Shown here: positions 1 to 55,375 of the stretch, piece by piece
Layout of the letters: every line of letters starts with the position of its first letter
Position numbering within the stretch: position 1 is the stretch's first letter
NCBI GenBank assembly: GCA_041912175.1
Contig: JAYRNN010000209.1
Location: 1 to 55,375, forward strand
Source: Anaerolineales bacterium
GTDB lineage: Bacteria; Chloroflexota; Anaerolineae; Anaerolineales; UBA4823
DNA: 55,375 nt
Reading direction: 5' to 3'
The notes under the pieces: generated by a model
Told to the model about the DNA's origin: nothing
Database searches by the model: none
The model's input: the letters and a program-made list of their open reading frames with translations, nothing else
Translations under genes and position numbers: made by a program

Positions 1-783
1 AAAGGGCATCCCCAGAAATACGCACTTTCTTGTGAATCGCGATCGGCGGTAGATTGGGCTGCCTATTGGGGGACCGAGATCAGTGAAAAGAAATTCTTAA
101 CGAATTTACCACGTTCTGATAATCCGGATAAAGGGTTCGTTGGCCAACCAGGCGATTCCCTGGGAAATCTTCCCCCAGAGTCTTATGGCGTCCATGCAGG
201 GCCTGTGGCGGAGTTGCTACGCGAATTTGGCATACCGGCAGAGGCGAAGATAGAGATCCCATGGGAAACTGTGCAAATGGAACTGGCTGTTGGCCGGCCA
301 GTGATTGTATGGGTGATCGGTCAAATGTGGAAAGGGAGGCCCGTTCGATATACGGCTTCCGATGGCGAAACATCCACGGTCGCCCGGTATGAGCATACGA
401 TGATCCTGGTTGGTTATACACCATCCTTCGTCATCGCGATTGACCCGGCCAATGGCGCTGAGGCATCTTATCCGCTATCTGCTTTTCTGACTTCATGGGA
501 CGTATTGGGTCGCATGGCGATTATCGGAGGCAATGAATGGGAATCTGCTGCGAATGAAGATGATGTGGTCGTTGCTCCATCGCCGATACCGGCATCAGTA
601 CCGCCAGGGTCTTCAGCAGCCGCTACGGCGGAGGATGCCCCAAGAATTTATACTGTACGTCGAGGCGAGTACCTGACCGGTATCGCCAAGAAACTTAGCA
701 TCAACTGGCGTAAGTTAGCCAGGTTGAACCATCTCGACGCCCCTTATATTTTGTATACAGGCCAAAAAATCCAATTGCCATAA
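1..783 (+). CDS. Peptidase C39-like (BtrH-type cysteine peptidase) domain protein with C-terminal LysM domain; 5' end cut by window edge
   Basis: Frame 1 is open from base 1 (KGHPQKYALSCESRSAVDWAAYWGTE... precedes the first Met at 205), so the 205 start is a window-edge artefact. The C-terminal YTVRRGEYLTGIAKKLSINWRKLARLNHL...YTGQKIQLP is a LysM motif. An A/P/S-rich linker separates the domains. Confidence 0.7.
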   Translation, partial: KGHPQKYALSCESRSAVDWAAYWGTEISEKKFLTNLPRSDNPDKGFVGQPGDSLGNLPPESYGVHAGPVAELLREFGIPAEAKIEIPWETVQMELAVGRPVIVWVIGQMWKGRPVRYTASDGETSTVARYEHTMILVGYTPSFVIAIDPANGAEASYPLSAFLTSWDVLGRMAIIGGNEWESAANEDDVVVAPSPIPASVPPGSSAAATAEDAPRIYTVRRGEYLTGIAKKLSINWRKLARLNHLDAPYILYTGQKIQLP

Positions 784-795
784 GCCTGTTAAATA

Positions 796-830
796 AAATG
801 CTGTGGATGTTTTGATCCACAGCATTTGGT
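796..830. terminator. Bidirectional intrinsic terminator hairpin between convergent genes
   Basis: Perfect 13-bp inverted repeat aaaatgctgtggat/atccacagcatttt (796-808 and 815-827) with a 6-nt loop gttttg. A/T runs flank both sides. It sits between the stops at 783 (+) and 837 (-). Confidence 0.6.
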
Positions 831-836
831 TATCTC

Positions 837-1571
837 TTACCAGCCTGCTGATAAGCGCTGAATATGCCGTTCTGGCAGCCCGACATTAAGCATGCGCGCC
901 TGCACGGATGCAATATCATAGGCTATTCTGCGGTAATGCCAGGTATTATCTTCTGATTCATAGATAGCATATGCCGCACGTGGATCGCGATCACGAGGTT
1001 GGCCGACGGAGCCCGGGTTGACGATCGACCGCCATTTCAGCTTAATCATCGTATTGGGTTCAGGGATTTCGAGTTGGGTTGAATATTCCTTGCCGTCCAG
1101 GCTGTAGATTACAGGTAAGTGAGTATGCCCCACGAAGCAATAAGGAGTCTCAAAATAGTCAAAATTGTACGAAGCAGTCCGAGTATCCAGTAAATATTCC
1201 CAAACAGGATATCGTGGACTACCGTGTGACAGGGTTACTTCATTCACCTGGAGCTTTTCGGGTAGTGAGCGTAGAAAAATGGCGCTGCTGTCGGTGAGCG
1301 TTTTCTGGGTCCAATGGACTGCCTGGCGCGCTTCGGGATTGAATGCCCCAGTATCAATTTGATTCAACGCGGCGGCGTCGTGGTTGCCGAGAAGACAGAG
1401 CAGGTTAGGTAATTGACGTACTAGCTCAATGACTTCATTTGGATCTGGGCCATAACCGACCAGATCACCCAGGCACCAGGCAGCATCGATCTCCCCAGCA
1501 TCTTTTATCACTGTCTCGAGAGCGGTCAAGTTAGCATGAATATCGGAAATGATCAAAATGTGCATGATCAC
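837..1571 (-). CDS. Metallophosphoesterase (calcineurin-like, YfcE/MJ0936-type)
   Basis: Motifs ILIISDIHAN, GDLVGYGPDP, LLGNHD and GHTHLP match the metallophosphoesterase signature D-x-H / GD / GNH(D/E) / GH-x-H. The start lies 2 nt from the stop of the upstream methyltransferase. Confidence 0.85.
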   Translation of the reverse strand: MIMHILIISDIHANLTALETVIKDAGEIDAAWCLGDLVGYGPDPNEVIELVRQLPNLLCLLGNHDAAALNQIDTGAFNPEARQAVHWTQKTLTDSSAIFLRSLPEKLQVNEVTLSHGSPRYPVWEYLLDTRTASYNFDYFETPYCFVGHTHLPVIYSLDGKEYSTQLEIPEPNTMIKLKWRSIVNPGSVGQPRDRDPRAAYAIYESEDNTWHYRRIAYDIASVQARMLNVGLPERHIQRLSAGW

Positions 1572-1572
1572 C

Positions 1573-2337
1573 TTATTTTACCGCAGTCCACACTTGATAA
1601 AGGCCAGATTTAGCGTTCTCGCCATCGGAATAAAAGGTCTCCTGGATTTCGAAGTGGCTGGCAGCCGCCAATTCGGAGAGTTCACTCTCGTCAAACAAGT
1701 GAACATAGCGAAACCCCCTGCCTCCATACCGCCAATCCAGGAGATAGTCTCCAGGGTCAAGCAGCGAATCATCCATGTCGACAAGAGCCCATGGTTGGAT
1801 GCGCGCTTGAAGCTTCGGATTGCTCTGAAATTGCCATTCGGAGTGAATAAACTGCCCATATGGAGAAAGTAGCGAGTGGATTTTCTCAAACAGCTTCAGG
1901 CGTAATTCGCGTCCGGGGATATGATGCAAGACCGCGAAAGCCAGAACCTGCTCAAAAGAGCTGACTTTGGGTCCAGACATCGACATGGTGATTTCTTGTA
2001 GAAGAATTTGATCCCAATCTTGGGAAGTGAGATCAGCCCGTAAAAAAAGGGGGGGTGGATATCCTTCGACAACAGATCTTTGTCGGGCGATTTGCAGCAA
2101 CTCTGAGCTGCTATCGATGCCGAAATAATATCCCATGAACCTATGATGGACCAATGTGCGCCAGAGCTCACCATTACCACAACCTAAATCAAGGATTGAA
2201 GTTTGATTAGGAATCCGTTCCAGAATACGTCGTACGCCTGGTTGGATGCGTTGCCTGGTTTGGGAAAATTGGAGTGCGAAGGTCTGGTAAAATTGGCGGT
2301 TAAGGGCGATCAATCGATCACACGATTCTGGGTCCAT
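1573..2337 (-). CDS. Class-I SAM-dependent methyltransferase, Trm9/ALKBH8-like (candidate tRNA cm5U34 methyltransferase)
   Basis: Motifs FSQTR, ILDLGCGNGE, AFAVLHHIPGRELRLKLFEKIHSLLSPYGQFIHSEW and YVHLFDESELSEL resemble Trm9/ALKBH8-MT motifs as I remember them. The start was moved to the internal ATG at 2337 (MDPESCDRL...). The longer ORF-track start at 2460 would overlap elp3 and encodes a non-conserved leader. TATAAT (2350-2345, minus strand) lies 7 nt upstream of this ATG. Confidence 0.7.
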   Translation of the reverse strand: MDPESCDRLIALNRQFYQTFALQFSQTRQRIQPGVRRILERIPNQTSILDLGCGNGELWRTLVHHRFMGYYFGIDSSSELLQIARQRSVVEGYPPPLFLRADLTSQDWDQILLQEITMSMSGPKVSSFEQVLAFAVLHHIPGRELRLKLFEKIHSLLSPYGQFIHSEWQFQSNPKLQARIQPWALVDMDDSLLDPGDYLLDWRYGGRGFRYVHLFDESELSELAAASHFEIQETFYSDGENAKSGLYQVWTAVK

Positions 2338-2427
2338 AGCTGGTATTATAGCTTGAAAAATAAGTCGGCTTAATTTAATAATGAGATCTGCGATGAAATT
2401 GGAAATGGTGTAGAACGGTGAGCTCGT

Positions 2428-4026
2428 ATGAACTACGAAATCGATGATCAAACCTGGCAAAAAAATCGCCAGTATACCGCTGAGAAAATGGCTTTAGCCA
2501 AGCAGGCGTTATCCGAGGTCCGGCGTGGTCGTGAGGTTACGGATGTCATCCGTAAATACCCACTTCCTGGAGGCGGGCATATGGGAAAGCACTTATTGGT
2601 TGCAGCGTACCGCGAGCTCGTCGAAAGCGGGGAGTGGGCGCCAGATGCTACGCTTCTGGCGCGCATTCGGATGAAGCCGGTGCGCACACTTTATGGTGTG
2701 ACTACAGTAACAGTTTTAACAAAACCTTATCCGTGTCCGGGTAAATGTATTTTTTGCCCCACCGACGTGCGTATGCCTAAAAGTTATTTGCCCGATGAAC
2801 CAGGGGCGCGGCGCGGATTGCAACATGATTTTGATCCCTATGGACAAGTCGCCGGGCGTCTCGAAGCGCTGCAAGCCATTGGTCATCCGTCAGATAAGAT
2901 CGAGTTGCTTATTTTGGGAGGCACCTGGAGCGCTTACCGGCGTGACTATCAGGAATGGTTCGTCCAACGCTGCCTGGACGCGATGAACGGCTTCGATTCT
3001 CAGTCGTTAGATGACGCTCAATCCCACAATGAATCTGCCATTCATCGTAATGTGGGTCTGGTGATCGAGACACGCCCAGATCATGTTGATATAAATGAGT
3101 TAGCCTGGTTGCGGAGGTTGGGAGTTACCAAAGTACAATTAGGGGCGCAAAGCCTGGACAACCGAATACTGGAACTAAATCTGCGCGGCCATACCGCAGA
3201 GGAGACGCGCCGAGCGGTGGCTCTCTTACGCGCGGGAGGGTTTAAAATTGTGCTTCATTGGATGCCCAATCTATTAGGAGCTACACTTGAATCGGATCGC
3301 CAGGATTTTGCCCGGGTCTGGGAGGATTGCTGTCCCGATGAAATAAAAATCTATCCAAATCAGCTATTAGAAAACACCGAGCTATATCAATTTTGGCTGC
3401 AGGGTGAATATCGTCCCTATTCAACGCAGGACTTGATTCAACTGATTGCGGATATCAAACCTACCATTCCCCGTTACTGTCGGGTCAATCGTGTGATCCG
3501 TGATATTCCGTCCACCAATGTAGTTGAGGGCAATAAACGCACCAGCCTACGCCAGGACGTTGCCCAGGAGTTACAGCGCCGCGGTAAGACCTGCCAATGC
3601 ATCCGTTGCCGTGAAATTCGTGAACAATCCATGGATAACAACTCGTTGCAGCTTGATGACCTGGTTTATTCGGCAGGCGGCGCCGAAGAGCATTTTCTCT
3701 CTTTGGTCACCCCTGATGACCGCCTGGCAGGGTTCCTGCGCCTCTCATTGCCTGGTGTGAATTCGCCGGATAGCGGAATGGCCGATTTAAAGGGCGCTGC
3801 CATCATCCGCGAGGTTCATGTGTATGGCCAGTCCCTTCCGGTGGGCGCAGAAGAAATCGGAGCCGCCCAACATGCCGGCTTGGGTACACTCTTGTTGGAG
3901 AAAGCTGGGCAACTTGCGCGCCAGCGTGGATATGCCCGTCTAGCAGTGATCTCAGCAATTGGCGCCCGCCAATATTACATCAAGCGTGGATTCAAGCGCG
4001 GCGACCTGTATTTGATCAATGGTTGA
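2428..4026 (+). CDS. elp3: Elp3-type radical SAM / GNAT acetyltransferase (tRNA uridine-34 carboxymethylation enzyme homolog)
   Basis: Contains the CX3CX2C radical-SAM motif in KPYPCPGKCIFCPTD. Elp3-like core blocks LILGGTWSAY, VGLVIETRPD, TKVQLGAQSLD and KIVLHWMPNL are present. A second Cys cluster is GKTCQCIRCREIR. The C-terminal GNAT fold is HAGLGTLLLEKAGQLARQRGYARLAVISAIGARQYYIKRGF. Confidence 0.9.
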   Translation: MNYEIDDQTWQKNRQYTAEKMALAKQALSEVRRGREVTDVIRKYPLPGGGHMGKHLLVAAYRELVESGEWAPDATLLARIRMKPVRTLYGVTTVTVLTKPYPCPGKCIFCPTDVRMPKSYLPDEPGARRGLQHDFDPYGQVAGRLEALQAIGHPSDKIELLILGGTWSAYRRDYQEWFVQRCLDAMNGFDSQSLDDAQSHNESAIHRNVGLVIETRPDHVDINELAWLRRLGVTKVQLGAQSLDNRILELNLRGHTAEETRRAVALLRAGGFKIVLHWMPNLLGATLESDRQDFARVWEDCCPDEIKIYPNQLLENTELYQFWLQGEYRPYSTQDLIQLIADIKPTIPRYCRVNRVIRDIPSTNVVEGNKRTSLRQDVAQELQRRGKTCQCIRCREIREQSMDNNSLQLDDLVYSAGGAEEHFLSLVTPDDRLAGFLRLSLPGVNSPDSGMADLKGAAIIREVHVYGQSLPVGAEEIGAAQHAGLGTLLLEKAGQLARQRGYARLAVISAIGARQYYIKRGFKRGDLYLING

Positions 4027-4540
4027 ACATTTCATTGGTCTATTCTGGTTGTTTATAAAAGTTAACCTGCTCACTACTTCTGGGCCTGCCTCAGTCGGGC
4101 TCTTGTATAAAGAGGCGGTTGGGAAATTAATGACCGAGACCCAATTCGTTGAAGCAGTGGGTTTTTCCCAATTTCTTCCTGGCAGCGACGCGCTCCAACT
4201 CGCGATGTTTATTGGTTACAATGTTGGAGGGGTGCTTGGGGCATTTGCTGCGTTGCTGGGTTCTGTTTTGCCTCCAACGCTGATCATGTTGGGGGTTGTG
4301 GTGATCTTGCAGCGCTTACGGAATGAAGCCTGGATTGGAAGCTTCGTGCGAGGCTTAGCTCCGGCCGTAGCTGCCTTAATGGTTTTAGTTGCCTGGAAAC
4401 TCTTTAATAGCAGTAATGACCCAATCGCCTGGACCACAGTTATCATTGCGGGTTTAAGTTTTCTGGCGCTGCGTCTCAAGGTGCCTTCTCCGCTTGTGCT
4501 GCTGGGTGCTGGGATTATCGGGATCATCTTCTTGCGATGA
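4019..4540 (+). CDS. Short-chain chromate ion transporter (CHR) family protein, paralog 1
   Basis: CHR-family motif LFIKVNLLTTSGPASVGLLYKEAV...FLPGSDALQLAMFIGY; roughly 5 hydrophobic helices. The ATG overlaps the elp3 stop (atggttga). Confidence 0.8.
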   Translation: MVEHFIGLFWLFIKVNLLTTSGPASVGLLYKEAVGKLMTETQFVEAVGFSQFLPGSDALQLAMFIGYNVGGVLGAFAALLGSVLPPTLIMLGVVVILQRLRNEAWIGSFVRGLAPAVAALMVLVAWKLFNSSNDPIAWTTVIIAGLSFLALRLKVPSPLVLLGAGIIGIIFLR

Positions 4541-5136
4541 GCGAGCTACAAAATCTACCAGAATCTCCTGAATTGGAAAAACCCGAGCCGGCTGGATTGC
4601 TAGATGGCAAATCGGGTATGCAAAAGTGGTTTACGCTATTTTGGCTATTTATTAAAGTCAATGTGCTGACCACTTCAGGGCCTGCGTCTGTCGGACTGCT
4701 ATACAAAGAGGCGGTCGGGACGCTCATGACTGAAAGTGAATTTGTCGAAGCGGTTGGTTTCTCAAGCGTTGTACCTGGCAGTGAGGCGATGAAGCTGGCG
4801 ATGTTTGTAGGGTACGCGGCTGGAGGAGTTTCGGGGGCGACTGCTGCATTATTAGGCGCGATACTGCCTCCGACAATCATGATGTTGATCATAGTGGCAA
4901 TTTTGCAGCGCGTGCATAACGAAGCCTGGGTAGGACGTTTTGTGCATGGTTTGGTGCCGGCGGTTGCAGTCTTAATTGTGGTGGTTGCATGGGAAATCTT
5001 CTCGGGCAACGGTAACCGGATGAAGACGACAACGGTAATCATCGCGATCCTCAGCCTGGCGGCGTTATTGCTTGATGCGCCTGCCCCTATCGTCTTGCTC
5101 GGAGCTGGAGTTCTAGGGATCATATTGTTCCGATGA
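4537..5136 (+). CDS. Short-chain chromate ion transporter (CHR) family protein, paralog 2
   Basis: Same CHR motif (LFIKVNVLTTSGPASVGLLYKEAV...VPGSEAMKLAMFVGY). About two-thirds identical to the upstream paralog by eye. 4-nt ATGA overlap with it. Confidence 0.8.
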   Translation: MSELQNLPESPELEKPEPAGLLDGKSGMQKWFTLFWLFIKVNVLTTSGPASVGLLYKEAVGTLMTESEFVEAVGFSSVVPGSEAMKLAMFVGYAAGGVSGATAALLGAILPPTIMMLIIVAILQRVHNEAWVGRFVHGLVPAVAVLIVVVAWEIFSGNGNRMKTTTVIIAILSLAALLLDAPAPIVLLGAGVLGIILFR

Positions 5137-5984
5137 ATCAAAATAATTTTTCAATCCTACTTTGCACGAACGGCCACGAATCCACAAAACCGGCTTTAGA
5201 ATATGGAAGCTGGCTGGCAGGAATATTGGACAAACCCGTTACTTTGTTGGGTTTGAATGAAGATCAAACATTCAAGTCACAATTAAATGGATTAGTAGAA
5301 TCGGCTGCGCTCCAATTAAGCCAGAAAAATATCCAGTTTGATCAGAGGGTGGAAGATGGACCTGGCGCGGATGGGATTGCGCGGGCAGCCCAATCGGGCC
5401 ATTATCTAACTGTCGTTGGCCCATTAGGTCGGCCGGTCTGGCAGCGCGTTGTCCATGGGCGCTCATTCCGTCGTTTACTAGCCATGATTAAGACACCCAT
5501 CCTATATGTGCCTCGGTTTCGTCTGCCACTGAAACGTATGCTGATCTGTACAGGCGGATTGGGATATGCGCTTAGCCTGGAACGCCTGAGTTTACAGATA
5601 GCTAAGGCTGCGGGATGTGATATTACATTATTCCATGTGATTGAACCCATCAACCTGGATTATCCGACTGCCTCGGAAATTCAACATCATCCTGACGATA
5701 TCTTGGAAACTGACACGCCTCAGGCGCACAATCTAAACCAGGCGCTGATGGAAATAAGTTCGGCAGGTCTCGCGAGCGAGTTGAAAGTTCGGCACGGAAG
5801 TATTGTCCATGAAATCCTTAAGGAAATACATGTGGGCGATTACGGATTCATTGGATTAGGATCTCCATACAGCACCAAAAGCTTACGCCATTTATACACG
5901 CCCAATGTCACGGCTGAAGTTGCAGAATCGATCCAAACACCGGTGCTATCTGTCCGCGTGGGTCAAGATTTTGTGCGATCCTGA
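5133..5984 (+). CDS. Universal stress protein family protein (tandem USP domains)
   Basis: Two USP-like halves: ILLCTNGHESTKPALEYG... and MLICTGG...ITLFHVIEP...GDYGFIGLGS...VAESIQTPVLSVR. 4-nt overlap with the upstream CHR gene. Confidence 0.7.
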   Translation: MNQNNFSILLCTNGHESTKPALEYGSWLAGILDKPVTLLGLNEDQTFKSQLNGLVESAALQLSQKNIQFDQRVEDGPGADGIARAAQSGHYLTVVGPLGRPVWQRVVHGRSFRRLLAMIKTPILYVPRFRLPLKRMLICTGGLGYALSLERLSLQIAKAAGCDITLFHVIEPINLDYPTASEIQHHPDDILETDTPQAHNLNQALMEISSAGLASELKVRHGSIVHEILKEIHVGDYGFIGLGSPYSTKSLRHLYTPNVTAEVAESIQTPVLSVRVGQDFVRS

Positions 5985-6032
5985 TTGAACCACACGCTGA
6001 TTTCTTAGGGCGACATTAAATTAAGGTTAATC

Positions 6033-6060
6033 TTGACAGACTCGCAAACATGATTATAAT
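6033..6060 (+). promoter_or_regulatory. Consensus sigma-70-type promoter of the sugar ABC operon
   Basis: TTGACA (6033-6038), a 16-nt spacer, then TATAAT (6055-6060). Both hexamers match consensus perfectly, in the 355-bp intergenic region upstream of the binding-protein gene. Confidence 0.6.
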
Positions 6061-6073
6061 GGAAACGGTTCCA
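6060..6073. promoter_or_regulatory. LacI-family-type palindromic operator overlapping the predicted transcription start
   Basis: TGGAAACGGTTCCA is a 14-bp palindrome with a central CG and a single mismatched pair, fitting the TGnnAnCGnTnnCA type. It abuts the -10 box. A LacI-family regulator is encoded at 13362-14378. Confidence 0.5.
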
Positions 6074-6182
6074 ATAATTCTTTTGAGGGTGTCTGGTTTT
6101 TCAGGATCATTAATTTCGCATAAAAGAAATGACTGATATGACCAATAAGCAACAGTTTTGGGCTTGAATTAAGGAATCACTG

Positions 6183-6212
6183 CGCCGCGGATTATTTACC
6201 CGTGGCGTTTTT
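6183..6212 (+). terminator. Intrinsic-terminator-like hairpin inside the long 5' leader of the ABC operon (candidate attenuator or sRNA 3' end)
   Basis: cgccgcgg (6183-6190) pairs with ccgtggcg (6200-6207): 8 bp including one G-U, with a 9-nt loop. TTTTT follows at 6208-6212. It lies about 145 nt downstream of the predicted start and 128 nt upstream of the ATG at 6340. Confidence 0.45.
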
Positions 6213-6339
6213 GATTGACACCCTGTGGTGTAAATCGCTTGATCGTAAGAAAAATGGAGGTGAAAACGCAAAATCCCAGTTTAGCTATTCCAGTATGATT
6301 CGATACAAAATTTTTTCCCAATTCTTGGAGGATGGAAAT

Positions 6340-7779
6340 ATGAAGACCCGAAAATCACTTTGGTTGATGATCTCCCTGTTAGTGGTCATGTCTTTCGTCT
6401 TGGCAGCCTGCGGCGGTGGAGCCGCTACTACCCAGGCGCCGGCAGCCACTGAAGCGCCCGCAGCGGCAGCGCCAACCGAGGCGCCTGCAGCAGCAGCGCC
6501 AGCAGGAGAAGACTGCGGCGCCGGCGCTCCGATAATTCCGGGCGGATACCTTGAAAAAGCTTTGAATGGTGAATATAAGGGCACCACGGTTACCTTTGAT
6601 GGCCCATTTGCCAGTGGTGATGATGTAAAATTCAATAACGCGGTTGCAGATTTCGAAGCCAAGTCCGGGATTAATATCGAGTACCAGGGCGGCAAAGATT
6701 TTGAATCGTCGATCGGCATCCGTGTGGATGGCGGAAGCGCGCCGGATATCGCCGATTTCCCGCAACCTGGTTTGTTGAACACCCAGGTTCGCAAGGGCAA
6801 AGTGATCGACGTCTCGACCTTCCTGCCGGAAGACTACTTGAAAGCACAGTACAAGCAGAGCTGGCTGGATATGGCCAAGATGGAAGCCCCCAGCGGCCCA
6901 ATCACGGCCGGCATCTGGGCCCGCACCAATGGCAAGAGCCTGGTCTGGTATAACAAGAAAGCCTTCGATGCGGCTGGTTATACGATTCCGACAACCTGGG
7001 ATGAAATGATGACGTTGACCCAGCAGATTGCCGATGATGGCGACACACCCTGGTGTGTCGGCATCGAATCCGGCGCTGCCACCGGTTGGCCTATGACCGA
7101 TTGGATTGAAGAGGTCATGCTGCGCACCACCACGCCCGAAAACTATGATAAATGGGTCAATGGTGAGCTCAAGTTCGACTCACCAGAAGTCAACAACGCG
7201 ATCGACATCATCACCAAGATCTGGTTCAATGACGCCTACGTGAAAGGCGGGCGCGCTGCCATCGCCACGACCGCTTTTGGCGATGCACCCAAGCCGATGT
7301 TCGAGAATCCCCCGAAGTGCTGGCTGCACAAGCAGGGCAACTTCATCACTACCTTCTTCCCAGAGGGGCTGAAGCCGGGCGTCGATTACGACTTCTTCTA
7401 CCTGCCTGGGATTGATAAGCAGTATGGCGAGCCGGTCTTGATCGCCGGCGACATCTATGCTATGTTCAATGATCGGCCAGAAGTTCGTGCAGTTATGGAA
7501 TACTTCACGCGTGCTGAGTCCTTGAAGTCCTGGTTGGGAGCTGGCGGCGCCATCTCACCGCACAATGACCAGTGCCTGAGCTGGTATGGTGACAATCCGA
7601 TCGAGAAAAAGATTGCTGGGATGATTCGCAATGCCAATACCGTCCGCTTCGATGGTTCGGATTTAATGCCCGGCGCAGTCGGATCCGGCTCCTTCTGGAA
7701 AGAAATGACTGCTTTCGTCAGCGGCCAGATTGACCAGAAGACTGCCCTCCAGGAAATCGACGCCTCCTGGCCAAAATAA
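6340..7779 (+). CDS. Sugar ABC transporter substrate-binding lipoprotein (CUT1 family)
   Basis: Start set at the ATG at 6340, preceded by GGAGG. Lipoprotein signal peptide MKTRKSLWLMISLLVVMSFVLAAC, then an Ala/Pro linker, then a family-1 extracellular solute-binding domain (...GKSLVWYNKKAFDAAGY...TWDEM...). Two permease genes follow. Confidence 0.9.
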   Translation: MKTRKSLWLMISLLVVMSFVLAACGGGAATTQAPAATEAPAAAAPTEAPAAAAPAGEDCGAGAPIIPGGYLEKALNGEYKGTTVTFDGPFASGDDVKFNNAVADFEAKSGINIEYQGGKDFESSIGIRVDGGSAPDIADFPQPGLLNTQVRKGKVIDVSTFLPEDYLKAQYKQSWLDMAKMEAPSGPITAGIWARTNGKSLVWYNKKAFDAAGYTIPTTWDEMMTLTQQIADDGDTPWCVGIESGAATGWPMTDWIEEVMLRTTTPENYDKWVNGELKFDSPEVNNAIDIITKIWFNDAYVKGGRAAIATTAFGDAPKPMFENPPKCWLHKQGNFITTFFPEGLKPGVDYDFFYLPGIDKQYGEPVLIAGDIYAMFNDRPEVRAVMEYFTRAESLKSWLGAGGAISPHNDQCLSWYGDNPIEKKIAGMIRNANTVRFDGSDLMPGAVGSGSFWKEMTAFVSGQIDQKTALQEIDASWPK

Positions 7780-7843
7780 GTTTTCCCGATTCGGAAGCAT
7801 ACGGATGCACATAGATCGGAAATAATATAATGTAGAAGTAATC

Positions 7844-7894
7844 GAGAGGAGCCAGACAACAAGCATATTTTTGCTAGCTTGTCTTGCTCCTCTC
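7844..7894 (+). promoter_or_regulatory. Intercistronic stem-loop after the binding-protein gene
   Basis: gagaggagc-c-agacaa (7844-7859) pairs with ttgtct-t-gctcctctc (7879-7894), about 15 bp with one mismatch. There is no clear T-tract. The position matches the stabilising or attenuating hairpins that often follow ABC binding-protein genes. Confidence 0.5.
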
Positions 7895-8008
7895 TGATTA
7901 TATACAATTCCTATAGTGTATTCTACTCGGTTTAGTGTAACCGAGCATGGTTCGCTTGCAATAAATCCACTTCAATACTGTCGTGATCACGATAGAAAGA
8001 AGGTCAGC

Positions 8009-9133
8009 ATGGAAAGTTCAATGGAACAAAAGCCAAAAGGCGGGGGCGGTTTTTTTACTTGGCTGTTAACCAATCTTGGCCGGATTGCGATCTCGCTGGT
8101 CGTCCCGATTGGATTGTTCGTCATCTTGTGGCAGGGTTTTATATTCCTGCGCGATAGCAAGGCGCCGCAATTAATCCTGGTTTTAGTAGCGATTGTCTGG
8201 GGAGTGGGCGGCGTGGCTGCTTTGTTCTGGGTGACCAACTGGCTGGTAGAGAAATTGCCAAGTGAATGGACTCGACGAATCCAACCCTTTGTATTCGTCG
8301 GACCCGCGCTCGCCCTCCTGGCCTGGTACCTGTTTATCCCGGCGGTTCGCACACTAATTCTAAGCTTTCAGAACGATATTAGCACCCAGTGGGTTGGGCT
8401 GGCTAACTACCTTTATTCATTCACTGATCGGGTGATGTTGACTGCCTTTCGCAACAACGTTTTGTGGTTGGTTTTTGGCACCTTTTTCAGTGTCGCTCTT
8501 GGTTTGATCATCGCCGTGTTGGCAGATCGTAGCCGCTATGAAACGATTTATAAAGTGCTGATTTTCTTGCCGATGGCGATTTCTTTCGTCGGCGCAGGCG
8601 TGATCTGGAAGTTTATCTATGCTTATCCAGGCGAGGGTGTTGGCGTCCAACAAATAGGTTTGCTAAATGCGATTGTGGTCGGATTGGGCGGTAAAGCCCA
8701 ACCCTGGTTAACCTTGCCTCCCTGGAATAACTTCTTCTTAATTGTGATTATGGTTTGGCTGCAAACCGGCTTTGCGATGGTGATAATCTCATCCGCCGTC
8801 AAAGGTATTCCGGCCGAATTGCTCGAGGCGGCGCGCGTGGATGGCGCAAGCGAATTAAAGATCTTCTTCAGTATCATCATCCCCAGCATTTCGGGTACAC
8901 TGATCACAGTCACAACAACGATCGTCATTTTTAGCCTGAAATTGTTCGATGTGGTGTATGTCATGACCGGCGGCAATTTTGGCACCACCGTGATCGCCAA
9001 TGAGTTTTATCTCCAGCGCTTCACATATAACAATGCAGGCAGAGCCTCGGCCATTGCCATCGTTCTATTGATTTTGACAACACCGGTTATGATTTACAAC
9101 TTACGCCAGTTTAATGAGAGGAGGGCGTTCTGA
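8009..9133 (+). CDS. Sugar ABC transporter permease (MalF/UgpA-like)
   Basis: Multi-TM protein with the EAA-type loop LLEAARVDGASELKIFFSIIIP. Start moved to the ATG at 8009 (MESSMEQKPKGGGG...), preceded by a purine-rich stretch (gaaagaagg) as a weak ribosome-binding-site candidate. Confidence 0.9.
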   Translation: MESSMEQKPKGGGGFFTWLLTNLGRIAISLVVPIGLFVILWQGFIFLRDSKAPQLILVLVAIVWGVGGVAALFWVTNWLVEKLPSEWTRRIQPFVFVGPALALLAWYLFIPAVRTLILSFQNDISTQWVGLANYLYSFTDRVMLTAFRNNVLWLVFGTFFSVALGLIIAVLADRSRYETIYKVLIFLPMAISFVGAGVIWKFIYAYPGEGVGVQQIGLLNAIVVGLGGKAQPWLTLPPWNNFFLIVIMVWLQTGFAMVIISSAVKGIPAELLEAARVDGASELKIFFSIIIPSISGTLITVTTTIVIFSLKLFDVVYVMTGGNFGTTVIANEFYLQRFTYNNAGRASAIAIVLLILTTPVMIYNLRQFNERRAF

Positions 9134-10242
9134 TGGCCGCCAAATCAACTGGTTTTCAGAAGCAAAAACGTTCTTCCAGCATTTTGGTCAATCTTACTTT
9201 GAGCATCATTTGCTTCATCTGGCTCCTTCCTGTGATTGGATTGTTAATCACATCATTTCGAAACAGTGATGACATCTTCAAAACTGGTTGGTGGACGGTA
9301 TTTCCACATCGCGAATACCAGACCACGCGCCAGATTGTCCTCGATCCATCTATTGATGTGAATGGACCGATGACGGTAGAAGGCGTCACGGCCACGTTCG
9401 ATGAGTTTCGCAATGGGGTGACCGCGCCGAATGGTGAAAAGCTGACCTGGTATGGCAATAAACGCACGCGCACGATCGATGTCTCTGAGCGGGTGTGGGT
9501 CGGCTTCAGCGCTAAGTTGAGTCTAAATAACTATATCAATGTACTATCTGGTAAACCGGTAACTTTTAAAGATGCTACCGGTCGTGAGATTGTGACGCGC
9601 GGCCCAAATCTGGGCAGTGCTTTCTTAAACTCACTGGCAGTAACCATTCCAGCTACGATTATTCCAATCTTGATCGCGGCTTTTGCAGCCTATGGATTTG
9701 CTTGGTTGAATTTCCCTGGGCGTAAATTGTTTTTTATTTTGGTGGTAGCAATGCTGGTTGTGCCATTGCAGATCGCCCTTGTGCCAATCTTGCAGGACTA
9801 TACCAGGCTTAATTTGAACGGCACTTTCCTGGCGATCTGGCTGGCTCATACCGGATTCGGTCTACCGCTCGCGGTTTACCTGCTATTCAACTACATCGCA
9901 TTGTTGCCACGCGAGATACTTGAATCAGCCTTCCTGGATGGCGCTTCGAATTTCACCATATTTACCCAATTAATCCTACCGCTATCAATTCCAGCTCTTG
10001 CATCCTTTGCAATATTCCAGTTCCTGTGGGTATGGAACGATTTTCTGGTGGCGTTGATCTTTTTGGGTACCAAAAACCGGGTTGTGACCAGCGCCTTGGC
10101 TAACCTGATTGGCGAGCGCGGCCAGGACTGGCATTTGCTAACCGCTGGTGCTTTTGTTTCAATGATCTTGCCGTTGTTCGTATTCATAGCCTTGCAGCGC
10201 TACTTTGTGCGCGGTATGATGGCTGGCTCAGTAAAAGGTTAA
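9133..10242 (+). CDS. Sugar ABC transporter permease (MalG/UgpE-like) with enlarged first extracytoplasmic loop
   Basis: EAA loop ILESAFLDGASNFTIFTQLILP and 6 predicted TM helices. About 110 aa are inserted between TM1 and TM2. The start overlaps the upstream stop (ctgATGg). Confidence 0.9.
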   Translation: MAAKSTGFQKQKRSSSILVNLTLSIICFIWLLPVIGLLITSFRNSDDIFKTGWWTVFPHREYQTTRQIVLDPSIDVNGPMTVEGVTATFDEFRNGVTAPNGEKLTWYGNKRTRTIDVSERVWVGFSAKLSLNNYINVLSGKPVTFKDATGREIVTRGPNLGSAFLNSLAVTIPATIIPILIAAFAAYGFAWLNFPGRKLFFILVVAMLVVPLQIALVPILQDYTRLNLNGTFLAIWLAHTGFGLPLAVYLLFNYIALLPREILESAFLDGASNFTIFTQLILPLSIPALASFAIFQFLWVWNDFLVALIFLGTKNRVVTSALANLIGERGQDWHLLTAGAFVSMILPLFVFIALQRYFVRGMMAGSVKG

Positions 10243-10364
10243 ATTCCTTATTTTCTATTCCAGATTGAACGGCGGAATCCGTAACCTGGAATGAACGGGG
10301 GGAGGTCATTAAAAGGCCTCCCTCCGATTAGAAAATCGGATGGGCATGTTTTGGAGGCAGGGAT

Positions 10365-11714
10365 TTGGATGAATTAAATTTTCCTGAAGGTTTTTTGTGG
10401 GGGGCGGCGACGTCCTCGTATCAAATCGAAGGCGCCTGGGACCTGGATGGAAAGGGTGAAAGCATCTGGGACCGTTTTTGTCATCACCAGGATATGATCG
10501 AAAATGGCGATACAGGGGATATCGCCATAGGTCATTATCATCGTATGCCTGAAGATGTGACTCTCATGCAAGAATTAGGCTTGCAGAGTTACCGCTTCTC
10601 AATCTGCTGGCCGCGCGTGCTCCCAAATGGGCGTGGCGCAATCAACATCCGTGGTCTGGATTTTTACGATCGCCTCGTGGATCTGCTCCTGGCAGCCGGG
10701 ATCCAGCCAAACGCAACCCTCAACCATTGGGATTATCCTCAGACGTTGCAAGAACAAGGCGGCTGGCTGAATCGGGACAGTTGCGACTGGTTCGCCGATT
10801 ATGCCAGTCTGATGTTCGCCAGGCTAGGCGATCGTGTTAAGCTCTGGGCGACTCATAATGAGCCCTGGGTTGTAGCTTTCTTAGGCTTCCAACTCGGGAT
10901 ATTCGCTCCTGGAAGGTGTGATTCCAGCGCTGCATACCAGGTAACCCACCACCTGTTGCTCTCCCACGCGAAGGCAGTGCAAGCATTCCACCAGGGCAAT
11001 CAAGAGGGCAAGATCGGGATCGTGTTGAACCTGCCCTGCTTTCAACCAGCCAGTGACAAGCCAGCGGATCTTTTTGCCTGGCGTCGCAGGCATATGGAAT
11101 TTTACAACTTATATTTAGATCCGATCTACAGGGGTTTTTATCCCCAAGAATTAATGGATTGGATCGGTCCCCACCAGCCGAAGATTCAACCCGGTGATCT
11201 GGAGCTGATCCATCAACCGATGGACTACCTGGGCCTGAATTATTATTCGACAGAGCTTGTCTCGCATGCTTTATGGGGAGGTTTGCTCAAAACCAGCTCC
11301 AGACCTCTATCTGGCCCAGGGTGGGGTGGTACAGCGATGAATTGGGGTATTTATCCCCCAGGGCTTAGCGATGTGTTAACCGATCTGCAGTTAAATTTCG
11401 GAAACCCACCGGTTTATATCGCAGAAAATGGCACTGCTTTGGAGGATATCCCCGATGAAAATGACCTTGTGGAAGATTGGGGACGGGTCAATTATTTGCG
11501 AGCGCATTTACAGGAAGTTCATGGCGCGATCCAAAAAGGTGCAAATGTGAAGGGCTATTATACGTGGAGCCTTTTTGATAATTTCGAATGGTCTTCCGGG
11601 TATCGGCCGCGTTTTGGCATCGTGCGGGTGAATTATGAGACCCTAAAGCGCACGCCAAAGCGAAGCGCCTGGTGGTACAAACATGTCATTAGGGAAAATG
11701 CTATAAACATATGA
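10365..11714 (+). CDS. GH1 beta-glucosidase
   Basis: GH1 signatures [21 protein letters not shown], the acid/base NEP in THNEPWV, and the nucleophile in YIAENG. TTG start, with GGAGG 7 nt upstream. Confidence 0.9.
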
Positions 11715-13354
11715 TTAGCAACGATCCGCTTTGGTTTAAAAACGCGATATTTTATGAAGTCTATGTGCGCGCCTTCTGTGATAGCAATTCCGATGGACAT
11801 GGCGACCTGCCAGGATTAATTCAAAAGCTGGATTATCTCCAAGCTCTGGGAGTAAATTGTATCTGGCTTTTGCCCATCTATCCATCCCCGTTACGCGATG
11901 ATGGCTATGATATAGCAGATTATTATGGCGTGCTGAGTACCTATGGTGAGCTGGATGATTTCCGAACCCTGGTTGATCAGACACATGCGCGTGGGATGCG
12001 GATTATTACCGATTTAGTCCTCAATCATACCTCAGACCAACATCCCTGGTTTCAGGCTTCTCGTTCTAGTCGGGATTCTCGCTTCCGTGATTACTATGTA
12101 TGGAGCGATACCGATCAAAAATATCAAGACGCACGCATCATTTTCCTGGATACAGAATCATCTAACTGGACATGGGATGCTCAAGCACAGCAATATTTCT
12201 GGCATCGTTTTTACGCAACGCAGCCCGATCTCAATTACGATAACCCAGAAGTTCAACAAGCCATGCTGAATGTCATGAGGTTCTGGTTAGACCTGGGGGT
12301 AGATGGTTTTCGCGCGGATGCTGTGCCTTACCTTTTTGAACGTGAAGGCGCCAACTGCGAAAATTTACCCGAGACACACAGCTATTTAAAGAAACTGCGC
12401 CGTTATATTGACGAGCACTATCCAGGTCGGATTTTACTGTGCGAGGCCAATCAATGGCCGGAGGACGTACGGCCTTATTTTGGAGACGGCGATGAGTTCC
12501 AAATCGGATTTCATTTCCCGGTGATGCCGCGTATCTATATGGCATTGCGCAAAGGTGATAAATCCGCGCTGGAATGGATCCTGGATCGTACGCCATCAAT
12601 CCCTGAGGAATGCCAGTGGTGTATATTCCTTCGCAATCATGACGAGTTGACCCTTGAAATGGTCACTGAAGAGGAACGCCAGTGGATGTGGCAAGAGTAT
12701 GCTCCGCAGATGCGCATGCGCCTCAACCTTGGTATCCGCCGCCGTCTGGCCCCTTTGCTGGATAATGACCGTCGTAAAATTGAATTAGCTAATTACTAGC
12801 TTTTTACGTTACCTGGTTCACCGATTATTTATTATGGCGATGAATTCGGTATGGGTGACAATATCGATATACCGGATCGGAATGGAGTGCGTACTCCCAT
12901 GCAGTGGAATTCCGATCCTTCAGCAGGATTTTCCAGCGCTGATCCGACCGAGTATTACGCGCCTGTGATCGAGAAAGCTCCTTTTAGCCCTGAACTAGTG
13001 AACGTGGCTGCTCAACGCTCGGATCCAAACTCACTTTGGCACACCGTTCAAAAAATGATCGCTTTGCGAAAGAAACACCCCGTTTTTGGCTGGGGAAAGT
13101 TTGAATGGGTGGATACCCAAAACCAGAGCATTGCTGGGTATTATCGTAGTAGCTCGGACGAGAAAATTTTAATTGTTAACAATCTTTCCGAAAAACCACA
13201 ACGACTTTCAATCTCCCTGAAAATGAATCAGAATTCTCGTTTGTTTAATTTGTGGGAAGGGGAAACGATGATCCCAACCTCGGCGAACGGGTTCGAACTT
13301 ACTCTTCAAGCATATCAATTTTTATGGTTAATGATTGAAGAACGACAAGGGTAG
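11711..13354 (+). pseudogene. treS: Trehalose synthase / maltose alpha-D-glucosyltransferase (GH13) interrupted by a single in-frame TAG at 12797-12799
   Basis: The ORFs 11711-12799 and 12851-13354 are in the same frame. Reading through the TAG gives ...[50 protein letters not shown]..., which is colinear with the remembered TreS block IELxxALLLSLPGSPxLYYGDEIGMGDN. All GH13 catalytic blocks are intact ([30 protein letters not shown]). The continuous reading frame is 547 codons. Confidence 0.75.
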
Positions 13355-13361
13355 CAAAGTC

Positions 13362-14378
13362 ATGAAGGCGGCCACAATCCGGGATGTTGCCAGGCAAGCC
13401 GGCGTGGGATTAGGCACTGTTTCGCGTGTTTTGAACGGCAGCCCCTCGGTCAGCGAGGCTACCCGCCAGCGAGTCATGGATACTATTCGCGAATTGAATT
13501 TTGTCCCGAATCCTACGGCGCGCAAGCTTTCCCTCGGTCGAACTCAGACGATCGCGGTCATTGTTCCTTTCTTCACCCGGCCATCCTTTACTGAGCGCTT
13601 GAGAGGGATTGAAAGCGCCCTGGCTGAGAGCGATTATGACCTGATTATTTATAATGTGGAAACAGTCAAACGTCGTGATAGTTGCATACGGGAGGCGCCG
13701 CGCGGAGAGCGCGCCGATGGGGTATTGATCCTTTCGTTGTCTCCACGCGATGATGATTTGCCCTATCTTGCCCAGGCCGAAGTCCCAATTGTTCTGGTCG
13801 ATGCGAATCATCCTTCGCTCTTTTCTCTAAACCGTGTCACCGTTGATGATTTTACTGGTGGGCAATTGGCGACCCAACATTTAATTAATCTCGGACATAC
13901 GCGTATCGGATATATCAGTGATTTTCTGGATACGCCGTTTAATTTTACCTCGAGCCGCGATCGATTATTTGGCTACCAAGCCGCACTGGCCTCCGCTGGA
14001 TTACCTTGTCTCCCTGAGTACCATAAGCAAGGTGAACATGGTCGATTTGAGGCTTTTGTCCTGGCGTTGGAGATGCTTGCCTTGCCAGAACGCCCAACAG
14101 CGATTTTTGCTGCCAGTGATACCCAGGCCATGGGTGTACTCCAGGCTGCCAGGGAACTGGGGTTGCGTGTCCCCGAAGATCTATCGGTTATTGGCTACGA
14201 CGATATCGAGGTTTCTGAATACTTGAAACTGACCACCATCCGTCAGCTCCTCCATGAGTCTGGTCAGCGAGGGGTCGAGTTACTGCTGACGATCATGGCC
14301 ATTCCTACAGGTCAACCAGTCCATGAAGTCATGCCTGTAGAATTGGTAATCCGCAACACAACTGGACCTAAAAGGTGA
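13362..14378 (+). CDS. LacI family transcriptional regulator
   Basis: N-terminal [26 protein letters not shown] followed by a periplasmic-binding-protein-like sugar-binding core (...[32 protein letters not shown]). Start set at the ATG at 13362, just after the treS stop. Confidence 0.9.
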
Positions 14379-14382
14379 AATT

Positions 14383-15288
14383 ATGAAAAAATTATTCGCT
14401 GGAATTGAGGCAGGCGGTACAAAATTTGTCTGTGCAGTGGGCAGCAGCCCTGACGATCTAGGACCACCTGTATCTTTCCCAACCACAAACCCAGAAGAAA
14501 CGATCCAACGCACGATTAACTTCCTCACTGAACAGCAGGCAAAGCACACGGGCTTTGATGCGATTGGTATTGCCTCCTTTGGACCGCTAGATCCCCGGCC
14601 TGGTTCACCAACCTATGGGTACATTACTACCACTCCCAAACCTGGCTGGGCAAATTATGACATCGTAAATGCCATCTACCGACATTTTCCCGTCCCTATC
14701 GGTTTTGATACGGATGTGAATGGCGCGGCGTTGGGCGAATGGCGTTGGGGCGCTGCACAAGGTCTGGATACATTTATTTATCTTACGATTGGCACAGGCA
14801 TTGGCGGCGGTGGGATGGCAAACGGGCAGTTGATGCATGGTTTGGTTCATCCGGAGATGGGTCACATGCTCCTGCGTCACGATCAACAGCGAGATCCTTA
14901 TCCAGGCAGGTGTCCTTACCATGGGGATTGCTTCGAAGGCCTCGCAGCCGGACCTGCCATCGAGCAACGCTGGGGCCGATCGGCGAAAACATTGCCCGCG
15001 GATCACCCGGCCTGGGACCTGGAGGCGGAATACCTGGCGCTCGGATTGGTAAACCTGATCACCACAATCTCACCAGAACGAATCATCCTGGGAGGCGGAG
15101 TGATGCAGCAACCGCAGATTTTTCCGCTACTCAGGAAAAAAGTCCAATTGCTGTTGAACGGATACGTGCAATCTCCGGTAATCATGGAGCAGATCGATGC
15201 CTATATCGTGCCGCCTGCTCTTGGCAACCGCGCAGGAGTACTCGGCGCGATTGCGCTGGCGGAATTTGCGAATCAACAAGCTAAATAA
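14383..15288 (+). CDS. ROK family sugar kinase (fructokinase/Mak-like)
   Basis: ATP-binding N-terminus [17 protein letters not shown] block [10 protein letters not shown], and Zn-binding HxxxxxxxxxxCxxHxxC (HPEMGH...[10 protein letters not shown]), as in Mak-type fructokinases. Confidence 0.8.
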
Positions 15289-15307
15289 AAAAGTGGAGAA
15301 GAATGTT

Positions 15308-17245
15308 ATGCCAGCTACGGAGCGTCAAATCAAGGTTTCGCTGTCTCGGCTATTGCCGCGGGTAGAGGCAGCCTTTGCTTCTGAGATCGCTCAAAAGCCT
15401 GAAGAATGGGCGGAGTTTGCTTGCCGTATTCAGAATCATTTCCCTCGTTTATTTCAAATCTATTACCTGCTTTACAGCCATGAGTATGACTTTTATTTTC
15501 ACTTAGAAGATTTACTGATGACCCTGGCGCGTTCCTGGCTCCTTCGACCTGCGGATTTAAAAACACTGGATACAGAACGTGAGGTCCACCCGAGATGGTT
15601 TGAATCAAATCGTCTTGTTGGCGGTGTCCTCTATGTTGACCTGTTTGCTGGCGATCTAGCAGGCGTCCGTGGCAGGATTCCGTACTTCAAGGAACTTGGC
15701 CTGAGCTATTTACATTTGATGCCACTTTTCCGCGTCCCGCAGGGAGAAAACGATGGCGGCTATGCTGTGAACAGCTATCGTGAGGTTAACCCGACCCTGG
15801 GAAGCATGCAGGAGCTCTCAGATCTGGCGCGTGAACTTCGCCAACATGGGATTAGCCTGGTGCTCGATCTGGTATTCAACCACACATCTAATGAGCATGA
15901 ATGGGCTGAACAAGCGATTGCAGGCGTTCAAGATTTTCAAGATTACTATCGCTTATTCCCAGATCGACAAATGCCGGATGCGTATGAAAGAAACCTGCGG
16001 GAAATTTTCCCCGATGAGCATCCAGGGATGTTTACCTTTTGGCCGGGGTTGGACAAATGGGTTTGGACCACTTTTCATTCGTACCAATGGGATTTAAACT
16101 ACGCTAATCCGACCGTGTTTAACCGCATGGCAGAAGAGATGCTCTTTATCGCCAACCAGGGCGTGGAGGTGATCCGCCTGGATGCGGTGGCTTTTATTTG
16201 GAAAGAGCTTGGCACAAATTGCGAAAATCTTCCCCAAGCTCATCAGCTCATCCAGGCATTCAATGCTGTTGCAAGGATCGCTTCTCCAGCCCTGTTGTTC
16301 AAATCAGAGGCGATCGTCCATCCAGATGAAGTTGTTAAGTATATTCAACCGGGTGAATGCCAGCTTTCTTACAATCCGCTGCTGATGGCGCTGTTGTGGG
16401 AATCCTTGGCAACGCGCAGTGTTCGCCTTCTCGACCAGGCGATGCGTGAGCGCTTTAAGCTGCCGGACGGCGCCGCCTGGGTTAATTATGTACGCTGCCA
16501 CGATGATATTGGTTGGACTTTTTCAGACGAAGCTGCAGCGCGCCTGGGGATCAATAGTTTTGAACACCGCAAGTTTTTGAATAATTTTTATATGGGAAGG
16601 TTTCCTGGCAGCTTCGCACGTGGCCTGCCATTTCAAGAGAACCCTAAGACTGGCGATGTGCGAATTTCAGGTACTTGCGCTTCGTTAGCTGGCCTGGAAA
16701 AAGCGATACGTGAAGAGACATCGGCTGAAGTTGAGCTGGCTATCCGGCGCATTTTTCTCATCCATGGGGTAATTCTGACTATCGGGGGTATTCCATTGCT
16801 TTATTTGGGCGATGAGATTGGTGGGCTAAACGATTACAGCTACCGGAGCGATCCGGCCAAAGCTGGCGACAGCCGTTGGGTTCACCGGCCTTTCGCAAAT
16901 GAAGAAGGTTATGCCCACCGCCAGGACCCATCCACGATTGAAGGACGAGTCTATAAAGGTCTTCAACGGTTGATCGCCTTACGTCTGTCCCATCAAGAAT
17001 TCTCCGGACAGCAAATGCAGGTAATCGAAACAGGCAACCAACAAGTATTAGGTTATATGCGGAGCCATGCCAACGAACGCGCGCTGATCCTGGCCAATTT
17101 TAGCGAGCGAGACCAAATTCTGCCAGCCAATCTGTTACGGTTGTATGGATTGGGCTACTTGTTTACCGATCTACTGAGTGGTGAGACAAACGCGATTGGC
17201 GATATTATCCTCGCTCCGTACGATTTTCGCGCCCTGGGCGTCTAA
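15308..17245 (+). CDS. Amylosucrase (GH13_4 sucrose glucosyltransferase)
   Basis: Close to the remembered Neisseria amylosucrase blocks: [130 protein letters not shown]. Start set at the ATG at 15308, after GGAGAAG. Confidence 0.85.
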
Positions 17246-17371
17246 TAATATTACTTAAACATGACACTTTACGTCCACAGACAGGAATATAGTCCATTGT
17301 ATTTTGACGGAATTTCTGTCAAAATCAAGGTTAATCAATAACCGTCAAACTTTTCACAATGGAAGGGCTCA

Positions 17372-19297
17372 ATGATGAACAAAAACGACTTTCCTGGTCT
17401 GCGTCAATTTTCCCCAATTCAGTTAAATCTGCGTTTTCCAGTCCCATCGGATATCGAAATCGCACAAGAGGCTCAATTGAAGCCGATCACCCAGGTAGCC
17501 GATGAAGTCGGCCTGCTGCCTGAGGAGATCGAGTTGCACGGAAGCTATGAGGCTAAAATTCGCCTGGAGGTACTTGAACGGCTAAGAGACGTTCCGGATG
17601 GCAAATATATCGACGTGACTGCGATCACTCCAACGCCATTGGGTGAAGGAAAAAGCACCACCATGGTTGGTTTAAGCCAGGCCTTGGGCGCCCACCTGGG
17701 CAAGCGAGTGTTTACCTGTATCCGCCAACCCAGTCAGGGCCCCACTTTTGGCATTAAAGGCGGCGCGGCTGGCGGTGGGTATAGCCAGGTAGTACCAATG
17801 GAAGATTTCAACTTGCACCTGACAGGCGATATCCACGCCATCACTGCCGCCAACAATCTGTTAGCTGCTGCGATTGATGCGCGCATCTTCCACGAATCTA
17901 AGCAACCCGATGATCTTAAATTGTTTAATGCATTGTGCCCGGCTAACAAGCAAGGCGTGCGTAAATTCTCTCCATCCATGCTTCGCCGGCTCAAGAAGCT
18001 TGGCATTGATAAAACTAATCCGGACGAATTGACATCAGAAGAGAAAAGTCGTTTTGCTCGCCTGGATATCGATCCAAAAAGCATTACCTGGCGGCGAGTT
18101 GTCGACACCAATGATCGTTTTCTGCGCGAAATAGAGATTGGGCTCGGCCCCGAAGAACAAATGCCGCGCCGCACCGGTTACGACATCACTGTTGCCAGCG
18201 AAATCATGGCCATCCTGGCGCTCACCTCAAACCTGGCGGACATGCGCGAGCGGATGGGCAAGATCGTGATTGGCACTAACAAAGCGGGCGAAGCGGTTAC
18301 CGCCGAAGATCTGGGAGTAGCCGGAGCGATGACCGTTTTGATGAAAGATGCCATTAAACCTACTTTGATGCAGACCCTGGAAGGCACACCAGTTTTTGTG
18401 CATGCAGGGCCGTTTGCCAATATTGCCCATGGTCAGAGCTCGATCATTGCTGATAAGATTGCTTTGAAACTGGCTGACTACGTCGTCACAGAGTCTGGTT
18501 TTGGCGCTGATATTGGCATGGAAAAATTCTTCGATATCAAATGCCGCTATTCGGGTTTGATCCCGAATGTTGTTGTCATGGTCGCGACGGTACGAGCGCT
18601 AAAAATGCATGGCGGCGGGCCAAAAGTGGTGGCAGGCAAACCGTTGGCAGTAGAGTACACGGATGAGAACCTTGGGCTGCTTGCTGCTGGGCTCGGTAAC
18701 CTCCAACATCACATTAAAAACGCTCGCCGCTATGGCATTCCCGTGGTGGTTGCGGTTAATTCATTTGCCACGGATACCCCTGCCGAAGTCGAATTGGTGC
18801 GTAATGCGGCATTGGAAGCGGGCGCCGAAGATGCAGTCGTCTGCAAGCATTGGATGGAAGGCGGCAAGGGTGCAACACAGTTAGCTGAAGCTGTTGTGAA
18901 GGCAGCCGAAAAACCCAGTAACTTCCAATTCCTTTACCCTCTAGACATCTCGATCAAAGAGAAGATTGAGATCATTTGCAAGGAAATTTATGGCGCAGAT
19001 GGCGTAGATTACCTGCCCGAGGCAGAAGCTAAAATTGAATTGTACACTCGTCTCGGATTTGATAATTTGCCCCTCTGCATGGCGAAGACTCATTTGAGCC
19101 TTAGCCCTAATCCAGAGCTCAAAGGTGTACCGAAAGGTTTCCGCGTCCCAGTTCGGGATATTCGCGCCTCGGCTGGAGCTGGATTTCTTTACCCGCTACT
19201 AGGCGAAATGCGCACCATGCCTGGTTTGCCCACCCGGCCGGTATTCTATGATGTCGACCTGGATTTAGAGACCGGACGAGTCTTAGGTCTGTTCTGA
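17372..19297 (+). CDS. fhs: Formate--tetrahydrofolate ligase, long (eukaryote-like insert-containing) form
   Basis: FTHFS blocks [43 protein letters not shown] and [19 protein letters not shown]. At 641 aa it is longer than the roughly 560-aa typical bacterial enzymes. Confidence 0.95.
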
Positions 19298-19311
19298 CCC
19301 TATCTTGATTG

Positions 19312-19354
19312 ATAAATAGTTGAGAAGCCGTGAATCCGCTTCTCAACTATTTAT
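19312..19354. terminator. Bidirectional terminator hairpin between fhs and the convergent GNAT gene
   Basis: Perfect 17-bp inverted repeat ataaatagttgagaagc / gcttctcaactatttat with a 9-nt loop. The right arm overlaps the last codons and stop of the minus-strand GNAT gene. Confidence 0.7.
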
Positions 19355-19895
19355 TTAAGATCTCGATCCAATAGCGCGAAATTTGTTTACCAGATTCGGG
19401 GGAAATCGTGTAGCTTTCCAGGATACCGCCGTTTTTCTCGATGATACGCGCTGAGCCGATGTTATCGGTATCGCAGGTTACTAACACGCGCTGCAAACCC
19501 ATATTTCTTGCTTTATCGAGCGTTAAATCCAGGATGAGGGCGCCATAGCCGCGACGGCGCATGGATGGGCGGATGGCATACCCGATATGGCCGCCTTCAA
19601 TTTTTAATTCAGGGTTCAGATAATGGCGCAGACGGCTTTCACCGATGATGACCTTTCCATGCAGCGTCAACCAATAGCTGGTCATAGCCACCAATCCATC
19701 GGGAATATTAACATTTCTAGCCAGATTTGTTACTTTCTCCAGGTAATCCGGAAAACTTTCCTGCGCCAGTACATGAAAGCTGATCGTTTCGCCCTGGCGC
19801 TGGTATTCTTCGATCATCTCCAGATACTCAGTGCGCATCCCGGGCGTCGGCTCAATCAAGAATAGCTCCTGAAGTTGATTTGGTTCGATTGACAT
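19347..19895 (-). CDS. GNAT family N-acetyltransferase (COG3981-like)
   Basis: GGHIGYAIRPSMRRRGYGALILDLTLDKARNMGLQRVLVTCDTDNIGSARIIEKNGG is a GNAT acetyl-CoA-binding core. Start set at the ATG at 19895 (MSIEPNQ...), avoiding overlap with the upstream gene. Confidence 0.8.
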   Translation of the reverse strand: MSIEPNQLQELFLIEPTPGMRTEYLEMIEEYQRQGETISFHVLAQESFPDYLEKVTNLARNVNIPDGLVAMTSYWLTLHGKVIIGESRLRHYLNPELKIEGGHIGYAIRPSMRRRGYGALILDLTLDKARNMGLQRVLVTCDTDNIGSARIIEKNGGILESYTISPESGKQISRYWIEILNK

Positions 19896-19912
19896 AAGTA
19901 TGTCTTGAACAC

Positions 19913-20803
19913 TCAGGCTGCCGCGATATGCTCCGCGAGCAGCCCACGCGCGCGGTCGATAATGCATTCCAGCACTCCTACCGATTCGCAGGGTCCAGAG
20001 AAATCGGCTGGGGTTAGCGGTTTGCCGAACGAGACACGAGGGGATAATCCCAGGTCGCGTTGAACTACCATGAGCTGAACAATTTCAAAATATTCCGCAA
20101 CTTTTTGTTGGTTTCGTACGGTTTTTTGTCGGCGAGCAAAGATATTGTTCATGTATTTTGGAGCGATCACGCCGCTGATAATCGTAGGGAGGATCTGAGT
20201 TTCTGGAACTTTCCTCAGAAAAAGCTCCAGGCTGGGCGACCATTCGCCTAATGCCTGGTCAGCGCCCGGCATAAAGGATGGATCTGGGTCCACCAGGCCG
20301 GTCGGATATAACATGAGAACTCCACCGCTTTGTAGGTGTCGGATGGATTGGCGAACGGCGCCCATGCGCTCATGCATATCATCTCCGGTGGAAAAAATCA
20401 TGTGCCGTGAGCCCGCGGAAAGACCACGCGTGAAAGGTACATCGCTGATGATCAATTTGATATCATTACGTTGGAATTGCGCTAAAATCACCACGCCGTC
20501 GAAGGCGCCCGGATGATTGGATACCACCAATACAGGGCCGGTGGAAGGTATATTTTCAGCGCCATTCACCTCCACCTGGCTTGCAAAACGAGGCAATAGC
20601 CAGCGCATTGCTTCTGTAAGGCCATCTTGCTCGATATGGTCGTCTAAAGAGGCGACTAAACGTGCAAATCGTTGCGCAGGCGGCCAAAAAAACATGCGAA
20701 AGATTTTTTCCTGTAGACTGGCAGGCTTGATGCCTATTGCTTTAGAAGCCTCGCTGGTTATCGATTCTCTTAATTCGGCGACGCGGGTATCCGGTTCTCT
20801 CAT
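19913..20803 (-). CDS. Lysophospholipid/1-acyl-sn-glycerol-3-phosphate acyltransferase family protein (PlsC-like)
   Basis: HX4D acyltransferase motif in VVSNHPGAFDGVV, with the downstream blocks MLYPTG and FSTG typical of the PlsC superfamily. Confidence 0.7.
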   Translation of the reverse strand: MREPDTRVAELRESITSEASKAIGIKPASLQEKIFRMFFWPPAQRFARLVASLDDHIEQDGLTEAMRWLLPRFASQVEVNGAENIPSTGPVLVVSNHPGAFDGVVILAQFQRNDIKLIISDVPFTRGLSAGSRHMIFSTGDDMHERMGAVRQSIRHLQSGGVLMLYPTGLVDPDPSFMPGADQALGEWSPSLELFLRKVPETQILPTIISGVIAPKYMNNIFARRQKTVRNQQKVAEYFEIVQLMVVQRDLGLSPRVSFGKPLTPADFSGPCESVGVLECIIDRARGLLAEHIAAA

Positions 20804-20812
20804 GGAATTCTT

Positions 20813-21463
20813 CTACCTGGTGAGGTCATCGTTCATGCTTTGAATCAAATTACGGGTTAAGCCTGCCTGCTCCAATTCGCGATCTGTTTTTTCCAAAAGG
20901 CGATCACAGAAATCCTGGTATTCTTGTCTCATCGCATCACCAAATTGTGGATGTTGGATCAATGGTCTAAGTGTTCTCTCAGCCTCGGAGTATGCGCCGG
21001 CGACCTCATAAAAATTAAATAGTGAATAACTCGTTTCAAACGGGATATGGCAGGTCTTTACTGAAGCTGCAAAGACTTCGATCTTTTCCTTGAGGGCGAT
21101 TACTTCCTCGATGGGGCGACTGAGCGACGATTCCAGGGCCAGATTTAGCGCCCGCAGTTGCGGAAAACAAGCTTCGCCCGGGCGGTTTTGGGCTTTGAAG
21201 TTTTCACCTTGCTCGTGATACAGGTCAGCTATCAGCATTGTGCGATCATGATCCAATTCTTCCTGAACGCTGAGCAGATCCAGTAGACCGCGCTCATCTA
21301 ATCGAGTTAATAGATCGGCGCGTAACCCGGTCAGTTGTTCGAGGGCTTGTTGGACCGTTTGGTGTGCCTGGTCGTAATGCCCTTCTTTGCGCAAACCAAT
21401 TGCGCGTAAAAGCGCCGCGACTCCGAGGTTTATCATTCGCAAAATGTAATCTTCGGTTAGCAT
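20813..21463 (-). CDS. Hypothetical helical protein (TPR-like; DUF-type)
   Basis: Long ORF with consistent coding character and no recognised catalytic motif. All-helical, acidic sequence. Confidence 0.55.
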   Translation of the reverse strand: MLTEDYILRMINLGVAALLRAIGLRKEGHYDQAHQTVQQALEQLTGLRADLLTRLDERGLLDLLSVQEELDHDRTMLIADLYHEQGENFKAQNRPGEACFPQLRALNLALESSLSRPIEEVIALKEKIEVFAASVKTCHIPFETSYSLFNFYEVAGAYSEAERTLRPLIQHPQFGDAMRQEYQDFCDRLLEKTDRELEQAGLTRNLIQSMNDDLTR

Positions 21464-21536
21464 AAGCAGGCGCTCATTTCTCAGAGCTTACGATACTGGT
21501 ACATGGGGCGTTATCTCTGGCAAACTGATGCTGACA

Positions 21537-21767
21537 CTAAGACCAGCGAATAATGATTTGTTCTTTGTCGCCCAGGGCTTTACGAAGCAATTCAAGCAAA
21601 GGCGCATCAATACCTTGTTCTTCGAAATATGCCAAAGTCATTGCCTCGATGGCATAGTCTTGATCCTCTTGAGATTCTTCTTCGAGTTGATCTTTGATGA
21701 AATTGAGTTGCGCTTCGGTAATCAATCCGATTAATTCGCCGCTTTCGTTGTTATATAGGTTATACAT
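21537..21767 (-). CDS. Small acidic hypothetical protein (76 aa)
   Basis: MYNLYNNESGELIGLITEAQLNFIKDQLEEESQEDQDYAI... resembles a small conserved acidic family I recall from Chloroflexi, cyanobacteria and Deinococcus, of unknown function. Confidence 0.5.
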   Translation of the reverse strand: MYNLYNNESGELIGLITEAQLNFIKDQLEEESQEDQDYAIEAMTLAYFEEQGIDAPLLELLRKALGDKEQIIIRWS

Positions 21768-21830
21768 CGTTAATCTCCAATATCGAAAATAGTCAGATTA
21801 TCAAATGGGACCAATCTACCCACAGTCTGT

Positions 21831-22826
21831 TCAACGGGGTCCTCGATCGACGAAATCGCGGATAAATGAATATATAAATTTATGGGCAGTGCTGCGCCCT
21901 GACATCACATCCCAGATGCCCTTGGCCATCGGTAGGGTAAGGTGCATCTTCTCAGCAAAGTAAAGTACTGTTCGAAGCGTGTTATAACCTTCAGGGATAA
22001 CGCCCATCTCTTCCTTAATCTGTTCCAGCGTTAAGCCTTTTGCCAGAAGCTCACCCATGTGACGGTTATGGCTGTGCTCGCTGAGAGCCGTAGCAACCAA
22101 ATCGCCCATCCCAGCCAGATACATAAAGGTTTCCAGCTTGGCGCCCATACAAACCCCAAAACGCCCCATCTCTTCTAAAGCCAGGGTCAGGTAAACCGCG
22201 CGAAAATTGATACTGGTGATGCCTTCGCCATCAAACAAGCCAAGACCGGTGGCGTAAATATTCTTCAAAATGCCACCCAGTTCCACGCCCATTTCGTCGT
22301 CTGTGAAGCGCGTGCGCCAGTGATCGCTATCCATAATCCGCGAAACTTGGAGCAAGTCGTGGAAATTTTTTCCGGCCAAAACAACAACGGTTGGCATGCC
22401 TCTGGAAAATTCATTGGCAATCGCGGGACCCGAGAGCATGATCTTTGGGTTATCTGGGAAAATCTGTCCGACCGTCTGAAAAGCGGTTAATCCGGATTGG
22501 CGGTCAATCCCCTTGGCCATGTTGACCAAGATTATTTTAGGGTCGATCTGGCCGGTATAATTTCCCAGGGTGGATTGGATAAAGATCGAGGGTAAGGCGA
22601 TGAAAACGATGGAGCATTCTTGGAAGACGCGTTGGAGGTCGGTAGTCGCGGTTAGCCTTGAGTCGAGTTCAATATCAGCTAGATATCGTGTATTCGTGTG
22701 TTGCTGGTTGATTTCATCGGCTACTTGGGGATTATATTCCCAGCCCAGCACATCATGGCCGTTTTGGCTAATCAGGTTTCCAATTGCTGTACCTAAATTT
22801 CCCATTCCGATGATCCCAACGAGCAT
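21831..22826 (-). CDS. gpsA: NAD(P)H-dependent glycerol-3-phosphate dehydrogenase
   Basis: Rossmann motif VGIIGMGNLGTAIG, plus the blocks LSGPAIANEF, GVELGGILKNIYA and LAGMGDLVATALSEHSHNR, colinear with GpsA. Start at the ATG at 22826, preceded by GGAGG. Confidence 0.85.
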   Translation of the reverse strand: MLVGIIGMGNLGTAIGNLISQNGHDVLGWEYNPQVADEINQQHTNTRYLADIELDSRLTATTDLQRVFQECSIVFIALPSIFIQSTLGNYTGQIDPKIILVNMAKGIDRQSGLTAFQTVGQIFPDNPKIMLSGPAIANEFSRGMPTVVVLAGKNFHDLLQVSRIMDSDHWRTRFTDDEMGVELGGILKNIYATGLGLFDGEGITSINFRAVYLTLALEEMGRFGVCMGAKLETFMYLAGMGDLVATALSEHSHNRHMGELLAKGLTLEQIKEEMGVIPEGYNTLRTVLYFAEKMHLTLPMAKGIWDVMSGRSTAHKFIYSFIRDFVDRGPR

Positions 22827-22988
22827 GATCAACCTCCGTCTTTCTTGGTCTAAAATATTTTTTGGTTTGGCATGATTACAACGGAACCTGTTAAAGTGTA
22901 CCATAACCCTCTTTTATGATATAGTTGGTAGGACGTTTTGCCTAAATACAAAAATTCAGATGTTTTTTATCTGGAGGTTACCTGCCTG

Positions 22989-24710
22989 ATGGCACGTAAT
23001 GCAAAAACTCTGTTGCTTGGGGTCACAATTTTATTGTTAGCAGCGTGCGGCAGGAAGTCAGCTCCTACCCAAAGCGTTTATGCGACTGCGTACGCGTTGG
23101 TCACCCAAACTGCCATCGCACAGGCCAAACTTCCCACAAACACAATAACGAACACTCTGCCGGCTACGGTTAAGCCGTCGGATACGGCGACTCCATCTGC
23201 GTCCAACGAAATACTGGTTACAAGCGACGTCGTAGCTCCTTCCCCTACCTCGGCGCCCCAGGCTCCATTGGTAAATAACCCGACCTCCATCCCGACAGCC
23301 CAGCGAATCAACCCTACGACCTTTTCTACGCAAAGCCCCAGCGGAGAGCTGAGCAACAACTTATTTTCTTCGACAAATACGCCTACACCTACTAGAATCC
23401 CGACCGTTTCCAACCGGACGCCTACGATACCACCTCCAGACCAGGGCTTGATTGGCCTTTGGCAGCAGTATCCAACTGGGCAAACTTTCCGGTTCAATCC
23501 AGATGGAACTTATTTGTTGGGCGATTCTTTTCAGAACCTGGCCTCACAACCGCTTGAGGAAGGGCAGTTTGTTATACAGAACGAGCAAATAACTCTTACG
23601 GGGTCATCGAGTTCTGATTCATGCAAAGGTATGAGCGGATCGTACCAGATTCAAACCCCTTCTAGCGGTCAACGCCTGTTTATCCTGGTCCAAGATTTGT
23701 GCTTTGATCGTCTGAAATTGATGCCCGGTAAACCGTGGTACTGGTTGCCGTTGCAACCGGATGCTACCCCAGTTGCAACATCGGCCGCTGAGCGACCAGT
23801 GGTAGTTCTGCCTTTAACAGGTCCGCTTGCCGACTTAGACGCCAAAATAACTGGACTAACCTGGTATAACGACTATTTAATTTTCTTGCCCCAAAATCCA
23901 AACTTCGTGGGTGATAATAAATCCGATCTTTTTGCTGTACAACGTTCAGACATTATTGCCTTTATAAACGGTGTTACATCTGCACTGCCGCCTCCTCTGC
24001 CGGTGCCTTTCAATGATACCGGGTTGCCCAATTTACTACCAGGATTTCAGGGTTATCAAGCGATCGCCATTGCAGGTGAAAGAGTTTATCTAATTGCTCT
24101 CGCCGACCCCGGCTCTGGGCCACGAAGTTATCTGGTTGCAGGCAACATCGCCACTGAGCTGTCTGCAATCAACCTGGATGTGAGCAAAATTGTCGAAATT
24201 CCTGTTCCAGCCAGCGCCTTGAATCGAATCTACCGCGCCTTATTTATCACGAACGATAACATTTTGGCGCTGTCGGAGTTCAACGGCGCGGTCAATCCAT
24301 CCCCTGCTTCCCAGCGTTTTGACACTAGTTTAAATAAGCTGGAGAGTGTATCCTTATCTGGTAGTGAATATCGGTTGACAGATGCAACTGCGCCTGACGC
24401 AAACGGGCGCATTTGGGTATTGAATATTTTTGTCCCGGGCGATCCCGGAGCAACCACTGGCGTCGAGCCACTCGCACAACTCTATGGAAAGGGCGTGACT
24501 CACCAGGTATTCGATTATGTCGAACGTCTAATCCAATACCAGTTTTCATCTACCGGGATCACATTGACAGCAAGTCCACCAGTTCAACTTGAGCTATCCG
24601 CCCATGGACCGCGTAATTGGCAAGGGGTAGCCCGACTCGGAGACCAGGGTTTTCTGGTCGTTACAGACCAACAAACCGGAACGATTTTCGGATACATAAA
24701 TAATCCATAA
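22989..24710 (+). CDS. Secreted lipoprotein of unknown function (Pro/Thr/Ser-rich linker + C-terminal beta-propeller/phytase-like region)
   Basis: Start at the ATG at 22989, after GGAGG. Lipobox LLLAAC, then about 130 aa of low-complexity P/T/S linker, then globular domains without recognised catalytic motifs. Confidence 0.65.
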   Translation: MARNAKTLLLGVTILLLAACGRKSAPTQSVYATAYALVTQTAIAQAKLPTNTITNTLPATVKPSDTATPSASNEILVTSDVVAPSPTSAPQAPLVNNPTSIPTAQRINPTTFSTQSPSGELSNNLFSSTNTPTPTRIPTVSNRTPTIPPPDQGLIGLWQQYPTGQTFRFNPDGTYLLGDSFQNLASQPLEEGQFVIQNEQITLTGSSSSDSCKGMSGSYQIQTPSSGQRLFILVQDLCFDRLKLMPGKPWYWLPLQPDATPVATSAAERPVVVLPLTGPLADLDAKITGLTWYNDYLIFLPQNPNFVGDNKSDLFAVQRSDIIAFINGVTSALPPPLPVPFNDTGLPNLLPGFQGYQAIAIAGERVYLIALADPGSGPRSYLVAGNIATELSAINLDVSKIVEIPVPASALNRIYRALFITNDNILALSEFNGAVNPSPASQRFDTSLNKLESVSLSGSEYRLTDATAPDANGRIWVLNIFVPGDPGATTGVEPLAQLYGKGVTHQVFDYVERLIQYQFSSTGITLTASPPVQLELSAHGPRNWQGVARLGDQGFLVVTDQQTGTIFGYINNP

Positions 24711-24819
24711 AATTTTGTAGTGGAATGATGCGATTTACATTAATCTTGTATAATTATATATATTATTTCTGTCTAAATTTCCATTGGATCCGAACGTAGC
24801 AGCCAGGAGGAATGTTACA

Positions 24820-27800
24820 ATGAAGCGCAATTCAGTAATTCTCAACCTTTTAGTATTGCTGACCTTGCTGTTAACGGCTGCGACGGTAACCAGCGCCCAG
24901 ACGCCACCAACTAATCCTGTTCCACCTGGCATCAGAAAATATAGACTGGATTCGGCGCCATCAGTACAGAGGGCAGATCTTAAAATCAATCCTGCTCTTG
25001 TCCCTCTTCAAGGATCGGTGCGAGTGGTAATACGGTTGACTGCTCCTTCGGTAGCAGACATCGTTATCGATAACGACGCAGACCCGGCGGAACAGCGCGC
25101 CCAGCTCCGTTCGCTCAAAGTAACCCAGGATCGTTTCCTTAACCAAGTAAAAGCCATAGATCCGCAAATGGTATTCTTAGGCGCAGTCCAACGCGTAATG
25201 GACGCGGTGATCGTATCCGTGGATGTTTCCAACCTGCCGCAAATCGCAGCATTAGAAGCCGTTTCAAGGATTAATCCTATCAAAGATTACGAACTAGCCA
25301 GCCAGAACGAAGTTGTTCCCTATGTTGGTTCTCAAGCAGTTCAGGATAACGGATATAAGGGCCAGGGTATCAGGGTGGCTGTTCTTGATAGTGGCATTGA
25401 TTACACACACGCTAACCTGGGTGGCTCGGGTAGCGTGGGAGATTTCAATGCCAATAATCCAGACATTATCGAACCAGGCACTTTTCCAACCCGTAAAGTG
25501 ATCGGTGGATATGATTTTGTAGGTAGCAACTGGCCAAATACGGTTGAACAACCCGATCCAGATCCACTTGATAAGGGATCTGGATCCGGGCATGGTACGC
25601 ATGTGGCGGATATTATTGCCGGCATCACGGGTGTGGGCATGGCCCCTGAGGCCTTGCTTTATGCAGTTAAAGTCTGTTCGTCAGTCTCAACCTCATGTTC
25701 AGGCGTTGCCTTGATGCAAGCGATGGACTTTTCGCTTGACCCGAATGGTGATGGTCGTATCAATGACCACGTTGATATTATTAATATGTCGTTGGGTTCA
25801 AATTTCGGACAGCCTTACGACGATGATCTTTCGTATGCTGTTAACCAGGCGAGTGCTGTGGGCATTTTGACGGTTGCAGCCAGCGGCAATGCGAACGATA
25901 TCCCGTATATTACGAGCACACCGGCAGCCGCGCCGTCTGCTTTGTCCGTGGCGGCGATGGAGATGCCGTCTGCTTCTCTACAAATCTTGCAGTTGCTCAC
26001 CCCCGAATCCATTGCGGGGAATGTTTACGCAACCTATCAAACCTGGTCTACGCCTTTAACCAATGTAATCCAAGCGCCTGTGGTTTATGGAGGCTCAGTC
26101 AACGGTAATAATCTCGGCTGCAGCGCATTCCCGCCCGCTTCTTTGGCAGGTAAGATTGCTTTGGTAGATCGTGGTTCTTGCGCGATATCGATCAAGGTGA
26201 GCAATATGGCTGCCGCGGGAGCATTGGTGGGTGTTGTTGGTCTGGTTGCTCCTGGCGAACCAACGAATTTTTCTTACGGCGGCGGCACGCCATCTATCCC
26301 TGGCTATAATATTAGCCAGGCAGACGCGACGCGTATCAAAGACCAACTTAGCAATGCAGTTAATGTGACTGGACGCTTTGACCCAGCACTCGTAAGTCCA
26401 CTAACGCGTACACTGGCGGGTTATTCATCACGCGGCCCGGCTGGATTTGATAGTTATGTGAAGCCTGAAATTGCTGCCCCATGCTGCTCGGTTTCCGCAG
26501 AAACTGGCACAGGGATGGGTGAAACCGGGTTCTCAGGTACTTCTGGGGCCACGCCGGTAATATCTGGTGTGGCTGCTCAGATCAAGTCAAAATACCCATT
26601 CTTAAAACCCTTGGAGTTGAAGGCGCTTTTGGTGAATACGGCTGAAACGGACCTGTTTAACAAAGCGCTAGTCTTCGGCGGCGGCGCAGCTCCTATATCA
26701 CGGGTGGGCGGCGTCGAGGTGCGCGCAGCGAACGCAGCCTTATCACCAGCCTTGGCCTGGACTCGCACTGCGGAAAACCTGGTGAAAGATAACCCACGCG
26801 ATTATATGTCTCATCAGCCAATCCTATCGTTTAAGTTCCAGGATATTGATACGCTCTGGTCACAGTTTAAAAACGTACAAGTTCGTAATCTCACAGACCA
26901 GCCTGTAACTTATAATCTTAGCTCGAGTTTCCGTTTCGCAGATGATCAGGAGAACGGCGCTATTTCAATCGCCATACGACCGGCGCGTATTACTGTCCCA
27001 GCGCAAGGCTGGGGCGCCTTCCAGGTGGAAATGACGATCGACCCAGCCAGGCTGCGGGAATGGGCATTGAATAGCGGCAACAATGGTAACAACGGTTCCC
27101 TGCTGACGACACAAGAGTATGACGGTTACATATGGTTGGATAACGCAAACGATCCAGCGGATGATGGCAGCGCCAGCATGTTGCACCTCCCCTGGCATGT
27201 TCTACCGCGCCTATCGGGCAATGTAGTTTCCGATGTGACAAGTATAACCATCGATTCGAATACGGGCACTGGCGTCACCGGTCTGACGAATATTGGCGCA
27301 GGCCCAGGATACATGGATAGCTTCTCCTGGATCGCCACTAGTGGACAACTGCCGCCAGCCGCAATGGGCGCGATGGCTCCGGTGCTTGACCTGAAAGAAA
27401 TCGGCGTGGCGACCTATCCTGTGCCTGCCGACTTCTGCTCTGCCGATGAATCCTTTATCTTAGCGCTGGCGATCAACACTTGGAATCGCCAGACAATTTC
27501 AACGGCGCCGGGAGTATTTGATATCTTCCTCGATACAAACCAGGACGGCGCTCCTGAATATGAAGTGCTCAATTGGGATTCCGCCTTCCCAGGCGTTTCT
27601 ACAGGTCAAAACCTGTCCTGGGTGTTCGATCTGGCGACAGGCCGTGGCAGCGCCTATTTCTATACCAATCAGGGTACGAACAGCGGCAATACTATTTTGA
27701 TGTTGTGCGGCGAGCAAATCGGTATGAATGCAGCCAACTTCCATGCCATCGATGTCGAAATCTACAGTCTTGACATTTATTTCACTGGAAATGTGATCGA

Positions 27801-28023
27801 CTCTGTGACCGGCCTGACCTTAACCCCGTTTGGCGAACGCTATATCGGCCTTACCAACGATCTTGCTTCAGGCGCATCTGGATCACTGACTGTTTATGAC
27901 ACTGGCGCTGCAGGCAACCCGTCTGAAAAAGGCGTGTTACTCTTTCTGGATGCAGATCGCGGAAATGTGCGCGGTGGCGCTCCAATAGGCAACGAAGCTC
28001 TGCCGATACAAGTAATTCCATGA
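24820..28023 (+). CDS. Secreted S8 family subtilisin-like serine peptidase with PA-domain insertion and large C-terminal extension
   Basis: Signal peptide MKRNSVILNLLVLLTLLLTAATVTSAQ. Catalytic triad blocks VAVLDSGID (Asp), GHGTHVADIIAG (His) and GTSGATPVISGVAAQ (Ser). PA domain with GKIALVDRGSCAISIKVSN. Start at the ATG at 24820, after AGGAGG. Confidence 0.9.
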   Translation: MKRNSVILNLLVLLTLLLTAATVTSAQTPPTNPVPPGIRKYRLDSAPSVQRADLKINPALVPLQGSVRVVIRLTAPSVADIVIDNDADPAEQRAQLRSLKVTQDRFLNQVKAIDPQMVFLGAVQRVMDAVIVSVDVSNLPQIAALEAVSRINPIKDYELASQNEVVPYVGSQAVQDNGYKGQGIRVAVLDSGIDYTHANLGGSGSVGDFNANNPDIIEPGTFPTRKVIGGYDFVGSNWPNTVEQPDPDPLDKGSGSGHGTHVADIIAGITGVGMAPEALLYAVKVCSSVSTSCSGVALMQAMDFSLDPNGDGRINDHVDIINMSLGSNFGQPYDDDLSYAVNQASAVGILTVAASGNANDIPYITSTPAAAPSALSVAAMEMPSASLQILQLLTPESIAGNVYATYQTWSTPLTNVIQAPVVYGGSVNGNNLGCSAFPPASLAGKIALVDRGSCAISIKVSNMAAAGALVGVVGLVAPGEPTNFSYGGGTPSIPGYNISQADATRIKDQLSNAVNVTGRFDPALVSPLTRTLAGYSSRGPAGFDSYVKPEIAAPCCSVSAETGTGMGETGFSGTSGATPVISGVAAQIKSKYPFLKPLELKALLVNTAETDLFNKALVFGGGAAPISRVGGVEVRAANAALSPALAWTRTAENLVKDNPRDYMSHQPILSFKFQDIDTLWSQFKNVQVRNLTDQPVTYNLSSSFRFADDQENGAISIAIRPARITVPAQGWGAFQVEMTIDPARLREWALNSGNNGNNGSLLTTQEYDGYIWLDNANDPADDGSASMLHLPWHVLPRLSGNVVSDVTSITIDSNTGTGVTGLTNIGAGPGYMDSFSWIATSGQLPPAAMGAMAPVLDLKEIGVATYPVPADFCSADESFILALAINTWNRQTISTAPGVFDIFLDTNQDGAPEYEVLNWDSAFPGVSTGQNLSWVFDLATGRGSAYFYTNQGTNSGNTILMLCGEQIGMNAANFHAIDVEIYSLDIYFTGNVIDSVTGLTLTPFGERYIGLTNDLASGASGSLTVYDTGAAGNPSEKGVLLFLDADRGNVRGGAPIGNEALPIQVIP

Positions 28024-28658
28024 CTTGGTTAAGGAGATTGGTCCGAGGGGCAATATTAGGATTCCTATTCTTGTTCCTTGTTTTTCCTGAAGGTGCATCT
28101 GCGAACCTCGGAAAGGTTTTTCTACCCCTGCTCAATAATAACTATTCGTTTTCTCCGCCCGCGCCATCCGACCAGAAAATAGTTAACCCGGGTTTTGAGC
28201 AGGGTACTGTTGGCTGGACTTATTTTGTTGATGTCGGTAATCCGATATTGACTAAGACCCTGGCACACTCTGGCTACTGGTCGGCAGAGTTAGGCGCATA
28301 TTACGCCCCAAGTGACTCGGATCCGTTCGCCTATGTCCGGCGAGCTTATATCCAGCAAAAAATATATGTACCCCTTAACGGGTCGGTGTTAAAATATTGG
28401 GAATATATTGTTACCGATGAAACCGACTGTTTGACTAATTTTGGTGATTTTGTGACTGTCTATATCAATAATACAGCGATATTGAGGACCTCTATCTGTT
28501 CTCCATCTGGAGTGCAAACGATCCCGTGGAGGCCCAGTCAGATTGATCTCGATAGTTATGCAGGTAAATGGGTGTTTTTCCGTCTCGAATATACCAGCGA
28601 TAATACCCTGCCGAGTGATTATTATGTTGATGATTTTTCGTTTATTCCACAACCATAA
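28020..28658 (+). CDS. Secreted hypothetical protein with CBM4/9-like jelly-roll features
   Basis: ATGA overlap with the S8 peptidase stop. Has an N-terminal signal/anchor. NPGFEQGTVGWTYF and the C-terminal YYVDDFSFI resemble carbohydrate-binding-module-like beta-sandwich proteins. Confidence 0.6.
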   Translation: MTWLRRLVRGAILGFLFLFLVFPEGASANLGKVFLPLLNNNYSFSPPAPSDQKIVNPGFEQGTVGWTYFVDVGNPILTKTLAHSGYWSAELGAYYAPSDSDPFAYVRRAYIQQKIYVPLNGSVLKYWEYIVTDETDCLTNFGDFVTVYINNTAILRTSICSPSGVQTIPWRPSQIDLDSYAGKWVFFRLEYTSDNTLPSDYYVDDFSFIPQP

Positions 28659-29385
28659 ACATCAATTGAGACCCTTTTTAGGGGGCTTATTATTGTGGTT
28701 TCTATTAAGCGCTTGTTCAAACGCTCAAAATGCTCCATCCGTCCGCCATTATTCGGCGCCCGAATTAACCGTGAATACCGAACCTTTTCAGCAGTCTGAC
28801 TGCCCGGTAGACGATTCCGGCCAAAATAACTGTCCTCCTGATAGCCCGATTGGGCAATTGGGCTGCGATAGGATATCAGCGCCTGGTGACTATTTGGGTG
28901 GGATGGACCCATCCTATCCGATCAATATGTGTTGGAAACGAGGAGGTGGTGGACAAACCCCTTCTTCGGAAGAATACGTATACCGAGAAGGTTGCTTATT
29001 GCCACAATATGCTCGCTATGTGATCCAGCGAGATGGAAAATTTGAGGTTCTGCGATCCGTTGCTGATCTTCAAAAAGTTTATGCTCCGATTACATCAGAA
29101 AATGAGGCTCTTTCTTATGCGCTCGCGGCAACTGGTTTATCAGCTTATTACGATCTGGTGGCGCCGCCTGGTTTTCGCTATTTTGTGGATAAACTTGAAG
29201 ATACCCACGTGGTTTCTTCGGACCAGGGTTTTCTGGTGTATTTGTATGCTTATAAATTCTGCGGCTGTGGACCGCACACCACTTCTTATGTTGAGGTGTT
29301 AATTAAGCCAGATGGATCAGTGCAGGAAACCGGACGGACGCCCGTCTTTGAGGATCCTGAGCAGGATACCCTATGTATCGATTAG
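28624..29385 (+). CDS. Cysteine-rich lipoprotein of unknown function
   Basis: Lipobox WFLLSAC; about 10 Cys residues in the mature part. The start is ambiguous: ATG at 28624 or 28630, or TTG at 28666 just after the upstream stop. Confidence 0.55.
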   Translation: MLMIFRLFHNHKHQLRPFLGGLLLWFLLSACSNAQNAPSVRHYSAPELTVNTEPFQQSDCPVDDSGQNNCPPDSPIGQLGCDRISAPGDYLGGMDPSYPINMCWKRGGGGQTPSSEEYVYREGCLLPQYARYVIQRDGKFEVLRSVADLQKVYAPITSENEALSYALAATGLSAYYDLVAPPGFRYFVDKLEDTHVVSSDQGFLVYLYAYKFCGCGPHTTSYVEVLIKPDGSVQETGRTPVFEDPEQDTLCID

Positions 29386-29392
29386 GTGGATC

Positions 29393-29995
29393 ATGAATCG
29401 GATAGAGATAATCGTTCCTCCCCAGACGCCCGGCCAATACTTTGGTTCAGCGATCTTACGTTTGTGCCGGTGGCAGATCATCGGTCGTTTTTCGGATGAG
29501 CCGAAATTTATCACGATTGGCGCGCCGCATACAACGAATTGGGATTTTGTGATGATGTTATTGTTAAAAATTGCTGTTGGCGTTGATATGCATTGGATTG
29601 GGAAAGATTCACTATTCCATGCTCCGTTTGGCAGGATCATGAAATGGTCGGGAGGCATTCCAGTTAACCGCAGGTCCCGCAACAACTTTGTTGACCAGAT
29701 TGTGGATTTATTTAACCGCCGAGAGCGGTTAGTGATTGCAATTACGCCTGAAGGGACGCGCAGCAAAGCGAACTATTGGAGAACCGGCTTTTACTATATG
29801 GCCTTAGGCGCGAATGCGCCAATCCAATTGGTAGGTATTGATTATCCCAGCCGGACGATTGAAATCGGTCCTTTGTTAATGCCCAGCGGAGATATCGAAA
29901 AAGATTTTGGGGTGATTCGCAAATTCTATGCCGAAAAAAACGGTAAATATCCTCAAAAACAGGGTGAAATCTTGATCAAGCCAGAAGACATTTAA
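29393..29995 (+). CDS. Short PlsC-family acyltransferase (1-acyl-sn-glycerol-3-phosphate acyltransferase-like)
   Basis: HX4D motif in GAPHTTNWDFVMM, and the block ITPEGTRS typical of lysophospholipid acyltransferases. Start at the ATG at 29393, immediately after the upstream stop. Confidence 0.75.
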   Translation: MNRIEIIVPPQTPGQYFGSAILRLCRWQIIGRFSDEPKFITIGAPHTTNWDFVMMLLLKIAVGVDMHWIGKDSLFHAPFGRIMKWSGGIPVNRRSRNNFVDQIVDLFNRRERLVIAITPEGTRSKANYWRTGFYYMALGANAPIQLVGIDYPSRTIEIGPLLMPSGDIEKDFGVIRKFYAEKNGKYPQKQGEILIKPEDI

Positions 29996-30048
29996 AAAAA
30001 GAAGCATTTTATATATTTGCTTATAAAGCCCCCAGCGCCTAAAATAAT

Positions 30049-31074
30049 TTATTCAGCCAGTGCCTGGGCTTTTTCCTCTCGAACAAGCCAGCGAAATGCC
30101 GCCATACCAATCAACATCGGCAGCCAGAAAGTGATTGCCCGATATGTTAGAGTGATCACCGTTGCGGCGCCAAGCGGGACGTTCAGCGTTGTCAAAGTCA
30201 GCGGAAGCAAACCTTCCACAACACCCATGCCTCCAGGGGTCGGGGAAACGATGGTGAAAAGATAGCTGATACTCCAGCCCGCCACAATCGTCCCCGTCGA
30301 AAATGGAACATTGAAAGCCAGGAAGGTCAATAAGAAAATTAATACGAGTAATATTTTTCCATTCAGTGCTAAACCCGCCGGAAGCAGAAGGCTTTTTGGC
30401 TGGTAACGCAATCGGTGCAAGCCTCCAGCAGCGTCGTGGGCAAATTCGTGTGCGCGGTGTTCAGCGATATATTCGCGGTGTAAAAACGGCCAGAGCATGC
30501 GATTTACCTGTCGAGCCATCATGGCCAGGGTATTACCCAACGCAGTCGCTGATCGCATACCGATGTAAAGCAAAGTACCCAAGATGATCACAAATGTAAC
30601 CATAATTGCACTGGCTACCAGCTCGGTTGATGATAGCGTTGATCGCCGGAAAAATACAATTAACCCTAGAGCCAGCACGATTAAAAAGCCGAGATAGTCT
30701 AAAAGGACGACAACTGCGCTAGCCACCGCCACACGCGCTTGAGAAATTCCTTTGCGCTTAGCCTCGGAGACAAAAGCTGCAATCCCACCAACTCCTCCCG
30801 AAGGGGCGATAATATTTAGAAAGTATGCTGCTGCTACAGTTAATAACAGGTGTTCGTACCTTTCGTCCATCCCCATCGCCCGGTAAATTACCCAGAAGTT
30901 CAATGTTGTATTTCCGAGCCATAGACACATCACAAAAATGGAAAGCGCGAGGAATCTCCAGTCAGCTTGTTTGAGTGTATCTACGATGTTTGAAACTTCT
31001 GCCGTTCGGGCCAGTATAAATGTAACTGTAAACATTAAAACAACAGCTATAGCGAATTTCCGCATGCTGGGCAT
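30049..31074 (-). CDS. Flippase-like / lysylphosphatidylglycerol-synthase TM-region family membrane protein
   Basis: About 8 TM helices with a GG-rich block IAPSGGVGGIAAF and a late SPTPGGMGVVEG motif, typical of the UPF0104/LPG_synthase_TM family. No C-terminal synthase domain. Confidence 0.65.
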   Translation of the reverse strand: MPSMRKFAIAVVLMFTVTFILARTAEVSNIVDTLKQADWRFLALSIFVMCLWLGNTTLNFWVIYRAMGMDERYEHLLLTVAAAYFLNIIAPSGGVGGIAAFVSEAKRKGISQARVAVASAVVVLLDYLGFLIVLALGLIVFFRRSTLSSTELVASAIMVTFVIILGTLLYIGMRSATALGNTLAMMARQVNRMLWPFLHREYIAEHRAHEFAHDAAGGLHRLRYQPKSLLLPAGLALNGKILLVLIFLLTFLAFNVPFSTGTIVAGWSISYLFTIVSPTPGGMGVVEGLLPLTLTTLNVPLGAATVITLTYRAITFWLPMLIGMAAFRWLVREEKAQALAE

Positions 31075-31117
31075 TATACCGGATTATCGGGCCGGAAATA
31101 AATCGAACTTGATGATC

Positions 31118-32593
31118 TCAATCCAAATGAATTCGTTGCAGCTTTAGCTGGATCGCGGATTCGCTGGCAGGCTTCAAGCGGAATTGTTCGGCTATTCGAA
31201 GACCTGGAACCCAAACAATCTGATCCCCTGAGATGACGATTGGCCAGGCGGAGCGTACAAGGCTGGGCAGCTTTTGATTGATCATCATGTCGGAGATCTT
31301 TATCGAAGCTCCGCTCATACCTAATGGTTTCATGCGGTCGCCAGGCAGGCGAGGACGCACCTTCAGCCCTGACTTGATTTCTGATGCATCCAGCCAGGCA
31401 AAAAATGGCTCCTGGTTCTGTTCGGCCTGCAGCATAGCAGTCTGAATGTTAGGCGCAATTTCTGCGTCAAGCTGCCAGCCATTTGTCAGGGACAGTCTTC
31501 CTGGAACGTTTAGCGTAAATGTTTGGTTACGAGTGAGTTGGGGTAATTCTAAGATTTGCTCGTCTGGCAGCAGGGTATTCCAACCTGCCACCCATATCCT
31601 GGAAAGAGAAATTCTGAGCCTCAGACCGCCAATCCAGTCCGATTGTCCGCTCCTGCTCGGCTGGTCGATAAATGCACATGCTGTCTGTAGCGAAGGGTAA
31701 TCTACGTCCCGCAGGTCTGGCCGGAGCTGCCAGAGTGCACGGCGAAGCAAATGGCGCCGGACTGCAAACGATTGGGCGCGTAACGCGCTCAGGTCGAATG
31801 CAATCCAGTCAAGGTTTTCTTCAGCGAGGCATTCTTTCCATGCATTAGAAATGGTTCCGTCCAGAATACCCCTGTCTTCTCGAATGATATTGGCCATCTG
31901 CCATACGCGTTTTCGAAATCCTGGGTTATAGCTCTCGATATACGGGAGCAATTCGAGCCTGAGCTGGTTCCGATAATAACGCGTGTCGCGGTTGGTGGGA
32001 TCATAAACCGGTTGTAATCTATTCGCCTGAAGATAATCCAGGATATCTTGCCGCCAGATGCCTAAGAATGGCCGAATCAGGGGGATTTCGATGCTCCATG
32101 GATTGGGCAGGTTACGTATTTCCATGCCACGCAGCCCATCTAGGCCGCTGCCGCGCAAGAAATGCATCATGACTGTTTCAACCTGGTCATCGGCGGTATG
32201 ACCTGTCAAAACTGCCTGGGCCTGGTATAGGTGGGCCTGGTGGAATAAAAAACGGTAACGCAGTATTCGGGCGGCTTCTTCGATGGAGTAGTGATGCTCT
32301 TTTGCGAAGCCGGATATGTCTTCATGGCCGAGACAAAATTTTAAACCGCGCTCTTGAGCCATTTGTGCGACGGAAGAGGCATCTTCTACGGACTCTGGCC
32401 TTAGTTGGTGATCGAGATGGGCGACAATCACGTAATAACCAAGCTTCCAAACTACGTCAAGCAGGCAAAGGCTATCGGGACCACCTGATACAGCGAGAAT
32501 TAGGGGATCGCCAATCATCGTGCCGTCTCTGAACGAGTGTGGGTCAGCCAGCCCGCCTTCCGTTCGCAGGATACGTCCAATTTCCTCAATCAT
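31118..32593 (-). CDS. tilS: tRNA(Ile)-lysidine synthase
   Basis: PP-loop ILAVSGGPDSLCLL, the blocks LDHQLRPES and LTGHTADDQVETVMM, and a C-terminal TilS substrate-binding region. Confidence 0.9.
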   Translation of the reverse strand: MIEEIGRILRTEGGLADPHSFRDGTMIGDPLILAVSGGPDSLCLLDVVWKLGYYVIVAHLDHQLRPESVEDASSVAQMAQERGLKFCLGHEDISGFAKEHHYSIEEAARILRYRFLFHQAHLYQAQAVLTGHTADDQVETVMMHFLRGSGLDGLRGMEIRNLPNPWSIEIPLIRPFLGIWRQDILDYLQANRLQPVYDPTNRDTRYYRNQLRLELLPYIESYNPGFRKRVWQMANIIREDRGILDGTISNAWKECLAEENLDWIAFDLSALRAQSFAVRRHLLRRALWQLRPDLRDVDYPSLQTACAFIDQPSRSGQSDWIGGLRLRISLSRIWVAGWNTLLPDEQILELPQLTRNQTFTLNVPGRLSLTNGWQLDAEIAPNIQTAMLQAEQNQEPFFAWLDASEIKSGLKVRPRLPGDRMKPLGMSGASIKISDMMINQKLPSLVRSAWPIVISGDQIVWVPGLRIAEQFRLKPASESAIQLKLQRIHLD

Positions 32594-32713
32594 TCCTTTG
32601 TGATTATAGTCGAAATTATCTTGCTCCCCTTGTCTTTCGCCGGGCTTTATGCTAGACTGAGATCATAATTTTCAGGGTAGAACGGACAACGATTGGTTTT
32701 ATGGAAAAGATAA

Positions 32714-33487
32714 ATGGGTGAACTTTCTGGGTCTACTAAATTCGGAATCCGTTGTGCTACAGAGATTATCCGGGGAAGTAAAAAAGGGGTGGTCTTGAGC
32801 GGCGCGGGCATATCTACTCCCTCGGGGATTCCTGATTTTCGTTCCCCGCAAGGTGGGTTGTGGGAAAACGTCAATCCAATGGAAGTTGCTTCTCTATTAT
32901 CTTTCCGCTATCACCCCGATCGTTTATTTCACTGGATGCGACCACTGGTAGAGAGAATCAAACTGGCTGAGCCCAATCAAGGTCATATCGGCTTGACTCG
33001 CCTGCAAGAAGCTGGTTATGTTCAAACGATCGTTACACAGAATGTTGATGGTCTGCATCAAAGCGCCGGATCAAGAAATGTCCTTGAAGTACACGGCAGC
33101 ATGGGGACGCTGACTTGTATTGGCTGTTTTCGACAGTATTCATCGAATGGGTTCGTTGAATCATACCTGGAATGCGGAACTATCCCACATTGTCCCGATT
33201 GCGGCGAGGTATTAAAGCCAGATCTGGTCTTGTTTGGGGAACAATTGCCCGCACGAACCTGGTTACGCGCTCAGGATGTCGTTAAAAATTGTGACTTAAT
33301 GTTAGTGGTGGGCTCTTCTTTAGAAGTTCTACCTGTTGCAGGTCTCCCGATGAGCGCCTTACAGAATGGCGCGCACCTGATCATCATCAACAATTCTCAT
33401 ACCTACCTGGATGTGCGCGCAGATGTAGTCTTCCATGAGGATTTGGCGGAGATCATCCCTGAAATTGTAAAATCGGTCTTGGGATAG
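32714..33487 (+). CDS. cobB: NAD-dependent protein deacylase (sirtuin, CobB-type)
   Basis: GAGISTPSGIPDFRSP, TQNVDGLHQ, catalytic EVHGS, Zn ribbon CIGC...CPDC, and VVGSSLEV. Confidence 0.9.
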   Translation: MGELSGSTKFGIRCATEIIRGSKKGVVLSGAGISTPSGIPDFRSPQGGLWENVNPMEVASLLSFRYHPDRLFHWMRPLVERIKLAEPNQGHIGLTRLQEAGYVQTIVTQNVDGLHQSAGSRNVLEVHGSMGTLTCIGCFRQYSSNGFVESYLECGTIPHCPDCGEVLKPDLVLFGEQLPARTWLRAQDVVKNCDLMLVVGSSLEVLPVAGLPMSALQNGAHLIIINNSHTYLDVRADVVFHEDLAEIIPEIVKSVLG

Positions 33488-33494
33488 GCGCCGG

Positions 33495-35279
33495 TCAACG
33501 CGCCCCTCGCCGGCCAAACTGCCTTTCAAGTAAATCAACTGAAAGGTGGATCATGGTCGGTCGCCCGTGGGGACAGGTGCGCGGTGATTGGCAGGCTTCC
33601 AAATCGTCGACTAAAGTTCGCTGTTCTTCCAGTGTCAATGTCTTTCCGGCTTTTACCGCCGCACGCTTGCAGATGCGGGCTACGAGGCGCGCTTCGACTT
33701 CAGCCTGGAGCGGTGTTTCGTCTTCCTCAAAATCTTCTACCAGGACGCGCAGCGCTGCGCTCGGGTCGCTCCCTACTAACAGGCTTGGGATGGCGCGCAC
33801 CAAGAAAGTATTCAGTCCGAATGGCTCCACCTGGAAACCAAGCTGGTTGAGGTAAGGAAGTTGTTCATCGAGCAGGCGGCTCCCGGAGGGCGAGAGCTCC
33901 ACAGCCAAAGGTTGCAGTAAGCTTTGGGCGACGATCTGAGTTTTCCTTTGCGCCATGTAACGCTCATAAAGGATGCGCTCATGAGCAGCGTGTTGGTCTA
34001 TCAGGTAAAGCCCATCTGGTCCTTCGGCAACTAGATAAGCATTTGCAATTTGGCCCACCAGCCGCAACAAGGGGATATGAGCTGGCGAAAAATGGATTCG
34101 ATCTGGCCCAGGAGAAGCATGGTTGTCATCCAGCATCGTTTGGTCAGGTCGGGCAATCGTTGCCTGGTCCGTGGCTTCCCATGCATTAAACACCCGGGAT
34201 CCAGTAACGCCTTCTGTTTGCCAACCTGGATCGATATTACGGGAAATGGGTGGCGGCGCCCAGCGAATTGGGTCATTGATCCCAGGGGCTTGCGTGTGCA
34301 CTAACAGGGCACGACGGACTGCGCGCTGAACGCCGATGAAGATTCGCTCGGGGTCACGAAAGCGCACTTCAGCCTTGGTAGGATGAACATTGACGTCTAC
34401 CGTTTCTGGGGGGACCTCCAGAAAGAGGATTGCCTGAGGATACCGGCCGACCATTAATAGGGTATGGTAAGCTTTCAACAGGGCGGTTGCTAAAGCAGCA
34501 TCCTGTACAGGCCTACCATTTACGAAAAAAGTGATTTCTCGTCTGTTCGTGCGGGTAATCGAAATTGGGCTGATAAACCCACTGACACGGAGATCGTCAT
34601 CCTCAGACAACGTCACCAACATCTGCCTGGCGATCTCGGCTCCGTACAGTGCAGCCAGAACCTCCCGCCGATCTCCATTTCCACTTGTCTGCAAGGCTGG
34701 CCGCCCTTCCTGGCGTAAGCTGAAACGCACCTGTGGGTACGCTAGCGCATAACGCGTAACCAGGGTGTCGATCTGATGTCTCTCTGTGGTAGGATGTTTC
34801 AAAAACTTAAGTCTGGCAGGCACGTTGAAAAAAAGGTTTTCAACGCGCACCAGGGTTCCGGTTGGAGCGCCGGTAGCCTGAAGTGGACTTGCGAGCCCAC
34901 CTTCGACTTGCAGCCGCGCCCCCAGCTCTGCCCCGTTCGTTCGTGTGGTTAGGGTGAGGCGGGAAACGGATCCGATCGATGCCAGCGCTTCGCCTCGAAA
35001 ACCCAGGGTAGTGATATGAAACAGGTCGGCGGCATTATTAAGTTTACTGGTGGCATGGCGTTCAACAGCCAGGGCCAACTCTTCCGTAGGTATCCCGCTG
35101 CCATCATCCGCCACCTCAATCACACGTTGACCGGCGTCGAGGATTTCAATTGCCACATACGTCGCGCCTGCATCCAAGGCATTTTCGAGCAATTCTTTTA
35201 CGACTGAAGCCGGTCGTTCGACCACTTCGCCGGCTGCAATTTGTGAGGCTACTTCTGGGGGAAGAATCCGAATTGACAT
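33495..35279 (-). CDS. mutL: DNA mismatch repair protein MutL
   Basis: GHKL ATPase N-terminus IAAGEVVERPASVVKELLENALDAG, DDGSGI and FRGEALASI. The C-terminal dimerisation/endonuclease region includes DQHAAHERILYE and ...CPHGRP. Confidence 0.95.
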   Translation of the reverse strand: MSIRILPPEVASQIAAGEVVERPASVVKELLENALDAGATYVAIEILDAGQRVIEVADDGSGIPTEELALAVERHATSKLNNAADLFHITTLGFRGEALASIGSVSRLTLTTRTNGAELGARLQVEGGLASPLQATGAPTGTLVRVENLFFNVPARLKFLKHPTTERHQIDTLVTRYALAYPQVRFSLRQEGRPALQTSGNGDRREVLAALYGAEIARQMLVTLSEDDDLRVSGFISPISITRTNRREITFFVNGRPVQDAALATALLKAYHTLLMVGRYPQAILFLEVPPETVDVNVHPTKAEVRFRDPERIFIGVQRAVRRALLVHTQAPGINDPIRWAPPPISRNIDPGWQTEGVTGSRVFNAWEATDQATIARPDQTMLDDNHASPGPDRIHFSPAHIPLLRLVGQIANAYLVAEGPDGLYLIDQHAAHERILYERYMAQRKTQIVAQSLLQPLAVELSPSGSRLLDEQLPYLNQLGFQVEPFGLNTFLVRAIPSLLVGSDPSAALRVLVEDFEEDETPLQAEVEARLVARICKRAAVKAGKTLTLEEQRTLVDDLEACQSPRTCPHGRPTMIHLSVDLLERQFGRRGAR

Positions 35280-35299
35280 GCCTCAATTATAATTACTTT

Positions 35300-35953
35300 A
35301 TGCGTTACACAACTTTATTTTTCGATTTAGATGATACGCTGTATTCAAGCAGCTCGGGCCTGTGGGCCGCGATCCGGAACCGGATAGGGATGTATCTCAC
35401 TGATCGGCTCGGTTTACCGGAAGACCAGGCTAAAGATTTGCGTAATTATTATTTTTTGACCTACGGTACGACGCTGCGTGGCCTACAAATACACCACGGG
35501 GTGGATGCGGATGACTACCTGGCCTATGTCCATGATTTGCCATTAACCGAATATATTCATCCTCAGCCAGAATTACGCCGAATTCTCCAAAGGTTACCGC
35601 AGCAGTGTTGGATTTTTACAAACGCCGATGCCGGGCACGCCCGGCGAGTATTATCTGTTTTGGAATTGGAGTCTTGTTTTTGTGATATTATCGATATTCA
35701 TGCGATTGAGTTTAACTGCAAACCTGAACCGGCTGCATTCCGGTTGGCCATGGAAAAGGCAGGTGAAGTCGACCCACGGCGCTGCGTTTTCCTGGACGAC
35801 TCTCCTTCCAATATAAAGACTGCCCATGAGTTGGGTTTTTGGACGATTTTGATCGGACCGAACGGCCAGCCTGAGTCATGTGCAGATATAAAAATAACCA
35901 GCCTGTTGGCTCTGCCAGAAGCGATGCCAGAGCTCTGGGAATCAAATTTATGA
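35300..35953 (+). CDS. HAD-superfamily pyrimidine 5'-nucleotidase-like hydrolase
   Basis: HAD motif I FFDLDDTLY, motif II IFTNA, and motif III/IV KPEP...FLDDSPSN. Start at the ATG at 35300, only 20 nt from the divergent mutL start. Confidence 0.8.
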   Translation: MRYTTLFFDLDDTLYSSSSGLWAAIRNRIGMYLTDRLGLPEDQAKDLRNYYFLTYGTTLRGLQIHHGVDADDYLAYVHDLPLTEYIHPQPELRRILQRLPQQCWIFTNADAGHARRVLSVLELESCFCDIIDIHAIEFNCKPEPAAFRLAMEKAGEVDPRRCVFLDDSPSNIKTAHELGFWTILIGPNGQPESCADIKITSLLALPEAMPELWESNL

Positions 35954-36237
35954 ATATCAATGTGGATGCAGGCCGGGCGCTCCTGGTCATTGTGCTGACG
36001 ATCGTGGGGGTGATCGTGATTAATGTGGCTATTTACTACTCCATAAAAGGCAAAAGCACAATTGGACAGATCGAGATGATGCGTAAAGCGACCCGGCAGG
36101 CGCGTAACCCGTGGGAAATCGAAGACACAGCCTTACAAGAGCTGGCCGATATTGTCGCGGATCTGAAACAAGCGTCGCGCCAGGAAATCGCGGCCGGCGA
36201 TGAGCAATCTGAGCGCCAGGAGAAGCCTGATGAATAA
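35950..36237 (+). CDS. Small single-pass membrane protein, unknown function (95 aa)
   Basis: ATGA overlap with the HAD gene stop. One TM helix (ALLVIVLTIVGVIVINVAIYY) followed by a charged tail. Its 3' end overlaps the start of the CoA-transferase gene. Confidence 0.45.
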   Translation: MNINVDAGRALLVIVLTIVGVIVINVAIYYSIKGKSTIGQIEMMRKATRQARNPWEIEDTALQELADIVADLKQASRQEIAAGDEQSERQEKPDE

Positions 36238-37021
36238 AGTTATCTCGATGCAAGAAGCCGCGACCATGGTCGAATCGGACAGCATGCTCGCTTTAGGCGG
36301 TGTCACACTCTACCGTCGCCCGATGGCCTTCGTACGAGCGTTGATCCGGCGTTTTCAACAAACCGGAGAGCCACAAGGTTTGACCTTGCTGTCTTTCACC
36401 GCCGGCCTGGAGAGCGATTTGTTGGTTGGTTCTCAAATGGTGCAACGTGTGCGAAGCTGCTATTTTGGCCTGGAAATTTTCGGTCTCGCTCCAATGTTCA
36501 CCTTTCTGGCGAATCGGGGTGCGTTAGAAATTATGGAGGAAACAGAAGCCAGTCTGGCGTTTGGGCTGCGGGCGCAGATGGCGCATGTGGGTTTCATGCC
36601 CGGCCTTGGTTGGCTTGGCACCGACTTACCCCGGTTGCGACCGGATGTGAAAACAGTGATTGATCCCTACAGCGGGGAGGAATTGATGGCATTTCCGGCT
36701 ATCCGCCCAGATGTCGCAGTACTGCACGCCCTGCAATCAGATGCGCAAGGTAATGCGGTGATTGGCGGAAATAAGGGCGTAGATGTAGAACTGGCCCAGG
36801 CTGCCTCAAAGGTGATCCTCACAACCGAAGCCTTGGTCGCCGAAGTCCGTTCCGCCGATCTTGTCGCGCCGATGGTAACCGCCATCGTTGTGGAGCCAAA
36901 TGGCGCTTTGCCTACCTCTTGCCATCCATGTTATCCGATGGATGGCGAGGCGATCCTGGCTTATACAGAACAAGTCGGCGATCCCGAAACATTTAATACC
37001 TATCTCCAAAAGGTTCTATAG
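36230..37021 (+). CDS. Family-I CoA-transferase subunit A (glutaconate CoA-transferase GctA-like)
   Basis: N-terminus KVISMQEAATMVESDSMLALGG, then ...EETEASLAFGLRAQ... and VAVLHALQSDAQGN, typical of CoA-transferase alpha subunits. Start at the ATG at 36230. Confidence 0.8.
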   Translation: MNKVISMQEAATMVESDSMLALGGVTLYRRPMAFVRALIRRFQQTGEPQGLTLLSFTAGLESDLLVGSQMVQRVRSCYFGLEIFGLAPMFTFLANRGALEIMEETEASLAFGLRAQMAHVGFMPGLGWLGTDLPRLRPDVKTVIDPYSGEELMAFPAIRPDVAVLHALQSDAQGNAVIGGNKGVDVELAQAASKVILTTEALVAEVRSADLVAPMVTAIVVEPNGALPTSCHPCYPMDGEAILAYTEQVGDPETFNTYLQKVL

Positions 37022-37094
37022 CGATATTTATTTATTTCTAATACAAATCTGATTCCCATAATTTACAATGAATAAAATCATGAATGGAGATAAC

Positions 37095-38360
37095 ATGCGA
37101 GTAAATCGTGTTACAGGGGCGTTAATTGTTTTGTTGGTCATTGTATTGTTGAGTGGGACCTTTTTGGTCGGTTTTACAGCCGGGCGGTTTATCAGTCCTG
37201 CTTCGGCGAGTGCGCTTTTGCAAGGGGCTGGCACGACGAATAATTTACAGACAGCGTCGCCTGTTCAAACCGCGTCGCCTACCAGTAAACCGGTCAGCCG
37301 TGAACAATTATTTAAACCCTTCTGGCAGGCCTGGGATCTCGTCCACGAAAAGTACGTAGACCAACCAGTCGATGACGTTGTCTTGATGCGCGGCGCGATT
37401 TCTGGTATGTTGAAAGCCTTAGGCGATGAACATACTTCCTATTTGGATCCGGAACTCACCAAACGATTTGAAGCCCAGTTGAATGGCGAGGCGTACGAGG
37501 GTATTGGGGCCTGGGTAGATATTACAGGCGATTATTTAAAAATAATCAGCCCGATGCCAGGCTCGCCTGCCGAAAAGGCTGGTTTAAAACCGGGCGATCA
37601 GGTTGTGAAAATTGATGGCGAAGACATGATCGGGATCGATGGGGAAATGGCCAGAAAACGGGTATTGGGTCCGAAAGGTTCCGTTGTAACCTTAACTATC
37701 CTCCGCGTGGGCACAGAAGAGCCTTTCGATGTACAAGTCACTCGTGATGCGATCGTTGTACCGACCGTTGAAAGCAAGATGTTGGATAATAACATCGCCT
37801 ACATTCACTTATACACATTTGGCGATGACACCGCTCCGGACCTGAAAAAAGCGCTCAAAGAGGTGATGAAAAACGATCCGGTAGGTCTAATTCTGGACTT
37901 ACGCTACAATGGCGGTGGGTATTTACATACCGCAATCGATGTCGCTTCACAATTTATTCCTGAAGGTGTAATTGTGGTAGAGCAATATGGGGATGGGAGC
38001 AGCGAAACACTCACAGCAAACTCCGGCGGTCAGGCTACCAAGGTACCTATCGTTGTACTAGTTAATGAAGGGAGCGCCTCTGCGTCTGAAATTGTTGCGG
38101 GCGCCATCCAAGACCATGGCCGCGGTAAATTAGTAGGTGTGACTACCTACGGTAAGGGATCGGTGCAAACCGTAGAACAATTGGTTAACGATCAAGGCGA
38201 GGTGCGCGTTACAATTGCTCGTTGGCTGACCCCGAACGGTCGTCAAATCAACAAAATTGGCCTGGAGCCAGATGTAAAAGTTGAAATTACGGATGCGGAT
38301 CGTCAGGCAGGTCTTGATCCACAATTGGACAAGGCGATTCAACTTCTGCTTGGCAAATAA
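37095..38360 (+). CDS. S41 family C-terminal processing peptidase with PDZ domain
   Basis: PDZ block PMPGSPAEKAGLKPGDQVVKIDGE. S41 catalytic blocks LDLRYNGGG, LVNEGSASASEIVAGA (Ser) and TYGKGSVQ (Lys). Start at the ATG at 37095, preceded by GGAG; 37068 is an alternative. Confidence 0.9.
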   Translation: MRVNRVTGALIVLLVIVLLSGTFLVGFTAGRFISPASASALLQGAGTTNNLQTASPVQTASPTSKPVSREQLFKPFWQAWDLVHEKYVDQPVDDVVLMRGAISGMLKALGDEHTSYLDPELTKRFEAQLNGEAYEGIGAWVDITGDYLKIISPMPGSPAEKAGLKPGDQVVKIDGEDMIGIDGEMARKRVLGPKGSVVTLTILRVGTEEPFDVQVTRDAIVVPTVESKMLDNNIAYIHLYTFGDDTAPDLKKALKEVMKNDPVGLILDLRYNGGGYLHTAIDVASQFIPEGVIVVEQYGDGSSETLTANSGGQATKVPIVVLVNEGSASASEIVAGAIQDHGRGKLVGVTTYGKGSVQTVEQLVNDQGEVRVTIARWLTPNGRQINKIGLEPDVKVEITDADRQAGLDPQLDKAIQLLLGK

Positions 38361-38375
38361 TAAAGAGGAAATCGT

Positions 38376-39080
38376 ATGTTTTTTCCGATGTTAAATACAA
38401 GCTACTTGATTTATATGCTGCCCGCTTTCATCTTAATGATGATTGTGCAGTTCTACGTCAGCTCCGCTTATAAGAGATGGAGCCAGGTGCCGGCTCGCAG
38501 CCGCTTGAGTGGCGCCCAGGCGGCCCAACGCTTAATCCAGGCAGGCGCGTTGTACGATGTAAAAATAGAAGGCATTGCGGGTAAGTTGACCGATCATTAC
38601 GATCCTCGCAGTAAAGTACTGCGCCTTTCACAAGGCGTCTACCAAGGCAGTTCAGTCGCATCTTTAGCGATCGCCGCTCACGAGCTTGGCCACGCCATGC
38701 AGGATCATGAGGGCTATTTCCCATTGCGATTCCGAGCCGCGCTGGTCCCAGCCGTCAATATTGGTTCCACTTTAGGCTGGGTTTTCATCTTCCTGGGCTT
38801 GTTCTTGCGCTATACAAACCTGGCCTGGCTAGGAGTAGCGATTTTTTCTTTGGGGGCTCTTTTCTCCCTGGCTACACTGCCGGTGGAATATAATGCCTCT
38901 TCACGTGCTAAACGGCTGCTGGTAGAGACAGGCTTGATCAGTGGAGAAGATGAACAGCGGGGTGTGAATAATGTACTCAATGCTGCTGCCCTCACCTATG
39001 TTGCAGCGTTGGTGACCTCAGTCATGCAGATTTTATATTTTGTATCCCTGGTGGGCGGTTCAGGCGGGCGACGACGTTAA
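38376..39080 (+). CDS. Membrane zinc metallopeptidase (YugP/Zn_peptidase_2 family)
   Basis: HELGHAMQ zinc motif flanked by TM helices, with the N-terminal pattern typical of YugP-like proteins. Confidence 0.85.
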   Translation: MFFPMLNTSYLIYMLPAFILMMIVQFYVSSAYKRWSQVPARSRLSGAQAAQRLIQAGALYDVKIEGIAGKLTDHYDPRSKVLRLSQGVYQGSSVASLAIAAHELGHAMQDHEGYFPLRFRAALVPAVNIGSTLGWVFIFLGLFLRYTNLAWLGVAIFSLGALFSLATLPVEYNASSRAKRLLVETGLISGEDEQRGVNNVLNAAALTYVAALVTSVMQILYFVSLVGGSGGRRR

Positions 39081-39092
39081 TTCGGTAAAAAT

Positions 39093-40256
39093 ATGTCCCA
39101 GAGAAGGATCGTTTTTCTCTTTGCCATCCTACTGACTGCCTGTCTGTCAGCTTTCTTGGGCGCCGTTGCCGGTGGATGGGTCGTAATGCGTATTTCACGT
39201 CAAGACGCGGCGGATGGGTTAGGGAATCGAATCGCTGCCTCGCCGTCTGCACCGATTTCTCCGACGTTGGAACACAACCAAACATTGCAGCTAGATACAA
39301 CGGATATCGAGACCACCATCACGAACGCGGTAGCGCGTGTCGGACCGGCCGTGGTGACCGTTGTGGGATCTATCCCTGGTGAGGTATCTTTCTTTGGACG
39401 TATGTCTGACCAGACGGTAACTGGCAGTGGGGTATTCATTTCAGCCGATGGCTTCGTTGTCACCAACAACCATGTGGTGGAGGGGGTCCAGGCTGTTACG
39501 GTTATCCTGGCGGATGGAAGCTCGCTTTCTGCAGAGATTGTCGGAACGGATCTATATTCTGATCTGGCAGTGTTAAAAGTTCAAGGCAAGGCGCCTGCAG
39601 TTGCTCAATTGGGAAATTCGGATGGATTAAAACCGGGCGAAAGTGTGATCGCGATTGGCTCGCCTCTCGGGGACTTTAAAAATACCGTCACAGTCGGTGT
39701 TGTCAGCGCGACAGGACGCTCGATTGATTCTGGAAAGGGCTATCAAATTGAAGACCTGATCCAAACGGACGCCGCGATTAACAGCGGAAATTCGGGTGGG
39801 CCTTTGGTAGATCTTGCAGGGGAGGTGGTGGGCATCAATACACTGGTGGTGCGCGGGGACGGCTATCGTGGTACAACTGCCGAAGGTCTGGGGTTCTCAA
39901 TCCCTGCCAGCACCGTTCAGGCTGTGGCTGAACAGATCATCCTAAAAGGATTTTTCGCCAGGCCTTATTTGGGCATCCGCTGGCAATCTATCACGCCAAA
40001 TCTGGCGGCGGCTTATAATTTACCTGTTCAATGGGGAGTTTATCTGACCTATATCGATCCCAACGGTCCGGCTGCGCAAGTACATCTCCAGGAAGGAGAC
40101 ATGATTACGAAAGTGGGGGATATTTCATTAGGCGAAGCGAATTCATTTATTAACGCTCTGTTTAAATACCAACCCGGCCAGACGATCCGCCTAGATGCCG
40201 TCCGCAATGGGCAGTCGTTCCAGGTAGAAGTTACTCTAGGCGAAACCCGCTCGTAA
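39093..40256 (+). CDS. HtrA/DegP-family trypsin-like serine protease with PDZ domain
   Basis: Catalytic triad context VVTNNHVVEG (His), DLAVLKV (Asp) and TDAAINSGNSGGPL (Ser). N-terminal membrane anchor and C-terminal PDZ domain. Confidence 0.9.
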   Translation: MSQRRIVFLFAILLTACLSAFLGAVAGGWVVMRISRQDAADGLGNRIAASPSAPISPTLEHNQTLQLDTTDIETTITNAVARVGPAVVTVVGSIPGEVSFFGRMSDQTVTGSGVFISADGFVVTNNHVVEGVQAVTVILADGSSLSAEIVGTDLYSDLAVLKVQGKAPAVAQLGNSDGLKPGESVIAIGSPLGDFKNTVTVGVVSATGRSIDSGKGYQIEDLIQTDAAINSGNSGGPLVDLAGEVVGINTLVVRGDGYRGTTAEGLGFSIPASTVQAVAEQIILKGFFARPYLGIRWQSITPNLAAAYNLPVQWGVYLTYIDPNGPAAQVHLQEGDMITKVGDISLGEANSFINALFKYQPGQTIRLDAVRNGQSFQVEVTLGETRS

Positions 40257-40276
40257 TTAAGAAAATAGTCCCACGG

Positions 40277-41440
40277 CTATAAGCTACAGCGGAGCGCTTC
40301 TACGAGCGCATGTGCGTCGCCGGCATCATTGTATGCTTGGAGCGAGACCCGGATGAGGTTTTGACCATTCCAATGCACCAGGGGGACTTCGACCCTATAA
40401 TCTTCATAAAGGCGTTGTTTGAGCCTATCGAGATCCACTTGCGACGGAAGTCGTGCGCTGAACATCTGGCGGAACCAGCGATAGGATGCGCCGGGCAAAT
40501 CATCCTCAGGGCAGATCGCATCGAGCCCGGTCAGATTGTTGATGCGGCGACGGGTTTCGATAGCCAATCGGTGACAATCCTGGCGTAATTTTTCCCAGTT
40601 ATGGTTGGCCTGGAATTCAATTGCGGCCGGTACAGATAGAAAGGCCGCCAGGTCTCGCGTGCCTTGCCATTCATGATAGCCAATAAACTGGGAATCACCG
40701 GGCTGTTCGCTTTCGTATCCCCAACTGACTACCAGCGGCATTAGCCAGGGTTGTACCTCACGCCTTGCGTATAAAAAGGCCGCGCCTTTGGGCGCCATCA
40801 GCCATTTGTGACAGGCTCCCGTATAAATATCCGCCCCGATAGCCGTCAGGTCCAGGTGGATCTGTCCCGGGGCATGCGCGCCATCCACGATGCTCAAAAT
40901 ACCAGCCTGGCGGGCGCGTTGACAGATAGCCTCCACCGGAAAGATTAAGGCGGTCGGGCTGGTGATATGACTGATGAAGATCACCCGCGTGCGCTCATTT
41001 ACACCGCTCCAAATATCTTCGACCATTGACTCTGGAGAACGAACAGGCAGCGATATGGGCTGTTGCACATATATTGCGCCGGTGTGCTTGCAGGTAAAAC
41101 GCCAGGTGCGATCCATGGCGCCGTATTCGTGGTCGGTGGTCAGTATTTCATCGCCTGGTCGCAAATGCAGGCTGCGCGCAACCATGTTGATGGCGGTGGT
41201 TGGGTTGGGAAAGTAAATCAAATCATCGGCCGATGCGCAAAGGAAAGCAGCCAGCCTCGCGCGGGCGTCCGCCATCAAGTTGGCGGCACGCCGGCCAAGG
41301 AATTCCACCGGTTGGCGTTCGAGCTCGTGCTGCCAGGCCTGGTAGGTCTGGAACACTGGCTGTGGGCAGGCGCCGAAAGAGCCGTGGTTTAGAAAAATAA
41401 TTTCAGGATCCAGTAAGAAAAGGTCTTTGATCGAGTCCAT
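40277..41440 (-). CDS. Class-V aminotransferase-fold PLP enzyme (isopenicillin-N-epimerase / cysteine desulfurase-like)
   Basis: FLNHGSFGACP N-terminus, VDGAHAPG, and the PLP-lysine context YTGACHKWLMAPKG. Confidence 0.8.
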   Translation of the reverse strand: MDSIKDLFLLDPEIIFLNHGSFGACPQPVFQTYQAWQHELERQPVEFLGRRAANLMADARARLAAFLCASADDLIYFPNPTTAINMVARSLHLRPGDEILTTDHEYGAMDRTWRFTCKHTGAIYVQQPISLPVRSPESMVEDIWSGVNERTRVIFISHITSPTALIFPVEAICQRARQAGILSIVDGAHAPGQIHLDLTAIGADIYTGACHKWLMAPKGAAFLYARREVQPWLMPLVVSWGYESEQPGDSQFIGYHEWQGTRDLAAFLSVPAAIEFQANHNWEKLRQDCHRLAIETRRRINNLTGLDAICPEDDLPGASYRWFRQMFSARLPSQVDLDRLKQRLYEDYRVEVPLVHWNGQNLIRVSLQAYNDAGDAHALVEALRCSL

Positions 41441-41447
41441 AGGTTTG

Positions 41448-42272
41448 TCAGGCGCGGATAAAGCCTACCACCAGGGTTATTATCCCCAGGGCGACGCAGT
41501 AGATCGCAAAATCGTATAGAGTATGTTGGACCAGATACCGCAGCAGCCAGCGAATGACTAAATAACCGGTAACAGCCGCGACGATGAAACCTGGAATAAA
41601 GACCAGCAGCGTGCTGCCAAGATTTGGAATTTTTGCCATATCGAAGGAAGCCATCAACCCGGCTGCCAGCATTACAGGAATCGACATTAAGAATGCAAAA
41701 CGGGCTGCTGGCGGTCGATCAAAGTTACGCGTCATCCCGCCAGTGATCGTCGCCCCGGAACGTGAGATACCTGGAAAAATCGCAATGGCCTGGAATAGAC
41801 CGACCCACAATGCATCTTTCCAATCCAGGCTATCCAACGGTCGATTACGTTTGCCTACTTTTTCGGCGACCACCAGCAATCCGGCGGTGACAAATAGGAA
41901 TACGGCAGTTGCGCTCGGGCTATCAAAGGCTTTTTCAACTGCGCTCTTCAAAAGTAACCCTAAAATTCCAGCCGGGATCGTAGCCAGGATCAGCAACCAA
42001 CCCAGGCGCGCTTCAAACGAACCAAATGGCGCCTTCTTAGCCAAGCCGGTTACCATGGCTTTCACAATGCTGACCAGGTCGCGCCAGAAATAAGCAAGCA
42101 CTGCGACAAGCGTGGCCACCTGTACCAGGACATCAAAAACAAAGGCCTGGTCGGCTGGAATTTTCAAATTAAATAGATAAGGGACAATCACGAGGTGGGC
42201 GGAACTGGATACGGGAATGAATTCGGTTAAACCTTGAACGATGCCTAGTAAGATGCTCTGGAAAATGTTCAT
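41448..42272 (-). CDS. uppP: Undecaprenyl-diphosphate phosphatase
   Basis: BacA/UppP motifs GIVQGLTEFIPVSSSAHL and PGISRSGATITGG. Start set at the ATG at 42272 (MNIFQSILLG...), directly after the tgt stop. Confidence 0.9.
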   Translation of the reverse strand: MNIFQSILLGIVQGLTEFIPVSSSAHLVIVPYLFNLKIPADQAFVFDVLVQVATLVAVLAYFWRDLVSIVKAMVTGLAKKAPFGSFEARLGWLLILATIPAGILGLLLKSAVEKAFDSPSATAVFLFVTAGLLVVAEKVGKRNRPLDSLDWKDALWVGLFQAIAIFPGISRSGATITGGMTRNFDRPPAARFAFLMSIPVMLAAGLMASFDMAKIPNLGSTLLVFIPGFIVAAVTGYLVIRWLLRYLVQHTLYDFAIYCVALGIITLVVGFIRA

Positions 42273-42273
42273 A

Positions 42274-43473
<1,200 letters not shown>

Positions 43474-43690
43474 TCAGGATTAGGGATGCCGAACCAATCC
43501 GAAGTTGTCCAATGATATAATTAAGAAACAACCAATATGTGATTGACATCACCAATCGCATAGATAATTCCATAAGGAGGAATTCTATCAAGATGTACCT
43601 TTTAGCTCGCTATTTCGATCTTGATGTACGCATATTTTGGCTCAACCAGGCGCCGCCTGGCATTTAATCAGCACATTTCAAGGAGATCAT

Positions 43691-45025
43691 ATGGCTTACA
43701 TGAATCTACCCGGGCCGAAAGCCCAGGCCATCATCAAGCGTGACCGGGTCGTCATTTCCCCTTCTTATCCTCGCGGCTATCCCTTTGTCATGGATCATGG
43801 ACGGGGCACCGAGGTTTGGGATGTGGATGGGAATCGCTTTTTGGACTTTGCTGCAGGGATCGCGGTCGTTTCTACCGGCCACAGCCATCCAAAAGTGGTT
43901 AAAGCTATCCAAGACCAAGCCGAAAAATTCATTCATATTTCCTCAGATTTCTACCACTCCATCTGGGTTGAGCTCGCCGAAAAGATTAACGAGATCGTGC
44001 CTATTGCAGACGATACCGTTTCTTTTATGACGAATTCTGGGACTGAAAGCGTCGAAGCGGCCATCAAATTGTCCCGTCATTACACCGGCCGGACTCAGTT
44101 TATCGGCTTCTTGGGTGGTTTTCATGGTCGCACCATGGGGTCAGTGACATTCACGGCCAGCAAGCCCATTTATCACCGTGGTTTCTATCCCTTAATGAAC
44201 GGTGTCACGCATATTCCTTATCCTGATCCTTACAGGCCAATTTTACAGATGCAAGCGGGCGAGGATTATGGTGAGGCGGTCATAAGATATCTTGAAGAGC
44301 AGATCCTCGGGCACGTCGTGCCTGCTGAAGAAATTGCCGGTATTTTGGTAGAACCGATCCAGGGAGAAGGCGGTTATGTGGTACCTGCCGCGGGCTTCTT
44401 CCCGGCTTTGAGAAAGTTATGCGACCGATATGGTATTTTGTTGATTGCCGATGAAGTCCAATCGGGCATGGGGCGCACCGGAAAATGGTGGGCCATTGAA
44501 CATTTCGGCGTCGAACCGGATATTATTTGCATTGCGAAAGGGATCGCCTCGGGGCTGCCGCTCGGTGTGATGGCTGCCCGCCAGGAGATCATGGATTGGC
44601 CAAAGAGCGCCCACGGGAATACCTATGGCGGTAACCCACTGGCCTGCGCGGCCGCTTTGGCGACGATCGAATTAATTGAGAATGGATATATGCAGAATGC
44701 TAAAGAAGTCGGCGACTATGCCCAGAGCATTCTCTTGCAAATGGCGTCTCGGCACCCTACCATTGGTGAAGTACGTGGACGAGGGTTAATGATTGGCGTG
44801 GAGTTTGTCAAAGATCCGCAGACGCGCGGACCCCATGAAAAGCTGCGCGATCAGCTTGTGGACGAAGCCTTCCAGCGCGGTTTACTGCTACTCGGTTGCG
44901 GTAAAAGCACCATCCGGATCGCGCCGCCGTTGAACGTCACTCGCGGCGAGGTGGATGAAGCCATGCAAATTTTCGAAGAATGCCTGGCTATTTGCGAGAG
45001 AGAGGAAGTCCTGGTTGCTGCCTGA
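43691..45025 (+). CDS. Class-III PLP aminotransferase (4-aminobutyrate/acetylornithine aminotransferase family)
   Basis: SGTESVEAAIKLSR, ILVEPIQGEGG, LIADEVQSGMGRTG and the PLP-lysine context ICIAKGIASG. Start at the ATG at 43691, after AGGAG. Confidence 0.9.
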   Translation: MAYMNLPGPKAQAIIKRDRVVISPSYPRGYPFVMDHGRGTEVWDVDGNRFLDFAAGIAVVSTGHSHPKVVKAIQDQAEKFIHISSDFYHSIWVELAEKINEIVPIADDTVSFMTNSGTESVEAAIKLSRHYTGRTQFIGFLGGFHGRTMGSVTFTASKPIYHRGFYPLMNGVTHIPYPDPYRPILQMQAGEDYGEAVIRYLEEQILGHVVPAEEIAGILVEPIQGEGGYVVPAAGFFPALRKLCDRYGILLIADEVQSGMGRTGKWWAIEHFGVEPDIICIAKGIASGLPLGVMAARQEIMDWPKSAHGNTYGGNPLACAAALATIELIENGYMQNAKEVGDYAQSILLQMASRHPTIGEVRGRGLMIGVEFVKDPQTRGPHEKLRDQLVDEAFQRGLLLLGCGKSTIRIAPPLNVTRGEVDEAMQIFEECLAICEREEVLVAA

Positions 45026-46583
45026 TTTTCGCGTCCGCCAGCGCGATTATTTGCTTGAGATCAGTCGCTCCATCACCCAGGAACTAGAAATGGATGCGGT
45101 TCTGGCGCGCATCCTGGAAATCTCAATGGAAATGCTGGCAGGCCAGGCCGGTTTGATCGCACTGCGAGAAATGCAGGGGGGATGGAGCGTACCCGTCTCA
45201 CGAGGCATCTCCCCTGTATTTCTTAATCAATTGGAAAAATTGTTAGCCAACGTACCGGAGAACGAAGATACCGGGCGTTATGAATTGGTTGAGATTAACC
45301 GTTTGTTGCAAGCTATCATTCGCACCGCCAGCCTTGGCTTGTTAACCGGTGTTGCGCTGCCTCTGTTGGTCTCAGAGCAGGTGGTTGGGGTGCTCTTCAT
45401 TTTTCGAAATTACCAGGGGTCATTTTCCACCAATGACAAGGCCTTATTGCAGAGTTTTGCAGACCAGGCTGCCATCGCTGTCCACAACGCCCAGCTTTAC
45501 ACGCAGGTGAACCAGGAAAAACAGCGTTCGGACGCGTTGCTGGACTCGACTGCCGACGGGATTCTGATCCTGACGGTAGACCACATGATCGAGAGGGCCA
45601 ACCCGGCCTTATCACGCATGTTGGGCATATCCATCGAGCAATTTCGCGGTAAAAGCCAGAATGAGATCATCCGCTGGGTGAATGTCAAGGATGGATTAAC
45701 TCTGGAGCACGCTGAGGCGGGCGGCTGGCCGCTTACGCCGCATGCGACTTTATATGTCGAGGGAGATCTAAAACGGGATAATGGCGTGCCATTGCCGGTC
45801 GGCATTACCTATGCCCCATTGATGTCCTCAGAAGGTAATTTACTGAATATTATTGCCTCCATACGTGACATCACCCGCTTTCGGGAGGCAGATGAGCTGA
45901 AGGGCACTTTCATCTCGGTGATCACTCACGAATTGAAAACGCCAGTTGCTTTGATTAAAGGTTACGTGAGCACACTTCGTCGCGAAGACGCCTCGTGGGA
46001 CCGAGCGATTGTGGATGATAGCCTGCAGGTGATCGAGGAAGAGGCCGACCGTTTAACTGAATTGATCGACAATATGCTAGATGCCTCACGCCTGCAGATG
46101 GGCGCCCTATCCTTGAATATTTGTGACGTCAACCTGGACACGCTGGCCAGAACGATCGCACAACGCTTTCAGACGCAAACCTCTATCCATACAATCGAAG
46201 TCGATTTTCCAACGGATTTCCCAGTCATCCTCGCCGATGATCATCGCTTGACTCAGGTGCTTTCGAACCTGGTCGCCAATGCAATCAAGTATTCGCCAAA
46301 GGGTGGGACAATCCAGATCAGAGGCGCCGGCCATCGTACGCAGGGTGTGATTTGTGTCAGCGATCAAGGCCCCGGGATCGCCTCCGGCGACCTTCCGCAT
46401 GTATTCGATCGTTTTTATCGGGCTACAGAGGCCTCCCGTACCACCAAAGGCGCCGGTCTGGGCTTATATCTCGCCCGTGCGATCATTGAAGCGCAAGGGG
46501 GTCGCATTTGGGTGGATCCTTCGCCCAATAGTGGGGCGCGCATCTGTTTTTCATTGCCGCGCGACGAAAAAGATCAACGATAA
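45015..46583 (+). CDS. Cytoplasmic GAF-PAS sensor histidine kinase (no partner response regulator in window)
   Basis: H-box FISVITHELKTPV, N-box LSNLVANAIKYSP, G1 VSDQGPGI, G2 GAGLGLYLA. N-terminal GAF-like and PAS-like regions; no TM helices. The start is uncertain: TTG at 45015, preceded by AGAGGAAG and overlapping the aminotransferase stop, or ATG at 44955. Confidence 0.85.
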   Translation: MLPDFRVRQRDYLLEISRSITQELEMDAVLARILEISMEMLAGQAGLIALREMQGGWSVPVSRGISPVFLNQLEKLLANVPENEDTGRYELVEINRLLQAIIRTASLGLLTGVALPLLVSEQVVGVLFIFRNYQGSFSTNDKALLQSFADQAAIAVHNAQLYTQVNQEKQRSDALLDSTADGILILTVDHMIERANPALSRMLGISIEQFRGKSQNEIIRWVNVKDGLTLEHAEAGGWPLTPHATLYVEGDLKRDNGVPLPVGITYAPLMSSEGNLLNIIASIRDITRFREADELKGTFISVITHELKTPVALIKGYVSTLRREDASWDRAIVDDSLQVIEEEADRLTELIDNMLDASRLQMGALSLNICDVNLDTLARTIAQRFQTQTSIHTIEVDFPTDFPVILADDHRLTQVLSNLVANAIKYSPKGGTIQIRGAGHRTQGVICVSDQGPGIASGDLPHVFDRFYRATEASRTTKGAGLGLYLARAIIEAQGGRIWVDPSPNSGARICFSLPRDEKDQR

Positions 46584-46654
46584 CGATTGGGGGCTGAAGT
46601 ATAATACCTGGATTGTGTCTTTGTAATTAATTTACCCTTCAACCGGAGTTTGTT

Positions 46655-48016
46655 ATGCCCAAAATGTTGATTAATTGTCCAAACTGCCGTAAACCGATCA
46701 CTGCGGAGATTGAGCAACTGTTTGATGTAAACGTCGATCCTGCAGCCAAGCAGCGTTTGCTCTCGGGAGCCGCGAACCAAATCCAATGTCCGGTATGCGG
46801 TTATCGAGGAATTTATCCCTCAATCCTGGTCTACCATGATCCAGAAAAAGAACTGTTATATACTTTTGCCCCGCCAGAGCTTGGCTTGCCGCGCAACGAG
46901 CAAGAACGGATTATTGGGGGATTGATCAACCAGGTGATTAACAATTTACCTGTGGAAAAACGTAAAGGCTATTTGCTTAACCCGCAGGCTGCCTTTACCC
47001 TGCAAGGCATGTTTGAACGGATTCTGGAAGCGGATGGAATCACGCGAGAAATGATCCAGGCGCAACAGCAGCGCTTAAATTTAATCCAGCGTCTCTTGAA
47101 TGCATCTAGCAGCGATGTCCGGGGCGAGCTGGCAAAGCAAGATGATGCCCTGGTCGATGCCTCATTTTTTGCGATGCTACGCCGTCTGAGTGAGTCGGCA
47201 ATGTTGAGCGGCGACCAGGCTGCCGCCGAGGAACTCGAACAACTACAAAAAGATATCCTTCCGTATACCACCTTTGGTCGCGAGCTGCAATCCCAGGCTC
47301 AGGATGTTGAAGCAGCCGTGAAGGACCTCCAGGCCGCCGGCAGAGAGCTCACGCGTGAAAAGCTGCTTGATCTGGTAGTCCAGGGACCCAATGAGAATTA
47401 TCAGAGAGCCATGGTGAGCCTGGCGCGCCCTGGAATGGATTACCAATTCTTCCAACTGCTCAGCGAGCGCATCGATACGGCCAAGGGCGATGGCCGGGAG
47501 GGCCTGGTTGAACTGCGAGGGAAGCTGCTCGATTGGACGCGCGAAATTGACACCCAGGTCGAGGCGCACACCCAGGAGGTTCGCAAACTATTCGATGCGA
47601 TTTTGCAAGCCGAAGATATTCACGAAGCGACCGCTCAAAGCCTCCCTTACGTTGATGAATACTTCGTTGAAGAATTAAATCGCGAGATGCAAGAAGCGCG
47701 CTCCAAAGCCGATTTAGAGAAATTGGGCAAGCTACAGCAGATGGTCGAGGTGCTGCAACAGGCCAGCCAGCCAAATTCGGAGATGACTTTAATCGAAGAA
47801 CTGCTGGACGTGCCAGACGATGCCAGCCAGAAAGAAACCTGGCGCGGCATTTTGGCCGAACACGCTGAAGAGATCACGCCTGACTTCTTGAGCGCCTTAG
47901 GGAATATCGCCGCCCAGGTTCAGGAAGGCGATGACCCGCAATTAGCTGCGCGCCTGAAAGAACTTAACCGCGCGACGCTGCGGTTTTCAATGGAAAAGAA
48001 TTTGAAAGAGGCTTGA
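46655..48016 (+). CDS. CpXC zinc-ribbon domain protein with long acidic helical C-terminal region
   Basis: N-terminal CPNC...(37 aa)...CPVC arrangement typical of CpXC domains. The remaining roughly 330 aa are helical and acidic with no recognised motif. GGAG lies 6 nt upstream of the ATG. Confidence 0.6.
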   Translation: MPKMLINCPNCRKPITAEIEQLFDVNVDPAAKQRLLSGAANQIQCPVCGYRGIYPSILVYHDPEKELLYTFAPPELGLPRNEQERIIGGLINQVINNLPVEKRKGYLLNPQAAFTLQGMFERILEADGITREMIQAQQQRLNLIQRLLNASSSDVRGELAKQDDALVDASFFAMLRRLSESAMLSGDQAAAEELEQLQKDILPYTTFGRELQSQAQDVEAAVKDLQAAGRELTREKLLDLVVQGPNENYQRAMVSLARPGMDYQFFQLLSERIDTAKGDGREGLVELRGKLLDWTREIDTQVEAHTQEVRKLFDAILQAEDIHEATAQSLPYVDEYFVEELNREMQEARSKADLEKLGKLQQMVEVLQQASQPNSEMTLIEELLDVPDDASQKETWRGILAEHAEEITPDFLSALGNIAAQVQEGDDPQLAARLKELNRATLRFSMEKNLKEA

Positions 48017-48038
48017 AATTAGATTTGGGCGAGGTTGG

Positions 48039-48815
48039 TTAATCTTTGACCGAAGGATTATCCAGCCTCAGCCCGTGACCGCGCACGGTGATAATAAATG
48101 TATGTCCAGGATCGATGCTGGCCAGTCGATCTCGCAGGCGTCGGATTAAGGCGTCTAACGCTTGCTCAGATACCCCGATTGCTTCTTCTGCTCCCCACAC
48201 CCCGGCAACTAAATCTTGGCGTGAAACGACCTTTCCTTGTTGGTCGTAGAGCATTTCCAGCATCCGAAATTGTGAGGCGGATAAGGGCGGATCAATTTCC
48301 ACTTCATGGAGTTTTGATTTATGCTTGGAGGCTGACACTCCTGCGAAACGGATCCAGACCCGGTGGCTGCGCTTATCCAAACGCAGACGCTGCAGGGACT
48401 CAAGTGTATCTGGTTCCCCAAAACCAGGCCTGGCGCGCGGGGCTTTACCATTTGCAGCCTCTGCCTGCAAGTTGATAAAATCTGGCCCAAGCGGTAGGGT
48501 AGCGTCGGAGCTCAAGAACACGAATTTTTGCGCCAGGGCGATCTGCACCAAGTCGCCATCCTGCAGGATGAAGGTTTCAGATACTTGTTTCCCATTTAGG
48601 TGGGTGCCATTTTTGCTGTTGAGATCCTCAACGATCACTCCTTTAGGAGTATTCATGAAGCGCGCGTGACGGCGTGAAACTTGCCTGTCCGGGATTACAA
48701 TATCGCACAACTCATCTCGCCCGACCAGGATTGTATCTCGCAGCGCCCAGCGTTGGCCGTTGAGTGGGCCGCTCTGGGCAACCAACAGTGCAACCTCGTC
48801 AGTAGTCTTCTCCAT
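48039..48815 (-). CDS. FHA domain / OmpR-PhoB-type winged-helix DNA-binding fusion protein (no receiver domain)
   Basis: N-terminal FHA signature GRDELCDIVIPDRQVSRRHARF...SKNGTHLNG. C-terminal Trans_reg_C signature LSASQFRMLEMLYDQQGKVVSRQDLVAGVWG...ALDALIRRLRDRL...IITVRGHGLRL. Start at the ATG at 48815, after GGAG; GTG at 48830 is an alternative. Confidence 0.8.
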   Translation of the reverse strand: MEKTTDEVALLVAQSGPLNGQRWALRDTILVGRDELCDIVIPDRQVSRRHARFMNTPKGVIVEDLNSKNGTHLNGKQVSETFILQDGDLVQIALAQKFVFLSSDATLPLGPDFINLQAEAANGKAPRARPGFGEPDTLESLQRLRLDKRSHRVWIRFAGVSASKHKSKLHEVEIDPPLSASQFRMLEMLYDQQGKVVSRQDLVAGVWGAEEAIGVSEQALDALIRRLRDRLASIDPGHTFIITVRGHGLRLDNPSVKD

Positions 48816-48921
48816 GATGACCGTCTCCACGGGTATAATATCATATAACGCCGAAATTCAATTGTCCTATGTTTAGATTCGTTCCTTCTTTAATCTGAGC
48901 GCAGGACAGACAAAAATTAGC

Positions 48922-48959
48922 TTGTAAATTGCAAAGTTTGCAAAATGCCAAATTGCAAA
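48922..48959. promoter_or_regulatory. Cluster of TTGCAA half-palindromes / AAATTGCAAA direct repeats in the divergent kinase-regulator intergenic region
   Basis: TTGCAA occurs at 48929, 48938 and 48953, with a near-copy TTGTAA at 48922. The 10-mer AAATTGCAAA occurs twice (48926-48935 and 48950-48959), 24 nt apart. Confidence 0.35.
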
Positions 48960-48987
48960 CCCGCACGGAAGGCTTTGATAGGAAACG

Positions 48988-49980
48988 ATGCCTAGTCCCC
49001 TAAAAGCCGGTGAGGTTTTGCGTGGACGCTACCGGATCAGCCGGATTATCGGCCAGGGCGGTATGGGAAGTATTTACCTGGCCGACGATCTACGTCTAGA
49101 AGGTCGTCAATGTGCTCTAAAAGAAGTGGAGCATGATCGCAGCCTCTCTGCCGAATTGGTCAAACAGGCCCGAGAACAATTTTTTCGGGAAGCGACTGTC
49201 TTGGCGCGCCTGGACCATCCGAACTTGCCAAAGGTCTCCGACTTTTTCTCGATCGGGGGCAGGGATTATCTGGTCATGGATTATGTGCCGGGTAAAGATT
49301 TGCGCACCTTAATGAATGAAGCCCGGCAAAACGGCGCGTTCCTACCTGAAATCGATGTTTTAGGCTGGGCAAACCAATTGGCCGATGCGCTTGCCTATAT
49401 GCACAGCCAACGCCCACCAATCCTCCACCGGGATATCAAGCCCAGCAACTTGAAAGTAACTCCTTCCGGCTTGCTGAAGTTAGTCGATTTTGGTCTCGTT
49501 AAAATCCTGGCGACCGATGATGTGACCGTCACTGTTTTGCAAGGCCGTGGCACTGCGCTTTATACCCCCTTAGAACAATATGGCGGCGACGCCGGTCATA
49601 CCGACACCCGCAGCGATATCTATGCTTTTGGCGCGACTCTCTACCATCTGCTTACCAACCACCCACCCCCAGAGGCGCGCGAGCTGTTTTTGCACCCTGA
49701 TAAATTAACCCCGCCGCGTCAGCTAAACCCTACACTGGACGCTCGCACAGAGAAAGCCATTCTTTGGGCGATGAGCTTGCACCCGGATGAGCGGCCCCAG
49801 GATATCGATGCGTTTCGCAGCGCGTTGCTTGGCGAGCAACCGATTCACCAATCGAGATCGTATAACCGATCGCCCGGCGCGCTCATCGAAGACACGGATA
49901 CAACATCAACCGAGCGCGTGTTGCTATTCCTATCTGTAGGTATTTTTATTATCAGTTTGTTGATTACTTTATTTCGATAA
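48988..49980 (+). CDS. Hanks-type Ser/Thr protein kinase, tail-anchored (single C-terminal TM, no extracellular domain)
   Basis: GQGGMGSIY (G-loop), ALKEV (VAIK-like Lys), HRDIKPSNL (catalytic loop), DFG, and a TALYTPLE (APE-like) motif. It ends in the TM helix [19 protein letters not shown], followed by a single Arg and the stop. Confidence 0.9.
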
Positions 49981-52830
49981 GCCGGTAACGATCTGCCAGG
50001 ACCAGGCGATCAACACACCCAAAACCGCGCCGCCCAGCGTGGCAAGAAAAACTCCCAACTGTACCGATTCCCCCGATAAAATTTGGCTGCCAGGCAATTG
50101 GAGTGTAAGATAGGTGTAGGCGGATAACCCTCCGATCAAAGCCAATAAACCCGCGCGTATCCCCCAACGTAAAGAGCGCGAATTACTGATGTATTTATAC
50201 ACTAACCAGGCGAAGCTGGAGGCGAGCAATAATGCCATCAACCAATCTCCAAGCATTGGGCCGGCAGGCGGTTCCTGCGATACCGTCGCCTGGCTGACAG
50301 GGTTGATGGTCGCGGTGGCCGTTGGCTCGCTGGTGGGCGTAGGCGCATCTGTAGGCGTGACAAGTTCATCTTCGTTAGGCGCCGGGATTTCCAATTGCAT
50401 CGGATTGGATTTCGCCGGTTCACTGACGGCTTGGATCTCCAGAGTACCCGAGCCCGGGACGGTGTAGGTGATGCGTGCTACTCCGCCGATCGTGGTTTGG
50501 GTCTGGCGCAGCGGGGTAGCCTGACCGCCAAGGTTGAAGCTGAACTCAACCGGCGTTCCATCCGGAACCGGGTGACGGTTGAGATCTACGATCACGCCGG
50601 TTCGGATCGGGATAACGTCTCCAACGTGGTATATAGGGGACGGCGTCGGCTCGGGTGTGCCGTTGGTCTGGCTTGTCTCCGCCTGCGGCAGATCAAGCTC
50701 TAGCGGGATCACCTGGGCGGGGTCGGGAAACAGGGCGGTATTCAGGTCATAGCTAATGCCCGGGATCGAAACCGGCGAGCTGCCATCGGCGCGCAACTCC
50801 TGAAATAAGAGGTATGCGGCGATATCCACAAACTGTGGCGCTTTGCTGTAGAGCCCATAATAGGCCGTCAGCTTAGAAATATTTGTCGCATCCAGAAAGT
50901 AAGGGGCGTTTAGAGCAAAAACAATCAGCCGTTTTTTCTGGAACAGGTCAGGGCGCTCGGTAAGGAAACGGCTCAGGGTTTGGTAGGATGGTACGCGTTG
51001 GCTGGCATCCAGCATGCTAAAAACAATCCAATTCGCCCGGCTCAGACTGCGCTCGATTTGCGCCGCGTTATCCGTTCCATCCAACATACGTTGTAGATCC
51101 TCAAGACTGTAAGAGACCAGGTTCGAAGGCGTCACCTGATCGCCGGCCTGGGGACCATAAAGCCGCAAGACCGCCTGTTCTAAAGCTCGCTTGGCCACCA
51201 GCGGCTCTTCTGCGCATTGGCTGCACTGGCTGGCGCTTCGCGTGTCGGTAATAAATACAAGCCTGTCATTCTGATTGGGTGGGTCGGGAATAGTGTCGTC
51301 CAGTTCGGCCTGCGTCGGACTGATCAACGTGGCAGCCTGGCGGGCGACATCGAAGGTTACCTGCCCAGAATCCCCGATCTGTATGTCCGGCGTGCTTGGG
51401 ACAAGTACATTATCCAGGGTGAAGTCATCGTACAAGCGGTATTTCAACGTAAGGATGCGCAGCGCTGATTCGTCGACACGCTGTGCAAAGGCCGGATCTT
51501 CGCGATATTTCTGCGCAAAAAATTCAAATGTCCGCCTGGCTGAAGTGATCGAGTCCAGATCTTCAGAAGAGAAATCGCCGACGTAAAGCAAGTCGTTGCC
51601 GGCCAAAAAAGCGTTCAGGGCAACCCGCCGCGGCATATCAAAGGCCTGGCTGGTCAGATCATAAAACCCTCTAACCGCCCGGCTGCCCAGGTTGTCGCTC
51701 ACCATCAACCCGCCATTCTGACGCCATTTGTCGAAATCAGGCAGGCTGAGCAGTAATTTCAAGGCCTGCGGGTCAAAGCTAACCGGCCGGGTGGTGGCCC
51801 GAATATTTCCCTGGAAGCCCTGATAACGAATGTGGGCTGTCAACAGACCATCGGTGGTGGTCTCTTGGGATGGCGCTTTGCCGGTCACATCGATAAAAGG
51901 CGCCAATTCGAACCCCAGTAACTGGTCCAGGGATTTCCGCACCGTAGCGACTTCTTCTTCGGGGAGTCGATCAGATCCCCCATGCCCAGGAAAATGCTTT
52001 GCGATGACGGCCAGGCGCCCGCTGCTGCCGGTGTGTAGCCCTTCAATATAAGCCTGGCCCATTTGCCCTACCCAGAACGGATCGCCGCCGAAGGTGCGCG
52101 TACCCAGGTTGCTGGCCGCCTCGGTATGCGGGGATTCCAAGACGTCCAGCGACGGACCCAGGATCAAGTTGAAACCAATCGTGCTCATCTCATGCCCCAA
52201 TACGGCGCCAACTTGTTTGGCCAGATCTGTATTCCAGGTCGCCCCCAGCGCCATTCCATTGGGCAATTCGGTGACGCCGTTTAAGATTTGGTCGTAAGGG
52301 TAACCATCTCCTTCCTGGGAGATGCCGATATACAGAGGGATATAGGCAGGAGTAAAGCTTTCGCCGGTGACTGAATTGACCCGGCTTTCTCTGGATGCAT
52401 CTCTACGAGCAGTTTGGAGCTGGCGGGTCAGGCTGATGGCATTGTTCACCGTTTGGCCGTCATCGGTGAAATTGTTGTTGGCGGCCAGGAGTACGACGCC
52501 CCCCACATAGTAGTTGGTGATCAGATCGTAAATATCGCTTCCCGCCCCGGCGTTGTCGCCTTCGAAAGTCACCAGAAATAGCTGACCGACGCGTTCTTCG
52601 GGCGTCATCCCCGCTAACATAGCCTGGGCTTTTTCGTTGGCTACTGCAAATGGGTTGGGGGTAGGGGTCTGTTGCTGCGCGAGATCACCGCTCAACCAAC
52701 CTTGCGGCCAGGCGCCTGCTGATGCGACCTGGGAGGGTAAAAGGAGCGATAATATGAATCCAAACAGCACAATCCAGTGGATGGCGGTTTGGATTGTAGG
52801 CGGCTTTAAATCAATCAGGCGGTTTCTCAT
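49969..52830 (-). CDS. Glycoside hydrolase family 3 (NagZ-like beta-N-acetylhexosaminidase domain) multidomain protein with C-terminal polytopic membrane anchor
   Basis: Signal peptide, then the GH3 N-domain with [16 protein letters not shown] and [13 protein letters not shown] long middle region leads to a P/T linker and 3-4 C-terminal TM helices. The 3' end overlaps the convergent kinase gene by 12 nt. Confidence 0.8.
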
Positions 52831-52907
52831 CCACCTTATTTATACCACCTTTGAGCCTCTATCGAACCAAATTAAAGCTTAATCTGGGCTTAGCCTTTTT
52901 AGCCGGC

Positions 52908-53729
52908 TTATAAACCGGCTTCTGCGGCAATAATCTCGTGCAGTAATTGGCGTCGTTCAGTCCCGCTGAGCGATTCTAAGCGGCGGATGCCAAGCGGGTC
53001 AATCTCCTGGCGGAGCAGGCGTAATTCATCGGGCGTAGGCGGCGGCGTCTCACACGCACCCGGCGCAATTTCGAGCTCAAAACCTGTGCGGGCCTGGATT
53101 TGGGAGATGGCGACCCCTGGGTGATAACTGGTAAGGCGCATACGTCCTTCTGCGAAATCGAACTGCCCCAGGTCCGAAACAAGATAGCACGGACCGGCGC
53201 CGCGCCGGCGCGCAGGATTGTGTCCCAGCCCGGACAAAAAGTCCAATTCTTCGACGAAAGTGACCCGCGAATGACGGGGGACATACAAATACATGTGCTC
53301 GACAAAGGTGGTTACATCCGGAATACCGCCGGAGCCGGGAAGCCGCATGCGCGGGCGGCGATAATCTTTGCCGAAGGCGATGTTGTTGAAATTTCCAAAT
53401 TTGTCCACTTGAGCCGGGCGGAAGAATTCTTTTGGCTTCATCGTGGGTAAAATGTCGGTTGCCACAGCCACGAAACCGACGCTGATCAGCGACCGATCAA
53501 GCCAAAGGCTTTCTACCCGGGTTAAACCAAGCGGGGCGGGTTCGCGGCACAGGCTTTGCCCGATGGCCGAGGCAAAATAGAGATCGGGAGCATGCGTGTG
53601 GCGGGCCAGGAGATATCCCGCAGCGACTAAGGGGGTCGCCAGGCCTTGAACGACGACCTCACCCGCCGCGATCTGGCGCGCGATGCAGACAACCATCATC
53701 TCATCGATTGTAAAGGGCGCGCCGGTCAT
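52908..53729 (-). CDS. Family-I CoA-transferase subunit B (GctB-like)
   Basis: N-terminus FTIDEMMVVCIARQI, AQVDKFGNFNN, and the GSGGIPDV oxyanion-type motif typical of CoA-transferase beta subunits. ATGA overlap with the upstream glpQ-like gene. Confidence 0.8.
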   Translation of the reverse strand: MTGAPFTIDEMMVVCIARQIAAGEVVVQGLATPLVAAGYLLARHTHAPDLYFASAIGQSLCREPAPLGLTRVESLWLDRSLISVGFVAVATDILPTMKPKEFFRPAQVDKFGNFNNIAFGKDYRRPRMRLPGSGGIPDVTTFVEHMYLYVPRHSRVTFVEELDFLSGLGHNPARRRGAGPCYLVSDLGQFDFAEGRMRLTSYHPGVAISQIQARTGFELEIAPGACETPPPTPDELRLLRQEIDPLGIRRLESLSGTERRQLLHEIIAAEAGL

Positions 53730-54526
53730 GGAAGACGTGTCTCGCTCGGCGAGCGGTGCGGTTTGGCGCGATTGCGGATTTGCAGCGCCAGGAGGGGATT
53801 GTCGGTGAACACACCATCCACACCCATCCGAAACAAGCGCTCTAGCTCTACCTTTTCATTTACTGTGTAAGTCAACACGCTCCGGCTGCCCCGGTGCATA
53901 CGGGCGATCATCTGCGGGGTGACATCACGGTACTCCGGGTTTAAGGATTGGTAGCGCACCAGCAGCCGTCCAACCCATGAGCGCGCCAACCAGCCGCGCC
54001 CTCCCGGTAGGGCGAGCAGCGCCAGCGGGGCCTCTGGCAGCAGGCCTTGAACGCGTCGTAAGGCAATGGGATTAAAGGAAGAGAATATGACGTGACGGGT
54101 TAATTTCAGGCGTTTCACCAACGCGGCGGCTTTATTGGGGAGCTGGTCTGTAACCGACGTGTAATTGGTCAGCTCGATGTTTACCAAGGTAAGCTGGCCG
54201 ATGGCTTTCAGGACTTCTTCCAGGGTTGGAATTGGCTCCCCGCGGAAGGCGACATCGAAATGGCTGCCGGCGTCAAGCTTGCGGATTTCGGCCAGAGTTA
54301 GATCTTTAACCCGACCCGTTCCCTCCGTGGTGCGATCCACCGTTTGGTCATGTATTACCACGATCTGGCCATCTGAGGTGAGTTTTGCATCCAACTCGAC
54401 CGCATCTGTCCCCTGCCGCAAGGCCAGCTCGAAAGCAGCCAGGGTGTTCTCCGGGGCATGCGCGCTTGCCCCTCGGTGGGCGAATACAATCGGGCGGGGG
54501 AGTTCATTGAACATAGCTGCCACCAT
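53726..54526 (-). CDS. glpQ: Glycerophosphodiester phosphodiesterase
   Basis: GDPD signature FAHRGASAHAPENTLAAFELALRQGTDAVELD, then VIHD and the late blocks VNIELT and GVDGVFTDNP. Confidence 0.9.
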   Translation of the reverse strand: MVAAMFNELPRPIVFAHRGASAHAPENTLAAFELALRQGTDAVELDAKLTSDGQIVVIHDQTVDRTTEGTGRVKDLTLAEIRKLDAGSHFDVAFRGEPIPTLEEVLKAIGQLTLVNIELTNYTSVTDQLPNKAAALVKRLKLTRHVIFSSFNPIALRRVQGLLPEAPLALLALPGGRGWLARSWVGRLLVRYQSLNPEYRDVTPQMIARMHRGSRSVLTYTVNEKVELERLFRMGVDGVFTDNPLLALQIRNRAKPHRSPSETRLP

Positions 54527-54610
54527 TCGGAGTGATTTGGGCGGATTTTGTCAATCACCCAGGATTATAGCATGCAATCGCCAGTATTCAATCCCGTGAT
54601 GCTTTAGATT

Positions 54611-54638
54611 TTGCTCATTTGGCGGCTTGGGTTATAAT
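54611..54638 (+). promoter_or_regulatory. Promoter predicted to give a leaderless GT2 transcript
   Basis: TTGCTC (54611-54616), a 16-nt spacer, then TATAAT (54633-54638). The ATG at 54646 lies 7 nt downstream of the -10 box with no Shine-Dalgarno sequence. Confidence 0.45.
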
Positions 54639-54645
54639 CTGCGGC

Positions 54646-55329
54646 ATGAAAATAAGCGTGATAATCCCTGCATACAATGAAATAAAAACGATTGAAGAAA
54701 TCTTGCGCCGCGTCAGAGCGACACAAGTTGTGGATGAGATTGTCGTTATCGATGACGGCTCGATCGATGGGACGCGCGACTTGCTGCGCAGCCTGGATGG
54801 CGCCGGCGGCCTGCATGCGCTTTTCCATGAGCGTAACCAGGGCAAAGGCGCAGCAGTTACCACCGGCATCGCCGCAGCTACGGGGGACGTGCTCATCATC
54901 CAAGACGCCGACCTGGAATATGACCCGCGCGATTATCCTGCGTTGCTCAAGCCGATCCAGGAAGGCATCGCCGAGGTGGTCTATGGCTCCCGGTTCCTGG
55001 GCGGCCCGCGCCGGCCGACCATGTTCTGGCATATGGTGGCCAACAAAATGCTGACCCTGATGACCAACATCCTGTATAACAATATCTTGACCGATATGGA
55101 GACGGGCTATAAGGTATTTCGGCGCGAATCTCTACAAGGCATCGTCATCCACGCGCGCCGTTTCGATTTCGAGCCTGAATTTACAGCCAAAGTGCTCAAG
55201 CGGAAGATTCGCATTTATGAAGTGCCGATCAGCTTTAACCCGCGTGACTATGCTGAGGGAAAAAAGATCAAGCTCAAAGATGCCTTTGCTGCGGTGTGGA
55301 CCTTGATCAAATATCGTTTTGTGGATTAG
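54646..55329 (+). CDS. Family-2 glycosyltransferase (polyprenol-phosphate sugar synthase-like)
   Basis: [31 protein letters not shown] (DxD) and VYGSRF, typical of GT2 Dpm1-like enzymes. Confidence 0.9.
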
Positions 55330-55375
55330 TCGTCACTGAAAGCGCTGGATTTTAAGTCGATCACGTTGAGCTGGA

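Follow-up and report, generated by a model that had tools for sequence, protein, structure and literature searches.

Do two divergent genes of a Chloroflexota (Anaerolineae) bacterium form a self-contained module that turns the wobble uridine of tRNA (U34) into cm5U34 and then into mcm5U34, in the manner of eukaryotes and archaea? The question was raised by an earlier note on the stretch of DNA that we analyse here (55,375 nucleotides, called the window throughout), in which a gene for Elp3 lies head-to-head with a gene for a methyltransferase. From homology and gene order, we consider it probable that the two genes are such a cm5U34-to-mcm5U34 module.

The divergent pair and its Elp3

Both reading frames are present where the earlier note had placed them, and the same products of 254 and 532 aa are also given by an independent gene caller in the source metagenome contigs. 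The shorter one is a Trm9-like class I SAM methyltransferase on the minus strand (1573..2337), the longer one is Elp3 on the plus strand (2428..4026). The ATG at 2337 as the start of the methyltransferase is backed by the alignment of homologues; a longer ORF that begins with TTG and extends to 2460 would overlap with the start of Elp3. Between the two start codons there is an AT-rich divergent intergenic region of 90 bp (2338..2427), which is common to both genes. It contains a promoter-like TTGAAA-18-AATAAT on the plus strand (2353-2382; a consensus match only), a GGTGAG that precedes the ATG of Elp3 by 5 nt and, on the minus strand, a TATAAT that precedes the ATG of the methyltransferase by 7 nt. 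The median spacer is ~47 nt over 75 pairs of this kind, and such a short common region would allow a joint expression of the two genes.

Directly downstream of the methyltransferase, after a gap of 1 nt, we find a calcineurin-like (YfcE-type) metallophosphoesterase (837..1571, minus strand; Pfam Metallophos_2 and Metallophos). Behind Elp3, and on the same strand, there are two half-size CHR genes (4019-4540 and 4537-5136; Chromate_transp in Pfam) and a tandem-USP gene (5133-5984; Pfam). According to the coordinates, Elp3 overlaps with the first CHR gene by 8 nt, the first CHR gene with the second by 4 nt, and the second with the USP gene by 4 nt. Neither tRNA genes nor Rfam matches were found in the window.

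That the longer frame encodes a full-length Elp3, as had been claimed, is clear from the TIGR01211 model, which reaches 478.4 bits (cutoff 350) and matches residues 72-529 with its positions 47-518 of 522. The top PDB matches are the Elp3 proteins of M. infernus and D. mccartyi (E ~1e-112), and the window protein scores about equally against these two, that is, against the archaeal MinElp3 and against DmcElp3. Pfam assigns Radical_SAM (PF04055, 46 bits, cutoff 29.5) and Radical_SAM_C (PF16199, 66.7 bits, cutoff 31.9), and places the GNAT domain just under its cutoff (20.5 vs 23.6). We see the radical-SAM cysteines C103-x3-C107-x2-C110 within CPGKCIFC, a CQCIRC at residue 389, and the acetyl-CoA-binding motif (Q/RxxGxG) of the C-terminal KAT/GNAT domain as QHAGLG at 481, aligned to QHMGYG in MinElp3 and to QHRGLG in DmcElp3. 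The TIGR01212 model (MnmL/YtqA) covers a part of the radical-SAM domain only, with 60 bits (cutoff 180). We therefore predict that 2428-4026 encodes a tRNA U34 carboxymethyl (cm5U) synthase.

The methyltransferase compared with Trm9

The earlier note had taken the methyltransferase for a relative of Trm9, and this view holds: Trm9 (5cm2_Z) is the top PDB match of the protein both by sequence and by fold. With phmmer, the match has an E value of 7.6e-6 and the alignment extends through the substrate-binding half; with hhalign, the family profile aligns to the deposited Yarrowia Trm9 with 98.05% probability, an E value of 1.5e-13 and 27% identity over 176 columns. The AF2 model (pLDDT 92.3) has the Rossmann-type order of strands and helices, and Foldseek lists 5cm2_Z first among its matches, with a slim margin over other small class I methyltransferases. 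The motifs FSQTR, LDLGCGNG, AVLHH and YVHLF, which the note had compared with Trm9, were recovered in alignments to the deposited Yarrowia protein.

The class I SAM methyltransferase fold is common to the window protein, the eukaryotic Trm9-Trm112 (yeast; 5CM2, Yarrowia) and ALKBH8-TRMT112 in its methyltransferase domain, and Trm9 and ALKBH8 work downstream of Elp3, as we propose for the window protein. Shared with Trm9 are also the motif Y..F(S)xTR in the N-terminal helix, the HH after beta4, the Trp after beta5 and a beta-hairpin with W...RYxH. On the other hand, the identity to Trm9 is only ~27%, an aliphatic residue takes the place of Y243, the host is a bacterium and there is no linked Trm112. 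Yeast Trm9 has a long Lys-rich insertion, the counterpart of which is absent from the window protein.

The essential residues of Trm9 have been set by mutagenesis, in a study that also gave the roles of H115 and of R29 and H116, the proposed pair for positioning the carboxylate (PMC4678810). Of the 81 family members, 80 or 81 keep the equivalent of each of Y18, F25, R29, D72, H115, H116, W145, W168, R241, Y242, H244 and D270. Motif I (D/ExGxGxG) reads LDLGCGNG, the acidic residue that ends beta2 is D75 (Sc D72; 80/81), and R28, H138 and H139 (Sc R29, H115 and H116) as well as W168, W202 and R210 (Sc W145, W168 and R241) are each present in 81/81.

Judged by the alignments, two of the eight essential Trm9 residues are unconserved or unassignable in the window subfamily, namely Y243, the mutation of which to Ala leaves ~10% of the activity, and N271, the proposed reader of O2 and N3 of U34 (PMC4678810). 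The position of Y243 corresponds to residue 212 and is never Tyr: among the 81 members there are 70 with Val, 7 with Ala, 3 with Ile and 1 with Leu. At the second position, D238 (the equivalent of D270) is invariant and is followed by an invariant Gly in the place of N271, and then by a loop insertion. No conserved Asn could be assigned to the N271 position of this subfamily (an Asn at 241 is found in 31/81 only); the hhalign alignment ends before this region. The last strand contains an invariant Y247-Q248-x-W250, which is the family's own feature, and Q248 may stand in for N271.

The pathway that we favour would consist of two steps. First, the stand-alone Elp3 would use its radical-SAM cluster and acetyl-CoA to make cm5U34, by carboxymethylation of U34 at C5 in some of the tRNAs; this step is drawn from family membership and from the published work on the archaeal and D. 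mccartyi Elp3. Second, R28 and H139 of the methyltransferase would position the carboxylate of cm5U, whereas W168, W202, R210 and H138 would stack on the base or recognise it, and the methyl group of SAM would be transferred to give the methyl ester, mcm5U34. Homology, the conservation of the active site and gene linkage all point to the second step, and 1573-2337 is thus predicted to encode a cm5U34 carboxyl O-methyltransferase. CmoM, an unrelated enzyme, offers an analogy: it methyl-esterifies cmo5U, an O-methylation of a carboxyl group that is likewise carried on the side chain of a wobble uridine. MnmE and MnmG (cmnm5U/nm5U) have the same target, U34, and the same role in tuning wobble decoding, and are unrelated to Elp3 and to the methyltransferase; neither of them was found in the window.

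The aliphatic residue for Y243, the missing equivalent of N271 and the family's own motif in the last strand would also suit a methyltransferase that is a true Trm9 relative and works with Elp3, but has another chemistry or end product. It might act on another Elp3-derived intermediate, or on a thiolated or altered U34, and the final nucleoside would then not be mcm5U. It is known that in H. volcanii cm5U is quickly turned into other, unidentified products when Trm9 is missing (PMC6144793), so the pathway can branch. Nevertheless, we regard a different product as rather unlikely, because the equivalents of R29 and H116, both tryptophans and the equivalent of R241 are invariant, and because a sister subfamily in Dehalococcoidia, found at the same genomic position, retains the aligned Trm9 residues including the equivalents of Y243 and N271.

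Specificity of the Trm9 match and conservation of the pair

Is it possible that the methyltransferase is unrelated to Trm9, being a UbiE/UbiG-like or similar enzyme that methylates small molecules or proteins, and that its adjacency to Elp3 is inherited synteny with no functional link? Its Pfam matches are to generic class I models only, and the NCBI annotation of the family is likewise that of a generic class I methyltransferase. The JGI/IMG source annotations label many of the homologues TRM9, and some of them UbiG-like. Furthermore, if the full-length family profile is compared with the PDB, Trm9 comes third, behind two uncharacterised archaeal methyltransferases.

These observations have to be weighed against the results for the individual models and for the two halves of the protein. 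The earlier note had named a clustering with UbiE or UbiG as an argument against its own proposal; we find 26.1 bits for UbiE (cutoff 216), 21.1 for UbiG (cutoff 103) and 19.1 for MenG/UbiE (cutoff 158). Taken with BioC, these models give 19-26 bits, far from their cutoffs (103-216), and match the SAM-binding motif only; those of the quinone methyltransferases stay within residues 41-141. The substrate-binding half, on the other hand, matches Trm9 only: with a profile of the C-terminal half, Trm9 is the sole significant match among 177,635 PDB sequences (E 0.0015; the next one has E 0.29). In the reciprocal search, Yarrowia Trm9 was compared with every ORF of the Chloroflexota DNA that flanks such loci (1.30 Mb in total), and 79 of its 80 matches were the methyltransferases adjacent to Elp3.

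The adjacency is kept in relatives, as the note had supposed, with the two genes head-to-head in 75 of the 77 Anaerolineae genomes that are informative. Counted over all 80 sampled species-level Anaerolineae loci, Elp3 is directly upstream of the methyltransferase and divergent from it in 75; three of the exceptions are cut short by the end of a contig, and in the other two the genes are truly apart. Elp3, which the note had called sporadic in bacteria and which the field regards, as far as bacteria are concerned, as an oddity of Dehalococcoides, is the rule in the sampled Anaerolineae. It comes nearly always with a Trm9-like methyltransferase.

Conservation does not extend to a third gene. 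Since the top neighbour family occurs in only 25 of 81 loci, we do not count the phosphoesterase, CHR and USP genes, which make up what the note had called an odd operon context, as parts of the module. The phosphoesterase is downstream of the methyltransferase in ~30 of 80 loci, all of them from closer relatives (24/81 by a stricter clustering of neighbours), and the CHR-CHR-USP trio is directly downstream of Elp3 in ~12 of 80. This is lineage-specific synteny; the genes are operon passengers and would be neighbours by descent only.

The pair is also found in a second class. The Dehalococcoidia methyltransferases are shorter (218-224 aa) and have 24-30% identity to the window protein, and they are head-to-head with Elp3 in all four informative loci, from D. 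mccartyi (where the spacer has 43 bp) and three others. In summary, two distant subfamilies are divergent to Elp3 in two Chloroflexota classes whereas every other neighbour changes, which, together with the searches above, makes an unrelated methyltransferase beside Elp3 by mere inheritance improbable.

Trm112, Dehalococcoidia and the long form of Elp3

Eukaryotic Trm9 needs Trm112. A search with a single YcaR probe gave no Trm112-like ORF, neither in the window nor within 10 kb at any of 80 loci. Long members of the methyltransferase family, checked for fusions, contain an inserted DUF559 or are fused to a GNAT domain; none carries Trm112 or a tRNA-binding domain. In Trm9, strand beta3 and the loop between beta3 and beta4 bind Trm112, while the counterpart of this loop in the window family is of variable length: it has 12-54 residues across the family, and 26 in the window protein as opposed to 11 in Trm9. 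The idea that an insertion after beta3 replaces Trm112 is weakened by this variability, as there is no fixed added element.

The archaeal system is similar to that of the window in that Elp3 stands alone, without Elp1, 2, 4, 5 or 6, and in that Elp3 has an N-terminal extension. There, HvoTrm9-Trm112 makes mcm5U (Haloferax volcanii HVO_1032; PMC6144793), and Trm9 needs Trm112 in vivo (PMC6144793). The Anaerolineae pair offers a natural case for asking if a Trm9 is able to function on its own, with no Trm112.

The Dehalococcoidia methyltransferases are closer to Trm9 than those of the window subfamily (E 2e-18 to 4e-11); they have Tyr at the Y243 position and an invariant Asn aligned to N271. 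Their loci hold, beside the methyltransferase, a conserved gene for a zinc ribbon of 72-75 aa, which the window locus does not have. As a candidate Trm112 the zinc ribbon was rejected: it matches neither Trm112p in Pfam nor Trm112 in the PDB.

DmcElp3, the bacterial Elp3 that has been crystallised and characterised (PDB 5L7J, 5L7L, 6IA6), is from the same phylum and shares the Elp3 core with the window protein (375 bits). With 459 aa it has no N-terminal extension, whereas the window Elp3, of 532 aa, has one of ~75-80 aa, and this long form is conserved across 75 loci. In vitro, DmcElp3 has weak activity and binds tRNA weakly (PMC6367351; PMC7663514), the latter being blamed on the missing extension (PMC6367351). 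The extension of the window Elp3 sits at the position of the archaeal one, which has been linked to tight tRNA binding (Lin et al., PMC6367351). By the account of the Elp3 field, evidence for xcm5U34 in bacteria with Elp3 is lacking, in part because such bacteria are hard to grow (PMC7663514). One could take this, and the weakness of DmcElp3, to mean that tRNA is not modified by the Elp3 homologue here; the protein might instead acetylate proteins or small molecules, or be a radical-SAM enzyme of another kind, and the methyltransferase would belong to that other pathway. Given a score well above the curated TIGR01211 cutoff, the full set of motifs, an extension placed as the archaeal one and a conserved partner related to a methyltransferase of tRNA U34, we consider this very improbable.

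For these Chloroflexota, including D. mccartyi, the cm5U34-to-mcm5U34 reading predicts tRNA modification of the mcm5U type, which is not known from bacteria. It can be widened to the phylum: Chloroflexota would decode with mcm5U34 by means of a vertically maintained Elp3/Trm9 cassette, the first bacterial mcm5U; the Anaerolineae Trm9 homologue would be independent of Trm112, as the variable, remodelled contact loop and the altered Y243 and N271 positions might suggest; the zinc ribbon of Dehalococcoidia, hitherto unrecognised, would be an activator that replaces Trm112; and the long-form Elp3 of Anaerolineae would be far more active than the truncated DmcElp3. That all of these hold jointly is doubtful.

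An earlier publication on the subject is possible, our coverage of the literature being partial. The bacterial pair would be a new case of a known pathway: the TRM9 labels in JGI/IMG already exist, and in archaea a clustering of the Elp3 and Trm9 genes is reported for at least one species, Sulfolobus solfataricus (PMC6144793). For biochemistry, the Anaerolineae pair is probably the more tractable one. The N-terminal extension of the window Elp3 leaves positions 1-46 of the TIGR01211 model unaligned and is not strongly basic, with 14 K+R and 11 D+E in 83 aa.

Identity and active site of the methyltransferase

The earlier note had described a class I SAM methyltransferase at 1573-2337 (-), and we could confirm this reading frame: the product matches only generic class I Pfam models, all homologues start at the position corresponding to the ATG at 2337, and an independent gene caller gives the same products of 254 aa (methyltransferase) and 532 aa (Elp3) in Logan assemblies (SRR19238488 and sibling runs). 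No NCBIfam model matched the methyltransferase above its cutoff. The proposed likeness to Trm9 holds as well. The top phmmer match in the PDB is 5CM2 chain Z, Yarrowia Trm9 (E 7.6e-6), and the alignment spans the C-terminal substrate-binding part, beyond the SAM motif. With a full-length profile of the family alignment A1 (32 members), Trm9 was third (2.2e-8) after two uncharacterised archaeal methyltransferases; since Trm9 is not singled out, this search is indecisive on its own. Four other comparisons were more specific. The profile of the C-terminal half (HH motif onward) gave Trm9 as the sole significant match among 177,635 PDB sequences (E 0.0015), the runner-up being an unrelated protein (E 0.29). 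Furthermore, we aligned the family profile with Yarrowia Trm9, pieced together from the deposited entry, and obtained an hhalign probability of 98% (E 1.5e-13, 27% identity, 176 columns). The AF2 model of the methyltransferase (pLDDT 92.3, pTM 0.91) has 5cm2_Z as its top Foldseek match, by a narrow margin. In the reverse search, Yarrowia Trm9 was compared with all ORFs of 60 aa or more from the window plus 85 Chloroflexota loci (1.30 Mb), and 79 of the 80 matches were Elp3-adjacent methyltransferases.

Clustering with UbiE/UbiG-type enzymes, which the earlier note had named as something that would refute its reading, is not supported: models of that type gave only sub-cutoff matches that reach the SAM motif and no further (19-26 bits, cutoffs 103-216). 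As for existing labels, many homologues are named 'tRNA (uracil-5-)-methyltransferase TRM9' in JGI/IMG source annotations, other JGI entries are UbiG-like, and NCBI uses a generic class I methyltransferase label. In three family members a DUF559 domain (Vsr-like endonuclease) interrupts the middle of the protein near profile position 90; this looks like a mobile endonuclease domain in a tolerant loop. One member has a C-terminal GNAT fusion (proteins P0244, P0247, P0257 and P0256 for the two kinds together).

According to Létoquart et al. (PMC4678810), yeast Trm9 needs R29, D72, H116, W145, W168, R241, Y243 and N271 for its activity, and H115, Y18 and F25 contribute, with R29 and H116 as the proposed pair that positions the cm5U carboxylate. 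We located the Trm9 residues in the window protein via the phmmer and hhalign alignments and tallied them in 81 family members. Of the eight essential residues, six have a matching counterpart, and the Trm9-type fold comes with most of the active site: the equivalents of R29 (R28 in the window protein), H116 (H139), W145 (W168), W168 (W202) and R241 (R210) are present in 81/81 members and that of D72 (D75) in 80/81. Counterparts of Y18 (Y17), F25 (F24), H115 (H138), Y242 (Y211), H244 (H213) and D270 (D238) also occur in 81/81 members each. The exceptions are Y243, whose position is taken by V, A, I or L and never by Tyr, and N271, which aligns with an invariant Gly followed by a loop insertion, with no conserved Asn in the 81 members. 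Y247-Q248-x-W250, which is invariant in the last strand, might stand in for N271.

The Elp3 gene and the conservation of the pair

The claim of a full Elp3 at 2428-4026 (+) was well founded. The protein scores 478 bits with TIGR01211 (cutoff 350), exceeds the Pfam cutoffs of Radical_SAM and Radical_SAM_C, and has the cofactor motifs, that is, the cluster motif C103-x3-C107-x2-C110, the CQCIRC cysteines at residue 389 and the acetyl-CoA motif QHAGLG at residue 481. Its closest solved relatives are the Elp3 proteins of Methanocaldococcus infernus and Dehalococcoides mccartyi (E ~1e-112). The crystallised D. mccartyi protein (DmcElp3) lacks the ~75-80 N-terminal residues that are present here (residues 1-80, window 2428-2670). 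This extension is kept in 75/75 Anaerolineae loci, with the motif W..R.YTPEKLALAR..LEEVR.G..V.DA.RR.PLP.GGYLGKH.LVAAYR.LVESGEW. Lin et al. (PMC6367351) report that DmcElp3 binds tRNA weakly (about 1.4 µM vs 50 nM) and blame the missing N-terminal region, which is found in archaeal and eukaryotic Elp3. The extension described here is at most a candidate counterpart of that region, as it has no strongly basic character and leaves TIGR01211 positions 1-46 unaligned. The long-form bacterial Elp3 may suit experiments better than DmcElp3.

The start codons of the two divergent genes are separated by 90 bp. When GTDB was scanned with the family profile, at one genome per species, 294 relatives of the methyltransferase came up, and we analysed the best 80 of these, all from Chloroflexota MAGs (mostly Anaerolineales/Anaerolineae, one labelled Bacteroidetes). 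The pairing, which to the earlier note looked like a self-contained module, is conserved in these relatives: in 75 of the 80 loci the gene directly upstream, in divergent orientation, is Elp3, with a median spacer of ~47 nt. Three of the five other loci have the methyltransferase too near a contig end to tell, and among the informative loci the head-to-head pair is found in 75/77. In the remaining two loci, L066 and L073, which come from related Anaerolineae genomes (methyltransferase at 10001-10723 and 10001-10711, respectively), the pair is separated and a small membrane-protein gene takes the place of Elp3 upstream of the methyltransferase. L073 also contains a second, weak Trm9-like ORF (16256-16906, E 5e-4).

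Part of the earlier description was an odd operon context, with a phosphoesterase gene (837-1571, -) behind the methyltransferase and CHR, CHR and USP genes (4019-5984, +) behind Elp3. These junctions are real by their coordinates, but the context is incidental: by tblastn, the phosphoesterase comes after the methyltransferase in ~30/80 loci and the CHR-CHR-USP trio after Elp3 in ~12/80, in closer relatives only. By clustering the ORFs within 4 kb of the pair we were not able to find a third conserved gene, the best family occurring in 25/81 loci. Since the neighbours are limited to closer relatives and there is no third conserved gene, the conserved unit consists of two genes. On the minus strand, a TATAAT lies 7 nt upstream of the methyltransferase start codon (window 2338-2350), and from its position the mRNA could be leaderless or have a very short leader. 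A 205-aa antisense ORF (4524-5141, -) that overlaps the second CHR gene is unsupported and almost certainly spurious.

The Dehalococcoidia subfamily and Trm112

A search for Dehalococcoidia loci with the deposited sequence of DmcElp3 shows that in D. mccartyi (CP019867.1) a 224-aa class I methyltransferase stands head-to-head with Elp3, 43 bp apart. Three further Dehalococcoidia genomes share this layout, and a fifth locus ends at the contig end. These methyltransferases are a separate subfamily (24-30% identity to the window protein), related to the window family (hhalign 98.4%, E 1e-14) and closer to Trm9 than the latter (E 2e-18 to 4e-11 in the Yarrowia Trm9 search). They keep the aligned equivalents of D72, H115, H116, W145, W168, R241, Y242, Y243 and N271. 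By eye, their W-Y-x-F/Y-R-H pairs with H-F-S-Q-T-R-Y, a match by which R29 would be conserved as well. Because two diverged methyltransferase subfamilies adjoin Elp3 across two classes while all other neighbours change, there is strong evidence that Elp3 and the methyltransferase are a functional pair.

Trm112 contacts Trm9 at strand beta3 and at the loop between beta3 and beta4. This loop has 12-54 residues across the methyltransferase family and 26 in the window protein, as compared to 11 in Trm9; so variable a loop is not what one would expect of a conserved interface for Trm112, although it proves nothing. A search with a single probe gave no Trm112-like ORF within 10 kb of the pair at any locus, and the methyltransferase is possibly a Trm112-independent Trm9. 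In the Dehalococcoidia, a conserved gene for a four-cysteine zinc ribbon of 72-75 aa lies one or two genes downstream of the methyltransferase in 4/4 loci (L081:8423-8650, L082:8387-8605, L084:2967-3185 and L085:3002-3226, all on the minus strand). Its sequence runs CPxC-18-CWKC, then LYTIxIKNGAVV, then a basic C-terminal helix. The zinc ribbon could be a Trm112 analogue; it matched neither Pfam Trm112p nor any PDB entry, and we found no counterpart in the Anaerolineae loci.

Proposed pathway and the remaining window

In the pathway that we propose, Elp3 would form cm5U34 on a subset of tRNAs. R28 and H139 of the methyltransferase would orient the carboxylate, W168, W202, R210 and H138 would hold the nucleotide, and the SAM methyl group would then be moved to give mcm5U34. 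The eukaryotic and archaeal systems have the same pathway. Formation of mcm5U by HvoTrm9-Trm112 has been demonstrated, and in Sulfolobus solfataricus the genes for Elp3 and Trm9 reportedly lie in a cluster (PMC6144793); Trm9 goes unmentioned in PMC7663514. On the evidence available, the pair is a bacterial addition to a known pathway rather than a system of a new type. It makes a concrete, testable prediction, namely mcm5U in a bacterial phylum.

The G+C content around the pair is that of the remaining window, which is an ordinary bacterial chromosome with sugar-uptake and glycosidase genes, FTHFS, MutL and proteases. With TilS (lysidine synthase, 31118-32593, -) and Tgt (queuine tRNA-ribosyltransferase, 42274-43473, -) encoded in the same window as Elp3, the organism would seem to join bacterial position-34 enzymes with an archaeal/eukaryotic-type Elp3 route. 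Within the window we found no MnmE, MnmG or Trm112 and no tRNA genes or Rfam matches. The usual bacterial neighbour of rsmG (GidB) is mnmG. In two loci rsmG is near the pair (L086:5550-6260 and L089:5731-6441, ~2 kb past the window's left edge), next to an SMC/RecF-like or MOSC gene instead of mnmG, only a weak hint that MnmG may be absent or encoded elsewhere.

Two ORFs (11711-12799 and 12851-13354, +) are parts of a single alpha-amylase-family gene and match positions 2-329 and 383-445 of the 446 of Pfam Alpha-amylase; the split probably reflects a frameshift, a pseudogene or an assembly error. Finally, the sugar-binding protein gene at 6202 has a perfect TTGACA-16-TATAAT upstream (6033-6060, +).
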